59,841 bases of DNA from Candidatus Microgenomates bacterium. GTDB taxonomy: Bacteria > Patescibacteriota > Microgenomatia > JACQLA01. The stretch covers positions 250,088-309,928 of the forward strand of contig JACQLA010000003.1 of the NCBI GenBank assembly GCA_016204255.1, written 5' to 3'. The number at the start of each line of letters is the position of its first letter. The stretch's first letter is position 1. Of this stretch, positions 1 to 59,841 are shown piece after piece. The position numbers and the translations under genes are program-made. A model generated the notes under the pieces. The model saw only the letters and a program-made list of their open reading frames with translations, was not told the origin of the DNA and made no database searches.

Positions 1-1060
1 AAAGCATATTGTCTGGTCCTAAAACTACTTCTCTGATTCTACCAAATTCGCCTTTAAAATGAGTTCGTAAAAGCGTGTTCCCCTGACTAAATTCCATTTC
101 ATACAAAGCTTGCCCTCTTAATCCGGCAAAGAAAATGGAATATTTATTATCTGAGTACCTGTAATAGGCAGTTCCGGCCGGAGCCCAAGTATCATCACCG
201 CTGTGAAAAACAGGTTGTTCCATGTCGGTTTTTTTCTGATCACCTATAATTTGGGGCCAACCATAATTTTTTCCGATCTCTATTCTGTTAAACTCATCCT
301 GTCCTGTCCCAAAGATTCCGCCAGAGGGTCCATGTTCTGTTTCCCACAAAATACCATCGCTGTCCCAAGTTAAACCCTGAGGGTTGCGATGACTATAAGA
401 GTAAACTAAATTGCTGAATGGATTATCCGAAGGAACACCGCCGTCATCTCTAATCCTTAAAATTTTTCCAGCTAAGGAGTTTTTGTCTTGCGCCTGAGAA
501 GGATTTTGGGCATCTCCAGTTGTGATATACAAGTAGCCGTCCGGACCGAATTTGATCCTGCCTCCGTTATGATTTGAAGCTCCGGGAATTTTATCAACAA
601 TAACTGTTTGTTCGGTCAATAGTCTTCCGTCAAATTTAAAACGGGCCACCCGATTTAAAGTCTCTCCCTCTTTGGCAAAATAAGTATAGTAAAGATAAAC
701 AAACTGATTCTCAGAAAATTTTGGATGGACTGCTATACCCAACAATCCTCCTTCGCCAACATGCGCTACCTCGTTTAAAGATAAAACCGGCTGAGACTCG
801 AGACCGTTTCTCTTAGTGACCAAACGTACTCTGCCGGGACGTTCTGTGATCAAAAAATTACCATTTGGTAAAAAATCTATTGCCCAAGGAATCTCCAGAT
901 TCTGCGCGATAATTGACACTTCAAACAGGGTTTCTTCACCGGTTTTTTGAAAGTTAGTTTTTAATTCCGGTTCCGAAACCCCGATTTTTTTAAGGTTAAC
1001 GTAAGCGACAACAGTTATCAAAAAGATTGCTCCAATTATAAATATGGACTTTTTATACAT
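1..1060 (-). CDS. PQQ-dependent sugar (glucose/sorbosone) dehydrogenase family, 3' end outside the window
   Basis: Manual translation from ATG at 1060 (absent from the ORF track). Signal/anchor helix, then IPWAIDFLPNG, TERPGRV, GEGGLLGIAVHP, NHNGGRIKFGPDGYLY, HRNPQGLTW, TEHGP and GRIREVVLGPD motifs. Confidence 0.9.
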   Translation of the reverse strand, partial: MYKKSIFIIGAIFLITVVAYVNLKKIGVSEPELKTNFQKTGEETLFEVSIIAQNLEIPWAIDFLPNGNFLITERPGRVRLVTKRNGLESQPVLSLNEVAHVGEGGLLGIAVHPKFSENQFVYLYYTYFAKEGETLNRVARFKFDGRLLTEQTVIVDKIPGASNHNGGRIKFGPDGYLYITTGDAQNPSQAQDKNSLAGKILRIRDDGGVPSDNPFSNLVYSYSHRNPQGLTWDSDGILWETEHGPSGGIFGTGQDEFNRIEIGKNYGWPQIIGDQKKTDMEQPVFHSGDDTWAPAGTAYYRYSDNKYSIFFAGLRGQALYEMEFSQGNTLLRTHFKGEFGRIREVVLGPDNML

Positions 1061-1148
1061 CTTGAGTGGCGGTTTACAATTTAGAAAATTTTACGACTTT
1101 TAGGGGATTTAATCTAGTATTTTATCTTTCAATGATTTTTTGTGTAGG

Positions 1149-1280
1149 TCAACTCTTTTTGTGTTTAAAATACTCAATTTGTGCAAGCCTCTTTTTGGCT
1201 TCTTCTTTTGTTGAGTATGTACCCATATTACGCCCGCTCTCAGAAACTACCCGATATCCCTCCTTAACCTTTTTGATCAT
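1149..1280 (-). CDS. Small 43-aa basic protein (MIKKVKEGYRVVSESGRNMGTYSTKEEAKKRLAQIEYFKHKKS)
   Basis: Manual translation with a GAAAGGAGG ribosome-binding site just upstream. Resembles a recurrent small-protein family; below the ORF-track cut-off. Confidence 0.7.
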   Translation of the reverse strand: MIKKVKEGYRVVSESGRNMGTYSTKEEAKKRLAQIEYFKHKKS

Positions 1281-1310
1281 AAATTCGGCCTCCTTTCCAT
1301 CGCTAGTAGA

Positions 1311-1486
1311 TTATTTTCCTCCCGGAGGTGACGGGACCTTAACACCTTTTTTTCTGGCTTCAGACAAACCAATGGCTACGACCTATTCCCGGCTCTTAAC
1401 GGTTTTTCCGCTTCTTAATTGACCCCGCTTCATTTTGTGCATTGCTTCTTCAACCGATTTTTGCGATTTTTACTATATCTTGGCAA
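1311..1486 (-). pseudogene. DUF6496-like small basic protein, disrupted
   Basis: Reconstructed as MPRYSK(K)SQKSVEEAMHKMKRGQLRSGKTVKSRE*VVAIGLSEARKKGVKVP. It has a 1-nt deletion in an A-run near 1470 and an in-frame TAG at 1383-1385 where Gln is expected. Confidence 0.7.
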
Positions 1487-1558
1487 AATTTTACCACCGG
1501 GCCTTTCATTAAATAATGTACAGAGTAGCATTAAGTTCTCTGTACATTTTATTTTCGC

Positions 1559-2041
1559 TTAGGCTCTAAACAGTTTACCTGTGGGCCAATGCTTCCCTAT
1601 CTCACCAAATCTCATGTGGGCAAACCACGGATAAACAAGTCCTAAAACAAACCCGTATACCAGGTACCCGAAAAATCCGGGTAAAACGGTATCTGCTTCT
1701 TCCATTGTTAAAACCCCCATTCCTAAGATGACGGGCATAAAAATAAACTGATTCAGTACCCACCAGGCAGCCCCGTATATCAGACCAAATATCATTCCCT
1801 TTTCTGTTGCTTCAGCTGAACGCCCGAAAATAAGTGCAAAACCAAACCCGATAATTGCGCTCGCTAATAGCTGGACAAAAAAACCAGCCACCGCCGAAGA
1901 GCTACCAATAAGACGGGCAATTATTGGAAGCATATCAAACATCCCGAAAACCATTCCGGAAAAAATCCCTGCAACCATCCCCCCTAAAATTCCGGCTGTA
2001 ATATGCTTCTGTTCAACCCACATCCGTATATCGTTTACCAT
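1559..2041 (-). CDS. Small multi-pass membrane protein (4 TM, Gly-rich)
   Basis: ORF track; hydrophobic GxxxG-rich helices; strong AGGAGGTGA-type RBS upstream. Confidence 0.75.
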   Translation of the reverse strand: MVNDIRMWVEQKHITAGILGGMVAGIFSGMVFGMFDMLPIIARLIGSSSAVAGFFVQLLASAIIGFGFALIFGRSAEATEKGMIFGLIYGAAWWVLNQFIFMPVILGMGVLTMEEADTVLPGFFGYLVYGFVLGLVYPWFAHMRFGEIGKHWPTGKLFRA

Positions 2042-2124
2042 CTTTCTTCACCTCCCTTCTCAAAGACAGCACGATATTAGCATTATCCTGGTAAATTTTC
2101 TGTTGTCTGGCTTACAAAAGAATT

Positions 2125-3279
2125 TTAAAGTCGCTTGAGGATTTTGTCTTTTTCTAAAGGGGGAATTTTAGTTTTATGCACAGCCTGGCGCAAGATATTA
2201 ATAGTAGTATCGTAAGTTTCTCGGTCAATGGGATAAGGAACGGCGTCTTTTCCGCCATGGGCAAAACTGTAGCGCGCCGGGTCCTCATAAGAAGGTACGG
2301 CGTCATAGATTACTTCTGCCACAAGCGCTAAAGAACGCACTGTTTTTGGTCCGACGCCCTGCATTTCCACCATGGCCTCATAACTGCCTGGTTTTTGCTC
2401 GGTAATTTTTCGCAAAATTTTGTCCAAATATTTGCTTGAGGCAAAATCCTCAAATTCCACCGGATGATGATTGAAATCCTGATGTGACAATTTTAAGAAA
2501 GTGTATTTTTCATCTTTAAATTTAAACGAGAGCATTTTGGAGGCGAAATTACTGTGTTTTTGCAGAAGCTGAAGATCATCAAAAATCTGTTTGTATCCAG
2601 CTTTAACCAATTCTTGAGAAACTTCACGGGTCTTATCGCTGTCTTTGGCAACCAAATTTAAAACTGCGCCTCCTCTTTTTTGCGAAGCAATGCCGGCGTG
2701 CGGCTCATTGACAAAATCATGATGACTTTGAGGATTTAAAACATCAAACCAATGATATCGTCGGGCAGTTTTATTTGTGGTATTCATCCCCTGCTGGACA
2801 ACTGTCCAGGCTCCATTTGTGGAGAAAAAGAAGGTGTGATGATAAAGTTGATAACCGTCTTGCACTAAGGAACTGTCGACTTTGGCCGACATTTTGGAAT
2901 TTCTAACCAGTGATTTTGTAGTATTTTGGGGTAGATTTAAAGTCTGCCCCCAAGATTCGATTTGCTCCGGAGTTTTACGCGAGGTTTTTCCTTTCCCGCC
3001 GCAGATAAAAATTCCCAAATCCCTTTCCTGTCCCCGAATCGCTTCCTTAAGGGCGGCGGTTAAAATAGTTGTTAAGCCCGAGCCATTCCAGTCAAAAGCC
3101 AAAACTGTTCCTAAAGATTGAAACCAAACGGGATCGGCAATGCGCTTTATAAACTCGTCCGGGCCGTACTCATCGACTAAAACCTGCGTCATCTCCCGGC
3201 CAAGGCGCACCATTCGCTCGAAAAGCCAAGGCGGGCATTGACCATGGTCTAGAGTGAAGGTGGCAACGCCTCTTTGCAT
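2125..3279 (-). CDS. DUF763 domain-containing protein
   Basis: DPxWFQSLGxVLAFDWNxSGLTT, ICGGKG, YHHxFFF, GVGPKTVRSLAL and YSFAHGGKD motifs. Confidence 0.9.
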   Translation of the reverse strand: MQRGVATFTLDHGQCPPWLFERMVRLGREMTQVLVDEYGPDEFIKRIADPVWFQSLGTVLAFDWNGSGLTTILTAALKEAIRGQERDLGIFICGGKGKTSRKTPEQIESWGQTLNLPQNTTKSLVRNSKMSAKVDSSLVQDGYQLYHHTFFFSTNGAWTVVQQGMNTTNKTARRYHWFDVLNPQSHHDFVNEPHAGIASQKRGGAVLNLVAKDSDKTREVSQELVKAGYKQIFDDLQLLQKHSNFASKMLSFKFKDEKYTFLKLSHQDFNHHPVEFEDFASSKYLDKILRKITEQKPGSYEAMVEMQGVGPKTVRSLALVAEVIYDAVPSYEDPARYSFAHGGKDAVPYPIDRETYDTTINILRQAVHKTKIPPLEKDKILKRL

Positions 3280-3352
3280 GTATGCAGATATTATACCTCA
3301 TATTTTAAAGGTGGAGATTCCAATCTACTTAGAAGTTAAATTCTGAGTGATT

Positions 3353-3541
3353 TTATTTAGCTAGTTTAAGCGCAGTATAAGCCAAGTAGCCATCTACCAC
3401 CGTAGCAACCATTACCAACCAATCTGGTATTGCCCAACCGGAAATGTCAATTTGCCAACCCAAAAGAAGATAAAGTATACCAAAGGTGGCTTTGGCGGTA
3501 TACAAAACGCCTACTAATTTGAGAAAGCTTTTGAGCTTCAG
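3353..3541 (-). CDS. Small 62-aa two-helix membrane protein (CTG start)
   Basis: Manual translation (M)KLKSFLKLVGVLYTAKATFGILYLLLGWQIDISGWAIPDWLVMVATVVDGYLAYTALKLAK; AAGGGGGTGA RBS precedes the CTG. Confidence 0.6.
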   Translation of the reverse strand: MKLKSFLKLVGVLYTAKATFGILYLLLGWQIDISGWAIPDWLVMVATVVDGYLAYTALKLAK

Positions 3542-3565
3542 AGTCTCACCCCCTTTCTGAGAACG

Positions 3566-3913
3566 CTACTGCCCCATCATCTGCATCATCCCTGTTCCTG
3601 TTTTCATCATGGAACTGCCATTTTTCATCATGGTTGAAGCGCTGGCTTCAACCTCTTTTGCTTTTTGTGTCAGTTCGGAATCACGGTACATTTGCCCTTT
3701 CTTTGTCATCATCTGACCAGCGCCGCTCATCATCTGACCCATTTGCATCATTTCTGATCCGCTGCTTTTCATCATAGAGGCGGATTGAGTAAGATAGCCG
3801 TTTGAAGCAGCTTGACTGGTTTTACCTAAATAAAAACCAATCAGGATGCCGACAAATAATATTCCTGCAAGCCAAAGCATAAAATTAGGTTGAGCTTTTG
3901 AATTTTTTGCCAA
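3566..3913 (-). CDS. Met-rich exported or membrane-anchored protein
   Basis: N-terminal TM helix; 18 Met in the last ~70 aa; AAGGGGGTGA RBS. Confidence 0.8.
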   Translation of the reverse strand: MAKNSKAQPNFMLWLAGILFVGILIGFYLGKTSQAASNGYLTQSASMMKSSGSEMMQMGQMMSGAGQMMTKKGQMYRDSELTQKAKEVEASASTMMKNGSSMMKTGTGMMQMMGQ

Positions 3914-3990
3914 TTTGAATCACCCCCTTTTAAATTAGATGTCTATATCGAGAGTAGCAAAATAAAAAATGGGGCGCAAGAGGGATTTTA

Positions 3991-4212
3991 TTATTTTTTA
4001 ATTTCGAATGTTTTTTGCCTGGAGGAAAAACCAGTAATGAGAAACACGCAAGAGGAAGAAACACCGAAATAATCTGCTAAAGCTTTGGCGATAGCCTGAT
4101 TGGCTAAACCTCTGACTGGTGGTTCTTTAACCGATACTATAAAATGATTTTCATCAACTTTTTCAATACCAATCTTTTTGGCTAATGGTTTTGCTTTAAC
4201 AAAAATTTTCAT
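3991..4212 (-). CDS. DUF167 (YggU-like) protein
   Basis: VKEPPVRGLANQAIAKALADYFGV and GFSSRQKTFEI motifs. Confidence 0.9.
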   Translation of the reverse strand: MKIFVKAKPLAKKIGIEKVDENHFIVSVKEPPVRGLANQAIAKALADYFGVSSSCVFLITGFSSRQKTFEIKK

Positions 4213-5535
4213 TTAAATTCCGTTTTTAGAGCGATATCGTTGATGCGAGGCAGCAATTCTTTTTCGGCTCAAAAAAACTAAAAAAGTAAATATCAAAATA
4301 ACCGCGGCTCCCAAACGGATGGCAAATTGCCAGCCAAAATGTTCTGAAAAAAATCCGATCTGAAAATTACCTAAAGGAAACAAGCCCATAAACATAATAA
4401 CATAAAGGCTCATCACGCGACCCCTAAAGCTATCTTTAACCAGGTTTTGAATGGTGGTATTCATCGTGGAAAATTGGGCAAGCAAACCCAATCCCGCCAA
4501 AAAAAGAAATGGAAGCGCGCTTGCCATCGATGATGTAAAAGTAAAACCAACCATTGCCAATGAAAATAAAGTACTGCCGCCAAGAATAAAGATAAGGGCA
4601 TTTACTTTTTTGGAAAATGCCGAAACCGCAATCGTTGCTATTAGAGCGCCCAAACCCGCAGCCGCATACAGATAGCCCAAACCATCCGCATCAACATGGA
4701 AAGTATTCTGAGCAATAATAGACATAATAGTTGTATAAGACCATCCAAAAACAGAAACAACCCCGGTAAAAAGCAAAAGCACCCGGATAATTGGATGACC
4801 CCAGGTATAAGTTATTCCTTCTTTGATGGCTTGAAAAGGATGTGGGTGAATCTTGGGAATTATAACTTTAGCGTGGATGAAAAGAAGGGCTACGATAACG
4901 GCAATATAGCTTATCCCATTGATAATAAATGCGCCGCTTATTCCTGCGAAAGCAATTAAAAAGCCGGCGGCACTCGGGCCAATAACCCGGGCGGCATTAA
5001 AAATCCCAGCATTTAAAGCGATTGCCGAATGTAAATCTTCCTTTCCCACCATCTCGATCACAAATGACTGTCGGGCTGGAGCATCAATGGCATTAACAAT
5101 CCCCAATAAAAAGGCCAAAAGGGCAATTTCCCAGACTGTAATTACATTTAATAAGGTCAAAGTTCCTAAGATAAAGGCTAAGATCATTGACGAAGCTTGA
5201 GTCAGAAGAAGAATTTTTCGCTTTGAAAATCTATCAACAAGTACGCCGCCAAAAAGAGAAAAAAGAAGAGTCGGTGAAGTTGCAATTGCCGCTGTCAAAC
5301 CGATCAAAAAGGCAGAATTTGTTAGTTTCAACACAAGCCAGCTCTGGGCAACAATTTGCAGCCAGGTACCAACCAGTGAAATTAGCTGGCCGCTAAAGTA
5401 AAGCTGGTAGTTCCGACTCTTTAATGCCGGAAAAACTTTAAAGAAACGGTCGGTCCAGCCAATTGCCTCTCCCACACTTACTTCCGGACTTTGGCTAAAA
5501 ATAATTTGTTCTTCAGCAGTAAATTTTTGTGTCAT
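4213..5535 (-). CDS. MFS transporter (DUF894/EntS-like)
   Basis: 12-TM pattern; GGVLVDRFSKRK, DAPARQSF and RGRVMS motifs. Confidence 0.9.
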   Translation of the reverse strand: MTQKFTAEEQIIFSQSPEVSVGEAIGWTDRFFKVFPALKSRNYQLYFSGQLISLVGTWLQIVAQSWLVLKLTNSAFLIGLTAAIATSPTLLFSLFGGVLVDRFSKRKILLLTQASSMILAFILGTLTLLNVITVWEIALLAFLLGIVNAIDAPARQSFVIEMVGKEDLHSAIALNAGIFNAARVIGPSAAGFLIAFAGISGAFIINGISYIAVIVALLFIHAKVIIPKIHPHPFQAIKEGITYTWGHPIIRVLLLFTGVVSVFGWSYTTIMSIIAQNTFHVDADGLGYLYAAAGLGALIATIAVSAFSKKVNALIFILGGSTLFSLAMVGFTFTSSMASALPFLFLAGLGLLAQFSTMNTTIQNLVKDSFRGRVMSLYVIMFMGLFPLGNFQIGFFSEHFGWQFAIRLGAAVILIFTFLVFLSRKRIAASHQRYRSKNGI

Positions 5536-5700
5536 AAAAAAACGGAAGGAATTTCTTTTTGACGAAAAACCCGGTGATTTACCGGAGCTAAAACGAAGTA
5601 AGAAAATAGACTTAATTTATTATATTAAAAAAACCCCAATCTATCCATCACTAAATTAAATAAATTGCATTCTTTATGTTATTTTGATATACAAGCTTCT

Positions 5701-6510
5701 ATGGTAGTTTTAACAGAAATCCCTCGGCCGACGGCAGCGGAAACTACACCAACGCCTGACAAACCGCCAACCCTGCCAAAGGGTCTCGCTCAGGAAACTT
5801 ATGAATTTCTTATTGAGGCCCAAAGATTCCGCGCTTATGAAGAACTCAGCCTAAAACAAAGAAATCTCATTGGGATTTATTTTGGAACCGAAGCCCGGCT
5901 TAAAGATCTTGCCTCAATTGCACGGGTTAATGACGCCGGAACGGTTAGGTATCTTATTGTTTCGGGTCTTGAAAAAATGTGGAATCGTCTCCCTTCAAAC
6001 TTTCAAGGAAAATATCCCAAGGAAAAAGTAATAAGACTGAAAGGAGGTCTCTCTGATTCAGTTCGTGTCAAAATGAGCGAGAGTCGCCGAGGGAAAAAAC
6101 ATTCTGCCGCCACAAAAAAAATTAATGCAGATATCCGAAGGGACCGATGGAATCAAGATGACGAATATCGACAAGGCATAACTAAAACCCTTACAGGAAG
6201 GATGATTTCAACCGCAACTAAGGAAAAACTCATTAAAGCTGCCGAGGAAAAATGGCGAGATAGGGGTTATCGTGAGAAGGTTCTGGAAGCTAAATTTGGA
6301 GACCCAACAAGACGGATTTTCCATTATGCGCGAGCACGTAGATTATTCCCAAAAATAAGGAAATATGTTAGAAGCACGAACTATATGACCGAGCAACAGT
6401 TGGACACCATATTATCTTTTTACGAAGGACGGGTAAGAAAAAAGCCTAGTCAAGATATCATTGATAATTTTTCAATTGTTGTCTTACGAGCTGACGCGGG
6501 TATGACCTAA
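5701..6510 (+). CDS. Hypothetical DNA-binding protein with a sigma70-region-4-like HTH and NUMOD3-like motifs
   Basis: LSLKQRNLIGIYFG..LKDLA..TVRYLIVSGLEKM, then RGKKHSAATKKKI and GRMISTATKEKL. The ATG at 5701 lies 7 nt after TTGCAT-17-TATACA. Confidence 0.7.
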   Translation: MVVLTEIPRPTAAETTPTPDKPPTLPKGLAQETYEFLIEAQRFRAYEELSLKQRNLIGIYFGTEARLKDLASIARVNDAGTVRYLIVSGLEKMWNRLPSNFQGKYPKEKVIRLKGGLSDSVRVKMSESRRGKKHSAATKKINADIRRDRWNQDDEYRQGITKTLTGRMISTATKEKLIKAAEEKWRDRGYREKVLEAKFGDPTRRIFHYARARRLFPKIRKYVRSTNYMTEQQLDTILSFYEGRVRKKPSQDIIDNFSIVVLRADAGMT

Positions 6511-6614
6511 ATGGCGGCTTGACTTCATAGGGTATTTATTTTATCCTACTTAGATAAAAACGTGCCCTTTTAGATATTATACTACGCCTTCGGCTTGTAT
6601 AATTAATTGCAATT

Positions 6615-6791
6615 ATGACCGAAAGACATAGAAGGGGTAAATTAAAAAGGCTCCCCGTTTTTGATCTTAGCAAACCAGAGGATTTAAGTTTACCATTGTC
6701 CGAAAAACCCATTGTGGATACTAATAGATTGCAACAGGAATTAGATTCGCTTGCGCGGATGGGCAAACAAAATCGGCATCTTCACAAATAA
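6615..6791 (+). CDS. Small 58-aa hypothetical protein
   Basis: Manual translation MTERHRRGKLKRLPVFDLSKPEDLSLPLSEKPIVDTNRLQQELDSLARMGKQNRHLHK; TATAAT at 6598-6603. Confidence 0.45.
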   Translation: MTERHRRGKLKRLPVFDLSKPEDLSLPLSEKPIVDTNRLQQELDSLARMGKQNRHLHK

Positions 6792-6876
6792 TCTCATTTT
6801 AACGCCAACTCTCCTCTTGATGATTTAAGAAAAATGAGATAAAATATGCTGTTAAGTGCCTTAATGGCAACGATTT

Positions 6877-7473
6877 ATGTCGAGATATACAGGACCAAAA
6901 GTTAAAAGAGAAAGACGAGTCGGAGTTTCTTTAGGTTTAAAAACCAAACCTTCCAAAAGAATTGAAACGCCGCCGGGTCAGCATGGCCGTCGAGGCCGAA
7001 GAAAAATCTCCAACTACGCTCTCCATCTAACCGAGAAACAAAAACTGAAGTGGACTTATGATGTCTCTGAAAAACAAATGCAAAGATATTATCAGCAGGC
7101 GGCCCGCTCCAAAGGCAATACCGGAGAAAAACTGATTCAGCTGCTTGAGCAAAGACTGGATAATATGATTTACCGACTCGGCTTTGCACCTACCCGCGCC
7201 TCTGCCAGGCAAATAGTGAGTCATGGACACGTCCAGGTTGATGAAAAAAGAGTCAATATCCCCTCTTATCAAGTACGACCGGGCGAGGTTATAACTTTGA
7301 CAAAAAAGGGCTTGGGAATTCCGGTTGTTCAGGAGTCTTTGAAGGAAACAAAGGACATCCTACCTTGGCTTAAGCGAAAAGGGCCAGTCGGCAAAGAAGA
7401 AGCAATCCCCACCCGCGATCAAGTTCCTTTGGACATCAACGAACAGTTGATTATTGAATTCTACTCCCGCTAA
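6877..7473 (+). CDS. rpsD: 30S ribosomal protein S4
   Basis: MSRYTGPK, PPGQHG, EKQKLK and RLDNMIYRLGFAPTRASARQIVSHGH motifs. Confidence 0.98.
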   Translation: MSRYTGPKVKRERRVGVSLGLKTKPSKRIETPPGQHGRRGRRKISNYALHLTEKQKLKWTYDVSEKQMQRYYQQAARSKGNTGEKLIQLLEQRLDNMIYRLGFAPTRASARQIVSHGHVQVDEKRVNIPSYQVRPGEVITLTKKGLGIPVVQESLKETKDILPWLKRKGPVGKEEAIPTRDQVPLDINEQLIIEFYSR

Positions 7474-7509
7474 CGAGGTACCACCTCGCACCAGGTTTAA
7501 CCTCGTTAA
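7471..7509. repeat. AGGT-N3-ACCT doublet palindrome between convergent genes (likely bidirectional terminator)
   Basis: TAACGAGGT-ACC-ACCTCG-CACC-AGGT-TTA-ACCTCGTTA, with a 9-bp outer inverted repeat. Confidence 0.7.
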
Positions 7510-7518
7510 GACCGTCTT

Positions 7519-8256
7519 TCACCTCTTCACCACCTTTGCCGTGATTTTAGCTTCTACTTCGGGAAAATTAATATTGTCGGTTTTAATATAAAATGTTCTT
7601 TCGATGTCGCCGATGTCGGTGTCATCCTTATGAACTGCCGGATCAAAACTCACCGCCACTTTTGTCGATTCGTAAGGGTCAAGGACTTCTTTTTCGACTT
7701 TTGCTTTGGTGCAACCGCACGAAGTACTCACCCTAACAATTTTTAAATTACTGCCAGTATTGTTAGCCAAAGTAAATTCTGTTCGGGCAACATCTCCATA
7801 AATTACCGTTCCCAAACCTTTTACTTTAGGTTCAATTACCACTTCGGTGTGAATCTCGCGATAGGCGTTTACTCCACCAATTAAATTGTTGACATTAGTG
7901 TAACCGGCATCAGCCAAAACCTGTGCGGCCTCAGTGCTCATATTTCCACTACGACAATAAACAATAATTTCGGCTGATTTATCTTTAGGAAACTCATTTA
8001 AGCGATTTTTAACCTCGCGATAGTCAATAAACATATCTGTGCCTACAATATGTTTTTGCTCCGGTACATGAACATCCACCACAAAAGGGTCGCGACTGGC
8101 GGTTACTTTATCAAATTCCTCAACGGTGATATTTTGAAAACTTGCCTTCGGCGAAGATACAAATCGGTTTGTTAGATCTTTACCCGAAAGCACAATCCCA
8201 CCACCGCCCGCAAATAAAATCGTCAGTATTATTATATAGAGTATTTTTTTACTCAT
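7519..8256 (-). CDS. Membrane-anchored rhodanese-like + DUF1573 (Ig-like) fusion protein
   Basis: IIVYCRSGNMS rhodanese loop; VSTSCGCTKA DUF1573 motif. Confidence 0.85.
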   Translation of the reverse strand: MSKKILYIIILTILFAGGGGIVLSGKDLTNRFVSSPKASFQNITVEEFDKVTASRDPFVVDVHVPEQKHIVGTDMFIDYREVKNRLNEFPKDKSAEIIVYCRSGNMSTEAAQVLADAGYTNVNNLIGGVNAYREIHTEVVIEPKVKGLGTVIYGDVARTEFTLANNTGSNLKIVRVSTSCGCTKAKVEKEVLDPYESTKVAVSFDPAVHKDDTDIGDIERTFYIKTDNINFPEVEAKITAKVVKR

Positions 8257-8285
8257 AATAGAAGTGGACCATGACTAATTCGTTT

Positions 8286-8358
8286 CGTCATTGCGAGCGC
8301 AGTGAAGCAATCTCATTGCAATATATTACTACAGTCGGATTCTCGACCCTCGCAATGA
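8286..8358. repeat. CGTC-tagged REP-like element (GTCATTGCGAG subtype)
   Basis: CGTCATTGCGAG..GAAGCAATCT ... CTCGCAATGA. Confidence 0.75.
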
Positions 8359-8371
8359 TAAGAAACTGTAA

Positions 8372-9742
8372 CTAACTTTTTACCTTAATTTTAGCCCCTT
8401 GCGCTGTGTCTTCAATCAGATAACCCCGTCTCTCAATTTCTTCGCGCACATTATCTGCTTCATCCCATTTCTTCTCTTTCCTTAATTTTTCCCGCTCATC
8501 CAATAGTCGTTGAATTTCCTGCGGTACTTGCCGGGCCTTACCTAAAAATCCGGAAAGACCCAGGCCTAAAACCTCGTCCATTTTTAAAAGAGAGGCGGCT
8601 TTGGCTGAAGGTGGATAATCCGACTTTATAAGTTCCCAAACGACCGAAAGTGCCTGGGGAAGATTTAAATCATTATTTATGGCTTTGAGAAAATTTTCCT
8701 CAAATTCGGCACAACCGATTTTCGGCTCATCCCAGGAGGAAATTTCTTCAATTAAGGACAAAAAAGCGTTGTGAGCAGCACCCAAAGATTCCCAGGTGAA
8801 ATTTAAGCGCGTCCGATAGTGAACTGTTAGACATAAATAACGAAAATCCAAAGCTTTAAAACCTTTTTTTTCTAAATCTTCCAGACGGTAAAAATTATTT
8901 AATGACTTGGCCATCTTTTGGCCATCAACCAAAAGATGCTCGCCGTGCATCCAAAAACGGGCCAAGGACTTCCCATATGCGGCTTCGGATTGAGCAATCT
9001 CATTATTATGATGAGTCGGAATGTGATCCACGCCGCCAGTGTGAATATCAAATGGCTGACCTAAATATTTAGCCGACATCGCCGAACACTCGATGTGCCA
9101 ACCGGGAAAACCCTTACCCCAGGGACTATCCCATTGCTGAAGATGAGAAGGACCTGCCTTTTTCCAAAGAGCAAAATCATAAGGATGTCTTTTCTCGCCA
9201 CGAACAGGCACTCGCGCCCCTGCCTTTTGTTCTTCTACATTAAAACCACCAAGTTTAGGGTAACCCTCAAATTTAGTGATATCAAAATAGATGCCGTCAG
9301 AAGTTTCATAGGTATAACCTTTTTCTTCCAAAATTTTTACCAAATCAATCATTTCCTCAATATGGTCTGTGGCGTGAGCAACAATTTCGGGTTTTTCAAT
9401 ATTCAGCTCTTTAACCAACAACCAAAAGTCGTCTTCAAAAAATTTGGCGATTTCTTTCGGAGTCTTACCGGCCTTTCTGGCGGCAATTTCAATCTTATCC
9501 TCACCCAAATCCGCATCGGATACCAAATGACCCACGTCCGTAATGTTCATAACCTGTTTAACTTTGTAATTATTGAATTTGAATGTTCGTCTTAAAAAGT
9601 CGGCAAAAACGTAAGTGCGGGCGTGGCCAATATGGGCGAAGTTATAAACTGTAGGGCCGCAGGTGTAAATTTTTACCTCATCGGGATTAATTGGTTTGAA
9701 CTCCTCTATTTTTCTGGTTAGGGTGTTGTAAAAAGCTAACAT
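8372..9742 (-). CDS. cysS: Cysteine--tRNA ligase
   Basis: YTCGPTVY..HIGH, GFPGWHIECSAM, DIHTGGVDH and KMAKSLNN motifs. Confidence 0.98.
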   Translation of the reverse strand: MLAFYNTLTRKIEEFKPINPDEVKIYTCGPTVYNFAHIGHARTYVFADFLRRTFKFNNYKVKQVMNITDVGHLVSDADLGEDKIEIAARKAGKTPKEIAKFFEDDFWLLVKELNIEKPEIVAHATDHIEEMIDLVKILEEKGYTYETSDGIYFDITKFEGYPKLGGFNVEEQKAGARVPVRGEKRHPYDFALWKKAGPSHLQQWDSPWGKGFPGWHIECSAMSAKYLGQPFDIHTGGVDHIPTHHNNEIAQSEAAYGKSLARFWMHGEHLLVDGQKMAKSLNNFYRLEDLEKKGFKALDFRYLCLTVHYRTRLNFTWESLGAAHNAFLSLIEEISSWDEPKIGCAEFEENFLKAINNDLNLPQALSVVWELIKSDYPPSAKAASLLKMDEVLGLGLSGFLGKARQVPQEIQRLLDEREKLRKEKKWDEADNVREEIERRGYLIEDTAQGAKIKVKS

Positions 9743-9745
9743 AAA

Positions 9746-10150
9746 TTAGCCCGAGACATTTCCTTTTCTCTCCGGACCTTTTCTTTGCGCCATCAATTTT
9801 GGCGTCGGTAATTTCTTTTGTTCTTTTTGTTCAAGTTCCAGCATCTCAATTTGTTTTTCTCTTTGTTGCTGCTCCTGAACTGTCGGCTGCGGTGGTGGCG
9901 GCTGATTAAAAACAGCCATCTGTTTGCGCACAAAGGCCAATTCTTTTACTTTTTTTTCTTCATCCCCTTTGGTCAAATCCTGGATTTTGGCTTCGGCCTC
10001 ATTTTTCTCTTCCGGTGTTTGGGGCTTTACTCCGGCTTGCTGACCAGCCGTCGCCGCTATCTTGCCCGGCTCACTGGCTATTTGTTTAGCCGTCTGTTTC
10101 CCAAACTCACCCAGCTCATCTAAAACATCGCTAATAATTTGTTTCGGCAT
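9746..10150 (-). CDS. Hypothetical charged protein (probable start MPKQII)
   Basis: ORF track; the upstream extension to 10243 looks non-coding-like. Confidence 0.7.
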   Translation of the reverse strand: MPKQIISDVLDELGEFGKQTAKQIASEPGKIAATAGQQAGVKPQTPEEKNEAEAKIQDLTKGDEEKKVKELAFVRKQMAVFNQPPPPQPTVQEQQQREKQIEMLELEQKEQKKLPTPKLMAQRKGPERKGNVSG

Positions 10151-10244
10151 AATTTTATGCTTATGGCTGATAGCTCGTAGCCAATAGTCAATAATACAAT
10201 TAAATCTCTTCCGTTGCCATACGCCACCTACTACGTACCACACA

Positions 10245-11471
10245 CTATTTTATGGGGCTCATTTCTCTTAATTGTTTCACAATTGGTGGAAAAACTTCAA
10301 GAAAATAATTAACTTCTTCCTCGGTATTATCTTTACCCAAAGAGATTCTTAATGATCCATGCGAAAGTTCAATTGGTGTTCCACACGCCAGGATAACATG
10401 CGAAGGTTCCAGCGTCCCCGAGGTACACGCTGAACCAGAAGAAACCGCAATGCCTTTTTCATCAAGTTTTAACAATATTGATTCCCCTTCTGCCCCATCA
10501 ATCACAAACGAAGCGATATGCGGTGCTCTCTGTTTTGGATGGCCGGTTAATCTTGCCTTGGGAACATTTTTTAAAACCCCATCGATTAAACAGTCTCTTA
10601 ATTTTTCAATTTTTTTTGTCTCTGATTCATGTTCTTTCACTAGCTGGATGGCTTTTCCTAAACCGACGATACCCGCGACATTTTCCGTTCCGGCGCGCAG
10701 ATTGAATTCCTGCCCGCCACCATCCATTTGTCGAACCAGAGGCGTCCCTCTTTGTGCGTATAAAACACCCACCCCTTTTGGGCCATAAAACTTATGCGCT
10801 GATAATGAAAGCAAGTCAACACCCAAATGATCAACACGACAGTCAAGATATTGGACTGCCTGGACGGCATCGGTATGAAAATAGATACGTTTTAAGCCAT
10901 TATTAAATCTTTCGCGATTGACCTCTTTAATCATTTGTCCAATTTCAGTAATCGGCTCAACCGTTCCAATTTCATTATTAACACACATTATCGAAATCAA
11001 AACAGTATTATCTTTAACGGACTTGCGAATTTCTTCCACGGACACTAATCCGTATTTGTCAACCGGAAGCCAAGTAACTTCATAACCTTGTTTTTCTAAA
11101 CTTTTAGCCGTATCCAAAACGCAATGATGTTCAATCGGTGAAACGATTATATGAGGCGTTTTTCCCTGGTCCGGACAGGCCGCCCCGCAGATTGTGCAGC
11201 GATGAAAAGATTGACAAAGCCCCTTAAGGGCCAAGTTATTAGCTTCTGTCGCGCAGGAAGTAAAAATTATCTCCCGGGGAGTGCAGCCCAAAAAACCAGC
11301 CAAATTTTTTCTCGCTTCCTCAATCGCCTCTCTGGCTTTTTGCCCCGGCGAGTGCAAAGACGAAGGATTACCACACTCCTCTGTCAAAAACGGAAGCATC
11401 GCTTCACGTACTTGCGGATCAACTTTTGTTGTTGCGGAATTGTCAAAGTAAACAAGTTTGTTTTTTCGCAT
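10245..11471 (-). CDS. iscS: Cysteine desulfurase IscS/NifS
   Basis: YFDNSATT, HTDAVQ, LSAHKFYGPKGVG, RAGTENV and VSSGSAC motifs. Confidence 0.96.
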   Translation of the reverse strand: MRKNKLVYFDNSATTKVDPQVREAMLPFLTEECGNPSSLHSPGQKAREAIEEARKNLAGFLGCTPREIIFTSCATEANNLALKGLCQSFHRCTICGAACPDQGKTPHIIVSPIEHHCVLDTAKSLEKQGYEVTWLPVDKYGLVSVEEIRKSVKDNTVLISIMCVNNEIGTVEPITEIGQMIKEVNRERFNNGLKRIYFHTDAVQAVQYLDCRVDHLGVDLLSLSAHKFYGPKGVGVLYAQRGTPLVRQMDGGGQEFNLRAGTENVAGIVGLGKAIQLVKEHESETKKIEKLRDCLIDGVLKNVPKARLTGHPKQRAPHIASFVIDGAEGESILLKLDEKGIAVSSGSACTSGTLEPSHVILACGTPIELSHGSLRISLGKDNTEEEVNYFLEVFPPIVKQLREMSPIK

Positions 11472-11491
11472 AGCTCAAAAATAAATCTTCT

Positions 11492-11719
11492 TCATTTTTC
11501 GATTGATTGATTCAACTCATCTAAAAGATTTTCTAAATCTTCACCGACAACCCCATGACTCAAAGCGCCTTCTTCTAGAGTTTCAAAAGAAGCCACATGG
11601 CAACCGGCACAAGGCAAACCATATTTAAAAAAAATTTCGATCGTTTGAGGATAACCGGTTACAATTTCGCCTAATTTCATCCTGGAAGTGATTTTTGATT
11701 TTTTAATTGTTTTTTTCAT
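11492..11719 (-). CDS. DUF1858 domain protein
   Basis: YGLPCAGCHVASFETLEEGALSHG motif. Confidence 0.85.
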   Translation of the reverse strand: MKKTIKKSKITSRMKLGEIVTGYPQTIEIFFKYGLPCAGCHVASFETLEEGALSHGVVGEDLENLLDELNQSIEK

Positions 11720-12120
11720 TCTAAAACCTCCTTAAGACTTACGGAATCTAAAGCATTAAGAAAACTTTTTTGAATCCTTTCCCAAGCTTTTTTACTTCGG
11801 CAGAATCCCTCGCTTGGGCAAACCAACCTAACCTTTTTCGCAACACAATTCACGGGCGCTAAATCTCCTTCCAGGGCCTGAATTATTTCCTTAAGAGTTA
11901 TCTTTTTTGGATTTCGCGAAAGCAAATATCCCCCATGAGCCCCGCGTTCAGCATGGACAAGCCCATGACGACGTAGAAGAATCATAATTTGCTCCAGATA
12001 ATCATGGGAAATTTTTTTATCCTTAGCAATCACCGATAATGGCAGGGGGCCCCGACCCCAAAAAGCAGCCAGATCCGTCATCACCTGTACACCATAATGA
12101 CCCTTACTTGTGATTTTCAT
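11716..12120 (-). CDS. Rrf2-family regulator (IscR/CymR-like, 3 Cys)
   Basis: YLEQIMILLRRHGLVHAERGAHGGYLL and C-x8-C-x5-C; probable start MKITSKGHYG at 12120. Confidence 0.93.
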   Translation of the reverse strand: MKITSKGHYGVQVMTDLAAFWGRGPLPLSVIAKDKKISHDYLEQIMILLRRHGLVHAERGAHGGYLLSRNPKKITLKEIIQALEGDLAPVNCVAKKVRLVCPSEGFCRSKKAWERIQKSFLNALDSVSLKEVLE

Positions 12121-12159
12121 AATTCCTACCATTTTAGTCAGAATTAATAGTGCTGTCAA
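12121..12159 (-). promoter_or_regulatory. Sigma70 promoter overlapped by an Rrf2/IscR-type operator
   Basis: TTGACA-17-TAAAAT-10 nt-ATG; the imperfect palindrome AATTCTGACTAAAATGGTAGGAATT covers the -10. Confidence 0.75.
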
Positions 12160-12308
12160 GAGTAAATGTTATCAAGTAAAGGTAGGAGGTGTATATCAAA
12201 ACTTTCACTCAATGAAATGGGTTTTAATTAGAAGTAGAATTTGAATAAGCTCCCGCCATATTGGACGCCGGAAGACGCTTTTCTATTTTACAAACTAATT
12301 GATGCATT

Positions 12309-12890
12309 ATGAAATCTGAGGTTTTGCAGCCTGTTTCTCGCTTCTTTCACGATATTAAAGCGGACTGGATGGCTCAATCGGTTCAGAAAGAATCAACAAA
12401 TGAGTTTAATAAACTGCGAAGCGCCGTAGATCCCAGCTCCCGGAAAATTCTAGATAACTGTCAAACTTATGTGAGTTCCTGGTATTTGAATTACAAACTT
12501 CGGCGGGAGGAGTTTAAAATTACTCCTCAGGAAAGAGTCATTTTTGACTTCTCCCTTTTACTTTATGCCGTTAATGATGTCGTCGCTGATGAAAAACAAG
12601 ATGTTGAATTGGTTAGCAATTTAAAACAGACCATCGCTGGTGCCCGGGAAGAATATTGGAAGCGATGTTTTTATGATGAGGGTATAACGGCAAATCAGGA
12701 AACAGAAAGATATTTTTTAGCTATTGATCAAGCCGCCCACAATATTCATCTTGAAATTACCAATCGAGAAATCGCTGAGCTATATAAAAGTAGTCGCATT
12801 AAAAATGCTTCTGAGGTAGCTCGAGATAACATAGCAGATGCCAGAACCAATTTTTGGCCCCTTTATACCCGACCCCTACCGATTATTTAG
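12309..12890 (+). CDS. Hypothetical protein
   Basis: ORF track; fills an intergenic gap; no motif recognised. Confidence 0.65.
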   Translation: MKSEVLQPVSRFFHDIKADWMAQSVQKESTNEFNKLRSAVDPSSRKILDNCQTYVSSWYLNYKLRREEFKITPQERVIFDFSLLLYAVNDVVADEKQDVELVSNLKQTIAGAREEYWKRCFYDEGITANQETERYFLAIDQAAHNIHLEITNREIAELYKSSRIKNASEVARDNIADARTNFWPLYTRPLPII

Positions 12891-13546
12891 GCGGCCAAAG
12901 TTTTCAAGTCAAAACCCCTACGGGTTAAAACCAACGAATAAACTGTTAAATCGCTCTGGGGTCGCTTGACAATCATGCAATAAATATCTACAGACGAATT
13001 GATTGGTTTCTTTGCCTTATAAACTTTCATATCTATTTCTTCATCCTCAATCGCAACTACAGGTTCCTTTTCTTTTCCTAACGCAGAAAAAATTAGGTCT
13101 TTCATCGCTAGATCTTTTTTTGAATCCCAGATAATTGATTCAGGCTTCTCCCCCTTTTGAAAAAAAATAGTATCCCAACCTTTCGGCCTGTCATAATTAA
13201 CACCACCTATGGCAGCTGCGGCAGAAGGCCACATTTTAGAATCAATTGCCCACGCCAATTCTTTTTTAAGATGTTGGACGGAGGTAAGTTTAAAACGATC
13301 GCTTTTTCCATCAATTCCTTCCTCAAGAAGACTTAAAAAATTAGCCATTTGCTTTAAAAGACCTTCGCGTCTATTCCCGCTATAGTCGGGGAAATCGTCA
13401 AGAGGTACATCGTCCGGTGTCAAAGATAAGTCTATTGGAATTGATTCGCCACCTAGTTTTATTGAGAATTTAAACTTTCCTTCGGGCTTTTTACAAGCTC
13501 TTCGGAATTTTTCTTCAATTAGAGAAGGAGCAACTTCTTCAACCAT
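12887..13546 (-). CDS. Hypothetical protein
   Basis: ORF track; starts directly after recR; no motif recognised. Confidence 0.7.
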   Translation of the reverse strand: MVEEVAPSLIEEKFRRACKKPEGKFKFSIKLGGESIPIDLSLTPDDVPLDDFPDYSGNRREGLLKQMANFLSLLEEGIDGKSDRFKLTSVQHLKKELAWAIDSKMWPSAAAAIGGVNYDRPKGWDTIFFQKGEKPESIIWDSKKDLAMKDLIFSALGKEKEPVVAIEDEEIDMKVYKAKKPINSSVDIYCMIVKRPQSDLTVYSLVLTRRGFDLKTLAA

Positions 13547-13549
13547 AGA

Positions 13550-14155
13550 TCAAAACTCTCTCCTTCCTTCCAAAGCTCGGCTTAGAGTAACTTCGTCCGC
13601 ATATTCCAAATCCCCACCCACCGGTAGTCCCCGACCAATGCGGGTGATTTTAAGCGAATCGGCGAGGGCAAGATTTTTAAGTTGATTAGTAATATACATT
13701 GCGGTTGCCTCTCCTTCCATCGAAGGATTAGTCGCCAAAATTATCTCATCAACACCATTTTTAACTCTCGGGAAAAGTTCATGTATATGCAGTTCATCCG
13801 GCCCGATATTATTTAGGGGGTCAATCGCCCCATGTAAAACGTGATAAAGACCTTTGAAACTTCCCGTTTTTTCCAATGCTAAAAGATCCAACGGCTCCTC
13901 CACCACACAAATCACAGAGGAATCTCGCTGAGGGTTTTGACAAATTGGGCAAGGGTCTGTTTCTGAAATATTGAAACAAGTTAAGCAAATTACCGTATCT
14001 TTCTTAAGATTCTCCAAAGCCTGGGCGAAATCTACTAATTGCTCCTGAGGTACATGCAGAAGATAAAAAGTTAAACGGGCGGCGGTTTTGGGACCGATAC
14101 CCGGTAAACGCTCAAACGATTCAATTAACTTCTGTATCGCTTTTGGTAAAATCAT
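13550..14155 (-). CDS. recR: Recombination mediator RecR
   Basis: LPGIGPKTAARL, CxxC..CxxC zinc finger, EIILATNPSMEGEATA motifs. Confidence 0.98.
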   Translation of the reverse strand: MILPKAIQKLIESFERLPGIGPKTAARLTFYLLHVPQEQLVDFAQALENLKKDTVICLTCFNISETDPCPICQNPQRDSSVICVVEEPLDLLALEKTGSFKGLYHVLHGAIDPLNNIGPDELHIHELFPRVKNGVDEIILATNPSMEGEATAMYITNQLKNLALADSLKITRIGRGLPVGGDLEYADEVTLSRALEGRREF

Positions 14156-14221
14156 GATTTCTGCAGCCAGTCCTTCCCTATAATTTAGAAATGTCCCCCA
14201 TATCCACTACTCCCGTCTATT

Positions 14222-14251
14222 ATTACTCTAATGATATGTATTATTAGAGTT
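14222..14251. repeat. 30-bp direct repeat, copy 1 (operator-like palindrome)
   Basis: TATTACTCTAATGATATGTATTATTAGAGT; 29/30 identical to 14704-14733; internal IR ACTCTAAT..ATTAGAGT. Confidence 0.85.
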
Positions 14252-14257
14252 TTGCTG

Positions 14258-14704
14258 TTAAAATGCTTTCCTCTTTTTTCCCTTTCCTTTTTCGTGATTT
14301 CTTCGCCAATAAGACCAATCACTCCCTTTAGATGGCGGTATTTTACTTACTAAGAAATCCTCGATCTTTTGCCAAAAGGCGTCAATCTTCTCATCGCGCA
14401 GAATCTTATCCACCATTTTTTTATAGCCCCTGCCGGAATACTTTAAGTTTAGGCTTACAGAGGATATTGTTGTGGGCGTAACTCTTAAGATTTTTGTGAT
14501 TGAGGGGTAAGTGTATCCTTTTGCCAAAAGCACCGCAATCGATAGACGCTTTGCCAGCATTATTTTCTCAACCGGAGAAAAAAAATCTTCTAAAAAATCT
14601 TCGATTTCTGAACCATCCTTGAGGTTAGCGATGGTGATTTTAAAAACTTCAAACATTCTTTTCTCTACATCCTTATGAATCGGATATTTAGAAACTTGCG
14701 CCAT
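14258..14704 (-). CDS. TrpR/YerC-like helix-turn-helix protein
   Basis: FLEDFFSPVEKIMLAKRLSIAVLLAKGYTYPSITKILRVTPTTIS motif. Confidence 0.85.
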   Translation of the reverse strand: MAQVSKYPIHKDVEKRMFEVFKITIANLKDGSEIEDFLEDFFSPVEKIMLAKRLSIAVLLAKGYTYPSITKILRVTPTTISSVSLNLKYSGRGYKKMVDKILRDEKIDAFWQKIEDFLVSKIPPSKGSDWSYWRRNHEKGKGKKRKAF

Positions 14705-14742
14705 ATTACTTTAATGATATGTATTATTAGAGTGGTTGTCAA
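14704..14742 (-). promoter_or_regulatory. Promoter of the TrpR-like gene, containing direct-repeat copy 2
   Basis: TTGACA-17-TATCAT-9 nt-ATG; the repeat (14704-14733) covers the -10 and the start. Confidence 0.75.
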
Positions 14743-14788
14743 TCATTTGCGCGGGGTAGAACTTCAAGCGCATTTTGCGTCAGACGGC

Positions 14789-15697
14789 TTATACACTGCC
14801 CATAATCGCTTCGGCAATCAGCGGGGCGACAGAAACAATTTCCAGTTTGTCGGCCTTTTTTTGTGGAATGGTGTCAGTAATAAAAAGTTTATCAATAAAA
14901 TCCTGGCCGGTGATTTTTTCAATTACTTCCGGCACTACTAAATGGGTCAAGGCAGCCATGATTTTTTGTGCTCCACGTTCTTTCAAAAATTTTGCGCCAT
15001 TAATAATCGTTCCGCCAGTAGAAGAAAGGTCATCAAACATAATTACGTTTTTTCCAGACACATCCCCTTCCAATCCCGTTGTCATTGGCCTGTCCTTTTC
15101 GGCATAATTCCTTCGCTTTTCCAAACAGGCTGTGGTCAAACCTAAATCTTTTGCAAGATTTTTTACCTGCGTCAAGGCCACCTCATCGGGGCCGACTGCC
15201 ACCCATTGCCCCTTTTCTTCTTTAAGGCTTGCAAATGCCTTGGCAAAAACGGAAACAGTAGAAAGATGCTTAATTGGAATTTTAAAAAAGTCCAGAATAT
15301 TTAAACTATGTAAGTGAATAGTAATTAGCTCTTTAAAACAGGCGCCTTCAATGAGATTAGCTATCACTTGAGCCGAGAGAGCTTCTCCGTCCCGAAAAAT
15401 TTTATCCTGGCGGGCATAACCATAGTAAGGGACAACTGCTATCATTTTTTCCGGTTTCCCCCGTCTTAAGGCATCAGCTAAAAGTAAAAATTCGACTAAA
15501 TTTTCATCCACTCGCGGGGAAAATGGCTGAATTAAAAAAACAGTCTGATCTTTAACTTTTTCTTCCACCCAAACCCGCGACTCGGTATCGGCAAAGCGGA
15601 TGATTTCTACTTTCCCAAGCTCCACTCCAAGTTCTTTAGCTATTTTACTAGATAACTCAGGATTAGCGGTGCCGGAAAAAATTTTAAAATTCGCCAT
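14789..15697 (-). CDS. prs: Ribose-phosphate pyrophosphokinase
   Basis: FSGTANPELS, PYYGYARQDK and MFDDLSSTGGT motifs. Confidence 0.95.
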   Translation of the reverse strand: MANFKIFSGTANPELSSKIAKELGVELGKVEIIRFADTESRVWVEEKVKDQTVFLIQPFSPRVDENLVEFLLLADALRRGKPEKMIAVVPYYGYARQDKIFRDGEALSAQVIANLIEGACFKELITIHLHSLNILDFFKIPIKHLSTVSVFAKAFASLKEEKGQWVAVGPDEVALTQVKNLAKDLGLTTACLEKRRNYAEKDRPMTTGLEGDVSGKNVIMFDDLSSTGGTIINGAKFLKERGAQKIMAALTHLVVPEVIEKITGQDFIDKLFITDTIPQKKADKLEIVSVAPLIAEAIMGSV

Positions 15698-15723
15698 ATA
15701 GTTAATATAGCACTTTTGGCCGG

Positions 15724-16248
15724 TTAAAATTTTATTAAGGAAATAATCTTGTAACCTTTCAAGACTTCTCGTGGATTTAGATATGTTAGCTCGTTTAAAA
15801 AAAGCATTGCCGCCACCTTACCTCCGGCTTTTTCTACAAGTCTTGCTGTCGCTTTAGCAGTCCCCCCAAAAGCCACCAAATCATCAACGATTAAAACTCG
15901 TTGACCTTTTTTAATATCATCGACATGAATTTTAACCCCATCAGTCCCATATTCAAGCTTATAAGTTTCTTCCACTGTTTTTCGTGGCAAAAGCTTATTA
16001 ATTTTCCTTACGGGAATAAAACCTACTTTTCTTTTGTAAGCAATAATCGGCCCAAAAATAAAGCCGCGGGAATCAATCCCGCAAACTACGTCAAATTCTA
16101 AATTTTTAACTTCCTCCAGCATTTGGCTAACAGTAGCTGTCAAATACTTGGGATCTAAAAGTAATGGAGTTAAATCGCGAAAAATTACTCCCTTTTGAGG
16201 AAAATCAGGAACATCGTAAATTTTATCTCGCAGATTAACTTTTTTCAT
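15724..16248 (-). CDS. apt: Adenine phosphoribosyltransferase
   Basis: [25 protein letters not shown] and [13 protein letters not shown] motifs; ATGA overlap with the mtnP stop. Confidence 0.95.
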
Positions 16249-17039
16249 ACCCGTGCTCCAGCAAGCGCTTTGCCACAATCACATTTTTTTTCATTTGGCC
16301 ACTGAGTAATCATTTTATAAAGAAGTTTTTGTGCTTTTTCGTTGTTTTCTTTAAAAACTTTAGTGAACTCTGCCACCGAGACCGGTTTAATTTTTTCCTG
16401 AGCCAAAACACCGGCGTCATAATCGGTCACCAAAGCAATTGCAGCATAGCACATTTCAAGTTCCCGCGCTAAACTAACTTCCGGATATTGAGTCATGTTT
16501 ACCACATCCCATCCCATTTTAGTAAACCAAAGGCTTTCGGCGGCAGTCGAAAACCTTGGTCCCTGAATGACAACCACCGTTCCTTTGGGATGAATTTTTA
16601 TTTTTTCTTTCACCCCCACTTTTTGCGCAAGCTCTGAAAGATGGGCGCAATAAGGATAAGCTGTAGAAACGTGCGTTGTGATCGGACCATCATAAAAAGT
16701 GTCATGGCGGGCACTTGTCCGGTCAACAAACTGATTTAAAACGACAAAATCGCCTCTTTTAATTTTAGCCTGCAGCGACCCGCAAGCAGTTACAGTTACG
16801 ATTCTTTCAATCCCTAAAGATTTCAAGGCAAAAATATTGGCCCGATAATTAATTTTGTGGGGAGGAAATTCATGATCTTTTGAGTGACGGGGTAAAAAAA
16901 CCACCTTTTGATCTGCAATTTTGCCAACCGCGACCTTCCCGGAAGGAGGACCGTAGGGAGTTTCAACTTTTATCTCTTCAGCTTTATCAAAAAGTTTATA
17001 AAATCCTGATCCGCCGATTACGCCGATTTTAGCTAACAT
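16245..17039 (-). CDS. mtnP: S-methyl-5'-thioadenosine phosphorylase (PNP family 2)
   Basis: [34 protein letters not shown] and VTDYD motifs. Confidence 0.92.
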
Positions 17040-17041
17040 TT

Positions 17042-17320
17042 TTATCCCCCTAACAGCCCGCCTAATCCCCCTGACATTTGCGCGAGTTGCCGGGCAGCCA
17101 CTTCCTGAGCCTTTTTAATTGCTTCATTTACCGCGTCTTTTATGTCGTCATCCGAACGACCATTGGTCTCGATTTTTTGAATTTTTTGTTCACCGGTGAT
17201 AACAATATGGACGCCGTTTTTATCTACTTCGATAATTTCCTGGGCCAATTGTTTTTGAATCTGCATGGCCTGATCACGCATTTTTTTAAGTTCACCGAGC
17301 TGCTTAAATTTATCAAACAT
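17042..17320 (-). CDS. ybaB: YbaB/EbfC nucleoid-associated protein
   Basis: Position after dnaX; QAMQIQKQL..AVNEAIKKAQE pattern. Confidence 0.9.
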   Translation of the reverse strand: MFDKFKQLGELKKMRDQAMQIQKQLAQEIIEVDKNGVHIVITGEQKIQKIETNGRSDDDIKDAVNEAIKKAQEVAARQLAQMSGGLGGLLGG

Positions 17321-18750
17321 TAAATCACCTCTTTCTGTTGATCTTTTTTTGCCTCACCTAACTGACATTTAACTCCGATTTCCTTACCCCAAACTTCCGC
17401 TGCTGCTTTTTCCAAAAGCTCGCGGGTTTTCGGATCTTCCAAACGATCTTTATGAAATTTAAAGTTCGTTGCAATGGTTAGGATTTTACCATTAAAATCT
17501 ACGGGTTGACAACCTCTCAAAATTCCCGCCAGTGTGTGATTATGGTTTTGTGTTGCTTTAATGACTTGGGGCCAAATTTCCAAAAGTTCCCCTTTTGGTG
17601 CCGCTGAAGTTTTTTTGGGGTTTTTCATTTCCGACATTTCTATAATCTTTTTAGGAAGATTGCCATCTTCCTCCCCGACGGCCGCCTTAAAAGTTGGCTT
17701 TTCGGATTGTACAGATGGTAAGTCGCAATATTCAATTACTGCTATCTCCAATGGCAGTTGGGGAATAATAGCGGTTTTAAGCTCCTGATACACCCGGGAA
17801 AAAATCTCAATTAGCTTAATCAGTTCTTCCTTTGTGAAAATTTCAGCTGGGCCACTTTCCTCTGCTTCCACCCCGATTTTTACCATCAAAATTCTATGCA
17901 GCTGGGATAGGATTTTTTCGGTATAAACTTGTAAATTTATCCCCTCTTTTACCAAAAGGGCAACTTCTGATACTGCTTTTTTTGAGTCCCTTTGTCCTAA
18001 AATTTTAATTAATTTGCCTGGGTCTAGATTATTAGTATCACCCAAAATTTCTTTAATTCGTGTCGAAGTAATCTCTTCTCTTAAAAGAAAAGCTTGTTCT
18101 AAAATTTTGGCCGCCTCGCGAAAACTTCCGTCTGCTCCCCGGGCAATTTCCATCAAGGCGTCCTTTTCAACTTTAACTTTCTCCCCGTGACTCATTCTTT
18201 CAAGAGAACGAATAATATCTTCTTCCGTCGCTCTTTTAAAGTCAAACCTTAAGCAACGGGAAATAACAGTTTGAGGTAATTTATGAACTTCGGTGGTACA
18301 TAAAACGAAAATTGCATGCGAAGGCGGCTCTTCCAGCATTTTCAGAAGCGCATTAAAAGCTTCTATCGTAAGCATATGCACCTCGTCAATGATATAAACT
18401 TTAAATTTAGCGCCGCTGGGAGCAAGTTTTATTTTTTCTCTTAGGTCGCGAATTTCGTCAATTCCCCGGTTGGAAGCGGCATCAATTTCAAACACATCAA
18501 GATTTCTTCCTTCAGTAATTGAAGTGCACATCAGACACTCATTACACGGCTCTCCTTTTTTCTTTTTTAAACAATTAACGCTTTTGGCGACAATTCTTGC
18601 TGCCGAAGTTTTCCCCAAACCACGGGGTCCGGTGAAAAGAAAAGCATGAGGAAAACTGTCAGAATCCAAAATAGCGCTTAAGTTTTTGCGGATGGGACCC
18701 AAATCTAACTCTTCTATTTTTTGGGGGCGATATTTACGATAAAAAACCAT
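17320..18750 (-). CDS. dnaX: DNA polymerase III subunit gamma/tau
   Basis: YRKYRP, GPRGLGKTS, EIDAASNRGID, IIDEVHML and SRC motifs. Confidence 0.97.
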   Translation of the reverse strand: MVFYRKYRPQKIEELDLGPIRKNLSAILDSDSFPHAFLFTGPRGLGKTSAARIVAKSVNCLKKKKGEPCNECLMCTSITEGRNLDVFEIDAASNRGIDEIRDLREKIKLAPSGAKFKVYIIDEVHMLTIEAFNALLKMLEEPPSHAIFVLCTTEVHKLPQTVISRCLRFDFKRATEEDIIRSLERMSHGEKVKVEKDALMEIARGADGSFREAAKILEQAFLLREEITSTRIKEILGDTNNLDPGKLIKILGQRDSKKAVSEVALLVKEGINLQVYTEKILSQLHRILMVKIGVEAEESGPAEIFTKEELIKLIEIFSRVYQELKTAIIPQLPLEIAVIEYCDLPSVQSEKPTFKAAVGEEDGNLPKKIIEMSEMKNPKKTSAAPKGELLEIWPQVIKATQNHNHTLAGILRGCQPVDFNGKILTIATNFKFHKDRLEDPKTRELLEKAAAEVWGKEIGVKCQLGEAKKDQQKEVI

Positions 18751-18872
18751 AAAATCCTGATTTATCCTAATATTTACTCCGAATGAATTCTAATTGTACT
18801 ACACTTTACAGCTTGTATAATGTATCCATTATTCGGATATATTCGGATTAATGTTGTGGGATTAATTCGTAT

Positions 18873-19256
18873 CTATTCCTCATGATGAATACCCAAAAGA
18901 TGTAACATTCCGTGTTTGACCAAAGTCTTAATCTCCTCATCAACCAAAACATTATTTTCGGCAGCATTCTTTACTACCTGAGGGTAGGAAATAACTACAT
19001 CTCCTAAATGTAAAACATTATCAGGAGGGTTTATAAAATCACCTGCTTCCAGACTGAACGATAAAACATCTGTTGTCTCATCCTTTTGGGCATATTTTTT
19101 ATTAAGATCCCTCATTTTCCGGTCGCCCACGATTGAAACATTAACTTCGGTTTTTCTTTTAATCCCTTGTTCTGATAAGATCTCTTCCACTGCCTCACGA
19201 ATTGCCTTACGGTTAACCGAGTAGCGAGATTCTTTGTAAATTAAAACATTGGCCAT
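18873..19256 (-). CDS. ybeY: rRNA maturation RNase YbeY
   Basis: TTDVLSF, LGDVVIS and HGMLHLLGIHH motifs. Confidence 0.95.
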   Translation of the reverse strand: MANVLIYKESRYSVNRKAIREAVEEILSEQGIKRKTEVNVSIVGDRKMRDLNKKYAQKDETTDVLSFSLEAGDFINPPDNVLHLGDVVISYPQVVKNAAENNVLVDEEIKTLVKHGMLHLLGIHHEE

Positions 19257-19259
19257 AAA

Positions 19260-19697
19260 CTATTTTCCCAGTTCTTCTTTCACAATCCTTGATACCACCG
19301 AACCATCCGCCTGCCCCCGGAGCTTTGCCATTGCCTGCCCCATTAACTTGCCGAAATCAGTTATCCCCGTAGATTTAATTTCCCCAACCGCTTTTCTAAT
19401 TTCTTCCTCACTCAAAGAAGCCGGCAAAAAAGCCTCAAGGATTTTTTTCTCATCTTCCTCTTTTTGGGCAAGCTCCGCCCGCCCGCCTTTTGTGTAAGCC
19501 TCAATCGCTTCCTGGCGAAGCTTTACTTCTCTTCTTAAAATAACTATTGTCTCTTCTTCCGAAAGATCGTGGCCTTTGGCAATTTTTTCATTTTGCAAAG
19601 CCGACAAAAGAAGCCGCAAGGTAGAAGTTCTAATCCCCTCCTTGTTTTTTAAGGCCTGATTTAAATCCTGGCGAATTTTATCAATAAATGCCGCCAT
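19260..19697 (-). CDS. yqeY: GatB/YqeY domain protein
   Basis: REVKLRQEAIEAYTKGGR and FGKLMG motifs; follows rpsU. Confidence 0.92.
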   Translation of the reverse strand: MAAFIDKIRQDLNQALKNKEGIRTSTLRLLLSALQNEKIAKGHDLSEEETIVILRREVKLRQEAIEAYTKGGRAELAQKEEDEKKILEAFLPASLSEEEIRKAVGEIKSTGITDFGKLMGQAMAKLRGQADGSVVSRIVKEELGK

Positions 19698-19885
19698 TAA
19701 CTTCTTGGCCCTCGTTTTATTTTTCTTTCCCGTTCTTCTCTTTCCTCTTTGCGCCGCTCAGAGGGTTTTCGATAGAATTCTCTTTTTTTAAGATCAGTCA
19801 AAATTCCTTCAGACGCCACCTTTCTACCGAATTTGCGTATTAAAGAATCCGCCGGTTCTCCTGGTTTTGCAACTACTTTAATCAT
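19697..19885 (-). CDS. rpsU: 30S ribosomal protein S21
   Basis: KREFYRKPSERRK motif. Confidence 0.95.
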   Translation of the reverse strand: MIKVVAKPGEPADSLIRKFGRKVASEGILTDLKKREFYRKPSERRKEEREERERKIKRGPRS

Positions 19886-19935
19886 TAAGTAAAAACACCC
19901 CCTCCCTGATGGGACGAAATCTTCTTTCCTCTATC

Positions 19936-20265
19936 TTAAATTTTCCGATGAGCATCGATTCCTCCCATTAAATGAACATGTAAGTGATTTACCAATTTGG
20001 CGCTTCCGCCATTAATAACCAAACGATAAGCTGAGAGATTATTTTTTTCAACCAATTCTTTTACCATCCGAATCATCTCTTCGAAAATATTTTCTTCTAC
20101 TTTTTTAAAAGCCATCAAATCCTCAATATGTTTTTTAGGTACGATTAGAAGATGCAGTGGCGCCACTGGATTAATATCCGGAAAAACCATTACATTTTTA
20201 CTCTCCGCAGTAAACTTTTTAGATATTTTTCCTTGCGCGATTTGGCAAAAAACACAATCTTCCAT
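19936..20265 (-). CDS. HIT-family nucleotide hydrolase
   Basis: CVFCQI and HLHVHLMGG motifs. Confidence 0.93.
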   Translation of the reverse strand: MEDCVFCQIAQGKISKKFTAESKNVMVFPDINPVAPLHLLIVPKKHIEDLMAFKKVEENIFEEMIRMVKELVEKNNLSAYRLVINGGSAKLVNHLHVHLMGGIDAHRKI

Positions 20266-20270
20266 AAATA

Positions 20271-21125
20271 TTAAATATTTTTAAAAATCTTCATCACCTG
20301 ATCTAAGCTCAATTTCGTTGGTTTCATGCCCGGATTTTTGGACGAGCCATTCAAAAGTAAACATTTGCTTTGATGTAGAAACCAAGTCGCTTCCGGATCG
20401 CTCTTTTTCAATTCCTCATAGACCGGGGTTAAATCTACCCCCCGATCATTGCGGGCATAAATTCTTACCCAGCCTTTTCGCGGATCCTTTCGGATCACAA
20501 TTGAAAACCCCTTTTTCTCTCCCGCTTCTAAAACCGCATCATTCTCCACTTCAAAGGCCAATGCATCACCCCATTTGGTAGAAAATTGTATTCCTTCCTC
20601 TAAGGTTTTTTCCGCCTGAATCTTAATACGCAAACCTAAATAAACGCCCTCAAAGGCAGTCATCCCGAAATCTACCAACTCCGGGTCAGTGAAATTGGAT
20701 TGCTTTTTAAGCCCATCGATAATGGAGTTTAGCGAAAACTCATACCGATCAGTTTGAGACTCGGACCAGTGAATATAATTCCCCCTGTCCGCATCGACTA
20801 CGACATCAACAAGTCTTGCCAGAGCTTCGTTATTTTCAATTTTTTCGCTTTCAGTCTCTAAATCTTTAAAAACCAGAGAGCAGGCCGGTGCCAGTTTTGC
20901 GTCCTGATGGTGGTCGAATTTCCCCAAGCCCGTGTCTACATGAACAATATCCGGATTGCTATCTACCGGTTCATCATTTAGGGTTTTACCGGCGCCGACA
21001 AATTTAACCTCGGCATCTGCCCAACTTACATCTTTTTTTACAATCGGCCAAAATTTTCTGATCAACCAAATACAGCAAAGCGCATCAAGGTCAGGATTAA
21101 AATGAGTAACAATAATTTTTGCCAA
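20271..21125 (-). CDS. DHH/MYG1-like phosphoesterase-fold protein
   Basis: IVTHFNPDLDALC and GKFDHHQD motifs. Confidence 0.7.
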   Translation of the reverse strand: MAKIIVTHFNPDLDALCCIWLIRKFWPIVKKDVSWADAEVKFVGAGKTLNDEPVDSNPDIVHVDTGLGKFDHHQDAKLAPACSLVFKDLETESEKIENNEALARLVDVVVDADRGNYIHWSESQTDRYEFSLNSIIDGLKKQSNFTDPELVDFGMTAFEGVYLGLRIKIQAEKTLEEGIQFSTKWGDALAFEVENDAVLEAGEKKGFSIVIRKDPRKGWVRIYARNDRGVDLTPVYEELKKSDPEATWFLHQSKCLLLNGSSKNPGMKPTKLSLDQVMKIFKNI

Positions 21126-21262
21126 TTTTTATCATCTCTTTCTTTATTTATTGTCTTCCTATTTTAACTTTTTTCCTGCTTATTGACAAGTCGAAAAACC
21201 AAAATTGGGAATTGGACAACTGGGTCTTGACAAAGATTTTTTTTCTTGTTATCGTGATTTAT

Positions 21263-21595
21263 ATGGCAATTTTTAGACTTATTTTTTCTCCTAAAATCGC
21301 CGCTATTTTAAGCACTGTCATTCTCGCTTTCGCATTAGTTTTATCAATTCCTCGACAGTCAGTGGCCCAATTTCCTCCTTTACCAACTTCTACCCCCACT
21401 CCGACTTTAGCTTCCTTACCCTTAACCGGAGGAACAACGCCTGCAACACCAACAGCAACTGTTACTAAAGCGCCAGCCGCAACTACGCCCGTTGCCGGAA
21501 ATGCTCTACCAACCTTTACCATCTTCGGCATCGCCGTGATTTTTCTGGTCGGCGGATTCCTATGGCAGCTTAAGACCCCGCAAAAAGTTTCCTAA
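21263..21595 (+). CDS. Small exported protein with a Pro/Thr linker and C-terminal anchor
   Basis: Signal peptide, PTSTPTPT linker, then PVAGNALPT + TM helix + basic tail; probable start at the second Met. Confidence 0.7.
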   Translation: MAIFRLIFSPKIAAILSTVILAFALVLSIPRQSVAQFPPLPTSTPTPTLASLPLTGGTTPATPTATVTKAPAATTPVAGNALPTFTIFGIAVIFLVGGFLWQLKTPQKVS

Positions 21596-21678
21596 AATTC
21601 CCTAGCACCAAATCAATTTTTCCTTCTTGAAAAATGTGAATCTTTGTCGTAAAGTCTCATTGAATTTGATGGAGAAAA

Positions 21679-22425
21679 ATGGTCAAAGAACAAGATAAAA
21701 CTTTCTCAAAAGAATATCTTTTAGCTTCAATTACTAAGGAAGAAGGGGCGCTTAACGACGAAGTAGAAACTTTCCAGCAAAGTCTTGGAGAATTTGAGGG
21801 TGACGGCGCTGAGGAAGGTGATCCTTTTCAAAGCTTTGTCACCCTAGGTTTGTTAGGAGTTGAGGAGGCTAAATTTTCTCGACAAAAAGTTCTTCTTCTT
21901 TTAGGTAAGGCAGAAAAAATTGCTACCAGTGAATGGTTGGTTGCCAATCCCATTCAGCAAACAGAAAGAATCTCTACTATAATTCCTCCCACTCTCCAAT
22001 CAACTATTAGTAGACTTGCAGCCAGTATAAAAACAGAGCCGAATGCTGTTTTGGAAGCGGCAATTCAAACGCATGTATTAATGGGAAGTATTCGTGAAAA
22101 CGGGCCGACTTTTTTAAGACTTGGCGGAGGGCCGGAGGGAATTAAACTAACACATAAACTCGCTCAGATTATTACCCCCGATGGTAAGCTTGAACCGGTA
22201 GCGACCGGATACGTGCTTGAATACTATACTTTGTTCATCGCTATGGTAAAGGGTGCTCCTATTCCTTTGTATTTACGGATGTCTCACAGCGAACCCGAAA
22301 GTCTCGATTTTGATCATGTTTTCCCCCGAGTCCTATTTTTTGCAAAACATGTTAGAAAGAAAAAACAGCAGGATGTTACCCCGGCCAGTAATCAAGAAAC
22401 TGAATCACCGCAGGAAATATCTTAA
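21679..22425 (+). CDS. Hypothetical protein
   Basis: ORF track; no motif recognised. Confidence 0.65.
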   Translation: MVKEQDKTFSKEYLLASITKEEGALNDEVETFQQSLGEFEGDGAEEGDPFQSFVTLGLLGVEEAKFSRQKVLLLLGKAEKIATSEWLVANPIQQTERISTIIPPTLQSTISRLAASIKTEPNAVLEAAIQTHVLMGSIRENGPTFLRLGGGPEGIKLTHKLAQIITPDGKLEPVATGYVLEYYTLFIAMVKGAPIPLYLRMSHSEPESLDFDHVFPRVLFFAKHVRKKKQQDVTPASNQETESPQEIS

Positions 22426-22892
22426 ATTGACGGTGCGAGAAGTTGATCATTTTGAGCCATTTTTTCCCTTTCAACTCCCATCGCTTTCAGTGTTTTTGAT
22501 GCAGCTCCCGTTCGCTCCATAATTAACCCTCCCAAGAGATGATGTGGTTCAACAGTTGTGGATCCCGACCGCTGAGCCTCAAATTTTGCGATCTCAATGG
22601 CCCGTTTAACCGCTCCAGAAGGAACAACGACTACGCCATTCCTCAATCTCTGACCATTTTTACCCTTACTACTACTGGAGCCGTTTTCAAGAACGAAACG
22701 TAAATGATCCGGGTCAATATTGAGTCCAGATAAAAAGCGGATTATGGTTGGATGATAGCTTAATTGGAAAAGTAAATCAGGGGTGCTAAAAGTGATCTGA
22801 CCTAATGCTTCTGCCCGATGCAAAGTCGCTGATAAAATCTTTTCACTATCTGCAGAAAGATTTAATCCGTTTCTGTGTTCTTTTTCTCCCAC
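22422..22892 (-). CDS. Stand-alone Clp N-terminal (Clp_N repeat) domain protein
   Basis: Two AxxxAxxLG..HLL repeats (STPDLLFQL; AKFEAQRSGSTTVEPHHLLGGL). Confidence 0.8.
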   Translation of the reverse strand: MGEKEHRNGLNLSADSEKILSATLHRAEALGQITFSTPDLLFQLSYHPTIIRFLSGLNIDPDHLRFVLENGSSSSKGKNGQRLRNGVVVVPSGAVKRAIEIAKFEAQRSGSTTVEPHHLLGGLIMERTGAASKTLKAMGVEREKMAQNDQLLAPSI

Positions 22893-22932
22893 TAATCATA
22901 GATTAACCGATTTTCTAAGAAGATATCAATAT

Positions 22933-23208
22933 TTAGTTCGCTTTCTCGCCTGTTTGCAGATGGCCTTCGGTCATTGCAAGTAAAGACCCCATCTCCTTAA
23001 GAAGTTTTTTGGCGTGGCTTCGGCTCATACCGATTCTAGCAACAATCCTTGCCTGATTTGAAGAACCGAGTTTCTGGCAAATATCCAAAACCAATCCATC
23101 CTCGTTAGTAGTCATCAGAATATTATCAGTGTAAAGAATTGGAGTGGTATCTAAATTGACATTGATTGACATTTGCGGTGGTAAATCTTGCTGTTTACGA
23201 TTACTCAA
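22933..23208 (-). CDS. DUF3467-like protein
   Basis: PILYTDNI..VLDICQ..IVARIGMSRSHAKKL pattern. Confidence 0.75.
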   Translation of the reverse strand: MSNRKQQDLPPQMSINVNLDTTPILYTDNILMTTNEDGLVLDICQKLGSSNQARIVARIGMSRSHAKKLLKEMGSLLAMTEGHLQTGEKAN

Positions 23209-23214
23209 GTTTTA

Positions 23215-23658
23215 TCACCTCCGACCTTTATACCCATTACCGTTGCCCTCATGAACCGTAAGCGATTTAAAACACTTATGAACTCTTTGTACATTTTCTA
23301 AATTTTCTCCGTATAAAACTACATGTCTTTGTTTAGGAAATTGTGCTCTCATCACCCTTTTTTGCTTTGCTTTACGATCTTCTCCTTTATTACCTCTTAA
23401 CGCTGTAGTAATTTCTACGTAAATACCTCTACCCGTTAGTGTGTTTAAAATATAAAAATCCGGTCTTGTCCCCTCAAGTTTACCATCTCCATTTGTGTAT
23501 TCAAAAGCGGTGGGCTCATAAGTTAATTTTAAATTGGGGCGTTCAGTTTTTAAAAAAAGCGCGAAATCTCGCTCGACGGGATTCATTTGATCCCTCCATC
23601 TTCTTTTATCACCAGCCACCTCTACGGCGATCGCGCTTTCAGCTGTGTTTCTTACCAT
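23215..23658 (-). CDS. Putative PD-(D/E)XK-fold nuclease-like protein
   Basis: YEPTAFEY..TRPDFYI..IYVEITT pattern. Confidence 0.55.
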   Translation of the reverse strand: MVRNTAESAIAVEVAGDKRRWRDQMNPVERDFALFLKTERPNLKLTYEPTAFEYTNGDGKLEGTRPDFYILNTLTGRGIYVEITTALRGNKGEDRKAKQKRVMRAQFPKQRHVVLYGENLENVQRVHKCFKSLTVHEGNGNGYKGRR

Positions 23659-23705
23659 AAGATAACCCTATCTTACATCTATTTTATTTTTTTTCAATTA
23701 GTAAT

Positions 23706-24731
23706 TTATTTACCAAAGTGGAGGCGATAAAAAGCGGTATTTCGGGAAACAACAGTAGACCAATTGCCTTTAGAAAAATTATGGTCCTCGCCCGGATAAG
23801 TGAAATAAGTGATGCCTTTATTCAAATCCTTAAATTTTACCGCTAAATCATCCGACCATTTTTGAGGAACTGCCTCATCCTGGCTTCCCTGATGCAGCTG
23901 AATTGGTGCCTCAATCCAATCAAAAAAATTGGTGAGCGAATATTTTTCCACATCATAATCTTTTTCAAAATCCGCAACTACTTTTCGCAGCATTTTCCCG
24001 TGATCATCAAAATCATCGGTGTAATAAAGAATGGAGTAAGGAAATGGTTTTGAAACCGGAGCCCAAAGAACTGTCGGATAGTTCTTGCCGCTGATTTCCA
24101 AAACCGATAGACTTATTTGTCCGCCATTACTGTGTCCCCAAATACCGACCTTTTCCGGATCAACTTTAATATTAGTGCTTATCGGACTTAAAGCTTGGCT
24201 TATATTTTTAATCGAGGCAAGAAGTGTCAAGGCGGTAGTGTACGTTTGCAATCTTTCTTCGATTGGATTTGTGGAAGGCGGGTCAGACTGGCCGTATCCC
24301 AAAAAATCCGGCGCCAAAGTGATAAAACCCGCTTGGGCAAAAACTTCGCCAGCATGTTTAGTTCCATCACCGGTTGAATATTTCTCCCGATCGATATAAC
24401 CGCGAAACATGACAATTAGCGGATAAACCCCTTCCTTTTTGGGAATATTTAAAAGTCCGCTGACCTTTTTGGAGTCAACAGTATAATAAAACATGTATGA
24501 ACTGTAATCTTTTTCATCTTTTAGAATCTGCCCAATAGTAATTATACCCGGATCAAATTGTTTAGATTTCAAATTTTCAAACGCGTATTTTTCTAAAGGT
24601 TTTTCTTTAATCTCCTGGACTTTACGTCCAACGGGGCTAATAATATCCCCACCTTTCTCATTAAAAAAGAAAAAGTAAGCGCCGGCGGCAAAAAGGAAAA
24701 TAATAAATATTGAGAGAGCTGCCTCTTTCAT
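23706..24731 (-). CDS. Membrane-anchored alpha/beta hydrolase (S9-like)
   Basis: LAPDFLGYG, GIWGHSNGG nucleophile, LHQGSQDEAVP and GEDHNF motifs. Confidence 0.9.
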   Translation of the reverse strand: MKEAALSIFIIFLFAAGAYFFFFNEKGGDIISPVGRKVQEIKEKPLEKYAFENLKSKQFDPGIITIGQILKDEKDYSSYMFYYTVDSKKVSGLLNIPKKEGVYPLIVMFRGYIDREKYSTGDGTKHAGEVFAQAGFITLAPDFLGYGQSDPPSTNPIEERLQTYTTALTLLASIKNISQALSPISTNIKVDPEKVGIWGHSNGGQISLSVLEISGKNYPTVLWAPVSKPFPYSILYYTDDFDDHGKMLRKVVADFEKDYDVEKYSLTNFFDWIEAPIQLHQGSQDEAVPQKWSDDLAVKFKDLNKGITYFTYPGEDHNFSKGNWSTVVSRNTAFYRLHFGK

Positions 24732-24780
24732 TGATTACTATTCTATCAAACTTAAGAATTTATTGCGGCGCTTCGCGCAT

Positions 24781-24829
24781 AGACTTCTCACGGAGTTTAC
24801 ACCGAGTGACGAATGTGTTCAAAATGACG
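24781..24829. repeat. Degenerate right arm of the CGTC-type REP
   Basis: AGACTTCTC..TTCAAAATGACG. Confidence 0.55.
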
Positions 24830-24864
24830 AAATTTTGACGTTCCGTTTCCCTCAATAACTACGT

Positions 24865-25255
24865 GTCATTTCGAAGGATTCGGCAAAGCCGAAGACTGAG
24901 AAATCTAGCATAGCGCAATTTGATAAGATTGATTAACAGTGAAAAGATATTTTGTTTATATTATTACCAATTACGAAAATAACGTTTTCTACACCGGCAT
25001 AACTAATAATTTAGAAAGAAGAATATGGAAACATCAGAATGGTTTCATTAAGAACTCTTTTTGTGTAAGATATAGGCTTTACAAACTAATCTGGTTTGAA
25101 GAATTTTCCCACCCCTCTGAAGCAATTAATGCTGAAAAGAAGGTTAAAGATATGAGGCGAGAAAGAAAGATTAATATTATTAAAGCTTTTAATCCGAAAT
25201 TTAAAGATTTATCTGCGCTTCGCTAGATTTCTCGCCCTACTGGCTTCGAAATGAC
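24865..25255 (+). mobile_element. GIY-YIG gene enclosed by bipartite inverted repeats (candidate autonomous REP-associated element)
   Basis: GTCATTTCGAAG (24865-76)..GAGAAATCTAG (24898-908) / CTAGATTTCTC (25223-33)..CTTCGAAATGAC (25244-55); the 12-bp and 11-bp arms match perfectly. Mobility is inferred, not shown. Confidence 0.6.
24939..25226 (+). CDS. Small stand-alone GIY-YIG nuclease
   Basis: YFVYII..FYTGITNNLERRIWKH..EAINAEKKVK; the stop codon lies inside the right repeat arm. Confidence 0.92.
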   Translation: MKRYFVYIITNYENNVFYTGITNNLERRIWKHQNGFIKNSFCVRYRLYKLIWFEEFSHPSEAINAEKKVKDMRRERKINIIKAFNPKFKDLSALR

Positions 25256-25264
25256 GCGCTGGTT

Positions 25265-26689
25265 TCAATATGCCTGCCCGAAAAGCCAGCGGTGAACCGC
25301 ATCTTTACCGCAGTAAATACACTTTCCGTTTTCCTCCGGTGAATCAAGAGGCAAACATCTTGTTGTTGCTTTAGTTTCTTCCTTAATTTTTTCTTCGCAT
25401 TTAGGATCTTCGCACCAAAAAGCCCGAATAAACCCACGTTTGCTACTCATAACCTTTTTAAAATCTTCATAGTTTTCAACGTCTAAGGTATTTTCCTCTA
25501 AAAATTTTCGGGAACGATTTAGTAAGTTTGTTTGAATTTCTTCCAAAAGTTTTTTAACAGTTTGCAAAACATCTTCATTGCCAACCTTTATCTTTTCTCC
25601 GTTATCGCGTCGCACAATAAGAACCTCTTCTGTTTCAATTTCTTTCGGTCCAATTTCCAAACGAATTGGTACTCCCTTTAATTCCCACTCATTGAATTTC
25701 CGTCCTGGGCTTTGTTCTTCCCGATTATCAAGCTTAACTCTTATTCCCTCTTCTTCAAGATTCTTTTTAAGATCTTCGCAAGCCCTAGCACTTTCTTCAA
25801 TTTTGCCGGAACCAATTATTGGAATAATCACTACCTGAATTGGAGCAATTTTTGGCGGCAGAATCAGCCCTCGTTCATCCCCGTGTTCCATAATCATTGC
25901 TCCCACCGAACGCGTTGCTAGACCCCAAGAAGTTTGCCAAACATACTCCCGTTTGCCGTTTTTATCCTGAAACATTACCTCGAAAGCCTTGCTGAAATTT
26001 TGCCCCAAATCGTGCGAGGTACAACCCTGCAAAACTTTACCATCCGGCATTAACATTTCAAAAGTATAAGTATTTAACGCGCCGGCAAACTTTTCTTTCT
26101 GAGACTTCATCCCCGCATAACCGGCAATTGCTAAAGTTTCCTCGTATAATTTTTGATACATTTTTAAAGCGCGGAAAACTTCTTCTAAGCTCTCTTCATG
26201 AGTAGCGTGGGCAGTGTGTCCCTCCTGCCATAAAAACTCAGTTGTCCGCAAAAATAAATAAGGTCTTTTTTCCCAACGAACAACGTTACACCATTGATTG
26301 ACTTTTAAAGGCAACTCCCGCCAGGAGGAAATCCATTTTGCAAAAGCGCTATAAATCACGGTTTCGGAAGTCGGCCGCAAAACCAAAGGTTCAGCCAGCT
26401 TTTCTCCGCCGCCGATGGTGACAACCGCCAGCTCCGGAGAAAAACCCTCAAGATGTTCTTTTTCTTTTTTTAAGAATTTTTCCGGAATAAAAAGAGGAAA
26501 ATAAGTATTGGGAACACCGGCTTTTTTTATTTCCTCATCAAGCTCTTTTTGAATCGCTTCCCAGAGAGCATATCCGTAGGGGCGGAAAATCATTGTCCCC
26601 CGCACCGGGCCGTAATCGGCAAGCTCCGCTTTTAAAACGACTTCATTATACCAGCCGGAAAAATCCTCATCTTTTTGAGAATAGCGCAT
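25265..26689 (-). CDS. proS: Proline--tRNA ligase (archaeal/eukaryotic type)
   Basis: LRPTSET, FLRTTEFLWQEGHT, SHDLGQNFSKAF and C-terminal FGQAY motifs. Confidence 0.97.
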   Translation of the reverse strand: MRYSQKDEDFSGWYNEVVLKAELADYGPVRGTMIFRPYGYALWEAIQKELDEEIKKAGVPNTYFPLFIPEKFLKKEKEHLEGFSPELAVVTIGGGEKLAEPLVLRPTSETVIYSAFAKWISSWRELPLKVNQWCNVVRWEKRPYLFLRTTEFLWQEGHTAHATHEESLEEVFRALKMYQKLYEETLAIAGYAGMKSQKEKFAGALNTYTFEMLMPDGKVLQGCTSHDLGQNFSKAFEVMFQDKNGKREYVWQTSWGLATRSVGAMIMEHGDERGLILPPKIAPIQVVIIPIIGSGKIEESARACEDLKKNLEEEGIRVKLDNREEQSPGRKFNEWELKGVPIRLEIGPKEIETEEVLIVRRDNGEKIKVGNEDVLQTVKKLLEEIQTNLLNRSRKFLEENTLDVENYEDFKKVMSSKRGFIRAFWCEDPKCEEKIKEETKATTRCLPLDSPEENGKCIYCGKDAVHRWLFGQAY

Positions 26690-26742
26690 ACAAACTAGTT
26701 TATCACAAAGAGGAATTTCTTAGCAACGAAAGGAAGTATTGT

Positions 26743-27594
26743 TTACACACCTGACTGCAGCTGATTTTGAGCCAGTTGAGTCGGCGGTGAAGGAGGAACA
26801 AGTGGTTCGACAAATTTCTCACCATTTGCTTCCAGAAGAAAAAATTTATACACGGATGGCCCCCCTGGTTTAACCGGCGAATATTCAACACCCCATTTTT
26901 CTATAACACTTTTGCCTTCCGCATCCGTAACCCAAACTTCCCGCTCCCATTCAACTATTGCTTTACTTGACTTCCACTCTTCCCAAGGCGCCTCATACCC
27001 TCCTCCTAGGTTCCTCCCCGGTGCATATCTTACCTTTAATCCTCCTGAGTAAGTTACAGTACCACTTCTTGAGGGTGTCCCAAAATTTTCCGGTTTTAAG
27101 TTCTTGTCCTTAAGGTGCGAGTCTTCCTGCCGCCAGCAATATCCGCTGCCTAATTCACAATCCAGATACTTCTGTAGATCATCATAGCGAGTTAGATAAA
27201 TCTTCATCTCCGCATCCGTCAAAGCAGTAGAATTATCGACCCTTTGGGAGGCAGTTGTTTCAGTATGGGGAATCGGCGGGGGCTTAATAATCCCTGCAAC
27301 TCCGCCGGGAACTATTCCCTTCTTTGTAAAATCGCTAAGGGCCTGATCCGATGAAGTTTTTGCCGCCTCAACTATTGCAGGCGTATCTTGCTTTGGCGGA
27401 AAATAGGGTTGAATGAATTTTTGATTAAGTTGATCTACTCCGTGAGCGGCAGCGACACCGGTACCCAGTGCCACACCACCCTTTCCCACAATCTCCGCTG
27501 TTTTAGTAGCTTTCGGATGTTCCTGGAACCATCCGCCAATCTTCCCCTTAATCTTTCCAAAAAAACCCTGTTCGCTTGCTCCTGGTTCTGACAT
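26743..27594 (-). CDS. Hypothetical membrane-anchored exported protein
   Basis: Gly/Ala-rich anchor helix and Pro-rich linker; no family recognised. Confidence 0.7.
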   Translation of the reverse strand: MSEPGASEQGFFGKIKGKIGGWFQEHPKATKTAEIVGKGGVALGTGVAAAHGVDQLNQKFIQPYFPPKQDTPAIVEAAKTSSDQALSDFTKKGIVPGGVAGIIKPPPIPHTETTASQRVDNSTALTDAEMKIYLTRYDDLQKYLDCELGSGYCWRQEDSHLKDKNLKPENFGTPSRSGTVTYSGGLKVRYAPGRNLGGGYEAPWEEWKSSKAIVEWEREVWVTDAEGKSVIEKWGVEYSPVKPGGPSVYKFFLLEANGEKFVEPLVPPSPPTQLAQNQLQSGV

Positions 27595-27659
27595 AAAAAA
27601 ATCATAGAGTAATTATCTTATTTTGTCAATAATAGGGTTGGGATTAGATATGAAAACTT

Positions 27660-28847
27660 TTAGGGGAAAAGATTTTTAAATTTCTCAATTAGATTGTTTC
27701 GTAAAAGATCGTTATACGAGATTAAAATAAGTAAAATTATAAGTAACAGGAATCCAACTTGATGTGTAATGGCTTCCACTTTTGGTTTAACCCGCTTACC
27801 GATTACAGCCTCAATTCCGATAAACAAAAGCCTTCCCCCATCTAGCGCCGGAATTGGCAAAACATTGAAAAAGGCAAGAGAAATAGAAAGCATTCCGACT
27901 AAATTAAGCATTTGGGTTATCTTTTCTTTGATATCAGGAATTTGGAGTACTGCCCCAATTATAGAGGCTATACCCAGTGGTCCAGAGACCGACTCACCCA
28001 CTGGCCCCACTGTACGCTCTTCAAAAGAAAGAGCTATAAGATCGCCTAAGATTTTTAGAGTATAAAAAAGGAAGTTTATAGAATACGTTATTCCGGAAAA
28101 AAGTTTTTGTGGTAGTGTATCAAAGCTAATAATAGCCATCGGGAAAAAGGCAACACCCAATGCTCCCTCATTCTTGGGTGGCGTGATTCGAGGAATTATT
28201 TTTCCTGTAACAGACCTACCGGTTTTTAATTCTTGCCACTCAATCGCAAATTCCTTACCCCTATATTTATCCACTATATTTTTAAAAGAAGTTTGATCCT
28301 CTACTTTTTGTCCAGTAATAGATAAAATTTTAAAAGGGGCTTTCATCCCCGTATTTTCTGCAGGGGACCCGGGTGAAACGTAGCTTACAACAAGTTCTGG
28401 CTTATCAACATTATAGTCCGCCTGATTCGCAAGGAAAAATCTGTACTTTGTTACAAGCGGCAGGTCCGTTTTAAAATTTGAAACAAACAAAAAGGTGTAG
28501 AAAGCTGAAATGGCGAGGAGGAAATTCATAGCTACTCCGGCCAAAAGAACCACCGTCCGTTGCCATTTTGGTCTTGAAAAAAAAGCCCTTTTTAGATTCT
28601 CTTTATGGGATCCGGTAGTAAAATGGCTCTCTTCATCCTCGCCAAAAAGTTTAACAAATCCGCCAATGGGAAGCAGATTCAGGGAGTAAATTGTTTCTCC
28701 AACCTTTTTGCCAAAAATTCGCGGCGGAATACCAAAACCAAACTCGTCTACCCGAATCCCCAGTTTTTTGGCAACAAGGAAATGACCCAGTTCGTGAACA
28801 AAAACAAGAAGCGAAAGTACAGCAATAAAAACAATGGCGGTAATCAT
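27660..28847 (-). CDS. rseP: RseP-like M50 intramembrane metalloprotease with PDZ
   Basis: HELGH, LAGVAMN and NVLPIPALDGG motifs. Confidence 0.95.
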   Translation of the reverse strand: MITAIVFIAVLSLLVFVHELGHFLVAKKLGIRVDEFGFGIPPRIFGKKVGETIYSLNLLPIGGFVKLFGEDEESHFTTGSHKENLKRAFFSRPKWQRTVVLLAGVAMNFLLAISAFYTFLFVSNFKTDLPLVTKYRFFLANQADYNVDKPELVVSYVSPGSPAENTGMKAPFKILSITGQKVEDQTSFKNIVDKYRGKEFAIEWQELKTGRSVTGKIIPRITPPKNEGALGVAFFPMAIISFDTLPQKLFSGITYSINFLFYTLKILGDLIALSFEERTVGPVGESVSGPLGIASIIGAVLQIPDIKEKITQMLNLVGMLSISLAFFNVLPIPALDGGRLLFIGIEAVIGKRVKPKVEAITHQVGFLLLIILLILISYNDLLRNNLIEKFKNLFP

Positions 28848-28851
28848 TTTG

Positions 28852-29403
28852 TCAAATTGTCAACAATTCCTCCTCTTTCTGTTTGCCAATTGCTTCAATT
28901 TCTTCCATTATCTTATCAGTAACTTCCTGCAGCTCCTTTTCCTGATGAACTCTTTCATCTTCGGAAATTTCATCACCCTCGAAACCCCTTTTAATCTCGG
29001 CCATTCGTTCGTGTCTTATCTGACGGATCATGATCCGGCCGCCCTCGATTTTCTGCTTAACCAATTTAACCATTTCCAATCTTCTTTCTTCAGTCAAAGG
29101 CGGAATACTGATTCTTAAGAGCGGGCCATCGATTACTGGATTTAAACCCAAGCCCGAAGTCATAATACCGTTTCGAATCTCGCCAATGATTGAAGGGTCA
29201 AAGGGAGTAAGGGTTAAAGTCTGCGGGTCCGGGGCGGAAATTGTACAAAGCTCCATGATTTTTAATTTCTGGGCACCGCCGTAACAGGAAACCGAAATAT
29301 TTTCCAAAATAGCCGGCGCCGCTTTTCCGGTCCGAACAGTTCCCAAATCATCCCGCAGAATTTGCAGGGTTTTTTGCATCTTTTGTTTTATTTCCTCAAT
29401 CAT
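28852..29403 (-). CDS. frr: Ribosome recycling factor
   Basis: VRTGKAAP and IPPLTEERR motifs. Confidence 0.97.
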   Translation of the reverse strand: MIEEIKQKMQKTLQILRDDLGTVRTGKAAPAILENISVSCYGGAQKLKIMELCTISAPDPQTLTLTPFDPSIIGEIRNGIMTSGLGLNPVIDGPLLRISIPPLTEERRLEMVKLVKQKIEGGRIMIRQIRHERMAEIKRGFEGDEISEDERVHQEKELQEVTDKIMEEIEAIGKQKEEELLTI

Positions 29404-29572
29404 TAATTACTCCTTTTAAAAAATTAACTTCACTTTATTTTATCAATTTTGCTCTTACATTTCCATTTCCAAAATTTACCTAAGCAATCCTCCGTAAGTT
29501 TCTGGGAACAAAAAAATGTTGGCAACAATATGTTAGTCCCATCTCCGTTCTAGAGAAACATATTTTAGAGGA

Positions 29573-30025
29573 CTATATCTGGAGTCTTTTGAAAGATTTG
29601 ATGACGATATTTTCGCCAAGTTTGCCGATAACTTCTTTAATCAAATCTCCGATCTTTTTCTTAGGATCGCGGATGTATTCCTGTTTTAAAAGCTCATTAA
29701 CATCTTTCGGGTCCATCGAGGCAATTTGCATCGCAATTTCATGGGCTAATTTTTTAAAATCATCTGTTCGGGCAACAAAATCGGTCTCACAAGTAAGGGC
29801 CACCATCGCGCCAACTTTGCCCGTGGCATGGATATAACAATCTACAATTCCCTGAACTGTTTCCCGGCCTTCTTTTTTTACAGCCCTCTCGATTCCTTTT
29901 CTTAAAAGCCATTCTTTTGCCTTTTTAAAATCTCCGTCGCATTCCTCAAGAGCTGTGCGGCATTCAATAATCCCTCCGCCGGTTTCCTCACGAAGCTTTT
30001 TAATGTCTTCAATTGTCACTTTCAT
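29573..30025 (-). CDS. tsf: Elongation factor Ts (short form)
   Basis: IKKLREETGGGIIEC and CETDFVARTDDF motifs; about 150 aa. Confidence 0.95.
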   Translation of the reverse strand: MKVTIEDIKKLREETGGGIIECRTALEECDGDFKKAKEWLLRKGIERAVKKEGRETVQGIVDCYIHATGKVGAMVALTCETDFVARTDDFKKLAHEIAMQIASMDPKDVNELLKQEYIRDPKKKIGDLIKEVIGKLGENIVIKSFKRLQI

Positions 30026-30053
30026 ATGCTTTTTTGTCAAACCTACACATTTC

Positions 30054-30167
30054 CGTCATTTCGAGCCCCACCCATGGGGCGAGAAATCTAGCGAAGGGAC
30101 GTCAGACGTCCCGAAGCGTAAATTGCGGCACTTCGTGCCTAGATTTCTCATTTCATTCGAAATGACT
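30054..30167. repeat. Complete gene-less CGTC-type REP element between rpsB and tsf
   Basis: CGTCATTTCGAG..GAGAAATCTAG / CTAGATTTCTC..TTCGAAATGAC, with three internal mini-hairpins. Confidence 0.85.
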
Positions 30168-30212
30168 GATCATTTTTCCATCTTGAGGTCAAACCTCCTA
30201 AAACTCCCTTCT

Positions 30213-31070
30213 TTATGTTTTTTTCTTTACCCTTTTTACTTTTGTCGCTGTCTCTTTTTTCTTTCCCTTCTCTCCTGTATCCTCCGCAATAGCAACTTTC
30301 TTCTTTGCTTTTGGCTTGGCTACTTTTTCCTTATTCTCCACCTTTTTTTCTACAGCCTCTTCTGTTTTCTCTTCCGCGGCTCCTTTTTTCTCAAATATCT
30401 GCCTTCCTTCTAAAACTGCATTAGCCAAAAAAGCGGTAATTAGTTTGATTGAACCAACTGCATCGTCATTTGCGGGGATTGGCCAAGCAACAAGATCGGG
30501 GTTAACATTGGTATCTACAATGGCGACACACGGAATCCCAACTCTTTCCGTTTCTTTAAGCGCTCCTTTTTCCTTACGAACATCAATGATATATAAAGCA
30601 TCTGGTTGCTCATCTTTTAAGCTTTCCACACCTTCATAAAGTTTTTCCAGCTTTTTCAGCCTTCTTTCCATCAAAAGCTTTTCTTTTTTAGTCCACTTAT
30701 CTTTTGTTAACTCCTCTCGTATCTGGTCCATGGCTTTTAGATTTTTTCTCACTTCTTCCCAGTTGGTCAAAAATCCGCCGACCCAACGCTCGGTAACGTA
30801 AAAAGCGCCACAGCGCTTCGCTTCTTCAGCAATCACATTTTTGGCTTGTTTTTTTGTTCCCAGAAAAATTATTTTACCGCCTCCAGAGGCTAAATCGCGC
30901 AGAAAATTAGCGGCCTCCTCTAAACCTTTTTTAGTCTTAACTAAATCAATAATTTGGATTTTGTCGCGATTGGTGTAAACAAATTCCTGGGCTTTTGGAT
31001 GCCCTTTGGGAACCTGGTGGCCGAAATGACAACCGGCCTCAAGTAGTTCTTGTAGAGTAATTTCTCTCAT
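30213..31070 (-). CDS. rpsB: 30S ribosomal protein S2 with a Lys/Glu-rich tail
   Basis: LLEAGCHFGH, RWVGGFLTN, VDTNVNPD and PANDDA motifs; ATG at 31070 after AAGGAG. Confidence 0.98.
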   Translation of the reverse strand: MREITLQELLEAGCHFGHQVPKGHPKAQEFVYTNRDKIQIIDLVKTKKGLEEAANFLRDLASGGGKIIFLGTKKQAKNVIAEEAKRCGAFYVTERWVGGFLTNWEEVRKNLKAMDQIREELTKDKWTKKEKLLMERRLKKLEKLYEGVESLKDEQPDALYIIDVRKEKGALKETERVGIPCVAIVDTNVNPDLVAWPIPANDDAVGSIKLITAFLANAVLEGRQIFEKKGAAEEKTEEAVEKKVENKEKVAKPKAKKKVAIAEDTGEKGKKKETATKVKRVKKKT

Positions 31071-31084
31071 ATTTCTCCTTTTTG

Positions 31085-31128
31085 CCTCCACTCGTTTTAT
31101 ATTTGGTCAGGAGAATAAACGAGTGTGT
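31085..31128 (-). ncRNA. rpsB leader hairpin (t44/S2-autoregulatory-like)
   Basis: ACAC-led stem CACTCGTTT/AAACGAGTG followed by GAGG; promoter TTGTAA-17-TAAAAT at 31141-31169. Confidence 0.55.
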
Positions 31129-31203
31129 GAATTTTCTGTCATTTTACCAGCAATCACTACGTTTTACAAGGTTGGCTTAAGGGTGAATTTTAGGGCTTAA
31201 AAT

Positions 31204-31876
31204 TTAACTGATTCTTGGTTTGATGATTGTTAGGTGGGGTGGATCTGCCGGGTGAGATGATTGCAAATCATAAGATATTCCTTTGCTTTCAAGCCATCCG
31301 AGAAGGCCCGCTGCATTCTTCCTCTTCATCTTGGACCACTCATAATGTTTACTTATCCAGGGAAAAATTTTCAGCTTTCCCCCCGGTTTTAAAACCCGTA
31401 AGGCTTCAGAAAATCCCATTCATAAATGCTTCTTTATCCTCGATTAAGTAAACACTCAAACATCTGGTTGAAAAACAAAGATCAAAGGTTTCATCGAGAA
31501 AGGGCAAATCTCCGGCAAGTGCGGCAGCATATTGTCCTAACCCTTCAGGAATAGAGTTAAAAAAAGTATCTCCTATTTCCCTAAATAATTTTGCGGATTT
31601 TACTCTTCCACGCATTTTTTTAAGTTTATCGGTAAACTTATTCATGCTCGTACGTAATTTGGTAAAATCATCATATTTATAATCAATTGCCACAGCCTGA
31701 GTACCCCTTCTGGCCAGTTCAAGTGTAACTGTTGATGCCCCGCCACCAATATCAAGAATTCTCATACCTCTGACATCTTCCGGAAGATCAAGCCAAATCG
31801 ATGCTGATTCTAAATCGATAGCAGTAGCGCCGGTTCTTTTAGCAATTTGATGTTCTACTTGAAGTAATTCTTTCAT
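31204..31876 (-). pseudogene. Class I SAM-dependent methyltransferase, frameshifted near 31410
   Basis: ILDIGGG..DLPFLDETFD in one frame and EALRVLKPGG in the next; removing one T from a T4 run fuses them. Confidence 0.75.
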
Positions 31877-31943
31877 TAGGATTTTTGGGATTATAGCAGC
31901 ATCTCATACTAGATTCAATCTACGTGAACAGGATAAAATATTT

Positions 31944-32001
31944 GAGGTTCAACCTCCCCCATCCTCGTCATTTCGAGCACAGCGAGAAATCTAGCGAAGC
32001 G
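31944..32001. repeat. AGGT-N3-ACCT unit plus the left arm of a CGTC-type REP
   Basis: GAGGTTCAACCTC (31944-56); CGTCATTTCGAG..GAGAAATCTAGCGAAGCG (31966-32001). Confidence 0.75.
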
Positions 32002-32044
32002 TCATAATTTGACGAGTGCTGGAACTTTAGATTAAACTGGAAGA

Positions 32045-33157
32045 ATGGGAGAAGATAATAAGGAAAATATTCCACCACAAACATCGGTAGAGACTATTCC
32101 AGCCCCACTACCCAAAACCCCCTTTAAGCGCTGGTGGAAATTGGGAGTTTTATTGATAGTAATACTATCCCTCTCCGGAGGCGCATATTATTTTGCAAAA
32201 ATAAAAACCCCACAAACAAGAATCTGCACCATGGATGTCAAGACTTGTCCTGATGGATCAAGTGTGGGCAGAGTAGGCCCAAACTGTGAATTTGCCCCTT
32301 GTCCAAAACCTTCTTCCACCTCCACTAACGAAACTGCTAATTGGAAAACATATACAAACAATGAGAAGGGATATTCTATTTCTTTTCCAAAAGATCAGTT
32401 TGTGAGAATAGTTTGTCCTCAAAAAGAGTTTTGGCTTGAACCAAATACTCCTCGCTTTCGCACTCAAGAAATTATTGATAGTGAAGTACACATTAATGAT
32501 GAGGAATGTGATAGGAATTTTGTTTATCACATTGATTTAACTACTTTTAAAAAATCGTCTTATAAACCTCCTCAAAATGATGAAATATTTGAAGTCAAAA
32601 AAGAAAATATAACTATCAATACTATGCCAGCAATAAAATATACGGTAGTGACAAAGAGCAAGCTAATGGATGATGGACAAAAGACATTAGAAACAAATTG
32701 GACAAATCAAACAGTCATAGAAAAAGGAGAAAATGTATACGTACTTTCTTATGAAAAGCCTGCATGGGCAGATTGGGATAGCATGGCAATCAAAATCCTT
32801 TCCACCTTTAAATTTTTATCCACCACGGCGGACAGGGATCAAAAGCAGACAAGTACAAATAATTCAGACATTTGCAATCTTATTAGTAACGCTACTTTTC
32901 GTTCTGTGGATAAGCAAAATGATGGTCTTGCAGTGGGTTATTGGACTATAAAACTTCAGAAGGGAACATCTCTGTCAGATTATGGTGAACCAACTTTTCA
33001 ATGGCAATATTCTGATGTTGTAAAAAGTGGATCGTATTCGTGTAAGAATAGTCTAATTGATGCTAAGGATTCTACTGGTAAGTCAATTTCAGCAACTTAT
33101 GATGCTAATCAAGAATTATTAGAATGGGATGGGGTGAAATATAAAAAGGCCAAATAA
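32045..33157 (+). CDS. Membrane-anchored surface protein with a CTMDVKTCPDG..CEFAPCP motif, PsbP-like core and an extra C-terminal domain
   Basis: TM helix, 4-Cys motif, ETANWKTY...ILSTFKFL boundaries; paralog of 34189-34866. Confidence 0.8.
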   Translation: MGEDNKENIPPQTSVETIPAPLPKTPFKRWWKLGVLLIVILSLSGGAYYFAKIKTPQTRICTMDVKTCPDGSSVGRVGPNCEFAPCPKPSSTSTNETANWKTYTNNEKGYSISFPKDQFVRIVCPQKEFWLEPNTPRFRTQEIIDSEVHINDEECDRNFVYHIDLTTFKKSSYKPPQNDEIFEVKKENITINTMPAIKYTVVTKSKLMDDGQKTLETNWTNQTVIEKGENVYVLSYEKPAWADWDSMAIKILSTFKFLSTTADRDQKQTSTNNSDICNLISNATFRSVDKQNDGLAVGYWTIKLQKGTSLSDYGEPTFQWQYSDVVKSGSYSCKNSLIDAKDSTGKSISATYDANQELLEWDGVKYKKAK

Positions 33158-33215
33158 GTTTTTAAATAGATAATTTACCCTCTTGGGAACCCTGTGCTTG
33201 AGGTAAGACTAAAAA

Positions 33216-33243
33216 AGATTGATTTACTACGCTCGCAATGACA
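33216..33243. repeat. Right arm of a CGTC-type REP (TTGCGAG subtype)
   Basis: AGATTG..CTCGCAATGACA. Confidence 0.6.
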
Positions 33244-33267
33244 AAAGGGAAATGGTAAAATTAGGTT

Positions 33268-33573
33268 ATGGGAAAAACTAAACTGCCGAAGTCTTTTAAA
33301 AAATATTTTTGGGATGTGGATTTTAAGTTATTGGATTTTGAGAAAAATAAGACCTTTGTGCTGAAGCGCCTTTTAGACAGAGGTGATACTCAAGCTTTGG
33401 TCTGGTTAAAGAAAAATTATAATAGAAACGAAATCGAACAGTTACTTTTAAGCACCCGTGATATTTCACAAAAAACCGCCAACTTTTGGGCTGACTATTT
33501 AAAGTTGGATCATAAAAAGGTGCCATGTTTACAAAAGCCATACTCCCGAATACCCTTCGGGCTCTCAAGTTAG
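33268..33573 (+). CDS. DUF6922-like antitoxin partner
   Basis: KYFWDVDF..FVLKRLLDRGD motif; overlaps the downstream nucleotidyltransferase. Confidence 0.8.
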   Translation: MGKTKLPKSFKKYFWDVDFKLLDFEKNKTFVLKRLLDRGDTQALVWLKKNYNRNEIEQLLLSTRDISQKTANFWADYLKLDHKKVPCLQKPYSRIPFGLSS

Positions 33574-34157
33574 TATCTAAGATAGATATTATCAAAAAAA
33601 GCTATTTGGCAGGCGGAACTGTGCTAGCTTTACATCTGGGACATAGATTCTCAGAGGATTTAGATTTTTTTACTCTCCAAGCCTTAGATGAAAATATTCT
33701 GGCAAACGATTTAAAAAGATTACCTGAATTTGTTGAAGAAGGGAAAGCCTGGAGAACTGTCTGGGGTAAAGTTGGCAATACCAAATTCAGCTTATTTTAT
33801 TACCAGTATCCATTAATCAAAGATCTGATTAACTTTGAGGATGTGCAGATTCTGGATAAGGAGGATATTGCAGCCATGAAAATTCATGCCTTGGAAGACA
33901 GAGGCACCAAAAGAGATTTTATTGATTTGTATTTTTTAGCTAAAGAATTTTCCTTGGAGCAGATGTTAGGGTTTTATGATCAGAAGTATGGTGTTTTAAA
34001 AGAACACTTATACATCATTTTAAGAAGTTTGGATTATTTTGCAGATGCTGAGGAAGATGAAATGCCTAAGATGATCAAAAAAGTTTCCTGGGAAGAGGTG
34101 AAAGAATTTTTCCAAAAAGAGGTGTTAAAGCTGGCCAAAGATAAATTTAAGGTTTGA
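33525..34157 (+). CDS. AbiEii/AbiGii-like nucleotidyltransferase toxin
   Basis: YLAGGTVLALHLGHRFSEDLDFF, KIHALEDRGTKRDFIDLY motifs. Confidence 0.9.
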   Translation: MFTKAILPNTLRALKLVSKIDIIKKSYLAGGTVLALHLGHRFSEDLDFFTLQALDENILANDLKRLPEFVEEGKAWRTVWGKVGNTKFSLFYYQYPLIKDLINFEDVQILDKEDIAAMKIHALEDRGTKRDFIDLYFLAKEFSLEQMLGFYDQKYGVLKEHLYIILRSLDYFADAEEDEMPKMIKKVSWEEVKEFFQKEVLKLAKDKFKV

Positions 34158-34188
34158 TACAAAAAGGATTCTTGTTATACTGAATTTA

Positions 34189-34866
34189 ATGCAAAAAGGA
34201 TTTGCACCGATTTTTATTTTAGTTGGAATATTAGTTATTACTGCAGTAGTAAGCGGAACGTATTACTTTTTAAAACTTAAAACCCCTCAGCCAAGAATTT
34301 GTACCATGGATGTCAAGACTTGCCTGGATGGATCAAGTGTTGGCAGAGCTGGTCCAAACTGTGAATTTGCCCCTTGTCCAAAATCTTCTCCAAGTCCTAC
34401 CCCTATTGATGAAACCGCCAATTGGAAAACATATATAAATAAGCAATTAGGGTTTTCAATTAAAGGCCCGGGAGATATTAAACAATATGATTTTCCCGGC
34501 AACATTCCTTCATATATCGCTATTTCTCTCCCTACTATTCCAGCAGATCAACATCAAGGAATAACAATTATGAGGTATCCTAACACTGAGATAACCATTC
34601 AAGAACTTATGGAAGATATTTCTTCTCAGCGTTTTTCTAATGCAAAGGACCCATCTGCAATATTTAAAAAATCTTATTATACTGTAGATGGTAAACAAGA
34701 AGAAATGATCACAAGGATAAGCTCAGGAAATGGTGAGGCAAGATTTTTATTTATACAAGCGAATAAAAACATTCTCGAATTTACAATATGGTACACAACA
34801 AAATATAAACAGGAAACCCTTAAGCTATTTGACCAAATCCTTTCCACCTTTAAATTTTTAGATTAA
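34189..34866 (+). CDS. Pilin-like-leader surface protein with the 4-Cys motif and PsbP-like core
   Basis: MQKGFAPIFIL leader; CTMDVKTCLDG..CEFAPCP; ends ILSTFKFLD. Confidence 0.8.
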   Translation: MQKGFAPIFILVGILVITAVVSGTYYFLKLKTPQPRICTMDVKTCLDGSSVGRAGPNCEFAPCPKSSPSPTPIDETANWKTYINKQLGFSIKGPGDIKQYDFPGNIPSYIAISLPTIPADQHQGITIMRYPNTEITIQELMEDISSQRFSNAKDPSAIFKKSYYTVDGKQEEMITRISSGNGEARFLFIQANKNILEFTIWYTTKYKQETLKLFDQILSTFKFLD

Positions 34867-34896
34867 ATTACGGTTATTTTATGCTATAATTGGGGT

Positions 34897-35139
34897 ATGA
34901 AAAAGACTGAAGAAAAACAATTTTTTACCAATGTCGTCTGGAAGGAAGGTAAATATTTTGTTGCCCAGTGTCTTAACGTGGATATTTCTAGTTTTGGCAA
35001 AACCTATGAGGACGCACTAAAAAATTTAGAGGAGGCATTAGAGCTTTATCTGGAAGACGCCCCTGAGGGCAGCATTACAGAAATCGAAATGCCCTCGCTC
35101 TCTATCGGTAGCGCCCCCAAGCATTCACATCATGCCTAA
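34897..35139 (+). CDS. hicB: HicB-family antitoxin
   Basis: GKTYEDALKNLEEALELYLE motif. Confidence 0.88.
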   Translation: MKKTEEKQFFTNVVWKEGKYFVAQCLNVDISSFGKTYEDALKNLEEALELYLEDAPEGSITEIEMPSLSIGSAPKHSHHA

Positions 35140-35347
35140 ATTACACTCTTCGCAGAAGATTATCAAAGTTCTTCGAACGCATGGCTTCGTTTTTGTCTCA
35201 CAAAAAGGTAGTCATGGCAAATTCCGTAAGTTGGTCGGTGGAAAAACCTTAACGGCAATTGTACCGATGGGAAAAAGAGAAATCCCGATGGGGACATTCC
35301 ACTCAATTTTAAGACAGTCTAATCTGAGTAAAGAAAATTTTGAATGA
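35132..35347 (+). CDS. hicA: HicA-family mRNA interferase toxin
   Basis: GFVFVSQKGSH..EIPMGTFHSILRQ motif. Confidence 0.9.
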   Translation: MPKLHSSQKIIKVLRTHGFVFVSQKGSHGKFRKLVGGKTLTAIVPMGKREIPMGTFHSILRQSNLSKENFE

Positions 35348-35419
35348 TATTACTTTTGTAAATCACCGCCTAGTGGAAGGGAGGCGTCATCTACATTTTT
35401 TTTGGGATGATTTTCTTTT

Positions 35420-35434
35420 GGAGGTCGGACCTCC
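35420..35434. repeat. AGGT-N3-ACCT palindrome between convergent hicA and tmk
   Basis: GGAGGTCGGACCTCC. Confidence 0.6.
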
Positions 35435-35470
35435 TTAAAATTCAAAACTTTCTTGTTTTGGTCATTTCCG

Positions 35471-36124
35471 TTATTTAAAATTTTGAATTTGTTTAGTATT
35501 TAGAGTTTTGAACTTCGGATTTTCTTTGATAATCCTTAAAATCTCCTCCGTTACCACGGGTATTGGCTTCTCTCCATCAATGACTACTATCTTGTCAGAA
35601 AATTCCTTTGCCAATTTTTCATAATTTTGCCAAACTTTTATCAGGGTCTGTTCTTTTTCAAAAAGTTCCCGCAAGGGTCGACTGGTCATAATTCTTTTTA
35701 AAGCTACATGCGGAGAAACATGTAAAAAAATTGTTAGGTCGGGAAAGTAAAGATTTTTTGCCAAACTAAATAGCCACTCTTCGTCAGCCGCTAACGCTCC
35801 AAAGGCCACAAACGACCAAATCGACCGGTCCGCCAGCACTATCCCGCTTTTTTCCAAAACAGGCTCAATTTCTTTCTCCTGTCTTTCAGAATGATCGGCG
35901 GCAAATAAAAATTCCAAAGTCGGAATAGAAATCTTAAGCTGGTGATTTAGGGCTTGGCGGATCAGGCCGCCAATCGGAGTATCTTTAGTCGCGGCCCGGG
36001 TAACAGCTGTTTTAAAACCTTCTTCCTTGAGTCTTTCGGCAATAAGAGTTACCTGGGTGGTTTGCCCCGCGCCATCAATTCCTTCAATATCAACAAAAAA
36101 ACCGGGATAGGGATGGGTTAACAT
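35471..36124 (-). CDS. tmk: Thymidylate kinase
   Basis: IEGIDGAGQTTQ, LFAADHSE and LADRS motifs. Confidence 0.93.
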   Translation of the reverse strand: MLTHPYPGFFVDIEGIDGAGQTTQVTLIAERLKEEGFKTAVTRAATKDTPIGGLIRQALNHQLKISIPTLEFLFAADHSERQEKEIEPVLEKSGIVLADRSIWSFVAFGALAADEEWLFSLAKNLYFPDLTIFLHVSPHVALKRIMTSRPLRELFEKEQTLIKVWQNYEKLAKEFSDKIVVIDGEKPIPVVTEEILRIIKENPKFKTLNTKQIQNFK

Positions 36125-36196
36125 CTATTATTTATTATTTATGATTTATTATTTTTAAAATAAAATAAGCAGTTACGCAGTGATTTTTAATTTGGC

Positions 36197-36223
36197 CGTC
36201 ATTGCGAACGAAGTGAAGCAATC
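36197..36223. repeat. Left arm of a CGTC-type REP (TTGCGA subtype)
   Basis: CGTCATTGCGAA..GAAGCAATC. Confidence 0.7.
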
Positions 36224-36286
36224 CTCTCATCGAAGAGCCAATGATAGTAAACGACGTAAGCTCTATTCAATATTAAATAATAACTA

Positions 36287-37861
36287 TTACTTATTGCTTG
36301 CCAAATAGCGCTCTTCCAAATTGCTCTTCATCTTCTGATGAAACTCTTCATCATAATTTGGCACCATGGCGCGAATTTTGCCGCAGAATTTTTCCTCCGG
36401 ACAAAAGGCGCAAAGATGACATTTCACCTTAATTTCTTCAGCCAGTTCGGGCAATTTTTCCTTTAGTAACTTCCTTATTATAAAGGCTTCCTTCTCCGTT
36501 GTCCTTTGTAAAAGTTCATCCGCAGTAGAACATAATCTTAAAGGAAAGTATCCGGAAATTAAATTATATAAATCAAATTTTTGAAGCATATCAATTCTAA
36601 TCGCCCGGGGGATAATAAAGATCGCGTCCGAGGACTTAACGCCACCCCCAACCATTTTTTTATAAGCCAAAATCGACGCCTTTCCTTCTTTTAGCCATTT
36701 TAAAAGAAGTTCCTTATTTGATTCAATGCTTGGCGGAATATAATAGACTTCATCAATTTTTTTCAAATCCGCATCTGTTAGTTTTTCGGAAATTTCAATT
36801 TTGTCAAAAACTTCAGCCGCTTTTTCCACCGCCCAATAGATTGATTCAGAAATAAGATAACAAGTGCGGTGGCGTTTTTTATCGGTATAACTTCGCCAGG
36901 TGCCAGAGGAAAGAATTTGCAAATCAACCGCCAGGTTATAATCCCGACAAATCCGGCGTCTTAAATTTAAGAGCTCGTACCATTCCCTAATTATTAAATC
37001 TTTGGAGGCGGCCATCTTTTTTGTTCTTTCTGAAAGCTGCCGCAAGCCTTCTCTCAATCCTTCGGTGGGCTGGATTACGGCCGAGGAAATAACTGAATCA
37101 ATCCCCGGAGTTTGCTGTCGCAACTCTCGCGTTAAATTTGAATTGTTAGGATTTTTAAAAACATGCGGATAGGGAAAAGCATCCCGGGGAGCCACGGCTC
37201 GCATCTGATAAAGATCCAAAGCCCCATATTCAGCAAGTTTTTCCTCGATGGTTTTTAGAAACATTTTTGCTTCTTCCGGCATCCATTCGCCCTCGGTCTC
37301 AATTTCTTTTTTAATGTTAATCACCGATTCTAAAGGCAGATCCAAAATGCCGGTCCCGAAAATCCCATACTGAACCGCTTTTGAAGCCACGTCGCGCAAA
37401 ACATTTTGTTCAATCATTTCGTTAAAAAACTTAATATTTTCTTCGGATTGAGAAAAATAAAGATTTTTAAAACTACTTTTCTCAATTGTTGAAGGAATAA
37501 CAATGTCATCCGGCTCCATGGCTGTTCGTCTGCCTGACGCCATAAGGGATGAGGAAAAATTAATCCCCGTGAACATCAGGTCCAAAAATTTACTGCCTTG
37601 AAAAGTGACGCAAAGGTGTGGGGTAGTGGCAATTGAAGAGTGTCCGCGCAGAGAAGATTTACGCAAAATGTTTTTAACTTTTTTATCGATGTCCTGATCT
37701 TTTTCCAAAGCCTGCTGGTAAAGCTCTTTAATTGGTTTACCCTTAAAAGTTAAAAGGGCGGAAAAAGCGACAATTTGTTCGGGGTTTAGGAAAAAATCTT
37801 CTTCTTTGAAAACAGGGGTAATACCTAAAAAATCAACCCGCAGATCAGCCGTTTTATGCAT
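36287..37861 (-). CDS. thyX: Tandem (two-domain) ThyX-like FAD-dependent thymidylate synthase
   Basis: RGHSSIA in the N-half, KRHRT and LRLC in the C-half; directly upstream of tmk. Confidence 0.7.
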   Translation of the reverse strand: MHKTADLRVDFLGITPVFKEEDFFLNPEQIVAFSALLTFKGKPIKELYQQALEKDQDIDKKVKNILRKSSLRGHSSIATTPHLCVTFQGSKFLDLMFTGINFSSSLMASGRRTAMEPDDIVIPSTIEKSSFKNLYFSQSEENIKFFNEMIEQNVLRDVASKAVQYGIFGTGILDLPLESVINIKKEIETEGEWMPEEAKMFLKTIEEKLAEYGALDLYQMRAVAPRDAFPYPHVFKNPNNSNLTRELRQQTPGIDSVISSAVIQPTEGLREGLRQLSERTKKMAASKDLIIREWYELLNLRRRICRDYNLAVDLQILSSGTWRSYTDKKRHRTCYLISESIYWAVEKAAEVFDKIEISEKLTDADLKKIDEVYYIPPSIESNKELLLKWLKEGKASILAYKKMVGGGVKSSDAIFIIPRAIRIDMLQKFDLYNLISGYFPLRLCSTADELLQRTTEKEAFIIRKLLKEKLPELAEEIKVKCHLCAFCPEEKFCGKIRAMVPNYDEEFHQKMKSNLEERYLASNK

Positions 37862-37952
37862 GGGCTAAGTTTAGCAATTTTTAGGAGGTCAAGCAAGAGG
37901 GTTTTTGTTGCAAAATTGCGCGTTTTATGATAAATTTTAGCCTATTACACAG

Positions 37953-38055
37953 TGTCATTCTGAGCCTCGGCTACGCCGGACGAAGAATCTCATTATCTCG
38001 TAGAGAATCTGAGAATCGTTTACTCCCGAGATTCTTCACTTTGTTCAGAATGACA
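37953..38055. repeat. Complete gene-less CGTC-type REP (GTCATTCTGA subtype)
   Basis: TGTCATTCTGAG..GAAGAATCTC / GAGATTCTTC..TTCAGAATGACA. Confidence 0.85.
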
Positions 38056-38081
38056 GAGAAGTGTACAATTGAGGTTTAAAA

Positions 38082-38693
38082 ATGGTTTTGGCGGAAAAAC
38101 GTATCCGAACGCAAATTCATACTGCCGAACCTTTTCTGCGTGAACTGTCAGAACAGGAAAAATTAGCCCGGGCTCGGCTTTTGGCCAAAGACGTAATCGG
38201 TGACCGAATGGATCCCTATAACGCAGCCTCCTTTCGAATCGCTTACCAAGCCTATTACGATATCCATCAACCAAATACTCATGTCCCCGAACTTAATATT
38301 TCCAGGAGATTCCTTAAAAATCTTAAACGGAGAAAAATTGTTCCAATCCATGATCCAAGCACTAATGGTTGGCTGCTCGCAGAAGCGTCACCAGAGGCTC
38401 CCCATTTAAAATCAACAGCCGGACAGCTGGAACGAAGAGCTAAAAAGCATGGCTTTAATGTCCTCACGATTGAACAATATAGGCTCACGGACTTTTGTCA
38501 ACATCTAATCACCGGGTCCCATCTGGATGAGGAGGGGAAAACCCGCTCCCGGATCGCCTCAGAAAACCAAACAATCTACATTGCTTACTTTACTAAAGAT
38601 GGCCAGCTCCATTGTCGCCGGGATTATCATCGGGGGCTTCGGGATGAGGAAATTGGTGGCCGCTGGTGCTATTCTCTACAAGCCGCCGCCTAG
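38082..38693 (+). CDS. Hypothetical protein (possible C-type-lectin-like C-terminus)
   Basis: ORF track; LTIEQY..GSHLD..GGR pattern. Confidence 0.6.
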   Translation: MVLAEKRIRTQIHTAEPFLRELSEQEKLARARLLAKDVIGDRMDPYNAASFRIAYQAYYDIHQPNTHVPELNISRRFLKNLKRRKIVPIHDPSTNGWLLAEASPEAPHLKSTAGQLERRAKKHGFNVLTIEQYRLTDFCQHLITGSHLDEEGKTRSRIASENQTIYIAYFTKDGQLHCRRDYHRGLRDEEIGGRWCYSLQAAA

Positions 38694-38718
38694 AGGGAAT
38701 AAAATAGGCGGTATTCGA

Positions 38719-39351
38719 TTAACCCCAATACGGGAAAGAAACCAGCTCCTCAATGTGAAACCCATTATCTGTTCGCGTTATAAAAACAGCAAAACCCTTG
38801 GGTAGTTCCTCTGGATCTAAACTCTCTACTTCCTCTTCTAATCCCTTTTGTTTAATTGCAAAGGCCTTAATCATGGTTCTTCTTTCATCTCTGGTTTTTG
38901 ACAAAAAAGCTTGTCGTGAATTACCATTATCAAGTTCAACACACTCATAGTGGTGACCGTTAAGTTTGAAACTAGAGTGCGCACCTCGAATTGCTTTTCC
39001 CTCCCTAATCTGTTTAAAGTCCACCGACTTTCCGCGGTGAGACGAAACAACACCTTCGTCTGAAATCTGGACAAGATCGCAAAATGGAGGCACTATTCTC
39101 CTTCCCGTTCCTTCGTAAATGGAATCTTCCATATATGCAAGCTCGTCTGGTGGTAAATTATAACCATCGCTTGCAGAAAGATATGGACCCAAGCGATGCA
39201 TGGCAATGGCACACTCATTTAAAAAACCTTGTAATTCTACCCGGGCACTAATTTCTCCAAACGCACGATCTGGACGCTTTTCGGCAATGTCGGACTGGTA
39301 TACTCCCATTCCTAGTTTGGTTTCTGAATTACTCATAAAAAAAGATCCCAC
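38719..39351 (-). CDS. Hypothetical protein
   Basis: ORF track; no motif recognised. Confidence 0.65.
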   Translation of the reverse strand: MGSFFMSNSETKLGMGVYQSDIAEKRPDRAFGEISARVELQGFLNECAIAMHRLGPYLSASDGYNLPPDELAYMEDSIYEGTGRRIVPPFCDLVQISDEGVVSSHRGKSVDFKQIREGKAIRGAHSSFKLNGHHYECVELDNGNSRQAFLSKTRDERRTMIKAFAIKQKGLEEEVESLDPEELPKGFAVFITRTDNGFHIEELVSFPYWG

Positions 39352-39487
39352 GGGCCTAACCCGTGGAAAAATTCATTTTATCATTTTGCTTATAAGGAGT
39401 CAAGCTACACAACCGAATTGTACCAAAGTTAATATTAAATAATTATGATGAAGTCTTATAGGCCTCATGTACATTCAGTCGACTCCA

Positions 39488-39592
39488 CGTCATTTCGAAC
39501 GAAGTGAGAAATCTAGTCCCAATTTTATGGGACGCAATTACGCTTCGCTAGATTTCTCGTCCCCCGATCTGATCGGGGGACTCGAAATGACG
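39488..39592. repeat. Complete gene-less CGTC-type REP carrying a CCGAT-N3-ATCGG hairpin
   Basis: CGTCATTTCGAA..GAGAAATCTAG / CTAGATTTCTC-GTCCCCCGATCTGATCGGGGGAC-TCGAAATGACG. Confidence 0.88.
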
Positions 39593-39642
39593 AAAGATTA
39601 TGGCTTGACAAGCATTTCAAATGTATTTTATGCTGAAGGGGC

Positions 39643-40575
39643 ATGGTAATTTTTACCTGGATCAAACGCAATAAACTCGCTGCTATTCTTTTAATTATAG
39701 TTGCCTACTTTTTATTTCGCGGGATTATTAGTAGTTTTTTTGGTATCACTCTAACATCAACCTCGGTAAAACCATTTTCTACTCCTGATGAATTCAGTTC
39801 CCTACAAAGAGTTTCCGCTCCCTCGACCAGTTTTGGTTTGCCCATCGGTAGCGGATCATCTATCTATTCTCCAGCGGCTCCTGCCCCCGAGGTCAAAGAT
39901 CGTTTGGTCGTTGAGGAATCACACGCCTCTCTTTTAGTCAAAAATGTCGCTCAAACTTTGGATTTAATTAAAGGAAAGGCTACGTCTTTGGGCGGCTACA
40001 TGGTTGAAAGTAGTCTTGACCGGCCCGACGAGGCCACCTCCGGTCAAATCACCATCCGCATTCCCAACAATACATTAGATGAATCCTTAAATTATTTCCG
40101 ATCGCTGGCGGTTAAAGTTGTTTCGGAAAACCTACGCGGTACGGATGTGACTGATGAGTATGTCGATATCGATGCTCGGCTTAAAACTCTTGAAAAAAAT
40201 AAAGAACGATTTGAAGAAATTATGGATCAAGCCGTTAAAATTGAGGATATCTTGCGAATTCAACAGGAAATTTTAAGCATCCAGTCTCAAATAGATAGTC
40301 TTCGCGGCCAGCAAAATTATTTAGAAAAAACCGCCCAAATGTCAAAAATTACAATATTTCTGTCAACCGACGAATTATCATTACCCTATGCGCCCGAACA
40401 ACCCTGGCGGCCGCAGGTTGTTTTCAAGTACGCTGTTCGCAGCATGCTTGGAAACCTGCAAAATATTGGCAGTTTGATAATCTGGCTCATTGTCTACGCC
40501 GTTATCTGGCTACCGATTATCTTAATTATTCTTTACGCCCGCTCCCGCCTCAAAAAATCCCCCTACACATCTTGA
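39643..40575 (+). CDS. DUF4349 domain membrane protein
   Basis: LGGYMVESS, GTDVTDEYVDIDARL and C-terminal TM helix. Confidence 0.9.
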   Translation: MVIFTWIKRNKLAAILLIIVAYFLFRGIISSFFGITLTSTSVKPFSTPDEFSSLQRVSAPSTSFGLPIGSGSSIYSPAAPAPEVKDRLVVEESHASLLVKNVAQTLDLIKGKATSLGGYMVESSLDRPDEATSGQITIRIPNNTLDESLNYFRSLAVKVVSENLRGTDVTDEYVDIDARLKTLEKNKERFEEIMDQAVKIEDILRIQQEILSIQSQIDSLRGQQNYLEKTAQMSKITIFLSTDELSLPYAPEQPWRPQVVFKYAVRSMLGNLQNIGSLIIWLIVYAVIWLPIILIILYARSRLKKSPYTS

Positions 40576-40726
40576 TAAGCTTCGACTAAAATTTGATTTT
40601 AGATCGTCTCAGCAGTATAATGTCGAATATTATACAGGCCGAGTGCAAAGCATAATTACGTAGTAATTAGTAGCTGAGCGTAGGCGAAACGTTTTAATTG
40701 GGCATTAATTAAGTGTATTAGAAACT

Positions 40727-40969
40727 ATGGGCAAACACGAAGTTTTAGCCATTACTGCTCCTTCTGAAATGAAGGCTTTAGCCGAACCCAAATTTGATCC
40801 TAAAAAGGCCGCCAGAAGTGTCTGTTCTACTTTAAAAACCATGAGACCTACTGAGGATTTTGACGAAGAAGCAGTTCGTAAAGAGGTAAACAGGCACTAC
40901 TCCCAAGCCCATATCACCGACCATATAGAAGCCTTAACTTTGGGTAGAATGTTAACCAAAGCCCTTTAA
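40727..40969 (+). CDS. Hypothetical protein
   Basis: ORF track. Confidence 0.55.
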   Translation: MGKHEVLAITAPSEMKALAEPKFDPKKAARSVCSTLKTMRPTEDFDEEAVRKEVNRHYSQAHITDHIEALTLGRMLTKAL

Positions 40970-41006
40970 AAAAACACCACCTGAATACAAAAATAATTTA
41001 TATAAT

Positions 41007-41534
41007 ATGGCACCACGATTTGAAGTAGAAATCCCCAAGGGTCAGGAAAAGGCCTTTAGAGAGCAACTTACCAAAGAGTTTCCTGATGCGCAAATAGTAT
41101 TTGATGAAGAGGAACGGGAAAAAGAAGAGGAAAAGAGAAAGGGGTTTTTGAGAGAGCGTTTTAATGAGTTCCTTAACCCTCAAGATCCTAAGCCCGAGAA
41201 GCAGGAAGAACTTAGAAAACATTTCAACGAAATGTTGCCCTACATTTTCGAGAGAAAAATACCTTCTATGTTGCAAAATGTCGAAACTCTGGACGAATTT
41301 GACCAGGCTAAGAAGTTATTCTTAGGCTTTTGCACCAAGGTTTTGGATCTTCGACAGATAGTTATTTTAATAGAACGCTACGGCTTATGTGACGGGAAAT
41401 TTAAAACTCAATACGCGGTTGGAGAAATTTTTGGACTTGGACAAGTCCATGCGGGGACTTTGGAACGCAGAGCTGTGGGAAGATTGCGACTTTATGCATC
41501 GCGCCCCGAATTTCAAAACTCGATACAAAACTAA
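41007..41534 (+). CDS. Protein with a C-terminal sigma70-region-4-like HTH
   Basis: RQIVILIERYGLCDGKFKTQYAVGEIFGL....LERRAVGRLR. Confidence 0.75.
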   Translation: MAPRFEVEIPKGQEKAFREQLTKEFPDAQIVFDEEEREKEEEKRKGFLRERFNEFLNPQDPKPEKQEELRKHFNEMLPYIFERKIPSMLQNVETLDEFDQAKKLFLGFCTKVLDLRQIVILIERYGLCDGKFKTQYAVGEIFGLGQVHAGTLERRAVGRLRLYASRPEFQNSIQN

Positions 41535-41582
41535 TGGTCTTTAGGGATTGAAAAAAATCCTCTATTTAACTAAAATGACTTC

Positions 41583-42155
41583 ATGGTTTTAGGGACTGAA
41601 GAAATTCTAAAATTAGTTAAATCTCACAAATTGGTCACCGGTCTTTCTGATCGCGAGTTAAACACTCCTGAAGGCGCGGGATTTGATTTAAGACTGGCTG
41701 AAGTTTGGGAAGTTGTAGGACAGGGATTTTTGGGAATTGAGGAGAGAGAGTCAGCAAAACTGAAATTGGTGTCTTCCATTACGAGGTCTCACCTTAACGA
41801 GGTCTCACCTCGTAAATCTCAAAGGAAAAAAGTTATTTCGTTGAAACCCGGAAAATATTATGTTGTCAAAACGGTTGAAGATCTCAATCTGCCGGAAAAT
41901 ATTATCACTATTTTCCGTCCCCGTTCAACCCTTTACCGCTCGGGAGTGGCCCTTTTTTCTGGCAATGCCTCGCCGGGTTATTGCGGCGGAATCAATGTGG
42001 GACTTATTAATTTTGGCCCAAAACCGTTTGAAATCGAAATGGGGGCGCGCTTTATCCATGTTATTTTTATGGAAGTCCGAGGCGGAACTCATCTTTACCG
42101 GGGTCAGTGGCAAGGCGGGCGAACACAAACTAAAGGACGGGAAAAACAAGTTTAG
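41583..42155 (+). CDS. dUTPase/dCTP-deaminase superfamily protein
   Basis: GAGFDLRL, PRSTLYRSG, SPGYCG and YRGQWQGGR motifs. Confidence 0.85.
   Translation: MVLGTEEILKLVKSHKLVTGLSDRELNTPEGAGFDLRLAEVWEVVGQGFLGIEERESAKLKLVSSITRSHLNEVSPRKSQRKKVISLKPGKYYVVKTVEDLNLPENIITIFRPRSTLYRSGVALFSGNASPGYCGGINVGLINFGPKPFEIEMGARFIHVIFMEVRGGTHLYRGQWQGGRTQTKGREKQV
41779..41815. repeat. AGGT-N3-ACCT doublet inside the dUTPase-like CDS
   Basis: TTACGAGGTCTCACCTTAACGAGGTCTCACCTCGTAA; same architecture as 7471-7509. Confidence 0.75.
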
Positions 42156-44311
42156 GCCTCGCAAGCGGAGAACCCACAAGAAGGACAGGAAAGACAACCT
42201 TCACCCCGAACAAGTTCATGACCACATTGGGGACACGCATGCAAAGTATTTCTGGTTTGTTCCTCAACTCTAGCCACTTCTCCGTTGCCGACATTCAAAA
42301 CCTGAGTTTGTCGTGATTTATCGCGATAAATTGTGATGCCTTTGCATCCTAACTTCCAAGCCAACACAAAAACATTTTGAACGTCTTCGATGGTTGCCTT
42401 GTTGGCAAGATTTATGGTTTTAGAAACCGCGTTATCAGTATGTTTTTGAAAAGCCGCCTGCATTTTAATATGCCATTCGGGAGAAATTTCGTGAGCAATG
42501 ACAAAAGTCTGTCGGACATTCAAGGGTATTTCCTTAATATCACAAACACTGCCAGATTTAACAATTTTTTCCCTTACCTCTTCCAAATTTTTAAGTTTAA
42601 GTCCTTCAAGAACTTTCATTAGGTCCTGATTAACCTCAGGCAAACGCGTACCACCAAAGACTTCCTTATAATAAGAAAGTGCAAATAGTGGTTCAATACC
42701 GGAAGAAACACCGGCCAGCATTGCCAATGACCCGGTTGGTGCGATGGTGGTTGTCGTTGCATTACGCATCGAGCGAATTTTTTTCTTATGCCAGCGCGAG
42801 CCTTCAAAATGAGTAAACGATCCTTTTTCCCGGCCCAATTTTTGACTTTCTTCGTGAGAAACTTTGGTGATAAATTTAATTACTCTTTCCGCTAATTTTA
42901 GCGCCTCATCGCTATCATAGCGTACTCCCATTTTTACCAAAAGATCGGCCCAACCCATCACACCCAAACCGATTTTGCGATTACCTTTGACTACCCTATC
43001 AACCTGAGCCAGAGGATACCTGCAGACATCAATAGCATTATCCATAAATCTTACGGCTATTCGAATAACTTCCTCCAGGCGCTTCCAATCAATATCCGTT
43101 AACAAGGTCCGTCCTTGTACAGGGACGGACCTTGAAAAACTTGAAGAATTCCTTTTTATGAATTTTACTAAATTTATACTCCCTAAATTACACGCCTCAT
43201 ATGATAATAAGGGTTGTTCTCCGCATAAATTAACGGCATCAATTTGTCCAAGATGAGGAGTCGGATTATCCCGGTTAATCCGATCTAAAAAAATCACTCC
43301 CGGATCGCCGCTTTTCCAGGCATGGGTGGCCGCTAACTCAAAAATCGAGCGGGCCGAAAGGGTTTGATAGATCTGGCCGTTACGCGGGCTAACCAAATTC
43401 CAATCTTCTCCTTTTTCCACCGCTTTCATAAATCGAGAATCAATCGCTAGCGAGTAGTTGATATGTGGTAAAAAATTATCCTGTTCTTTGCAGGAAATAA
43501 ACTCTAAAACATCGGGGTGGGAAACAGAAAGCACTACCATATTACCCGAGCGTCTTCCTCCATCCTGAAGTAAAATATCGGAGGCTGAATCCAAAACTTT
43601 CATCAAGGCCACTGGGCCACAAGCGCCTGACGCGGTCCGGGTGAAATCTCCTTTGGGTCGAATTTTAGAAAAAGAAAATCCTACCCCACCTCCGTTTTTT
43701 TTAAGCAAAGCCGAGGCCTTAATCGACTCAAACATTTCTTCAATATTGTCTTCCATTGGCAAAACAAAACAGCTCGCCAGCTGCCCGGATGGGCTACCAG
43801 CATTGGCCAAAGTCCGGCCTCCCGGTAAAAATTCCAGTGAAGTCATAATTTCAAAAAATTTATCAGCCCAAAATTTTTGCTTATCTTCTTCCTCTGCTCC
43901 CGCGATAGCCGAGGCAACCCGCCAAAACATTTGTCTAGGCGTTTCACGAACTTCACCTTTGCCGTTTTTTTGTAAATATTTATTTTTTAAAACCAGAAGG
44001 GAATTAACCGGAAAACCCACATCATCCTTTACGCCTAATAGTTCTTTTACCTTTTCTTCAGACTCTTTTTCCTGACGATCTAAAATAAAAAATCGCGCGG
44101 TTTTAGCATGACCCTCTTCGATCAGAATTTTTTCAACCGCATCATCCAGTTCCTGTTGAGTAAAATTTTTCTTTTTGGGGAATTTGGTCGCCAGATATAC
44201 TAAAACCTTCTCTGCGATTTCTCCGGCTAAATCTTCATTTTTGCCACCGACGGCCTGGGCCGCCTGAAAAATGACATGAGTAATTAGTTTTGTGTCCGGG
44301 GGATTTTCCAT
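42152..44311 (-). CDS. nrdJ: Class II (adenosylcobalamin-dependent) ribonucleotide reductase with ATP-cone and C-terminal Zn ribbon
   Basis: LASCFV, NLCGEQPL..ACNLGSINL, TIAPTG, GITIYRD and CPQCG..CLSCPSCGFSAC motifs; lacks the class I terminal YY. Confidence 0.9.
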   Translation of the reverse strand: MENPPDTKLITHVIFQAAQAVGGKNEDLAGEIAEKVLVYLATKFPKKKNFTQQELDDAVEKILIEEGHAKTARFFILDRQEKESEEKVKELLGVKDDVGFPVNSLLVLKNKYLQKNGKGEVRETPRQMFWRVASAIAGAEEEDKQKFWADKFFEIMTSLEFLPGGRTLANAGSPSGQLASCFVLPMEDNIEEMFESIKASALLKKNGGGVGFSFSKIRPKGDFTRTASGACGPVALMKVLDSASDILLQDGGRRSGNMVVLSVSHPDVLEFISCKEQDNFLPHINYSLAIDSRFMKAVEKGEDWNLVSPRNGQIYQTLSARSIFELAATHAWKSGDPGVIFLDRINRDNPTPHLGQIDAVNLCGEQPLLSYEACNLGSINLVKFIKRNSSSFSRSVPVQGRTLLTDIDWKRLEEVIRIAVRFMDNAIDVCRYPLAQVDRVVKGNRKIGLGVMGWADLLVKMGVRYDSDEALKLAERVIKFITKVSHEESQKLGREKGSFTHFEGSRWHKKKIRSMRNATTTTIAPTGSLAMLAGVSSGIEPLFALSYYKEVFGGTRLPEVNQDLMKVLEGLKLKNLEEVREKIVKSGSVCDIKEIPLNVRQTFVIAHEISPEWHIKMQAAFQKHTDNAVSKTINLANKATIEDVQNVFVLAWKLGCKGITIYRDKSRQTQVLNVGNGEVARVEEQTRNTLHACPQCGHELVRGEGCLSCPSCGFSACEA
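43103..43134. repeat. Perfect 12-bp-arm palindrome inside nrdJ
   Basis: CAAGGTCCGTCC-TTGTACAG-GGACGGACCTTG. Confidence 0.75.
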
Positions 44312-44411
44312 CCCAAACAGTTTACAAAAATGGAATTAATTATTCAAGAGGAAAAGAACCGAAAAATTGACAATAATCCCGCAAGTGTTTATCATACGTG
44401 CTCAGTAAACT

Positions 44412-44996
44412 ATGGAAACCAAAGAGAAGCTTCCGTTTGCTTACACTGTTAGTGAATTGGCCCGCAGTTTAGTTATCGTACCGTCGGACGCTCCAGAAGA
44501 AATTCAGCGAAAGTGCGATGGCTGCTTTTTTATATTGGCTGCCAATTTTTCTCTCAATATAGAACAGGATCTTCAGAACCGTCAAATTATCGGCGGAGAT
44601 CGATATAAGGGACATACTAAAAAAGGTAAAGCAACCGCCAGATTCACCAAAGAACAAGTTAGACCCTTAGTGAAAAGAGGAATATTAAACTCTAAACCAC
44701 CGTATGAGTTTGAGAATTTACTTGTACTTGTCGCCACTGAACATCCGATAATTACTGATCTTGGATTGACTGAATCCGAGATCCGTACCACTCTCTACAG
44801 AGGAGCAGAAAAAGTAGTCTCCGAAACTAAATCACAGCTGGCCGCTAATGAGCTCGGATTGCAAGTAGAATTTTACCAGCCTAGTGAAAACATAGATAAT
44901 GCTCTTTTACGAAAAACCATTTTTACTCTTCAAGCATTCCAGGAAAAACTTTTAATGCGAGTCTTACTGCCATCTCCTGATATCAATAATAAATAG
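44412..44996 (+). CDS. Hypothetical protein
   Basis: ORF track. Confidence 0.65.
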   Translation: METKEKLPFAYTVSELARSLVIVPSDAPEEIQRKCDGCFFILAANFSLNIEQDLQNRQIIGGDRYKGHTKKGKATARFTKEQVRPLVKRGILNSKPPYEFENLLVLVATEHPIITDLGLTESEIRTTLYRGAEKVVSETKSQLAANELGLQVEFYQPSENIDNALLRKTIFTLQAFQEKLLMRVLLPSPDINNK

Positions 44997-45415
44997 ATTT
45001 TTTGCCAGAATTTCTTACCCAACTCTTACCACTTTTTGCTTCTTTTCTTTATTAAAAGTTGCATAATTGGGCTTATCATGGAAAGCTCCAAGCAACCCTA
45101 CTATAAATCTCTCCATCTTCCGCCGCTAATGTTTACTAAACGCTCAAACCGCTTTTCTGGCCTTTATCTAAAAATTAGAATTCAGCGGTTTTGCACTAGT
45201 AAAAACTGCGCCACTCTTTCCCAAAAAATTCGTTAATTTCTTCCATTGACGATCGATTTAGGACTTCCCTAAAGCCCCCTTTTGTAGTATAATCTGCGTA
45301 GCAGATTAGTAGTGAGCGAAGCGAGCGTCTAATTTGCGCAAGATTAATGTGAGCGAAGCGATTAATCTGCATAGCTTTAACGATAATTTAACTAATAATT
45401 TAACATAATAAAGCG

Positions 45416-46090
45416 ATGAGGCCAAAGATTTTGATTGTTGAAGATCATAAGGATCTCCAAGAATATCTAAGGCTGATTATCGTTGAGAATGGTTACACGG
45501 TAGAATCAGCCTATACGGGGTCGGAAGCAATTAAAGCTTTAAATCGATCTTTACCAGACCTTGTTCTTCTAGATCTTGGACTTCCCGATATCAGCGGTGA
45601 GACCCTCTGTAAAGACTTCAAAAAAAAGTATCCCGATTTATCAATTATTATTTTAACAGCCAGAGATACCACTGATGATGTGGTCCATGGACTTGATCTC
45701 GGGGCTGATGATTACATCGCCAAGCCATTCCAGGCCGAAGAGTTGTTGGCCCGACTAAAAGCCCGCCTTCGTCAAATCAAAAATTCGTCCAATACCCCGC
45801 TTAGAATTGACGATTTAGAACTTGACGGCCAGAAAGTTCAGGTAAAGCGTGGGAGCCAATTGATCGACCTTACCCAAAAAGAATTTATGTTGTTGGAATA
45901 TTTAATGAGAAATAAAGGCCAGGTGCTTTCAAGAGAGATGATTTTGGACCGCGTCTGGGCGTATTCAAATGATGTCGAAAGCCGGGTAGTTGACGTTTAT
46001 ATCGGATATCTTCGTAAAAAAATCGACGGCAAGTCCAGTAAAAAACTTATCCATAGCGTTCGAGGTTTCGGCTACGTAATAAAGGACTAA
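45416..46090 (+). CDS. OmpR/PhoB-family response regulator
   Basis: LLDLGLPD, GADDYIAKPF, VDVYIGYLRKKI and SVRGFGY motifs. Confidence 0.96.
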   Translation: MRPKILIVEDHKDLQEYLRLIIVENGYTVESAYTGSEAIKALNRSLPDLVLLDLGLPDISGETLCKDFKKKYPDLSIIILTARDTTDDVVHGLDLGADDYIAKPFQAEELLARLKARLRQIKNSSNTPLRIDDLELDGQKVQVKRGSQLIDLTQKEFMLLEYLMRNKGQVLSREMILDRVWAYSNDVESRVVDVYIGYLRKKIDGKSSKKLIHSVRGFGYVIKD

Positions 46091-46185
46091 AAACTTCTTG
46101 CTTTTTTCTTACTTTTTACTCATCCGCCTTTAAAGATTTTTTTCTATACTTCAATTGATTTAAATAATTCGTTGAGGGTAAAAGC

Positions 46186-46431
46186 GTGATCATTTTTTGG
46201 TGGGTTATATTCGGTTTAATCAGCGGTTTTTTGGCTTCTTTGATTTTAAAGGGCCATAAGCATTGGGAGCTAATAAATGATATTGTTTTTGCTTTAACAG
46301 GCGCTTCTCTGGGAATTATATTAATGTATTTTGCTGGTCTTGCTCCGACTAACTTTAATATTTATGGGTTATTTGCTTCAATTTTTACCATCGTCATTTT
46401 CCTTTGGTTTACAAGAAAAGTCCATTTGTAA
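46186..46431 (+). CDS. GlsB/YeaQ/YmgE-like small membrane protein
   Basis: WVIFGLISGFLASLIL..DIVFALTGA pattern. Confidence 0.7.
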   Translation: MIIFWWVIFGLISGFLASLILKGHKHWELINDIVFALTGASLGIILMYFAGLAPTNFNIYGLFASIFTIVIFLWFTRKVHL

Positions 46432-46464
46432 AACCGCTCAAAAAGCTAACCAGCCTCCTACAAA

Positions 46465-46557
46465 TTAAGCAACCGGCGCCATCATCAACGAAATTAAATC
46501 AGCCAGAAGGCTCCGCTTAAACCAGCTGACCATTTTTTCTTTAGCAATTTTAGCCAT
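46465..46557 (-). CDS. 30-aa peptide MAKIAKEKMVSWFKRSLLADLISLMMAPVA
   Basis: Manual translation; GAAAGGAGGTGAAG RBS, near-perfect to the anti-SD, immediately upstream. Confidence 0.55.
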   Translation of the reverse strand: MAKIAKEKMVSWFKRSLLADLISLMMAPVA

Positions 46558-46648
46558 TCTTCACCTCCTTTCATTAGAAAAGGATAAGGTCTGGAGTTAA
46601 AAAATCTTGCAAAAACAAGTAAGAATCTAGTAAGAGTCTGAAGGAGAT

Positions 46649-47014
46649 TTAATTAAGAAATTTTTTAATGCTGGTTAGTAAATCATTGATGCTAAAGGGC
46701 TTTGCCAAAAAGTCATCGGCATAAAAATCGCTGGCGGGGTCTGCAGAAACATGTGCGGAAATCATAACTATCGGGATATGCTTTGTCTTCTTATTACTCT
46801 TGAGCTCGCTGGCTATTTCTTTACCATTTTTACCCGGTAATAAAAAATCAAGAATTATCAAATCCGCGGGAAACTCTCTGATTTTTTGAAAAATCTTTTC
46901 GCCCCGGGTTAGAACATCAACATGATAACCAACAATCGAAATAGCCATCTTCAAGGCATCTAAAATCGCCTCATCGTCATCAACAATCAAAATTTTTTTC
47001 AATTCATTCGTCAT
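46649..47014 (-). CDS. Single-domain response regulator (receiver)
   Basis: ILIVDDD, IILDFLLP, VMISA and FLAKPF motifs; the start overlaps the kinase stop. Confidence 0.93.
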   Translation of the reverse strand: MTNELKKILIVDDDEAILDALKMAISIVGYHVDVLTRGEKIFQKIREFPADLIILDFLLPGKNGKEIASELKSNKKTKHIPIVMISAHVSADPASDFYADDFLAKPFSINDLLTSIKKFLN

Positions 47015-49550
47015 TTTTTTCAAAAGGCAAAGAAAAATAAAAAGTTGAGCCCTGATCAATTTTACTCTCAACCTTAATTTCACTGCCGTGCAGCTTTATG
47101 ATTTCATTCGCTACATAAAGACCAATTCCAAGACCGGAAGGGAATCTACCATCTCCACTCTTTACCTGATAAAAACGCTCAAATATTCTGGAGTGATAAT
47201 TTTCACCAATTCCAACTCCCTGATCCATAACACTTAATATTGCCTTAGTGGAGTTGGCTTTCATCACAACCTTGATTGCTTTATCTTCAGGTGAATACTT
47301 CATTGCGTTGGAAAGTAAATTTATAAGAACCTGACCAATCCTAATTCGATCGCCATAGACCCTTTTACGCAGTTGGCCTTTGATAATAATTTTATGCGCC
47401 TTAGATATAGTCCTGACTTCGGAAGCCACCTCCTTTACAAGACCGGACATCGAAAATAATTCCCGACGAAGCTGAAGTTTTCCGGCCTGGATTTTCGATA
47501 CGTCAAGCAAATCATTGATTAACTGGGTTAGTTTGTCAACCTGATTATCAATCCGGGTAAAATATTTCATTATAGTCGTATCGTTACATCTTTTAGCACA
47601 AAGCCTCGGCAAGATTTGGGTTAACAGCTTGATGCTCGTTATCGGTGTTTTAAGCTCGTGGCTTGCGATGCTGATAAACTCATCCTTACGCGCCTCCAAC
47701 TCTTTGCGCTCGGTAATATCGCGAATAATCCCCGCCAAAGCCACAGTCTCCCCTTTAACACCTTTTACCACTGCTGCTTTTAACCAAATGGGGAAATTTC
47801 TCCCGTTTTTGTGCTTGACCAAAATTTCTCCGGACCAGTAACCAGTTTTTTTTAGGCTGGGAAAAACAAATTTTCGCGCAAATTGGGGATCAACATTCAT
47901 CTCATTGACATCTTTCCCCCGAAGGTCTTCCGGCGAAAAGCCATAAATATCTTTTACCGCCCTATTGGAATACATTATTTTTCCTTGAAGATCAATAATC
48001 TGCACGCCATCCGGGGCCTCCTCAATCACCTTTGAGTATAATTTCAATTCCTCCTTCACCTTTTTACGCTCAGTAATATCCTCTTTTACCGCCAAAAAAT
48101 GAGTAATAACCCCTTTGGAGTCTCTCACTGGGGAAATTGAAGCCGATTCCCAAAAGAGCTCGCCGGTTTTTTTCTTGTTATGAAACTCACCGCGCCATTC
48201 ATCGCCTAAAGTAATTTTTCCCCATAATTTTTTATACTCCGATTGCGGAGTTTCTCCGGATTTTAAAATGTTGGGGTTCTTACCAATAACCTCATCTGAG
48301 GAATAGCCGGTAACTTGGGTGAATTTGGGGTTAACATATTCGATGTTCCCTTTGATGTCTGTAATTATAATAGAGCTGGGACTTTGCTCCACTGCCCGGG
48401 ATAAAATTATGAGCTCTTCCTGAGTCTGTTTAAATTTAGTAATATCTCTTACCGCTCCAATGGTAAATTTAGGTTTTCCCACATGGTTTCGAATCAAAGA
48501 AACCGTAATATGAACCCAGATTATCTTACCGTCTTTGCGAACATATCGTTTTTCTAAATTATATTTTTCAAGCCTCCCCTTTTTCATCAATTTAAATTCC
48601 TTGCGATCCAAATATTGATCTTCGGGGTGAGTAAAATCCAAAAAAATCATTTTTTTTAACTCTTCTTTACTAAAGCCGGTCATGTTTTCAAAGGCCGAAT
48701 TAACCTCCAATGGCTGACCCGCAAGATCGGCTAAGGTTATGCCAATACCCGCATTCTCAAAAATAGCCCTAAACCGTTGTCCACTTTCCCGCAGTGCTTC
48801 CTCAAGCGTTTTTTGCTTCGTAACATCAGTAACCAAAGCCCCCGCGCCAATAATTTCTCCGTCTGGGGAACGGGCCGGAAAATAGCTTATACGGCGGTGC
48901 TGTATTTCTCCGGAGCCGGATTTGGTTGTTCCGGAAATTTCCAGATTTAAAACAGGTTTGCCTGTACTTAAAACCTGCTTCATTTTAGTCATGGCTTCAT
49001 TAGCCATTGAGGGAACAACATCCCGTGTTGTTTTTCCCAGATGCTCTTCAGCAGGCAACCCATTAAGATCAGCCAGGAATTGATTAACCCGTAAATACCT
49101 TAAATTCTTATCAAATAAAGCAAAACCAATCGGCTCCGTATCAAGTATCATTTCCAGGAGGGCACGTGTTTCATCGACTCTTTTTTCCATTTCCTTCCGC
49201 TTTGTAATGTCGGAAAAACAAACCAGCAGCCCATCTTTTGATGGGTAAGCATGCACTCGAAACCAAGTATTAAACGGGGGATAAAATTCTTCAAAATAGC
49301 CAGCGCGGCCGGTTTTAAAAGCCTTGTAATACATTTGGTAAAAGTTGGAACCAATGGCTTTAGGAAATTCCTGCCAAATATTTTTTCCCAAAAGGCTTTC
49401 TCTTTTTCGGCGCAGTAGTGGCTGAGCTTGTTTATTAATGTAGATAAAATTAAATTCCTTGTCCAGCATAAAAAAAGCGTCGCTGGAACCGTCGAGGATT
49501 TTAAGAATGTTTTGCATTGCTTTCGTTCTAGTATCTTTCATTTTAATCAT
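47004..49550 (-). CDS. Soluble five-PAS sensor histidine kinase
   Basis: Five PAS/PAC repeats, ASHELKTP HisKA, NAMKYS / DQGVGI / GLGIGL HATPase; no TM segment. Confidence 0.93.
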   Translation of the reverse strand: MIKMKDTRTKAMQNILKILDGSSDAFFMLDKEFNFIYINKQAQPLLRRKRESLLGKNIWQEFPKAIGSNFYQMYYKAFKTGRAGYFEEFYPPFNTWFRVHAYPSKDGLLVCFSDITKRKEMEKRVDETRALLEMILDTEPIGFALFDKNLRYLRVNQFLADLNGLPAEEHLGKTTRDVVPSMANEAMTKMKQVLSTGKPVLNLEISGTTKSGSGEIQHRRISYFPARSPDGEIIGAGALVTDVTKQKTLEEALRESGQRFRAIFENAGIGITLADLAGQPLEVNSAFENMTGFSKEELKKMIFLDFTHPEDQYLDRKEFKLMKKGRLEKYNLEKRYVRKDGKIIWVHITVSLIRNHVGKPKFTIGAVRDITKFKQTQEELIILSRAVEQSPSSIIITDIKGNIEYVNPKFTQVTGYSSDEVIGKNPNILKSGETPQSEYKKLWGKITLGDEWRGEFHNKKKTGELFWESASISPVRDSKGVITHFLAVKEDITERKKVKEELKLYSKVIEEAPDGVQIIDLQGKIMYSNRAVKDIYGFSPEDLRGKDVNEMNVDPQFARKFVFPSLKKTGYWSGEILVKHKNGRNFPIWLKAAVVKGVKGETVALAGIIRDITERKELEARKDEFISIASHELKTPITSIKLLTQILPRLCAKRCNDTTIMKYFTRIDNQVDKLTQLINDLLDVSKIQAGKLQLRRELFSMSGLVKEVASEVRTISKAHKIIIKGQLRKRVYGDRIRIGQVLINLLSNAMKYSPEDKAIKVVMKANSTKAILSVMDQGVGIGENYHSRIFERFYQVKSGDGRFPSGLGIGLYVANEIIKLHGSEIKVESKIDQGSTFYFSLPFEKNDE

Positions 49551-49691
49551 ATTGCCCTATACATCTTGTAATGTCGGGCTTATTATACTACGTCGCGCCA
49601 GCGCGACTTGTGTTTGGCGTTGCCAAAAGATTCTTATTGTTTTCAAGCCACAAACAACCCTGGTAGGATACAAAAATTTATTATCATAAAA

Positions 49692-50074
49692 TTATTTGGC
49701 TTGCATATCCGGCTGCATGATCCCAAATAAATTGCCTTCAGTATCGTGACAATAAGCCAGCCAACCAACACTGGGCACTGCCATTTTAGGCACAACAATT
49801 ACCCCCCGGCATTTTTAATTTTTTGGATAAATTCGTCAACGGAAGGAACGTCAATTATGCAAACATAAGACCCCATGCCATCGCCATTTACGGGTTTTTC
49901 GCGCTTTAAAAGACCCCCATCAATTCCAGGATCTGCCTTATTTCCGGTCATAACAAGCCAGTAATCTTGCGGTCCCTCCCATTTTTTGATCTCCCAACCA
50001 AAAACACCGCTGTAGAACTTAATTGCCCGTTCGGGTTCATCGGCATGAATTTCAAAATGTATAATTCTTAACAT
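49692..50074 (-). pseudogene. VOC/glyoxalase-family protein, frameshifted at a G6 run (49802-49807)
   Basis: HFEIHADEPERA..FGW..GIDGG; the C-terminus VIVVPKMAVPSVGWLAYCHDTEGNLFGIMQ continues in another frame, and G7 would restore it. Confidence 0.85.
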
Positions 50075-50138
50075 ATTATTCTTTTAAGTTTTAAGCTTAA
50101 TACTCTGCGATAAAGAGCTTTAAGTTGACACCACCGCT

Positions 50139-50303
50139 TTACACCGTTTCTACCATAGCCCGAATCTCCTCATCTGAAGCCTCCATGTCGTGCATAGTCT
50201 TGGCATGTTTTTTCGCTATCTCCACCAATTCTTCTTCGTCATGACTCTGCACCATAAATCCGCATTCCGGATCGCAGATTATTCTTTTTAATGATCTATC
50301 CAT
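50139..50303 (-). CDS. DUF1059-like small metal-binding protein (54 aa)
   Basis: Manual translation: CDPECGFMVQSHDEEELVEIAKKHAKTMH; GAAAGGAGGTG RBS. Confidence 0.8.
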   Translation of the reverse strand: MDRSLKRIICDPECGFMVQSHDEEELVEIAKKHAKTMHDMEASDEEIRAMVETV

Positions 50304-50400
50304 TTTTCACCTCCTTTCTAAAAATACTTTATTTCACTTAAATAAATTTGTTATAAGACTTTCGTAAGAAATTGGTAAGAGGAATTAAAGACGTAGACTG

Positions 50401-50440
50401 AAAAAACCAAAGGGAGAGGGTGGCAGATTTCCACCCTCTC
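50401..50440 (-). terminator. Intrinsic terminator of the repeat-protein gene
   Basis: GAGAGGGTGG/CCACCCTCTC 10-bp stem followed by a T-rich tail on the minus strand. Confidence 0.75.
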
Positions 50441-50457
50441 AACTCATATCACTTAAA

Positions 50458-50841
50458 TCAGGGATCTCTGACGAAGAGACTGTCCAAAACTATGAGTTCA
50501 CCGAGCCGGGATACGTTACTGCCGTTCCTTGCCACACCATCTGTCGGGAAAAGGCTATCCAGAACAATTAGTTCTCCCAGACGGGATGCTTGGGCGCCGC
50601 TTACAGCTCCATCTCTAGGAAAAAGATTGTCCAAAACCATTAATTCTCCTAAACGGGAAACGTTACCGCTGCCCGACACTCCATCATTAGGAAACAATCC
50701 TTCTAAGACAATTAGTTCGCCTAGACGAGAAACATTTGTCGAGGCGGCAGAAGCCCCCGGAACAATTGCATAAGCCGCAACTGAAAACATAACTGCCGTA
50801 CTGGCGATTACTGCGGTTGCTTTTTTAAGAAGTCCTTTCAT
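50458..50841 (-). CDS. Secreted protein with four SRLGEL(I/M)VL(D/E)xLF repeats
   Basis: Sec signal peptide (..AYA/ASA) plus four ~25-aa tandem repeats. Confidence 0.85.
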   Translation of the reverse strand: MKGLLKKATAVIASTAVMFSVAAYAIVPGASAASTNVSRLGELIVLEGLFPNDGVSGSGNVSRLGELMVLDNLFPRDGAVSGAQASRLGELIVLDSLFPTDGVARNGSNVSRLGELIVLDSLFVRDP

Positions 50842-51090
50842 TTTTTCACCTCCTTTCTAAAACTTGTTTCGATAATTAATACCAATGTAGCGCGATTTGG
50901 TTAAAGGGTAATGAATAAATTGTAAGACCTTCGTAAGGGGAATTTACGGAAATAGTAAGATAATTTACACTATTTTATTGACATGGCGTCATTTAAATTA
51001 TCAATTGAGGAAAAATTTTACCCTGAAAGGTGAAGGCGGGTCATTTTTCTTTTTGAGCAAAGCTCGAAAACTAGTGATTTTGGGTTTTTG

Positions 51091-51124
51091 TGGGTAGCCG
51101 TGGAATCGAACCACGCACTCCTGT
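51091..51124 (-). pseudogene. Isolated tRNA 3' half (Val-like guess)
   Basis: ACAGG-AGTG-CGTGG-TTCGATT-CCACG-GCTACCC-A; a palindrome (51125-51149) sits where the 5' half should be. Confidence 0.65.
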
Positions 51125-51165
51125 CTCGCCGAAGCCTCGGCGTAGGCGGATCTTCTTTAAAAATG

Positions 51166-51205
51166 TGGGCTGTGATGGGATCGAACCATCAACCTCGTTC
51201 TTAGA
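51166..51205 (-). pseudogene. tRNA 3' half whose acceptor strand matches the 5' half at 51326-51376
   Basis: TCT-AA-GAACG-AGGTT-GATGG-TTCGATC-CCATC-ACAGCCC-A. Confidence 0.7.
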
Positions 51206-51235
51206 CGCCCCGATTTCATCGGGGCTAGAAATTTG

Positions 51236-51307
51236 TGGGTCGGGATGGAATCGAACCATCTACCTCTTCTTTATCAGAGAAGCGTTCTACCAGTGAACTA
51301 CCGACCC
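51236..51307 (-). tRNA. tRNA-Ile(GAT)
   Basis: Full cloverleaf: GGGTCGG/CCGACCC, anticodon arm CTTCT-CT-GAT-AA-AGAAG, T-loop TTCGATT; CCA not encoded. Confidence 0.93.
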
Positions 51308-51325
51308 TCATGATCCACAAATTTG

Positions 51326-51376
51326 CAGAAAGCGCTCGGACTTTATCCGGCTTTGACGAAACTGAGCCAACAGCCC
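51326..51376 (-). pseudogene. tRNA 5' half with an enlarged (26-nt) D-loop
   Basis: GGGCTGT-TG-GCTC-[26 nt]-GAGC-G-CTTTC-TG. Confidence 0.6.
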
Positions 51377-51388
51377 ATATATTATTTA

Positions 51389-51565
51389 TTACCCGCTTTT
51401 CTTCTGACTTCTTCTTAATAGTTCGCCGCCTGCTGCTAAAGCGATTCCAGCAACCAGAAGGGGCTCACTAACTAAAAGCCCAATTAGCCCTGCCACAATT
51501 CCGCCGTTTCTAACAACACCTCCAAAGCGCTCCAGTTTTCCTGCCGATCCTTGTTCTTTTCCCAC
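51389..51565 (-). CDS. Small 58-aa membrane protein
   Basis: Manual translation from GTG: GKEQGSAGKLERFGGVVRNGGIVAGLIGLLVSEPLLVAGIALAAGGELLRRSQKKSG. Confidence 0.5.
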   Translation of the reverse strand: MGKEQGSAGKLERFGGVVRNGGIVAGLIGLLVSEPLLVAGIALAAGGELLRRSQKKSG

Positions 51566-51566
51566 T

Positions 51567-51803
51567 CTATGCCGCCTTTAAACTCATTTTTTGTTTACCC
51601 TCTCTCTGTTTTTGCCATTTATCAAGAATCATTATTTGAGCCTGATCAACTATTACGCTTAAGGCGGCTACAGTCGCAATGCCTGAGGCCCCGACTATCC
51701 AAGCTACACCTAAAACTCCCAACCCGATATTCCTTGTTGTCTCGTTAAATTTTTTGTACCCTTCAACCATTCCAGATCTCTCTGGATTTGTCATACCTAT
51801 CAC
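51567..51803 (-). CDS. Small membrane protein
   Basis: ORF track; helical hairpin; GAGGTGA RBS precedes the second Met. Confidence 0.6.
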   Translation of the reverse strand: MIGMTNPERSGMVEGYKKFNETTRNIGLGVLGVAWIVGASGIATVAALSVIVDQAQIMILDKWQKQREGKQKMSLKAA

Positions 51804-51812
51804 CTCATTTAG

Positions 51813-51884
51813 AGGCGCAGGCCGGAATCGAACCGGCGTATCGCTGTTTTGCAGACAGCCGCGTTACCTCTTCGCCACTGCGCC
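51813..51884 (-). tRNA. tRNA-Cys(GCA)
   Basis: GGCGCAG/CTGCGCC, anticodon arm GCTGT-CT-GCA-AA-ACAGC, U73 discriminator. Confidence 0.95.
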
Positions 51885-52023
51885 GCTTCATTTTAGCATT
51901 CTATCGAGTAAAAAAATTTTACCATACAGCCTCCCAAAAGTCTATCTTCCCAAGAAAAATTGTTTTTGAAAATTTAACCCCTAGAACTTGTAATTTAACC
52001 TATAGAAGTCTATAATTGACCCT

Positions 52024-52977
52024 ATGACTGAGAGACAAAAAATCAATTATTACCGGCATGAAGGCATTACCCCGCGGTTATCTCTTGACGGACCCGTGGA
52101 CAATTCTATACAGGTGACTCTTGTCCCGAACAAAAACCCTTTTTTAGGAATTAAGGGAAGCTGGGGAACAATTAAACCAAGAGCTAAAGACGTCTTTTAT
52201 GATCAGCGTTTTGCATTGAATGAAAAAAATTTACCCCCCGCGGGTCTTACGGAAACCTTAGTACGGGATCTGACGGAAATGGAAGCTACAGATCAAAAAT
52301 CTGCAGACAATCCGGAAGAGGTAAGGGTTTTAGCCGAAGAAAACCTTAAAATATCTATCTATATTGATCAGGCGGAAGGCGGAATTGGCAGCTGGAGTTT
52401 AGATATTCCCCCCGAGATAGACGCCAAAACAAACCGTCAATTGATGGAAATTCTTGATGAGGTTGAACCAGAGGCAAGAGGAGAATTAATTGGAATATTT
52501 GAAAAGTTTCTCCCTCGCTGTTCTGTTGAGCCTGAGGAAGGCATTTTTCTTATGCTGGATGATGAAGAAATGTTTTCCATAAAAGAAAACAGTCTAAATG
52601 TTCGCTACGAAAATGAAAATTCGGGACCGGTTGAAAGCAAGCAGGGCGAATGGGCCGGAGAAGCCCCCTGTCTTTATAAACTAGAGCTGAACAACCCATC
52701 GCGTTTCGAATTTATAGCAGGTGATTTACCTCTATGGGGAAAAATGGAACAATTTGCTGTTCGGTTTATCGGAGGTCTTGAATTTTCATCAACCGAGTTT
52801 TGCGCAATAAGAGAAGCTATTGATCGGTTGCTGTCGGGTGGTAATAGCATCAGTACATCTGATATTCGAGAACACCTCAAACCATACATGCGGGTAGAAT
52901 TAGTTGATAGGAATAGCCGAAGTTTTTACCCGGAAGATAACCCGGAAGAAAATCCTCCTGAAGTAAATCGAAATTAA
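52024..52977 (+). CDS. Acidic hypothetical protein
   Basis: ORF track; TATAAT just upstream; no family recognised. Confidence 0.7.
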   Translation: MTERQKINYYRHEGITPRLSLDGPVDNSIQVTLVPNKNPFLGIKGSWGTIKPRAKDVFYDQRFALNEKNLPPAGLTETLVRDLTEMEATDQKSADNPEEVRVLAEENLKISIYIDQAEGGIGSWSLDIPPEIDAKTNRQLMEILDEVEPEARGELIGIFEKFLPRCSVEPEEGIFLMLDDEEMFSIKENSLNVRYENENSGPVESKQGEWAGEAPCLYKLELNNPSRFEFIAGDLPLWGKMEQFAVRFIGGLEFSSTEFCAIREAIDRLLSGGNSISTSDIREHLKPYMRVELVDRNSRSFYPEDNPEENPPEVNRN

Positions 52978-52988
52978 GAATCATCCCC

Positions 52989-53249
52989 TTAAACAAGATC
53001 GAGCTCTCGCATTTCGGCGGGTTGGGAAACTTCACTGGCTGGCCGTAATACGGGTTCCCGAGAAATTGATTTTAACTCCAGCCCTGGCATGAATTCTTCA
53101 TCAGCATCGCCAATGGTATTTTCATCGCTCTGTGTGTTTGAATCAGTCACCCGACCATCGGGGGTTGTCGGGGCCAGGAAACCTCGCCGGTTTTTACTGA
53201 ATGCAAATGCCAGATCTGACAGTAAGCAAGGGTTTTCTAATTTTGGCAT
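52989..53249 (-). CDS. Hypothetical protein
   Basis: ORF track; AGAGGTGA RBS. Confidence 0.5.
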   Translation of the reverse strand: MPKLENPCLLSDLAFAFSKNRRGFLAPTTPDGRVTDSNTQSDENTIGDADEEFMPGLELKSISREPVLRPASEVSQPAEMRELDLV

Positions 53250-53353
53250 CGAGGATCACCTCTTCTCTGCTTAAAACTTTAACCTACCCATCTAATCTAG
53301 CACTTCTCATTTAGTTGTCAATATGGGAAAAGTGCCGGTAAAAATGATGCACA

Positions 53354-53380
53354 AAAAACCCCGCATAAAAGCGGGGTTTA
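53354..53380 (-). terminator. Intrinsic terminator downstream of the 16S gene
   Basis: AAACCCCGC-TTTTAT-GCGGGTTTTTT hairpin plus T-tract on the minus strand. Confidence 0.75.
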
Positions 53381-53657
53381 CTCATTCCTCAAAATTGAGC
53401 AATTTTTTTCTTCGACAATCAGGAAGTAGCAGGAAAGTTCCAGATTTTTTAGGAGATTCTGGAGAAACTCCGGTGTTGGTTTCCTCCTCCGACAAAAATC
53501 GGGGGGAACCGTGAATACTCCTAGAAAGGAGGTGATCCATCCTCAGCTTCGGCTAAGGATACCTTGTTACGACTTAGCGCTCATCGCCGACCTTGGCTTA
53601 ACTCCGATTAAATCGGAGCTTCGGCCACTGCCGACTTTGCTCACTTGACGGGCGGTG

Positions 53658-54621
53658 TTCTGAGATAGCGCGTTACAACCATCTAAACGCTTCTCACCCA
53701 CGGAGCACACGGTTTTCCCGTACTCTCGCGGACGGCTATCCAAACATTGGCCTTCTATTATTCATAAATTCCCTGATTTTCAAAAGTTGGTCTATACCTT
53801 TCTCAGTAAGATGGTCTTTTTTCCTGAAAATCTCTGCTGCCTGGCAGAAAAGTTCAAAGTCCTTTCCCTTCTTACCTTTTAAGGGAAATTTCTTAAAGAA
53901 CGGAATAACCTTATGAAGAATATCGCCTTGTTTCCTAACGACAAACTTTACGTGAGGTTTCCATCCATATCTATCATAATTCAGTTCTACTATTCTTCCA
54001 CAGTCAAGCCTTTTTTGAATTAACTCCAAAATTGGTTTATCGTCTGCCCGAAGCTCAATTTCAAAACAAAGATTTGCATCCCTACCTGTTTTCTTTGTTT
54101 TATGCTTCGTTATCAGAATAGCAAAACATCCTTCCCCATCGGTAAAACCAACAATATACCACGGACTTAAAAACTTGTATGCACTCATGTTTGGTTAGCT
54201 TCGATCCTTCACCCCGATTAAATCGGGACTACTATGATCTCTGCAGACTTCCAGTATTTACTCGGTGTCAGTTCACACTGACACTTACTTCCATTGTTGA
54301 TTAACAACAAATAAAAGTCAATACTGGATCTCCCTTTGTAGCCATATTTTCCATCTATTATCATCTTGAGCCCAATTACCTAATTAGCTGTATTTAGTAA
54401 ATGGCTTCCCTATTTGTACGAAAGGTCGCCAACTGATTAGGCCGTCTCGACTTCAAGCTAATAACTGTTACTTTAGCCCTTCTCGCTCCAACATTACTGC
54501 AGGAGGATGCTATTTCGCTTTAAGAGCGTTACTTACTCTTAGAAGGATTTCCCGCTTCGACTTCGTCGAAGACGAGGCGAGTCACCTTCTGGAAAAAATG
54601 GCCGAAAGGCGCAATTTATTT
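53658..54621 (-). mobile_element. Group II-like intron (964 nt) at about E. coli 16S position 1396, with a LAGLIDADG ORF in domain IV
   Basis: Splits CTTGTACA|CACCGCC. TTGCGCC near the 5' end; GAAGTCTGCAGAGATCATAGTAG..GAAGGATCGAA domain III-like motif; CGC-triad domain V-like hairpin; domain VI-like stem with a bulged A. Confidence 0.8.
53736..54188 (-). CDS. Single-motif LAGLIDADG homing endonuclease
   Basis: WYIVGFTDGEGCF motif; VIPFFKKFPLKGKKGKDFELF tail. Confidence 0.95.
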   Translation of the reverse strand: MSAYKFLSPWYIVGFTDGEGCFAILITKHKTKKTGRDANLCFEIELRADDKPILELIQKRLDCGRIVELNYDRYGWKPHVKFVVRKQGDILHKVIPFFKKFPLKGKKGKDFELFCQAAEIFRKKDHLTEKGIDQLLKIREFMNNRRPMFG

Positions 54622-55074
54622 TGTACAAGACCCGAGAACGTATTCACCGCGGCCTGCTGATCCGCGATTACTAGCAATTCCGCGTTCATGGGGGCGGGTT
54701 TCAGCCCCCAATTCCAACTGAGGCGAAATTTTAGAGATTAGCATACCGTTGCCGGTTAGCCACTCGTTGTTATTCGCCATTGTAGTGTGTGTGTAGCCCA
54801 GGGCATAAGGGACGTGCTGACTTGACGTCGTCCCCGCCTTCCTCCCCCGATTTAATCGGGGGCAGTTCCCTTTGAAAAAATTTAACAAAGGGTGAGGGTT
54901 GCGCTCGTTATGGCACTTAAGCCTACACCTCACGGTACGAGCTGACGACAGCCATGCATCACCTGTTCTACCTTCCTTGCGGATCGTCCCGCTTTTCGGC
55001 GGAACTAAAACGGTAAAATGTCAAGCCCTGGTGAGGTTCTTCGCTTCGTCTCGAATTGAACCACACGCTCCACT

Positions 55075-55136
<62 letters not shown>

Positions 55137-56208
55137 CTCGCTTAACGGGTTACCTTACGACACTCAAGTAAACTCGAGTATCTAGCGAGCATCGTTTACG
55201 GCTAGGACTACGCAGGTCTCTAATCTGCTTCGCTACCCTAGCTTTCGTGCCTCAGCGTCAAAATTTGGCTAGAGGTCTGCCTTCGCTTTTGGTGTTCTTT
55301 CCGATATCAACGCATTTCACTGCTACACCGGAAATTCCAACCTCTCCACCAATTTTCAAGTCAGACAGTATCACACCCTTTTCTCTGATTAAGTCGGAGT
55401 CTTTAAGGTATGACTTACCTGACCGCCTACGCACTCTTTACGCCCAGTAAATCCGGATAATGCTTGCACCCTACGTATTACCGAGGCTTCTGGCACGTAG
55501 TTAGCAGGTGCTTATTCATCCCGACATACGTCGGAATAAAAGAGGTTTACAACCCGAAGGCCTTCATCCCTCACGCGGCGTCGCTGCGTCAGGCTTTCGC
55601 CCATTGCGCAATATTCCCGGTTGCTGCCACCCGTAGGTGTATGGACCGTATCTCAGTTCCATTCTGGGGGGTCGTGCTCTCACACCCCCTACCCGTCATA
55701 GGTTTGGTGAGCTATTACCTCACCAACTGCCTGATAGGACGCAGGCCACTCCCGAGGTGGGAAGTTAAGCCCTTTACTCCCCCGATTAAATCGGAGGAGA
55801 CCATGAGGGATTACCCCGTCTTTCGACGAGCTATACCTCTCCTCGGGGCATGTTCCTACGCGTTACTCAGCCGTCTGCCACTGATTTGGCTTGCGCCAAA
55901 CCCGTTCGACTTGCATACCTAAGGCACGCCGCCAGCATTCATCCTGAGCCAGGATCAAACTCTCAAAAAATGCCCGTCTCGACTGTCTTGCAACAGTAAG
56001 ACGAGGCGGATATTCCTGCTACATCCTGACTATCGAAAATTTAAAAAGTGATGTTTGCTTATTAAGTTTTAAAGGTGCTTATGATGCTGGACAAAGAAAA
56101 ACCCCGCCAAGCGGGGCCTTATTTCGTTATCCACTTGGGCAAAAATCACATCATCATAAATTTAAAATTCTTTTCTGCGCCAATTAAAAACCAACGCATT
56201 GCATATAT

Positions 56209-56237
56209 ATGATACAAAATTGCGGGTTCTTTGTCAA
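56209..56237 (-). promoter_or_regulatory. rrs sigma70 promoter
   Basis: TTGACA-17-TATCAT, about 240 nt upstream of the mature 16S. Confidence 0.8.
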
Positions 56238-56253
56238 TGACCAGCTGGTCTTT

Positions 56254-59200
56254 TTACGGCGCAACTTCTTCCCAAGTAATATCATCAGGATAAATATTTT
56301 TAGGCGCATTCATGATATAGCTCGGATTATAAGTAAAAATTTCTGCTGGATCATTAATATTGTCTAATTTTCTTTGAAGATTAAATCCGCCATGGGCAAC
56401 AAAGACACCGTTACCTTCTAACTGCTCGTCCGACCCGTCCGTGCCGGTAGAAATCTGTCCATCAGCCACATAAATTCCATCGATAGACTCAACTTCCTCA
56501 TCAATAATAATGTTGCCATTGCTGGGGCTTGTCTTTTTGACAAAGAAAGTAAAAGATCCATCCTGGGGAATTTTTATTCTGTCTGCAGAAAGGCCGGGAC
56601 CGATCTTTAAGTTGGCGCCATCAACAAAGATTAGAAATCGTTTTTTACCGGAAATTACCCAATTTCCGCTTAAGGTTAAATCGCCTTTTGTTGCTCCGTC
56701 CCAATATAAAATTTTCTCGCAATCCGTTCCTCCACCACTAGCCCCACCGGGGCTACATCCAATCGGACCATTACCGGAAGCCAACGCTTCTGTGGGTTTT
56801 ACCATGTTATAAAAATAGTCATAATTATACTTTACTCCACTGGAATAACGGTCATAGGAATAACCATTGGGAGGTGAACTGTTTTGATCGAGTAACCAGC
56901 CGGTCGAAGAAACATCCCCGGGATTAAAGGTAGCGGAACCGTTGGCAGAAACTACACCGGGATAATTATTTACAGGTAAAGAGAAGTTTTCCGAAGTAGG
57001 AGTCATCGCGCTTAAAGAACCTTGCACATGGACGTCTCCCCCGGCGGTCTGAAACCAGGAGCCCATTGTTCTGACAAAGAAATTATTGCTACTGGGTGCA
57101 GATACCGCATTAACTGTTCCCTTGCAACCAGGTTGACAGCCAGCGCAAACCCAATTATCAGGTAAAGAAGTTAAAGTTGTGACCGAATCTTTATAAAGCC
57201 AAAGGCTGTGAAGTCCTGAGGTCGGATTATCAAATAGAAAAGCCGAGTTGTTGGCATTATTAAATGGGTCCAGTTTTTCACCCGCCGTCATTGGGTCTAA
57301 TTTTGCTACAGCGGTGCTCCAGACCCCGCCTCCACCAACCGGAGACGCAGTAGCGACATTACAGGTATTATTCGGATCATTATAAACATTACCCTGAATC
57401 GACGGATTAATACATGTAAGAGACATTGCTACTTTAGTACCAGTGAGCACATTAGTGAGCTGCTCCCATGTTCCGGTTTGAGGATCCCTGGCTTCAACCT
57501 TAATGGAATGACTTACTCCGGTACTAATTAAACCCCAAAGATTTATATTAAAAGAGCAGTTGCCGCCCGTACACAAACCGGGAAGAGCGGTAAGATTAGC
57601 TCTGTATGTGCTGGCTATTCCCTCCGCCACTTTCACCCCGTCGGAAAAAACCCTGATATTCAACCGGGTATTTGGATTATCACGATCCGAAGCCCAACCC
57701 ATAGCCCGGCATTCGGTTGATCCCCGAATTGGCGGACTGGAATCACCCTCATGAAAACCTTCCGGCAGATTGCCGATGACCGAAAGAGTGTATGTGCTGC
57801 CACATTGCCAGGAAACTTGCTCGACATAAAAACGGAATTGATAGGTACCGACTTGGTCGACTGGCACCTGCCATTGAAAAACTCGCTGGGTGTAATTCCG
57901 AGGCCAACCTCCAACTACCACTGTTGTCGGCCGGTCAAAAGTAGCGCTAGGCCTCCCATAAGAGACCCGGGCTCCGGAAGGTGTATTGGCTCCTAAGTAA
58001 ACCGGTCTGGCCACTTGGGTTGCCCAAGGTCCCGAATTTTGATCATAGGCTTTGTAAGAAGCCATTTCCACTGTGACTGTAGTACCAACAGCTGCCGGAT
58101 TCGGACTGATAGACAGCCCTCCGCCCCCCCACTGCGCAGTAGTATCACCACAAATACAATATTTAACGTCGTACCGCTCAAAATCCCAATCACCACTCCA
58201 CTCACCGGTGCAACCACCACCAAATTTGTTTACCCAGTCACAATCATTGATATGCTGTTGGATTTCGTCTTTCCCGGGGCCATAACTTTGCTGTTCCCAA
58301 TTGGGGCCGCAGCCAAAATTCCCTCCCTCTGATTTACTTAGTTCATATGTTTCCAGCATGGTAGCCGGCTGATCACTCCAAATACCCGTGCCATATTTGC
58401 ATTCAACGCAAGACATCGGCCCCCCATCGCCTACACAATTTTTCGGATCCCACATACAAACGTTACTTGCGTTTACAAAACATTGAGAAGATGGTTGACA
58501 GCTAAAGGTGGCGCCATCAGAACAAAGGCTTTTATTGGGATCACCACCACAACCCCCGGCACAACTCCCGCAGGGCTGATCTGAACCGGGAGTAGGTGTT
58601 ACCGTAGATGTTGGCGTCGGGGGTGGCTCGCTACACCCCATACAACCGCCTGAACCACAGTCATTATATAAGTAGTCCCAAGTTCCCCCAGCGTTGCATT
58701 GCCAAACTTCCCGCTCGCACTGCCCGGGATAAGATACTTGGTCACAAGACCTTGTGGTGCACCTTGTATCATAGCTTCCCGGTAAACAACCGCCCCCGGA
58801 AAGAGGAGTAGGGGTTGGAGTAAAAGTGGGGGTGGGCGGCGGCCCGGGAGGATTTAGGCGGATCGTAAAATCTCTTGATTGGCCGTTGCAAATGGTGTTT
58901 GAATCACCACCAGGCTGTGGGGGTAATCTTCTAAAGCCGCTCTCGGTTCCAAGGGTCACATTAATATCATACGTCTTCGAACAGTTTAATCTGTGTATTC
59001 CAACGACCCGGCCGAAAGAATCAGCATCGTAGGTCCAAGAGTAAGTTCCATCTTTAAATGGCGTCTGACCACCGTCGGGTGAAGAAAAAACAACGCTCGC
59101 TCCCGAAGCTGGCGACCCATCCGACCTTTCGATTGTCAGGTTACCGATCATCGCCCCGATATTATTGATTTCTTTAACGTTGGGAGGGATAATGGTCACG

Positions 59201-59631
59201 TCTACATTATCTCCAGGGGTGTAGCGGGCACGCGCAAAAGCCCGTCCGGCAATATCGGTTAGACAACTTCCGGTATTATTTACCACCTGACTCTGAAAAG
59301 TTGCTCCCAAGGCCGCACCCACATCAACGGCACTTCCATTGGCAGGTATCGTAATCGTTCCGTAAACTGAAGGACTGGGGTTGGCAAAATATGTTGCCTC
59401 CCCGGGGGGATTACCGGTTCGAAAATCAATACCCCAAGTACCGGTAACTTCAAACGGTTCGCCGTCGGGGCTAGAAACAAAAAGTTTTGCCGTCGCATAA
59501 TCAGGACCAGAGATAAGCACAGGAATGTTAGCCTGTGATTCGATAACAATGCTGTTTTGAGCATGGGCCGGGTGAGGAATCAAAAGAAGAGCGAAAGGAG
59601 CAAGTAGTAGCGAGAATAGGATTTTTTTCAT
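56254..59631 (-). CDS. Large secreted Cys-rich multidomain surface protein (1125 aa)
   Basis: Signal peptide (..AHA), PTPTP linkers, about 37 Cys, Ig-like segments and a C-terminal WFQTAGGDVH..NG.FVA..FNLQR..PAE.F.Y.P domain. Confidence 0.88.
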   Translation of the reverse strand: MKKILFSLLLAPFALLLIPHPAHAQNSIVIESQANIPVLISGPDYATAKLFVSSPDGEPFEVTGTWGIDFRTGNPPGEATYFANPSPSVYGTITIPANGSAVDVGAALGATFQSQVVNNTGSCLTDIAGRAFARARYTPGDNVDVTIIPPNVKEINNIGAMIGNLTIERSDGSPASGASVVFSSPDGGQTPFKDGTYSWTYDADSFGRVVGIHRLNCSKTYDINVTLGTESGFRRLPPQPGGDSNTICNGQSRDFTIRLNPPGPPPTPTFTPTPTPLSGGGCLPGSYDTRCTTRSCDQVSYPGQCEREVWQCNAGGTWDYLYNDCGSGGCMGCSEPPPTPTSTVTPTPGSDQPCGSCAGGCGGDPNKSLCSDGATFSCQPSSQCFVNASNVCMWDPKNCVGDGGPMSCVECKYGTGIWSDQPATMLETYELSKSEGGNFGCGPNWEQQSYGPGKDEIQQHINDCDWVNKFGGGCTGEWSGDWDFERYDVKYCICGDTTAQWGGGGLSISPNPAAVGTTVTVEMASYKAYDQNSGPWATQVARPVYLGANTPSGARVSYGRPSATFDRPTTVVVGGWPRNYTQRVFQWQVPVDQVGTYQFRFYVEQVSWQCGSTYTLSVIGNLPEGFHEGDSSPPIRGSTECRAMGWASDRDNPNTRLNIRVFSDGVKVAEGIASTYRANLTALPGLCTGGNCSFNINLWGLISTGVSHSIKVEARDPQTGTWEQLTNVLTGTKVAMSLTCINPSIQGNVYNDPNNTCNVATASPVGGGGVWSTAVAKLDPMTAGEKLDPFNNANNSAFLFDNPTSGLHSLWLYKDSVTTLTSLPDNWVCAGCQPGCKGTVNAVSAPSSNNFFVRTMGSWFQTAGGDVHVQGSLSAMTPTSENFSLPVNNYPGVVSANGSATFNPGDVSSTGWLLDQNSSPPNGYSYDRYSSGVKYNYDYFYNMVKPTEALASGNGPIGCSPGGASGGGTDCEKILYWDGATKGDLTLSGNWVISGKKRFLIFVDGANLKIGPGLSADRIKIPQDGSFTFFVKKTSPSNGNIIIDEEVESIDGIYVADGQISTGTDGSDEQLEGNGVFVAHGGFNLQRKLDNINDPAEIFTYNPSYIMNAPKNIYPDDITWEEVAP

Positions 59632-59639
59632 AACTTTAC

Positions 59640-59840
59640 TTATTTCCCGATTAAACCAAGCTCTAACTTTACTACTGCCAGATATTTGTCTAACAGCGTT
59701 GGATCAACCCTGTCCGTGCGTTTCAAGATTAACCCTTGCGGATCGTACTTATCACGAATCTCTTGGGGAATAAATTTCCCCGCCAGAGGATCTCCGAGTT
59801 CGCGGATTCCTGCTTTAAGATTAGCTAACTCTTCACGAGC
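59640..59840 (-). CDS. C-terminal fragment of a hypothetical protein (start outside the window)
   Basis: Open frame AREELANLKAG...LELGLIGK-stop ending just before the start of the large protein. Confidence 0.5.
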   Translation of the reverse strand, partial: AREELANLKAGIRELGDPLAGKFIPQEIRDKYDPQGLILKRTDRVDPTLLDKYLAVVKLELGLIGK

Positions 59841-59841
59841 A

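What the first reader, a model, noticed from the sequence alone, without database searches (positions are those of the whole stretch)
24781..25256. GIY-YIG nuclease enclosed by the genome's own REP arms: candidate mobiliser of CGTC-type palindromes
Seen: the 95-aa nuclease gene lies between perfect bipartite arms (12 bp outer, 11 bp inner, variable spacer hairpin), with its stop codon inside the right arm. The same arms occur without a gene at 30054-30167 and 39488-39592, as sequence variants at 37953-38055 and 8286-8358, and as half copies at 24781, 31966, 33216 and 36197. In the variants both arms change compensatorily (TTTCGA/AAATCT, TTCTGA/GAATCT, TTGCGA/CAATC). Knowledge: GTAG REPs are paired with RAYT transposases, and as I recall no dedicated enzyme has been assigned to CGTC-tagged REPs (please verify). 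Inference: an autonomous/non-autonomous pair analogous to RAYT/REPIN but driven by a GIY-YIG nuclease, possibly recognising a DNA or RNA hairpin.
Basis: partly seen in the sequence, partly recalled or inferred. Interest (0 to 1): 0.85.

Follow-up and report, generated by a model that had tools for sequence, protein, structure and literature searches.

The report
Ssn nuclease flanked by hairpin repeats
A tiny GIY-YIG nuclease gene sits between two inverted copies of the genome's own hairpin repeat, and it belongs to the Ssn nuclease/SRM repeat system published in 2025, so it is a real but already explained pairing.

Summary
A 95-aa GIY-YIG ORF (24939-25226) lies between two inverted hairpin units (24865-24909 and 25222-25255), and its stop codon is inside the right unit. 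The unit reads YGTCAT-stem-GA..GA-stem'-ATCTAG. It occurs about 66 times in this 0.71-Mb Patescibacteria-like genome, against about 0.6 expected by chance for the stricter pattern. Twenty-four or 25 units pairs are 'heads-outward' doublets and none is heads-inward.

The gene-repeat link generalises:
- In 95 related genes from more than 10 phyla, 86 have GTCAT and/or ATGAC arms.
- These genes form one well-supported clade.
- Repeat-rich relatives always carry the gene.
- Arm subtype clusters on the protein tree.

The link is not new. Chenal et al. 2025 (Nat Commun 16:2388) described this family as Ssn, single-domain GIY-YIG nucleases flanked by NTS/SRM repeats. These repeats are the CGTC-tagged REPs, including Neisseria dRS3. 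The authors showed that SsnA binds the hairpin only as single-stranded DNA and cuts just upstream of it.

The mobiliser idea remains an untested hypothesis that the authors also raised.

What is particular here is the tandem G.A variant of the hairpin, which the published SRM search pattern misses. There are also several arm subtypes and two cognate paralogues in one tiny genome.

Verdict: a new member of a known kind, of modest interest.

The parts
24865..24909 (+). Left SRM-type unit. It has the head (T)GTCAT and an outer stem ATTTC/GAAAT. A tandem G.A internal loop follows, then an inner hairpin TTCGGC-AAA-GCCGAA and the tail ATCTAGC.
   Evidence: DNA fold -7.7 kcal/mol, z = -2.3
24939..25226 (+). 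ssn-like gene encoding a 95-aa single-domain GIY-YIG nuclease. It has a GTG start, and its stop codon TAG (25224-25226) lies inside the right unit.
   Evidence: PF01541 at E=1.3e-15. Y7, Y18, R28, H32, E66 and N85 are invariant in the alignment. The protein is 41% identical (E=4e-26) to a Neisseria sp. homologue. It falls inside the arm-flanked clade with 100/90 support.
25222..25255 (-). Right SRM-type unit, inverted relative to the left one. It has the same head, outer stem and tail but a different loop.
24768..24828 (-). Decayed unit carrying the long-loop module CACATTCGTCAC..GTAAACTCC. Its head faces the head of the left unit.
   Evidence: the same loop module occurs in other units
30055..30166 (.). 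Gene-less heads-outward doublet of the TTTC subtype.
39489..39591 (.). Gene-less heads-outward doublet of the TTTC subtype. The loop of the right unit holds a nested CCCCCGAT-N3-ATCGGGGG palindrome.
37954..38054 (.). Gene-less heads-outward doublet of the TTCT subtype.
8287..8359 (.). TTGC-subtype unit (8287-8312) with a decayed partner whose head reads ATGAT.
31967..32001 (+). Solo TTTC unit with the extended tail ATCTAGCGAAGCG.
36198..36223 (+). Solo TTGC unit.
33216..33242 (-). Decayed TTGC unit. The head half GTCATTGCGAGCG is intact and the 3' stem is reduced to CAATC.

Best explanation
The locus is a member of the Ssn/SRM system. The 95-aa protein is an Ssn-family single-domain GIY-YIG nuclease. 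The flanking and dispersed units are its Ssn-related motifs, which belong to the CGTC/TGTC-tagged REP superfamily that includes Neisseria dRS3/NTS.

By homology with the characterised SsnA proteins, I infer that the enzyme binds the hairpin formed by the head strand (YGTCAT-stem-loop-stem-ATCTAG) only when the DNA is single-stranded. I further infer that it cuts a few nucleotides 5' of the head, and not on dsDNA, RNA or the complementary strand.

The roughly 66 units and 24-25 doublets in this genome would be its binding and cleavage sites. Two paralogues (this gene with TTTC arms, and one at C4:53188-53406 with TTGC arms) each sit between their own arm subtype.

The biological role is inferred, not shown. 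It could be processing of ssDNA that carries the repeats, for example incoming transforming DNA, since a ComEC gene is present. It could also be maintenance or spread of the repeat family.
For: **Architecture and repeat census**
- The gene, arms and stop-in-arm layout are as described.
- The census finds 66 units and 24-25 heads-outward doublets, two of them holding ssn genes, with no heads-inward pair.
- The head (Y at -1 in 61/66, then GTCAT) and the tail (ATC-T-A-G) fit the published NTS consensus CGTCAT...ATCYRG.

**Protein**
- It is a single GIY-YIG domain of 95 aa.
- Residues matching the published catalytic Y6, Y17 and E64 are invariant here as Y7, Y18 and E66.
- It is 41% identical over its full length to a Neisseria sp. 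homologue flanked by dRS3-like repeats.
- A clade with 100/90 support contains all arm-flanked genes.

**Across genomes**
- 51 of 80 cross-phylum loci have exact GTCAT upstream and ATGAC downstream; my own estimate of the chance expectation is about 2 of 80.
- Unit number tracks gene presence at the genome level (Mann-Whitney p=1.4e-8).
- Arm class clusters on the protein tree.
- The closest metagenome relatives (58-68% identity) keep the TTTC/TTCT-GA arms and the stop codon inside the tail.

**DNA rather than RNA**
- Stems are 48/50 perfectly Watson-Crick, and G.T is no commoner than A.C.

**Literature**
- PMC11893778 and PMC3733652.
- ComEC is present in the genome.
Against: - The CDD assignment to cd10448 and direct homology to the characterised N. 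meningitidis SsnA could not be tested. Only a proxy Neisseria sp. homologue was available.
- The published degenerate SRM pattern matches only 2 sites in this genome, which is chance level (1.9), because the stems here carry a tandem G.A.
- Minimal units are predicted to be barely stable as DNA hairpins: -1.3 kcal/mol, no better than shuffles. The structure therefore rests on covariation, not on thermodynamics.
- The TTCT/TCCT subtype (21 units) has no cognate gene in this 81%-complete assembly.
- No biochemical data exist for any Patescibacteria member.
Confidence: 0.87

Rival explanations
1. This is the first reader's model, also raised as a hypothesis by Chenal et al. SRM-ssn-SRM would be an autonomous IS-like element, and the gene-less doublets would be its non-autonomous (MITE/REPIN-like) partners. 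The GIY-YIG nuclease would mobilise them through cuts at ssDNA hairpins, analogous to RAYT/REPIN or IS200/IS605.
For: - All 24-25 doublets have the same heads-outward orientation as the two gene-bearing elements, and none is heads-inward.
- Dispersed units share idiosyncratic loop modules, so they arose by copying.
- Doublet families are about 90% alike at different loci.
- Doublet centres hold a leader-like GAAGCGTAAATTG and a 3'-end-like CTTCGCTAG, as seen around ssn genes in relatives.
- The genome has no Y1 transposase that could do the job instead.
- Unit number tracks gene presence.
Against: - No target-site duplication or defined target was found.
- No empty or filled polymorphism was found. 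Contigs from two other runs are 100% identical, and relatives at 69% ProRS identity have a different gene order.
- Similarity of doublet centres to this element's inner ends exceeds shuffles in only 4-5 of 11 cases.
- A 95-aa nuclease has no known strand-transfer or ligation activity.
- The only in vivo phenotype published concerns transformation, not transposition.
Confidence: 0.3
2. Homing-type model. REP doublets would pre-exist as host elements, and a free-standing GIY-YIG homing endonuclease gene would have invaded the centre of a doublet that contains its cleavage site.
For: - The gene sits exactly at the centre of a doublet architecture that also exists without it.
- GIY-YIG homing endonucleases are well known.
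Against: - The protein has only the catalytic domain and lacks the DNA-binding domain of I-TevI-type enzymes. TIGR01453 scores 17 bits against a cut-off of 56.
- Characterised relatives do not cut dsDNA.
- Arms and protein co-vary across phyla, which fits recognition of the arms rather than of a central site.
Confidence: 0.07
3. The units would act at the RNA level, as terminators, mRNA stabilisers or a structured RNA partner of the nuclease. The gene's position between them would be incidental or regulatory.
For: - Tandem G.A motifs and GNRA-like pentaloops (GAAGT, GCAGT) look RNA-like.
- CGTC REPs were earlier proposed to work as RNA elements.
Against: - There is no excess of G.U-compatible pairs on the head strand: 1 G.T against 1 A.C in 50 units.
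- No Rfam family matches.
- SsnA does not bind RNA.
- The gene-arm association holds across phyla regardless of neighbouring genes.
Confidence: 0.04

Closest known systems
Ssn nucleases with NTS/SRM repeats (SsnA of Neisseria meningitidis, NMV_0044; Chenal et al. 2025, Nat Commun 16:2388, PMC11893778)
   Same: - The protein is a single GIY-YIG domain of about 95 aa with conserved Tyr, Tyr and Glu.
- The gene is flanked on both sides by inverted oriented hairpin repeats with head YGTCAT and tail ATCYRG.
- The same repeat is dispersed in many copies.
- Repeat-rich genomes carry the gene.
   Different: - The stems carry a tandem G.A internal loop (TTTC-GA, TTCT-GA, TTGC-GA), and loops are often long. 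The published SRM search pattern therefore misses them: 2 hits here, and 28 of 95 sampled loci are detectable only with a G.A-type pattern.
- The host is a 0.7-Mb Patescibacteria-like genome with two paralogues and at least three arm subtypes.
- No biochemistry exists for this member.
CGTC-tagged REP superfamily (Di Nocera et al. 2013, PMC3733652), including dRS3/NIME of Neisseria and RPE-4/-6 of Rickettsia
   Same: - There is an unpaired C/TGTC tag.
- The stem begins with A-T and T-A pairs.
- The tail is short.
- The units are frequently organised as inverted dimers with 20-100-bp spacers.
   Different: - The stems are interrupted by G.A/G.A rather than being 8-9 contiguous base pairs.
- The tail is CTAG rather than CCA.
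- That paper concluded that these repeats lack a dedicated enzyme, which has since been superseded.
RAYT/REPIN and IS200/IS605 (Y1 transposases acting on ssDNA hairpins)
   Same: - A small nuclease gene is flanked by the genome's own hairpin repeats.
- The doublets look like non-autonomous partners.
- The hairpin is recognised as ssDNA.
   Different: - The enzyme fold and chemistry are unrelated: a GIY-YIG hydrolytic nuclease against an HUH tyrosine transposase.
- The genome has no Y1_Tnp gene.
- Transposition has not been demonstrated.
UPF0213 / YhbQ-type small GIY-YIG proteins (PDB 1ywl, 1zg2)
   Same: Same fold and size. They are the nearest solved structures (E=4e-6 and 5e-5).
   Different: They are only distantly related. 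A UPF0213 subfamily membership for this protein was not tested in a phylogeny here. I know of no association of UPF0213 proteins with flanking hairpin repeats, but I did not check their flanks.

Membership tests
Ssn nuclease family (cd10448; Chenal 2025) | Single-domain GIY-YIG protein of about 90-100 aa | tested here: met
   PF01541 covers residues 4-79 of 95, and no other domain is present.
Ssn nuclease family (cd10448; Chenal 2025) | Conserved catalytic residues (Nm SsnA Y6, Y17, E64) | tested here: met
   Y7, Y18 and E66, together with R28, H32 and N85, are invariant in a 15-sequence alignment. The published mutants are described.
Ssn nuclease family (cd10448; Chenal 2025) | Homology to N. 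meningitidis SsnA (tblastn E<1e-10) and placement in the cd10448 clade | tested here: inconclusive
   Neither CDD nor the NMV_0044 sequence was available. As a proxy, the protein is 41% identical (E=4e-26) to a Neisseria sp. homologue flanked by dRS3-like repeats. It shares a clade with that homologue at 100/90 support.
Ssn nuclease family (cd10448; Chenal 2025) | Gene flanked 5' and 3' by inverted SRM hairpin repeats | tested here: met
   Units at 24865-24909 (+) and 25222-25255 (-).
Ssn nuclease family (cd10448; Chenal 2025) | Repeats fit the published SRM search sequence HGTCWYN(0-2)YYVSBRHN(0-5)WNVSBRGN(0-2)RNCYNB | tested here: not met
   Only 2 matches in the genome against 1.9 by chance, and none at this locus. 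The head HGTCWY and the tail RNCYNB do fit. The stem and loop part fails because of the G.A pairs and the longer loops.
Ssn nuclease family (cd10448; Chenal 2025) | Site-specific cleavage of ssDNA only, upstream of the hairpin | not testable with these tools
   Needs purified protein and oligonucleotide substrates.
CGTC-tagged REP superfamily (Di Nocera 2013) | Unpaired CGTC/TGTC tag at one end of a short palindrome whose stem starts with A-T and T-A | tested here: met
   Y precedes GTC in 61 of 66 units, and every stem starts with AT.
CGTC-tagged REP superfamily (Di Nocera 2013) | Contiguous 8-9-bp stem, 4-5-nt loop, CCA-like tail | tested here: not met
   The outer stem is 5 bp, followed by a 2x2 G.A loop and an inner stem. 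Loops run from 5 to more than 30 nt, and the tail is CTAG.
RAYT/REPIN | Y1 (HUH) transposase gene flanked by GTAG-tagged REPs | tested here: not met
   No PF01797 match in the genome. The tag is YGTC, not GTAG.
GIY-YIG homing endonucleases (I-TevI type) | Catalytic domain joined to a DNA-binding domain; located in an intron or free-standing in phage | tested here: not met
   The protein has 95 aa and only the catalytic domain. TIGR01453 scores 17 bits against a cut-off of 56.

The most novel reading that the evidence does not exclude
The Ssn gene with its two arms would be a true autonomous mobile element, and the heads-outward doublets its non-autonomous partners. GIY-YIG hairpin-directed ssDNA nucleases would then be a third, independent class of REP mobiliser, beside RAYT and IS200/IS605 TnpA. 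Arm subtype and nuclease paralogue would co-evolve even within a 0.7-Mb genome.
Probability: 0.25. Interest if true: 0.7.

Novelty: new member of a known kind. Interest (0 to 1): 0.3.

Why it matters
For annotation, the small unnamed ORF, which was not among the genes called on identical public contigs, can be labelled an Ssn-family ssDNA nuclease. The roughly 66 palindromes can be labelled its SRM repeats.

For the field there are two modest additions. First, a tandem G.A class of SRM is common in Patescibacteria and also occurs in other phyla, yet the published search pattern cannot see it. The reported 71% and 42% flanking rates are therefore probably underestimates. Second, a very small genome holds several arm subtypes and two paralogues, each between arms of its own subtype, which makes it a compact natural test set for Ssn specificity.

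Whether Ssn mobilises the repeats remains open and would matter if shown.

Tried and rejected
- **Rfam.** A scan of the window found only rRNA, two tRNAs and a group II intron piece, with nothing at the units.
- **RNA reading.** Rejected, because G.T and A.C are equally rare in the stems.
- **Literature.** GIY-YIG with 'repetitive extragenic palindromic' gave 0 papers, and GIY-YIG with YhbQ also gave 0. The key paper surfaced only through 'dRS3'. No follow-up on Ssn was found.
- **The search for related loci with alignments.** A two-sequence alignment worked.
- **Empty-site search.** Exact-match contigs from two other runs are 100% identical over the whole locus. The nearest ProRS relatives are at most 75% identical and have a different gene downstream. 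This is uninformative.
- **Target-site duplication.** None was seen, only a pyrimidine preference at positions -1 and -2.
- **Deletion-derivative test.** Similarity of doublet centres to this element's inner ends is above shuffles in only 4-5 of 11 cases.
- **Thermodynamic support.** It is weak for the minimal units.
- **RAYT as mobiliser.** There is no Y1_Tnp gene in the genome.

Full report
**1. The observation**

The window is part of contig C5 of a 711,806-bp, 41% G+C, 8-contig genome. The assembly is 81% complete, and its relatives in the collection are small Patescibacteria-type genomes.

An ORF at 24939-25226 (+) has a GTG start and encodes 95 aa. It matches Pfam GIY-YIG (PF01541) at E=1.3e-15 over residues 4-79.

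The ORF is bracketed by two inverted copies of a bipartite sequence:
- On the left, GTCATTTCGAAG (24865-24876) and GAGAAATCTAGC (24898-24909).
- On the right, the reverse complements at 25244-25255 and 25222-25233.
- The stop codon TAG (25224-25226) lies inside the right copy.

I make three corrections. The copy at 24781 is a complete but decayed unit in the opposite orientation. The copy at 33216 is a decayed TTGC unit. The tag is TGTC more often than CGTC.

**2. Anatomy of the unit**

Each copy is one oriented unit. It consists of Y-GTC, a 5-bp outer stem starting with AT (ATTTC/GAAAT, ATTCT/AGAAT, ATTGC/GCAAT and others), a symmetric 5'-GA/5'-GA internal loop, an inner stem with a 5-nt loop or a longer insert, and then C-T-A-G.

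- A pattern requiring head, GA, GA and tail finds 43 units in the genome, against 0.6 in simulated sequence.
- A census requiring a complementary outer stem gives 66 units of seven stem subtypes.
- The outer stems are perfectly Watson-Crick in 48 of 50 units. One unit has a G.T and one an A.C. The stems therefore covary, but show no G.U bias that would point to RNA.
- The base before GTC is a pyrimidine in 61 of 66 units, and the tail is ATC-T-A-G.
- Units pair into 24-25 heads-outward doublets. Two of these enclose GIY-YIG genes. No heads-inward pair of intact units exists.
- Several dispersed units share an idiosyncratic long-loop module, so the copies descend from one another.
- No target-site duplication is visible.
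- By nearest-neighbour energies the left unit folds as drawn (-7.7 kcal/mol, z=-2.3). The minimal units are not predicted to be stable. The case for the structure therefore rests on covariation.

**3. The gene family and its arms**

The genome has nine small GIY-YIG genes. Only two are flanked by units: this one, with TTTC arms, and C4:53188-53406, with TTGC arms. The other seven lie in tRNA gene clusters and have no such arms.

- In 60 genomes of the same class, every hit that covers the full length at E<1e-14 is flanked by GTCAT-hairpin arms. The tRNA-cluster type is not.
- A scan of one genome per species returned 80 loci from Patescibacteria, Alpha-, Beta- and Gammaproteobacteria, Bacteroidota, Verrucomicrobiota, Melainabacteria, Omnitrophota, Nitrospinota, Bipolaricaulota, Deferribacterota and others.
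- Of these 80 loci, 51 have exact GTCAT within 160 nt upstream and ATGAC within 200 nt downstream. By my own estimate about 2 would be expected by chance.
- In a maximum-likelihood tree of 114 proteins, a clade with 100/90 support holds all 86 genes with at least one arm. It includes this protein, the C4 paralogue and a Neisseria sp. homologue. The 19 proteins outside the clade have no arms.
- Many proteobacterial arms read GTCATTCCCGCGAAAGCGGGAATCCAG. This led me to the Neisseria dRS3 literature.

**4. What is already known**

Di Nocera et al. 2013 (PMC3733652) defined the CGTC-tagged REP superfamily, in which dRS3 is CGTC-1. They concluded that these repeats 'apparently lack a dedicated transposase'.

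Chenal et al. 2025 (PMC11893778) then reported the following:
- About half of dRS3 copies are an oriented 28-nt element, NTS (CGTCATTCCCGCGMAVGCGGGAATCYRG).
- NTS-like 'Ssn-related motifs' (SRM) flank homologues of a 94-aa single-domain GIY-YIG gene, ssnA, which belongs to CDD family cd10448. Across phyla, 71% of homologues have at least one SRM nearby and 42% have one on both sides.
- 81% of genomes with more than 200 SRMs carry the gene.
- Purified SsnA binds the hairpin only as ssDNA. It does not act on dsDNA, RNA or the reverse strand, and it cuts a few nucleotides upstream. The mutants Y6A, Y17A and E64A are inactive.
- Deleting ssnA raises transformation with NTS-bearing DNA about five-fold.
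- The authors note that NTS-ssnA-NTS looks like an insertion sequence and compare it with IS200/IS605 and REP/BIME. They do not show mobility.
- I found no follow-up paper.

**5. Membership**

The protein meets the size, domain and catalytic-residue criteria. It is 41% identical (E=4e-26) to a Neisseria sp. homologue and lies in the arm-flanked clade.

The cd10448 assignment itself, and homology to the characterised protein, could not be tested. Nearest solved structures are UPF0213 proteins 1ywl and 1zg2.

The repeats share the head and tail of NTS. However, the published degenerate SRM pattern finds only 2 sites in this genome, against 1.9 by chance. Among my 95 clade loci it detects arms at 24. 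A G.A-type pattern detects arms at a disjoint set of 28. The tandem G.A hairpin is therefore a variant class of SRM that the published survey could not see.

**6.

- **Enrichment of arms near the subfamily:** met (section 3).
- **Repeat-rich genomes lacking the gene:** not seen. Across 61 genomes, the median unit count is 17.5 with an Ssn-clade gene and 1 without (Mann-Whitney p=1.4e-8). All 10 genomes with at least 15 units have the gene. The genomes are not phylogenetically independent, although almost all are from different genera.
- **Co-variation of arm subtype with protein clade:** three arm classes need 16 changes on the tree against 33 in shuffles, and 0 of 300 shuffles was as low. The tree is poorly resolved. 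The closest metagenome relatives (58-68% identity) keep TTTC/TTCT-GA arms and the stop codon inside the tail.
- **Filled versus empty alleles:** not obtained.

**7. Mechanism and rivals**

The most likely reading (0.87) is an Ssn/SRM member that acts as a hairpin-directed, strand-specific ssDNA nuclease. Its role in this organism is inferred. A ComEC gene is present, so the published 'ssDNA restriction during transformation' model is possible.

The mobiliser model (about 0.3, and not exclusive of the above) draws on four points:
- The exclusive heads-outward orientation of the doublets.
- The copy families among units and doublets.
- The absence of a Y1 transposase.
- Leader-like and 3'-end-like strings in the doublet centres.

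It lacks any direct evidence, and the similarity test is weak. The homing-endonuclease and RNA-element readings are unlikely.

**8. Verdict**

It is already explained in kind by a 2025 paper. It is a new member, with a variant hairpin, of a known system.

Noticed in passing
G000 C5:74699-74914, C5:145782-146006, C5:22671-22880, C2:173207-173410, C2:175997-176218, C2:178069-178269, C2:183676-183885 (outside the window): Seven further small GIY-YIG genes sit inside tRNA gene clusters. They fall outside the Ssn clade and have no GTCAT arms. Some carry their own upstream hairpins, present in only 2-3 copies. The same type is seen in relatives (L019-L030).
   Followed up: partly
window 24939-25226; loci L111 and L112: The 95-aa GTG-start ORF is not among the genes called on the two identical public contigs.
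   Followed up: no
G000 C6:40447-40511: This is a single doublet of fully paired, canonical NTS-like units (GTCATTCCCGCGAAAGCGGGAATCC). One of its units is one of only two sites in the genome that fit the published SRM pattern.
   Followed up: no
window 39559-39581; also C5:144366, C5:157703, C5:200848: The loops of several units contain a second small palindrome, CCCCGAT-N3-ATCGGGG, so one repeat is nested within another.
   Followed up: no
window 24768-24828; C2:111510, C5:125208, C5:200745, C5:91330: A roughly 28-nt loop module (CACATTCGTYACRCTCAGYGTAAACTCC) is shared by five dispersed units, one of them decayed and lying next to the ssn element.
   Followed up: partly
L113:2211-2687 and L114:1209-1685: Relatives with 69% identical ProRS carry a 158-aa Y1_Tnp-like gene just upstream of proS. 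The window's genome has none.
   Followed up: no
window 54204-54287: Rfam reports a group II intron D1-D4 piece next to or inside the 16S rRNA region (16S at 54539-55970).
   Followed up: no
L117-L124 upstream of the ssn genes; window 24910-24938: The left tail is followed by AGCGTA(A/T)AAT in relatives and by GCGCAATTTGATAAGAT here. This looks like a -10 box for ssn placed directly after the left hairpin.
   Followed up: no

Follow-up and report, generated by a model that had tools for sequence, protein, structure and literature searches.

The locus examined here raises two questions: how an intact tRNA gene came to lie within the anticodon loop of another, broken one, and whether the outer gene still makes a tRNA. 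It belongs to a window of 59,841 nt (C5:250088-309928; positions without a contig name below are those of the window) in an eight-contig genome of 712 kb, 41% GC and 81% completeness, whose profile is that of an ultra-small CPR/Patescibacteria bacterium; the relatives used for comparison are related at class level only. An initial annotation had taken the locus for a probable fossil of the insertion of a tRNA into a tRNA, and this idea held up well, given that the outer gene, hereafter the shell, is damaged and that the layout recurs elsewhere as a series of decay stages. The best explanation, and in our view a probable one, is a serial insertion of DNA cassettes, each carrying a spare tRNA gene that replaced the gene it broke.

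All features of the nest (51166-51376) are on the minus strand, with an insert between the two halves of a tRNA gene (5' half, 51 nt; 3' half, 40 nt). With their neighbors, and with ^ marking points of interruption throughout, they are as follows.

51812-51884, minus strand: tRNA-Cys(GCA), the conserved upstream neighbor of the nest (Cys-Ile synteny)
51326-51376, minus strand: 5' half of the layer-1 shell, GGGCTGT TG GCTC (26-nt D loop) GAGC G CTTTC TG
51338-51363, minus strand: 26-nt D loop of the shell, an X-type insert (see below) made of the imperfect hairpin TCGTC-AAA-GCCGG followed by ATAAAGTCC
51308-51325, minus strand: left arm of the cassette, CAAATTTGTGGATCATGA, a sequence found nowhere else among the loci compared
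51236-51307, minus strand: layer 2 (innermost), intact tRNA-Ile(GAU), called by ARAGORN and by Rfam (RF00005, 71.1 bits)
51206-51235, minus strand: right arm CAAATTTCTAG, then the hairpin CCCCGATGAAATCGGGG (51224-51208) and CG
51166-51205, minus strand: 3' half of the layer-1 shell, TCTAA GAACG AGGTT GATGG TTCGATC CCATC ACAGCCC A
51091-51158, minus strand: layer-0 relic directly downstream of the shell, read as a 3' half left by another tRNA-Ile(GAU)

The 5' half of the shell thus comprises the acceptor strand GGGCTGT, the D stem GCTC/GAGC, the anticodon-stem strand CTTTC and the loop remnant TG, from which C32 is missing. The acceptor strand of the 3' half pairs 7/7 with 51376-51370, and its T arm is perfect, as reported before. 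Recounting also returned the earlier figures for the anticodon stem (4/5) and the flanking helix (11/12), and the sizes given for the D loop and for the insert with its complete tRNA-Ile were reproduced, as was the CCGAT-N3-ATCGG hairpin at 51224-51208. The insert (51325-51206) measures 120 nt, of which 72 are tRNA; the tRNA scaffold is 47 nt long. It contains no ORF and no target-site duplication. The 11 pairs between the arms include one G-T and count the two bases TG that precede the left arm (51327-51326). The arms are inverted repeats, and their sole direct repeat, CAAATTT, is part of a palindrome; the helix recognized previously is real by its pair count, but it is equally a direct repeat around the tRNA because CAAATTTG is its own reverse complement. 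The 211-nt sequence folds at -78.9 kcal/mol (z = -4.24), and the minimum-energy structure retains the outer acceptor helix, the inner cloverleaf and the hairpin. The genome contains 29 hairpin tips of the type CCGAT-N3-5-ATCGG where about 2 would be expected; the hairpin of the insert (CCCCGAT-N3-ATCGGGG) is one of the 29, and several lie in rnpB.

Within the nest, ARAGORN (with and without its intron mode) and Rfam called the inner gene only, in addition to the tRNA-Cys nearby. The inner gene is the sole tRNA-Ile(GAU) copy of the genome and is 100% identical to the tRNA-Ile of one relative (G032). The shell, in contrast, lacks what is expected of a functional tRNA, i.e., a 7-nt anticodon loop, U33, a normal D loop and recognition by a tRNA finder. 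When the halves were joined, a check proposed with the initial annotation, ARAGORN rejected the product and called it only after a normal D loop had been substituted, with an arbitrary anticodon. By its sequence, the outer shell does not appear to be a usable tRNA.

The loop had been described as Arg-like (TCT), an assignment that we abandon. The 3' half of the shell matches the inner tRNA-Ile best (score 48, versus 38 for Arg), and the whole shell is closest to the outermost layer of an Ile(GAT) nest in another genome (G015), a clean nest of three layers. This outermost shell reads GGGCTGC TG GTTC (75-nt D-loop insert) AGAAC G CTTTC CTGAT ^ ... ^ AA GAAAG ... GCAGCCC A, and the shell of the window GGGCTGT TG ... 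G CTTTC -TG ^ ... ^ AA GAACG ... ACAGCCC A. The two have the acceptor type and the anticodon-stem strand CTTTC in common; the window copy has lost C32 and has one stem mismatch (C-T). A second Ile(GAT) shell (L205; TTACA CTGA^) carries the same D-loop insert as the window shell. An Ile identity also agrees with the rule, described below, that shell and inner tRNA are cognate, and the search for another tRNA-Arg(TCT) in the genome returned a normal gene with an encoded CCA (C5:115725-115800). The shell thus appears to be a decayed tRNA-Ile(GAU), marked by the missing C32, the anticodon-stem mismatch and the 26-nt D loop.

Two further identities were considered and rejected. ARAGORN called 39 tRNAs genome-wide, but no tRNA-Asp(GTC), tRNA-Lys(TTT) or tmRNA in this 81% complete genome; these may lie in the absent 19% or be disrupted genes overlooked by the finder. 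The repaired shell construct was called 'Asp(gtc)', which is a formal artifact: the D loop had been exchanged manually, the discriminator base is an A and a U would stand at position 37. A tmRNA or two-piece tmRNA would need a G3-U70 pair and a tag, neither of which is present.

The initial annotation was right about the nest but overlooked a third piece, at 51158-51091. It reads CATTTTT ^ AA AGAAG AT (CCGCCTACGCCGAGGCTTCGGCGAGACAGG) AGTG CGTGG TTCGATT CCACG GCTACCC A, beginning at A37-A38, and both AAAGAAGA and the T loop TTCGATT are identical in this piece and in the inner tRNA-Ile. Its variable loop holds a REP-like hairpin (51149-51120), 23 nt of which recur elsewhere in other genomes at 96% identity, once within a coding region. 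The expected 5' partner, GGGTAGC, was not found in the neighborhood. Our reading is that an older Ile(GAU) layer left this piece as its 3' half. Because a further Ile 3' half adjoins the shell downstream, the locus would be multilayered, and it is best read from its sequence as a stack of three tRNA-Ile(GAU) genes of which the innermost copy works. The REP-like hairpin (CCGCCTACGCC.AGGCTTCGG..) lies in frame inside an apparent protein-coding gene of another genome (L025 of G009, 300-345).

T-arm-like motifs outside called tRNAs number 12 in the 712 kb of this genome, and 4 of the 12 lie just behind an intact tRNA. In three of these four cases, the motif is followed by 7 nt that pair with a 5' piece ahead of the respective tRNA; the fourth is the partnerless relic at 51091-51158. 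The nest layout is not due to chance. Two more nests were found in the same genome.

C3:25680-25950, plus strand: tRNA-Thr(TGT) in a Thr(TGT) shell, acceptor GCCGGGG/TCCCGGC, junction TTTTG^...^TAA
C5:121150-121400, minus strand: tRNA-Pro(TGG) in a Pro(TGG) shell, acceptor CGGGGTG/CACCCCG, junction TTTG^...^GA

The Thr shell has a 33-nt REP-like hairpin in its D loop and its 3' half 36 nt behind the inner gene; the Pro shell has a normal D loop and lacks one anticodon base at the junction. On C7, a 5' remnant precedes tRNA-Pro(CGG). An artifact of assembly, for which nothing speaks except that the source is a metagenome-assembled genome, is scarcely credible: the layout occurs in dozens of independent assemblies from different projects, and the halves pair 7/7 across the insert.

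Nests in other genomes display the same organization. In G015 (L011:1260-1690), three tRNA-Ile(GAT) genes are nested with perfect helices in all layers and junctions of the form CTGAT^AA. In G014, an allele nearly identical to the inner tRNA-Ile of the window is split at CTGA^ by a cassette with a different tRNA-Ile and the arms CCTGCCCGCC...GGCAGGTGGG; the same arms carry a tRNA-Thr(GGT) in a Thr(GGT) shell in L188 (junction TTGG^...^TAA). Two shells, the outer one with D-loop and T-loop inserts, surround a tRNA-Thr(GGT) in G363; a tRNA-Phe in a Phe shell is flanked by a perfect 15-bp inverted repeat in L203; and L173 also carries a nest. With few exceptions, the junctions fall between positions 35 and 36 or 36 and 37. 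Wherever the shell type was readable in the nests examined, shell and cargo were of the same isoacceptor. A side feature of the outermost shell of G015 is that its 75-nt D-loop insert contains an 'empty' stalk hairpin, GCACTAAAAATTTGT-TTCG-ACAAATTTTCAGTGC, which resembles the tRNA-bearing arms of the window locus and of G119.

The alleles of shell and cargo differ at 4 to 7 of 7 acceptor positions, with matching 3' strands, in the window, G014, G015, L188 and L173, which implies foreign or diverged donors. This bears on a scenario in which there was no mobile cassette, but a local tandem duplication of tRNA genes followed by palindrome-mediated rearrangement or deletion. These genomes are rich in palindromic repeats, and in 17 of 42 loci of the X type described below, the first 17 nt of the 5' piece are those of the downstream tRNA. 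Tandem duplication, however, places the copies side by side and not one of them at a constant position in the anticodon loop of its partner, and it leaves the differing alleles unaccounted for. We consider this scenario quite improbable.

An un-nested state, with a Cys-Ile spacing of 9 nt in G011 and 31 nt in G024, is found in relatives. Insertion at the window locus is inferred from comparison at class level because there is no close empty-site relative; the neighboring 317-aa protein has no relatives in metagenomes, and hence no sister locus was found. The gap between tRNA-Cys and the nest is 435 nt here versus 9 to 146 nt in relatives, and it holds two small ORFs of 78 and 58 aa (51389-51803, minus strand) with Gly/Ala-rich, membrane-like products. 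A sequence resembling a promoter is present near tRNA-Cys (51944-51916, minus strand). The Cys-Ile spacer of G032 (L002:430-575) contains the 5' piece of another Ile allele, and that of G035 (L010:950-1490) repeated 3' halves of tRNA-Cys.

The shells could be arranged by their degree of decay. The shell 5' half and the cargo are the same in L188, L171 and L182, but the right arm and the 3' half remain in L188 only; in L171 and L182 the cargo is directly followed by the downstream flank, as expected if cargo and shell had recombined through their direct repeats. Shells elsewhere end after the D arm (L185, L168 and L184) or in the variable loop (L160), and lone 3' halves are represented by the copies behind tRNA-Cys in G035 and by the layer-0 piece of the window. 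In all three multilayer nests (window, G015 and G363), the outer layers are more damaged. That parts of the shell are dispensable fits relics rather than exons. Across ultra-small (CPR) bacteria, the layering appears from these sequences to recur as if by a rule of 'replace what you break'.

Some shells are nevertheless perfect (L188 and layers 1 and 2 of G015), such that precise removal of the insert would restore a normal anticodon loop. They bring up the alternative that the insert is a tRNA-bearing intron: the 211-nt precursor would release the inner tRNA, the stalk would be removed and the halves ligated, making the shell a working tRNA as well. The site is indeed one that introns use, since a true group I intron (RF00028, 57 bits; L179:1990-2285, minus strand) interrupts a CPR tRNA-Phe at CTGA^AAA, between positions 35 and 36, behind an X-type Phe shell, and the complementarity of the arms is kept between nests although their sequences differ. 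The same model, which does detect the L179 intron, gave no match at E ≤ 10 in window positions 50000 to 53000, and the insert is thus without a group I core. No bulge-helix-bulge is formed either: the helix abuts the 5' junction only, and a 23-nt segment with the hairpin stands before the 3' junction. Joining would give a loop of UG+UCUAA at best, lacking C32, together with a 26-nt D loop. Neither RtcB (PF01139) nor EndA (PF01974) was found in the genome, an absence that is not final because the genome is 81% complete. Because of the missing RtcB and EndA and of the truncated shells in relatives, which lack the 3' half or are cut after the D arm, we take the outer pieces for probable DNA relics rather than a spliced outer tRNA, and an intron of this kind seems to us a faint prospect. 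The same shell damage and the same lack of enzymes disfavor the earlier suggestion of a processing scaffold or nested RNA.

The D loop of the window shell belongs to a wider family. We call X module a tRNA 5' piece with a hairpin and AUAAAGUCC in its D loop. Ten of 401 class-level genomes contain the 14-mer GATAAAGTCCGAGC, each of them once and 8 of the 10 as part of a tRNA 5' piece, while its reversed control had zero matches in the 401 genomes. A specific X pattern retrieved 50 metagenome loci, and together with the genome matches 45 unique loci were obtained, of nine isoacceptor types (Thr GGT/CGT/TGT, Phe, Lys CTT/TTT, Gly GCC, Val TAC and Ile GAT). In each of the 45, the hairpin followed by ATAAAGTCC is inserted at GCTCAGTT^...GAGC with native tRNA sequence on both sides, the D arms being of the GCTCAGTT^GGTAGAGC type with the hairpin and an invariant AUAAAGUCC inserted. 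At every locus with enough downstream sequence, an intact tRNA follows the X piece on its own strand after 4 to 487 nt; in the window, the tRNA-Ile is 26 nt downstream. The hairpin covaries (at one pair, GC 27, AU 4 and CG 4), with 12 double-change cells against 1.9 expected and none of 500 shuffles as high. A covariance model, R1, built from 39 X loci matched the window shell at 52.7 bits (E = 3.7e-11), placing it in the family; it found X in 5 of 121 relatives, one copy each, and no diverged copies in the 121.

These properties might mean that X is kept for a function of its own, as a processing leader, a decoy, or a nuclease recognition or immunity site. The sharp conservation of X, its occurrence once per genome, its position upstream of an intact tRNA and the covariation speak for this, as does its persistence in L171 and L182 after loss of the 3' half: in the trio of these loci and L188, 19 to 20 of 20 pattern-free X positions are identical, compared with 47 to 69% of third codon positions in rpmG. 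Strong purifying selection, as hinted at by this one trio, was weakened as a proposal by a tally of 12 related pairs. At positions outside the search pattern, identity was 87% for the X acceptor strand and 68% for the X hairpin, versus 76% for the useless remnant plus arm, 97% for the cargo tRNA and 45 to 60% for the flanks, so that X is not clearly more constrained than the rest of the shell. The X loci were found by demanding the motif, which biases the sample, and the window copy is the second most degenerate of the five scored by R1. A separate function is thus on the unlikely side, though it deserves more weight than splicing. A sigma-70 promoter (TTGGCT-N17-GATAAA) was also considered and rejected, being uncalled by a promoter scan and having a spacing that varies from 17 to 57 nt. 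We read X, from its distribution, as a second small site-specific insertion that would persist only in tRNA copies with a backup.

ORFs with a GIY-YIG motif (YIGYTENLKRR..H) were found within 1 kb of X in 4 of the 45 loci, versus 0 in 219 kb of other flank. In G011 the insert contains a GIY-YIG pseudogene (Pfam E = 0.0015, profile positions 12 to 39 of 78), and in three more loci intact GIY-YIG genes lie within 1 kb of X. A GIY-YIG protein is encoded next to loci of the L188/L033 type. There is no GIY-YIG gene in the insert or near the window locus, which could be a nuclease-less derivative of a cassette made of a GIY-YIG gene and a spare tRNA. Among candidates for the enzyme involved, a small GIY-YIG nuclease stands first.

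Several known systems resemble the nests in part. Integrative elements such as phages and ICEs target tRNA genes, often the anticodon loop, and carry sequence that keeps the tRNA working; this sequence is confined to the displaced part of the tRNA, and the elements extend over kilobases, code for an integrase and leave side-by-side att repeats. The tRNA fragments that they leave in tRNA genes have been described (PMC9897764). The window locus shares with them the tRNA-gene target, the maintenance of a working tRNA and the fragments left behind, but here the old gene contains an entire tRNA, mounted on a 47-nt scaffold, in a process that recurs, and the 120-nt insert holds no recombinase. GIY-YIG genes of the Seg type spread by break repair, in which neighboring sequence is co-copied. 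One of them, SegB, is a free-standing homing endonuclease gene in the tRNA cluster of phage T4 (PMC13096335). The association of GIY-YIG genes with tRNA genes at X loci and in G011 is alike, whereas Seg genes lie between tRNA genes without splitting them or bringing a spare, and the window insert has no nuclease gene.

Group I introns in the anticodon loops of bacterial tRNAs occupy the same site (as in L179) and can carry homing endonucleases; unlike them, the window insert has no ribozyme core, is too short and holds a tRNA. The disrupted tRNAs of archaea, be they bulge-helix-bulge, split or permuted, are likewise interrupted at or near the anticodon between complementary flanks (PMC4390854, PMC4090602). 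They differ in the bulge-helix-bulge and EndA, both missing here, and the nest is in a bacterial genome with an outer gene that is damaged and redundant. REP- or MITE-like repeats and mitochondrial double-hairpin elements also place short hairpins in loops of structured RNA genes, and the hairpin tips of the window locus belong to genome-wide families. We know of no such element that carries a tRNA gene or follows a cognate replacement rule.

The observations can be assembled into the following course of events, whose direction, mobility and enzyme are inferred. A short cassette, composed of a complete tRNA-Ile(GAU) gene and inverted-repeat arms, would insert at anticodon positions 35 to 37 of the resident tRNA-Ile(GAU), breaking it and supplying a substitute, and would have done so at least twice at the window locus. 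The oldest layer would survive as a 3' half (51091-51158), the middle one as two halves (51326-51376 and 51166-51205) and the innermost as the working gene. Dead shells would then decay, losing anticodon-loop bases, receiving palindromic hairpins in their D, variable or T loops, and losing halves by recombination between the direct repeats common to shell and cargo. The 26-nt D loop of the window shell would be one such hairpin insertion, of the X kind seen only with an intact copy downstream. The inner tRNA would presumably be released by RNase P and 3' processing, with CCA (none is encoded) added later and the shell pieces as by-products.

Since the arms keep their complementarity without conserving sequence, they are less suggestive of transposase ends than of a DNA hairpin or of a structure that is read at the RNA level, a point against the cassette explanation. 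More speculatively, and with a rather low likelihood in our estimation, the nests could represent an undescribed structure-guided mobility system, or the stalk-borne tRNA a new type of bacterial tRNA intron. In the former case, a minimal GIY-YIG nuclease would recognize the stem-loops of tRNA genes, and the hairpin with AUAAAGUCC, which precedes the cassette site by about 18 nt, would represent a cleavage-site scar or an immunity mark. In the latter, ordinary tRNA-processing enzymes would help to remove the stalk-borne tRNA. Either version, if true, would allow one locus to give several tRNA-derived RNAs.

Mobile DNA classically integrates into tRNA genes, but the elements known to do so restore no more than the end of the gene that they displace. 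In the nests, a complete spare tRNA borne on a minute palindromic scaffold would repeatedly take the place of the broken gene and leave a stack of shells. A full-text literature search returned no published description of such tRNA-in-tRNA layering, an absence in that search rather than proof of novelty. If general in the CPR, the process would explain many 'tRNA fragments' and odd tRNA-like calls, provide a route for the horizontal replacement of essential tRNA alleles, and link GIY-YIG nucleases, hairpin repeats and group I intron sites at positions 35 to 37; it would also warn annotators that the functional gene is the inner one.

Two other structured RNA genes of this genome deserve mention. 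The 16S rRNA is bacterial and has an intron-like insert and a LAGLIDADG ORF; the match spans 1432 nt, versus 1533 positions in the model, and the ORF (53736-54188, minus strand) and a match to group II D1-D4 (54204-54287, minus strand) lie directly downstream of it. The X hairpin with AAAGUCC resembles the P3/CR-I region of RNase P RNA, but X was rejected as an RNase P RNA because the real rnpB is at C2:11158-11651 (L026:1501-1994). The latter encodes an RNA of 494 nt that scores merely 60.7 bits and carries many CCCCGAT..ATCGGGG and CCGCC..GGCGG hairpin tips, the same kinds as at the nest locus. Its P3 and CR-I (CUCCGCC UUU GGCGGAG AGGAAAGUCC) resemble the X module.

Follow-up and report, generated by a model that had tools for sequence, protein, structure and literature searches.

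The window, by which we mean the whole stretch of 59,841 nt analysed here, contains a 16S rRNA gene on the minus strand that extends from about 55970 down to 53527, and a 964-nt insert is present in its decoding-centre region. This is the only 16S copy in the genome (an assembly of 0.71 Mb in 8 contigs, 81% complete), so that the insert must be removed precisely, as the initial annotation had deduced. The locus thus raises the questions of what kind of element interrupts the gene, where its ends lie and by which route it might leave the RNA.

Identity and boundaries of the insert

The initial annotation had read the insert as group II-like and had named a comparison of group II with group I models as a check. 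Using the Rfam models, we observed a match to RF01998 (group II domains D1-D4) at 54204-54287 on the minus strand, with 53.5 bits against a cut-off of 35 bits; this model was the best-matching member of its clan, and the match was the only one in this genome. Group I models gave no match at E<=1 in 53400-56300, and the group II reading was thus borne out. RF00029, which covers domains V and VI, had no match within the intron at E<=1; its lone match in the genome (E=6.7), elsewhere on the contig, was set aside as noise. Taken with the comparative data below, the insert is very probably a mobile group II intron whose ribozyme resembles class C and in which a LAGLIDADG homing endonuclease (LHE) gene in domain IV replaces the reverse transcriptase (RT)/maturase. 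Of the class C markers, the intron has the CGC triad, and within the clan RF01998 fits it best, although the subclass is named differently in the literature; the insertion lies in 16S rRNA and no RT is encoded, in contrast to the site and coding content of class C. The class C assignment leans on the class given to the sister family by Liu et al. 2026 and on RF01998 probably being a model of that class.

When the transcript is read as RNA, ...GGUGAAUACGUUCUCGGGUCUUGUACA is followed by AAAUAAAUUGCGCCUUUCGG... and, 964 nt further on, ...GCGCUAUCUCAGAA by CACCGCCCGUCAAG. The 16S sequence breaks off after ...CUUGUACA, which ends at 54622, and resumes with CACCGCCCGUC, which starts at 53657; the insert begins with AAAUAAAUUGCGCC and ends with ...GCUAUCUCAGAA. 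In a numbering that we take from the 1392R primer site (1392-1406), the break falls at A1396/C1397 or, because the A is repeated at the junction, equally at C1395/A1396. The Rfam 16S match does not span the intron, and standard rRNA models truncate the gene there. A GUGYG motif at the 5' splice site and a 3' AY were not found; instead, UUGCG stands 8 nt inside the intron, which ends in ...AGA.

All features, coordinates and end sequences given by the initial annotation are present in the sequence. Its junction, GUACA/CACC (register 53658-54621), is equally compatible with the sequence taken alone, but EBS1 and domain VI favour a position one base upstream. The favoured splice sites are thus GUAC/AAAAUAAA-UUGCG...CUCAGA/ACACC (16S 1395/1396), because the EBS1-IBS1 helix ends at C1395 in 14/14 introns of the same type and because only then is the geometry of domain VI uniform across all lineages. 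The features of the locus, all on the minus strand, are the following.

54623..54628: IBS1, 16S 1390-1395 (UUGUAC), the final six bases of the 5' exon (helix search)
53659..54622: whole intron, 964 nt (boundaries favoured here from the EBS1 register and domain VI geometry)
54615..54622: 5'-terminal linker AAAAUAAA, 8 nt from the splice site to UUGCG (alignment)
54610..54614: UUGCG, counterpart of GUGYG, with the GCG part conserved (alignment of 31 introns)
54288..54609: remainder of domain I (alignment)
54414..54419: EBS1 (GUACAA), in the loop of hairpin 54405-54427 (exon/register covariation across lineages)
54258..54287: domain II, a hairpin whose loop is GUGA (first helix matched by RF01998)
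54245: gamma nucleotide U in J2/3, GUC-U-GC (gamma covariation, 31 introns)
54203..54239: domain III (GAUCAUAGUA...GAAGGAUC) with a CCGAUUUAAUCGG hairpin cap (RF01998 alignment; repeat count)
53735..54199: domain IV, with stem GCUAACC/GGAUAGC around the endonuclease ORF (read from the sequence)
53736..54188: gene for a 150-aa single-motif LAGLIDADG homing endonuclease (Pfam PF00961, LAGLIDADG_1, 1.6e-23)
53698..53731: domain V with CGC triad, extra bulged A (53726), GU bulge and GAAAA loop
53662..53695: domain VI with bulged candidate branch-point A 53666 at -8 (covariation)
53659..53661: 3' tail AGA, whose last A (53659) is gamma'
53527..53658: 3' exon of 16S, from A1396 to the GGAUCACCUCCUU end (sequence)

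Covariation of the ribozyme core across three lineages

Dozens of genomes were found to carry homologous inserts at this 16S position. Among 401 genomes of the phylum, a DNA search yielded homologous introns in three others, and RF01998 matched 26 of the 401, nearly always once per genome; when further RF01998 hits were checked, 9/9 lay at the same 16S site. Since none of the sampled genomes of the same class (0) carries the intron, its distribution is patchy. We combined 80 loci from a locus search with the loci of the phylum DNA search and the window, which gave 31 distinct inserts. All lie between GUAC and ACCGCCCG of 16S, at sites 1395-1398, and versions that lack an ORF occur at the same site with lengths of 397-488 nt. 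The inserts fall into three types:

Type A (n=14, including the window): linker of 6-9 nt, then UUGCG or AUGCG; tail N-G/U-A; J2/3 GUC-U-GC; splice site 1395/1396 (favoured)
Type B (n=12): AAAUAA, then AUGCGCCUGG; tail AAU or GAU before CACC; J2/3 GUC-A-GC; splice site 1396/1397
Type C (n=5): no linker, exon GUACAC directly followed by, e.g., UUGCG or UGGCG; tail, e.g., GAU or GGA before ACCG; J2/3 A or U, matching the last base; splice site 1397/1398

Domain V reads CCGCG-A-GAGU / ACGG-GAAAA-CCGU / GU / GCUC-CGUGG and measures 34 nt, against 32 nt in IIC introns. Its lower helix has 9 bp and its upper helix 4 bp; 2 nt bulge out of the 3' strand, the loop is a pentaloop, and the middle G of the CGC triad is in a G-U pair. 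The initial annotation was right about the CGC triad and about an enlarged loop, which is the 5-nt GAAAA; its TG bulge is in fact GU and follows the upper helix, and it missed an extra bulged A in the 5' strand, which is conserved in 19/19 introns of types A and C and absent from type B. In domain V, 13/13 pairs form, eight of them with double changes; MAFFT by itself had already brought this domain into register in every column. A minimum-free-energy fold of the 3' region alone placed domain V in another register, which was rejected on comparative grounds.

Domain VI consists of a 4-bp base (GAGA/UCUC), the bulged A, further pairs and a 3-nt tail. The base, the bulged A and two more pairs are present in 31/31 introns, and 6/6 of these pairs covary. 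Its 3' strand and the bulged A were fixed by distance from the splice site, whereas the 5' strand was chosen among 8 offsets for its complementarity, which makes the evidence for this helix partly circular. Placing the boundary of type A at 1395/1396 gives every one of the 31 introns the 3-nt tail and a bulged A at -8. The last base of the intron covaries with the gamma position: gamma is U in 16/16 introns that end in A and A in 15/15 that end in U. The missing AY terminus thus corresponds to a swapped gamma-gamma' pair and not to decay, since the covariation holds in 31/31 introns.

We then stitched J2/3, domain V, the base of domain VI and the tail into one alignment of the 31 introns, with N at the extra-A column in type B. 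In this alignment 98.9% of 620 cells pair, and double changes occur in 15/20 pairs. None of 500 shuffles (0/500) reached the observed values, and sliding the partners by 1-3 columns lowered pairing to 31-41%. The covariation shows the fold and contacts of the ribozyme, and splicing itself is what such a core would be expected to perform.

The register of the 5' splice site came from an unbiased search for the best helix that the EBS1 loop region can form with the 15 nt surrounding the 5' junction. In the window, the loop of hairpin 54405-54427 reads C-GUACAA-AU. Type A introns pair GUACAA/G with UUGUAC, the helix ending at C1395 in all 14; type B introns pair UGUAC(A) with (U)GUACA, ending at A1396 in 11/12; and type C introns pair GUGUAC or GUGUGC with GUACAC or GCACAC, ending at C1397. 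The EBS1 forms found across the lineages (GUACAA, UGUAC, GUGUAC, GUGUGC and GAGUAC) include compensatory changes of exon and loop, namely GCACAC/GUGUGC, GUACUC/GAGUAC and GCACA/UGUGU. For EBS3, one candidate column fits IBS3, with G in type B as against U in types A and C; since it is placed between domains Ib and Ic and is confounded with lineage, we do not claim it.

The linker is A-rich and almost without G. It measures 6-9 nt and is A-rich in 14/14 type A introns, measures 6 nt in 12/12 type B introns and is absent from the 5 type C introns. Within domains I-III, we found no columns complementary to it in at least 70% of either type A or type B introns, and a match of AAAUAAA with UUUAUUU in the window, considered as a linker pairing, was not conserved. 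The linker is most plausibly a single-stranded spacer that separates the splice site held by EBS1 from the GCG motif. The ends that the initial annotation had called non-canonical are no oddity of this one copy but conserved and compensated traits of a large lineage: a terminal A always goes with a gamma U, and the 5' site, which lies upstream of the linker, is set by EBS1. The intron starts with A and not with G, and the linker-less type C introns often start with U. Elsewhere in the ribozyme, a 31-nt insertion in a hairpin loop at 54551-54581 is specific to the window copy and to one other locus (L012). The domain IV stem also forms in locus L003 (CUAACC/GGUUAG), and in the window the stop codon of the ORF lies inside the 3' strand of this stem.

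The endonuclease and the known relatives of the intron

The only long ORF in the intron is an intact LAGLIDADG_1 gene. The acidic residue of its motif YIVGFTDGEG is retained, and 13 sequences show no variation in G18-E19-G20. A protein search returned 199 homologues at E<=1e-10, the closest being from MAGs of Daviesbacteria and Levyibacteriota, which points to a host of CPR/Microgenomates type; the best PDB matches belong to the I-OnuI family, and the nearest solved relatives are the two halves of I-OnuI-type enzymes. With pN/pS of 0.10-0.14 against five relatives, the ORF is under purifying selection. The intron-less 16S site reads CGGGTCTTGTACACACCGCCCG, and the ligated target is pseudo-palindromic, with the best centre at 1394/1395 (7/11 positions), one base from the insertion point, which would suit a homodimer. 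Neither RVT_1 (reverse transcriptase) nor GIIM (group II maturase) domains were found in the 81%-complete genome. Together with the PF00961 match, this confirmed the description of the intron as RT-less and LAGLIDADG-carrying; a trans-acting maturase was likewise looked for and rejected, no RVT_1 or GIIM domain being present anywhere in that assembly.

Two published descriptions of introns in this part of 16S come closest to the element. The first, 16IS9, comprises 53 group II-like inserts at a single 16S site near "position 1400", of which 39 carry a LAGLIDADG ORF and 14 do not, and none has an RT (Tsurumaki et al. 2024, J Bacteriol, PMC11270868). The window copy shares with it the CPR host group, the rRNA site, detection by an Rfam group II model, a single-domain LAGLIDADG_1 protein and the lack of an RT, and is a further example of 16IS9. 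That study, which took the insert positions solely from a comparison with E. coli, contains no analysis of splice sites, EBS or individual domains.

The second, the rns-1396 or S1396 family, consists of group IIC-LHE introns found in Thiomargarita and in a few CPR bacteria (Liu et al. 2026, PMC13190283); as later papers state, it was first described as a Thiomargarita intron by Salman et al. 2012. Its members combine a IIC backbone with a single-motif LHE in domain IV, lack EBS2 and in every case carry a 5' linker (PMC13190283). Table S4 of Liu et al. 2026 covers Thiomargarita and a few CPR members, and all the rows examined show a GUGUAC-containing EBS1 and exons GUACA/CACC (PMC13190283). Our type B (12 loci, e.g. 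L029-L034) matches this family in both EBS1 (..GUGUAC..) and junction (GUACA/...AAU/CACC). The ribozyme backbone of the window intron can be aligned with theirs; its domain IV likewise encodes a single-motif LHE, a 5' linker is present, and the insertion lies in the same neighbourhood of 16S (about 1396-1400). In contrast, we found neither the rns-1396 junction nor a GUGUAC EBS1 in it: it splices one base upstream (GUAC/A) with EBS1 GUACAA, ends in GA and not in AU with gamma swapped to U, has a linker of 8 nt rather than 6, and carries the extra bulged A and the GAAAA loop in domain V. Moreover, CGUACA and GUACAAAU, which span the EBS1 of the window, are absent from the supplementary file of Liu et al. 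2026 (PMC13190283). The window copy is a member of a sister sub-lineage of rns-1396/16IS9, uncatalogued at this resolution. Most of its seemingly unusual features have thus been published before for this family; the element is real, largely ordinary and of a known type, and its sub-lineage is modestly distinct. The class of the sister family is given as IIC by Liu et al. 2026 (PMC13190283) and as IIB1 by Zimmerly and Semper 2015.

More distant likenesses are found in 5'-shifted introns. Fungal mitochondrial IIB1 introns in rRNA genes have 5'-terminal inserts, and many carry LAGLIDADG ORFs (Toor and Zimmerly 2002; Li et al. 2011); in C.te.I1 of Clostridium tetani the splice site lies 8 nt upstream of GUGYG (McNeil and Zimmerly 2014, PMC4024640). 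The likeness to these introns extends to a splice site 1-33 nt upstream of GUGYG and set by EBS1-IBS1, to the loss of the RT and to rRNA genes as hosts. However, they belong to another subclass (AGC triad, as opposed to CGC in the window), and they have lost the branch-site A and splice by hydrolysis, whereas the window lineage keeps the bulged A at -8 in 31/31 introns. Neither the loss of the branch A nor the shortening of domain VI that marks 5'-shifted hydrolytic introns was seen in the window lineage. IIC introns such as O.i.I1 and B.h.I1, which lack EBS2, share with the window intron the CGC triad, compact domains I-III and a short EBS1, but they carry an RT gene and are inserted downstream of terminator or attC stem-loops, neither of which is true of the window intron. 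In vitro, splicing of IIC introns proceeds by hydrolysis even though their branch point is normal (PMC4748821).

Proposed splicing and mobility

We propose the following course of events. The intron would be transcribed inside pre-16S rRNA, and its EBS1 loop (GUACAA) would pair with 16S 1390-1395, placing the 5' site after C1395, 8 nt upstream of UUGCG, with the A-rich linker as an unpaired spacer. Domain V, with its CGC triad, would form the catalytic centre, domain VI would place the bulged A 8 nt from the 3' end, and the terminal A of the intron would pair with the U of J2/3 (gamma-gamma'). Ligation of the exons would restore GUACACACCGCCCGUC, with a predicted junction GUACACACC and joined exons ...CUUGUAC-ACACCGCCCGUC. 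For mobility, a dimer of the endonuclease would cleave 16S rDNA that lacks the intron, at the pseudo-palindrome whose centre is 1394/1395, and the intron would be copied into the cut site by double-strand-break repair. Such DNA homing is suggested by the enzyme family, and the lack of an RT makes retrohoming impossible. Cleavage was demonstrated for another enzyme, I-ShaI, from a CPR 23S intron (Tsurumaki et al. 2024, PMC11270868).

The initial annotation had expected an atypical route and had noted that 5'-extended group II introns tend to splice by hydrolysis. The chemistry of the first step may take one of three forms. We give hydrolysis an even chance; it cannot be taken for granted, since the bulged A at -8 is kept within a covarying helix in 31/31 introns. 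Branching at A53666 is a serious candidate with somewhat less than an even chance, and another route, e.g. circle formation, seems unlikely.

These routes all assume an active ribozyme. A decayed relic, removed with the help of host factors or of the LAGLIDADG protein as a maturase, would agree with the lack of a cis-encoded maturase, with the missing G1 and 3' AY and with the failure of RF00029 to match; some LAGLIDADG proteins of group I introns do act as maturases. We consider it quite improbable, however, since the catalytic core and the tertiary contacts are conserved with covariation, and since the persistence of the ORF-less versions (397-488 nt) at the same site indicates that the protein is not generally required. 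Moreover, the LAGLIDADG protein of a Leptographium group II intron gave no aid to splicing (Zimmerly and Semper 2015).

The covariation also bears on whether the exons are rejoined at all. The insert might be an intervening sequence that is cut out without ligation, leaving 16S fragmented at 1395/1396; fragmented rRNAs occur in bacteria, the model being the 23S intervening sequences processed by RNase III. Although some CPR inserts may be of this type (Tsurumaki et al. 2024, PMC11270868), it is highly improbable here: domain V, domain VI, gamma-gamma' and EBS1-IBS1 are kept by compensatory changes in 31 introns and matter only for ribozyme splicing with positioning of the exons, no long helix of the RNase III type brackets the insert, and the rRNA would be broken at its decoding centre. 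LAGLIDADG genes usually accompany group I introns, and most CPR rRNA introns are of group I (PMC11270868); an intron of that group carrying such a gene can nevertheless be practically dismissed here, given the absence of any group I match at E<=1, the RF01998 score above its cut-off and the presence of domains V and VI, gamma-gamma' and EBS1.

With the insert read as a self-splicing group II intron, every ribosome of this organism would depend on accurate excision by an intron without its own maturase, since the only 16S gene is the one that is split. Primers of the 1392R type span the junction, so that amplicon surveys would miss or mis-size such organisms. The value of the family lies in its three splice registers with matched EBS1 and gamma-gamma', which form a comparative series, and the presence of a 5' linker beside a conserved branch site offers a cheap test of whether a 5' extension forces hydrolytic splicing. 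It is a tentative idea, and one that we hold less probable than its opposite, that the lineage represents a natural 5'-extended group II intron that still branches, together with a graded series of three lineages retargeted base by base. If this were true, the published link between 5' shift and loss of the branch site would be broken, and splicing after 1395, 1396 and 1397, with linkers of 8, 6 and 0 nt and with re-matched EBS1 and gamma-gamma' pairs, would constitute the graded series.

Variation among the related introns

Variation at the 16S junction was seen in four loci of other genomes (L036, L093, L096 and L097), whose 16S genes carry GUACUC in place of GUACAC, that is, a U at position 1396. 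In L036, EBS1, the intron loop pairing with the last bases of the 5' exon, has a change (GAGUAC) that matches this exon sequence. A bulged A on the 5' strand of the lower helix of domain V (window position 53726, minus strand) is kept in the same column in all introns of types A and C (19 loci), and is missing from this helix in the type B introns; in other respects, no part of group II introns varies less than domain V.

The introns also vary in size. Minimal versions of 397-488 nt that lack an ORF occupy the 16S site of the window's intron in L093, L098 and L101. L004 (G235:C21) is a close relative of L003 except around domain II, where an extra stretch of ~100 nt, forming hairpins of its own, is inserted (minus strand, locus positions about 1410-1500). 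Its source genome, G235, gave three matches to RF01998, the Rfam model of group II domains D1-D4, each on a different contig.

Domain I insertion and palindromic helix caps

Two further elements were located in the window:

54551-54581, minus strand: 31-nt insertion CUCGCCUCGUCUUCGACGAAGUCGAAGCGGG in domain I, within the loop of its first hairpin
51210-51222, 53604-53616, 54214-54226, 54847-54859 and 55782-55794, window coordinates: copies of the palindrome CCGAUUUAAUCGG (13 nt, at most one mismatch)

The insertion contains a CGUC-UUC-GACG hairpin and was found in only one other of the 31 introns, that of L012. As for the palindrome, its five occurrences compare with 0.13 expected, and four of them cap 16S rRNA helices or intron domain III. 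In L004, L014, L021 and L022, which are introns of other genomes, the domain III loop carries a similar CCGAU-N-AUCGG cap.

Database annotation of the organisms and of the 16S gene

Several records from the locus search, L012 and L013 among them, are titled "uncultured Gammaproteobacteria bacterium." Judged by sequence, these organism labels look wrong. L012 and L013 share near-identical intron ends and 16S junction flanks with Daviesbacteria-type loci; the endonucleases of L012 and L013 show about 91-92% identity to that of the window.

For the 16S gene at window positions 53527-55970, the match to the Rfam bacterial SSU model was reported as 54539-55970 (model positions 1-1533). In this match the 3' end of the model was forced into intron sequence, and the true 3' exon of 132 nt was lost. 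Automatic annotation would truncate the 16S gene of the window.
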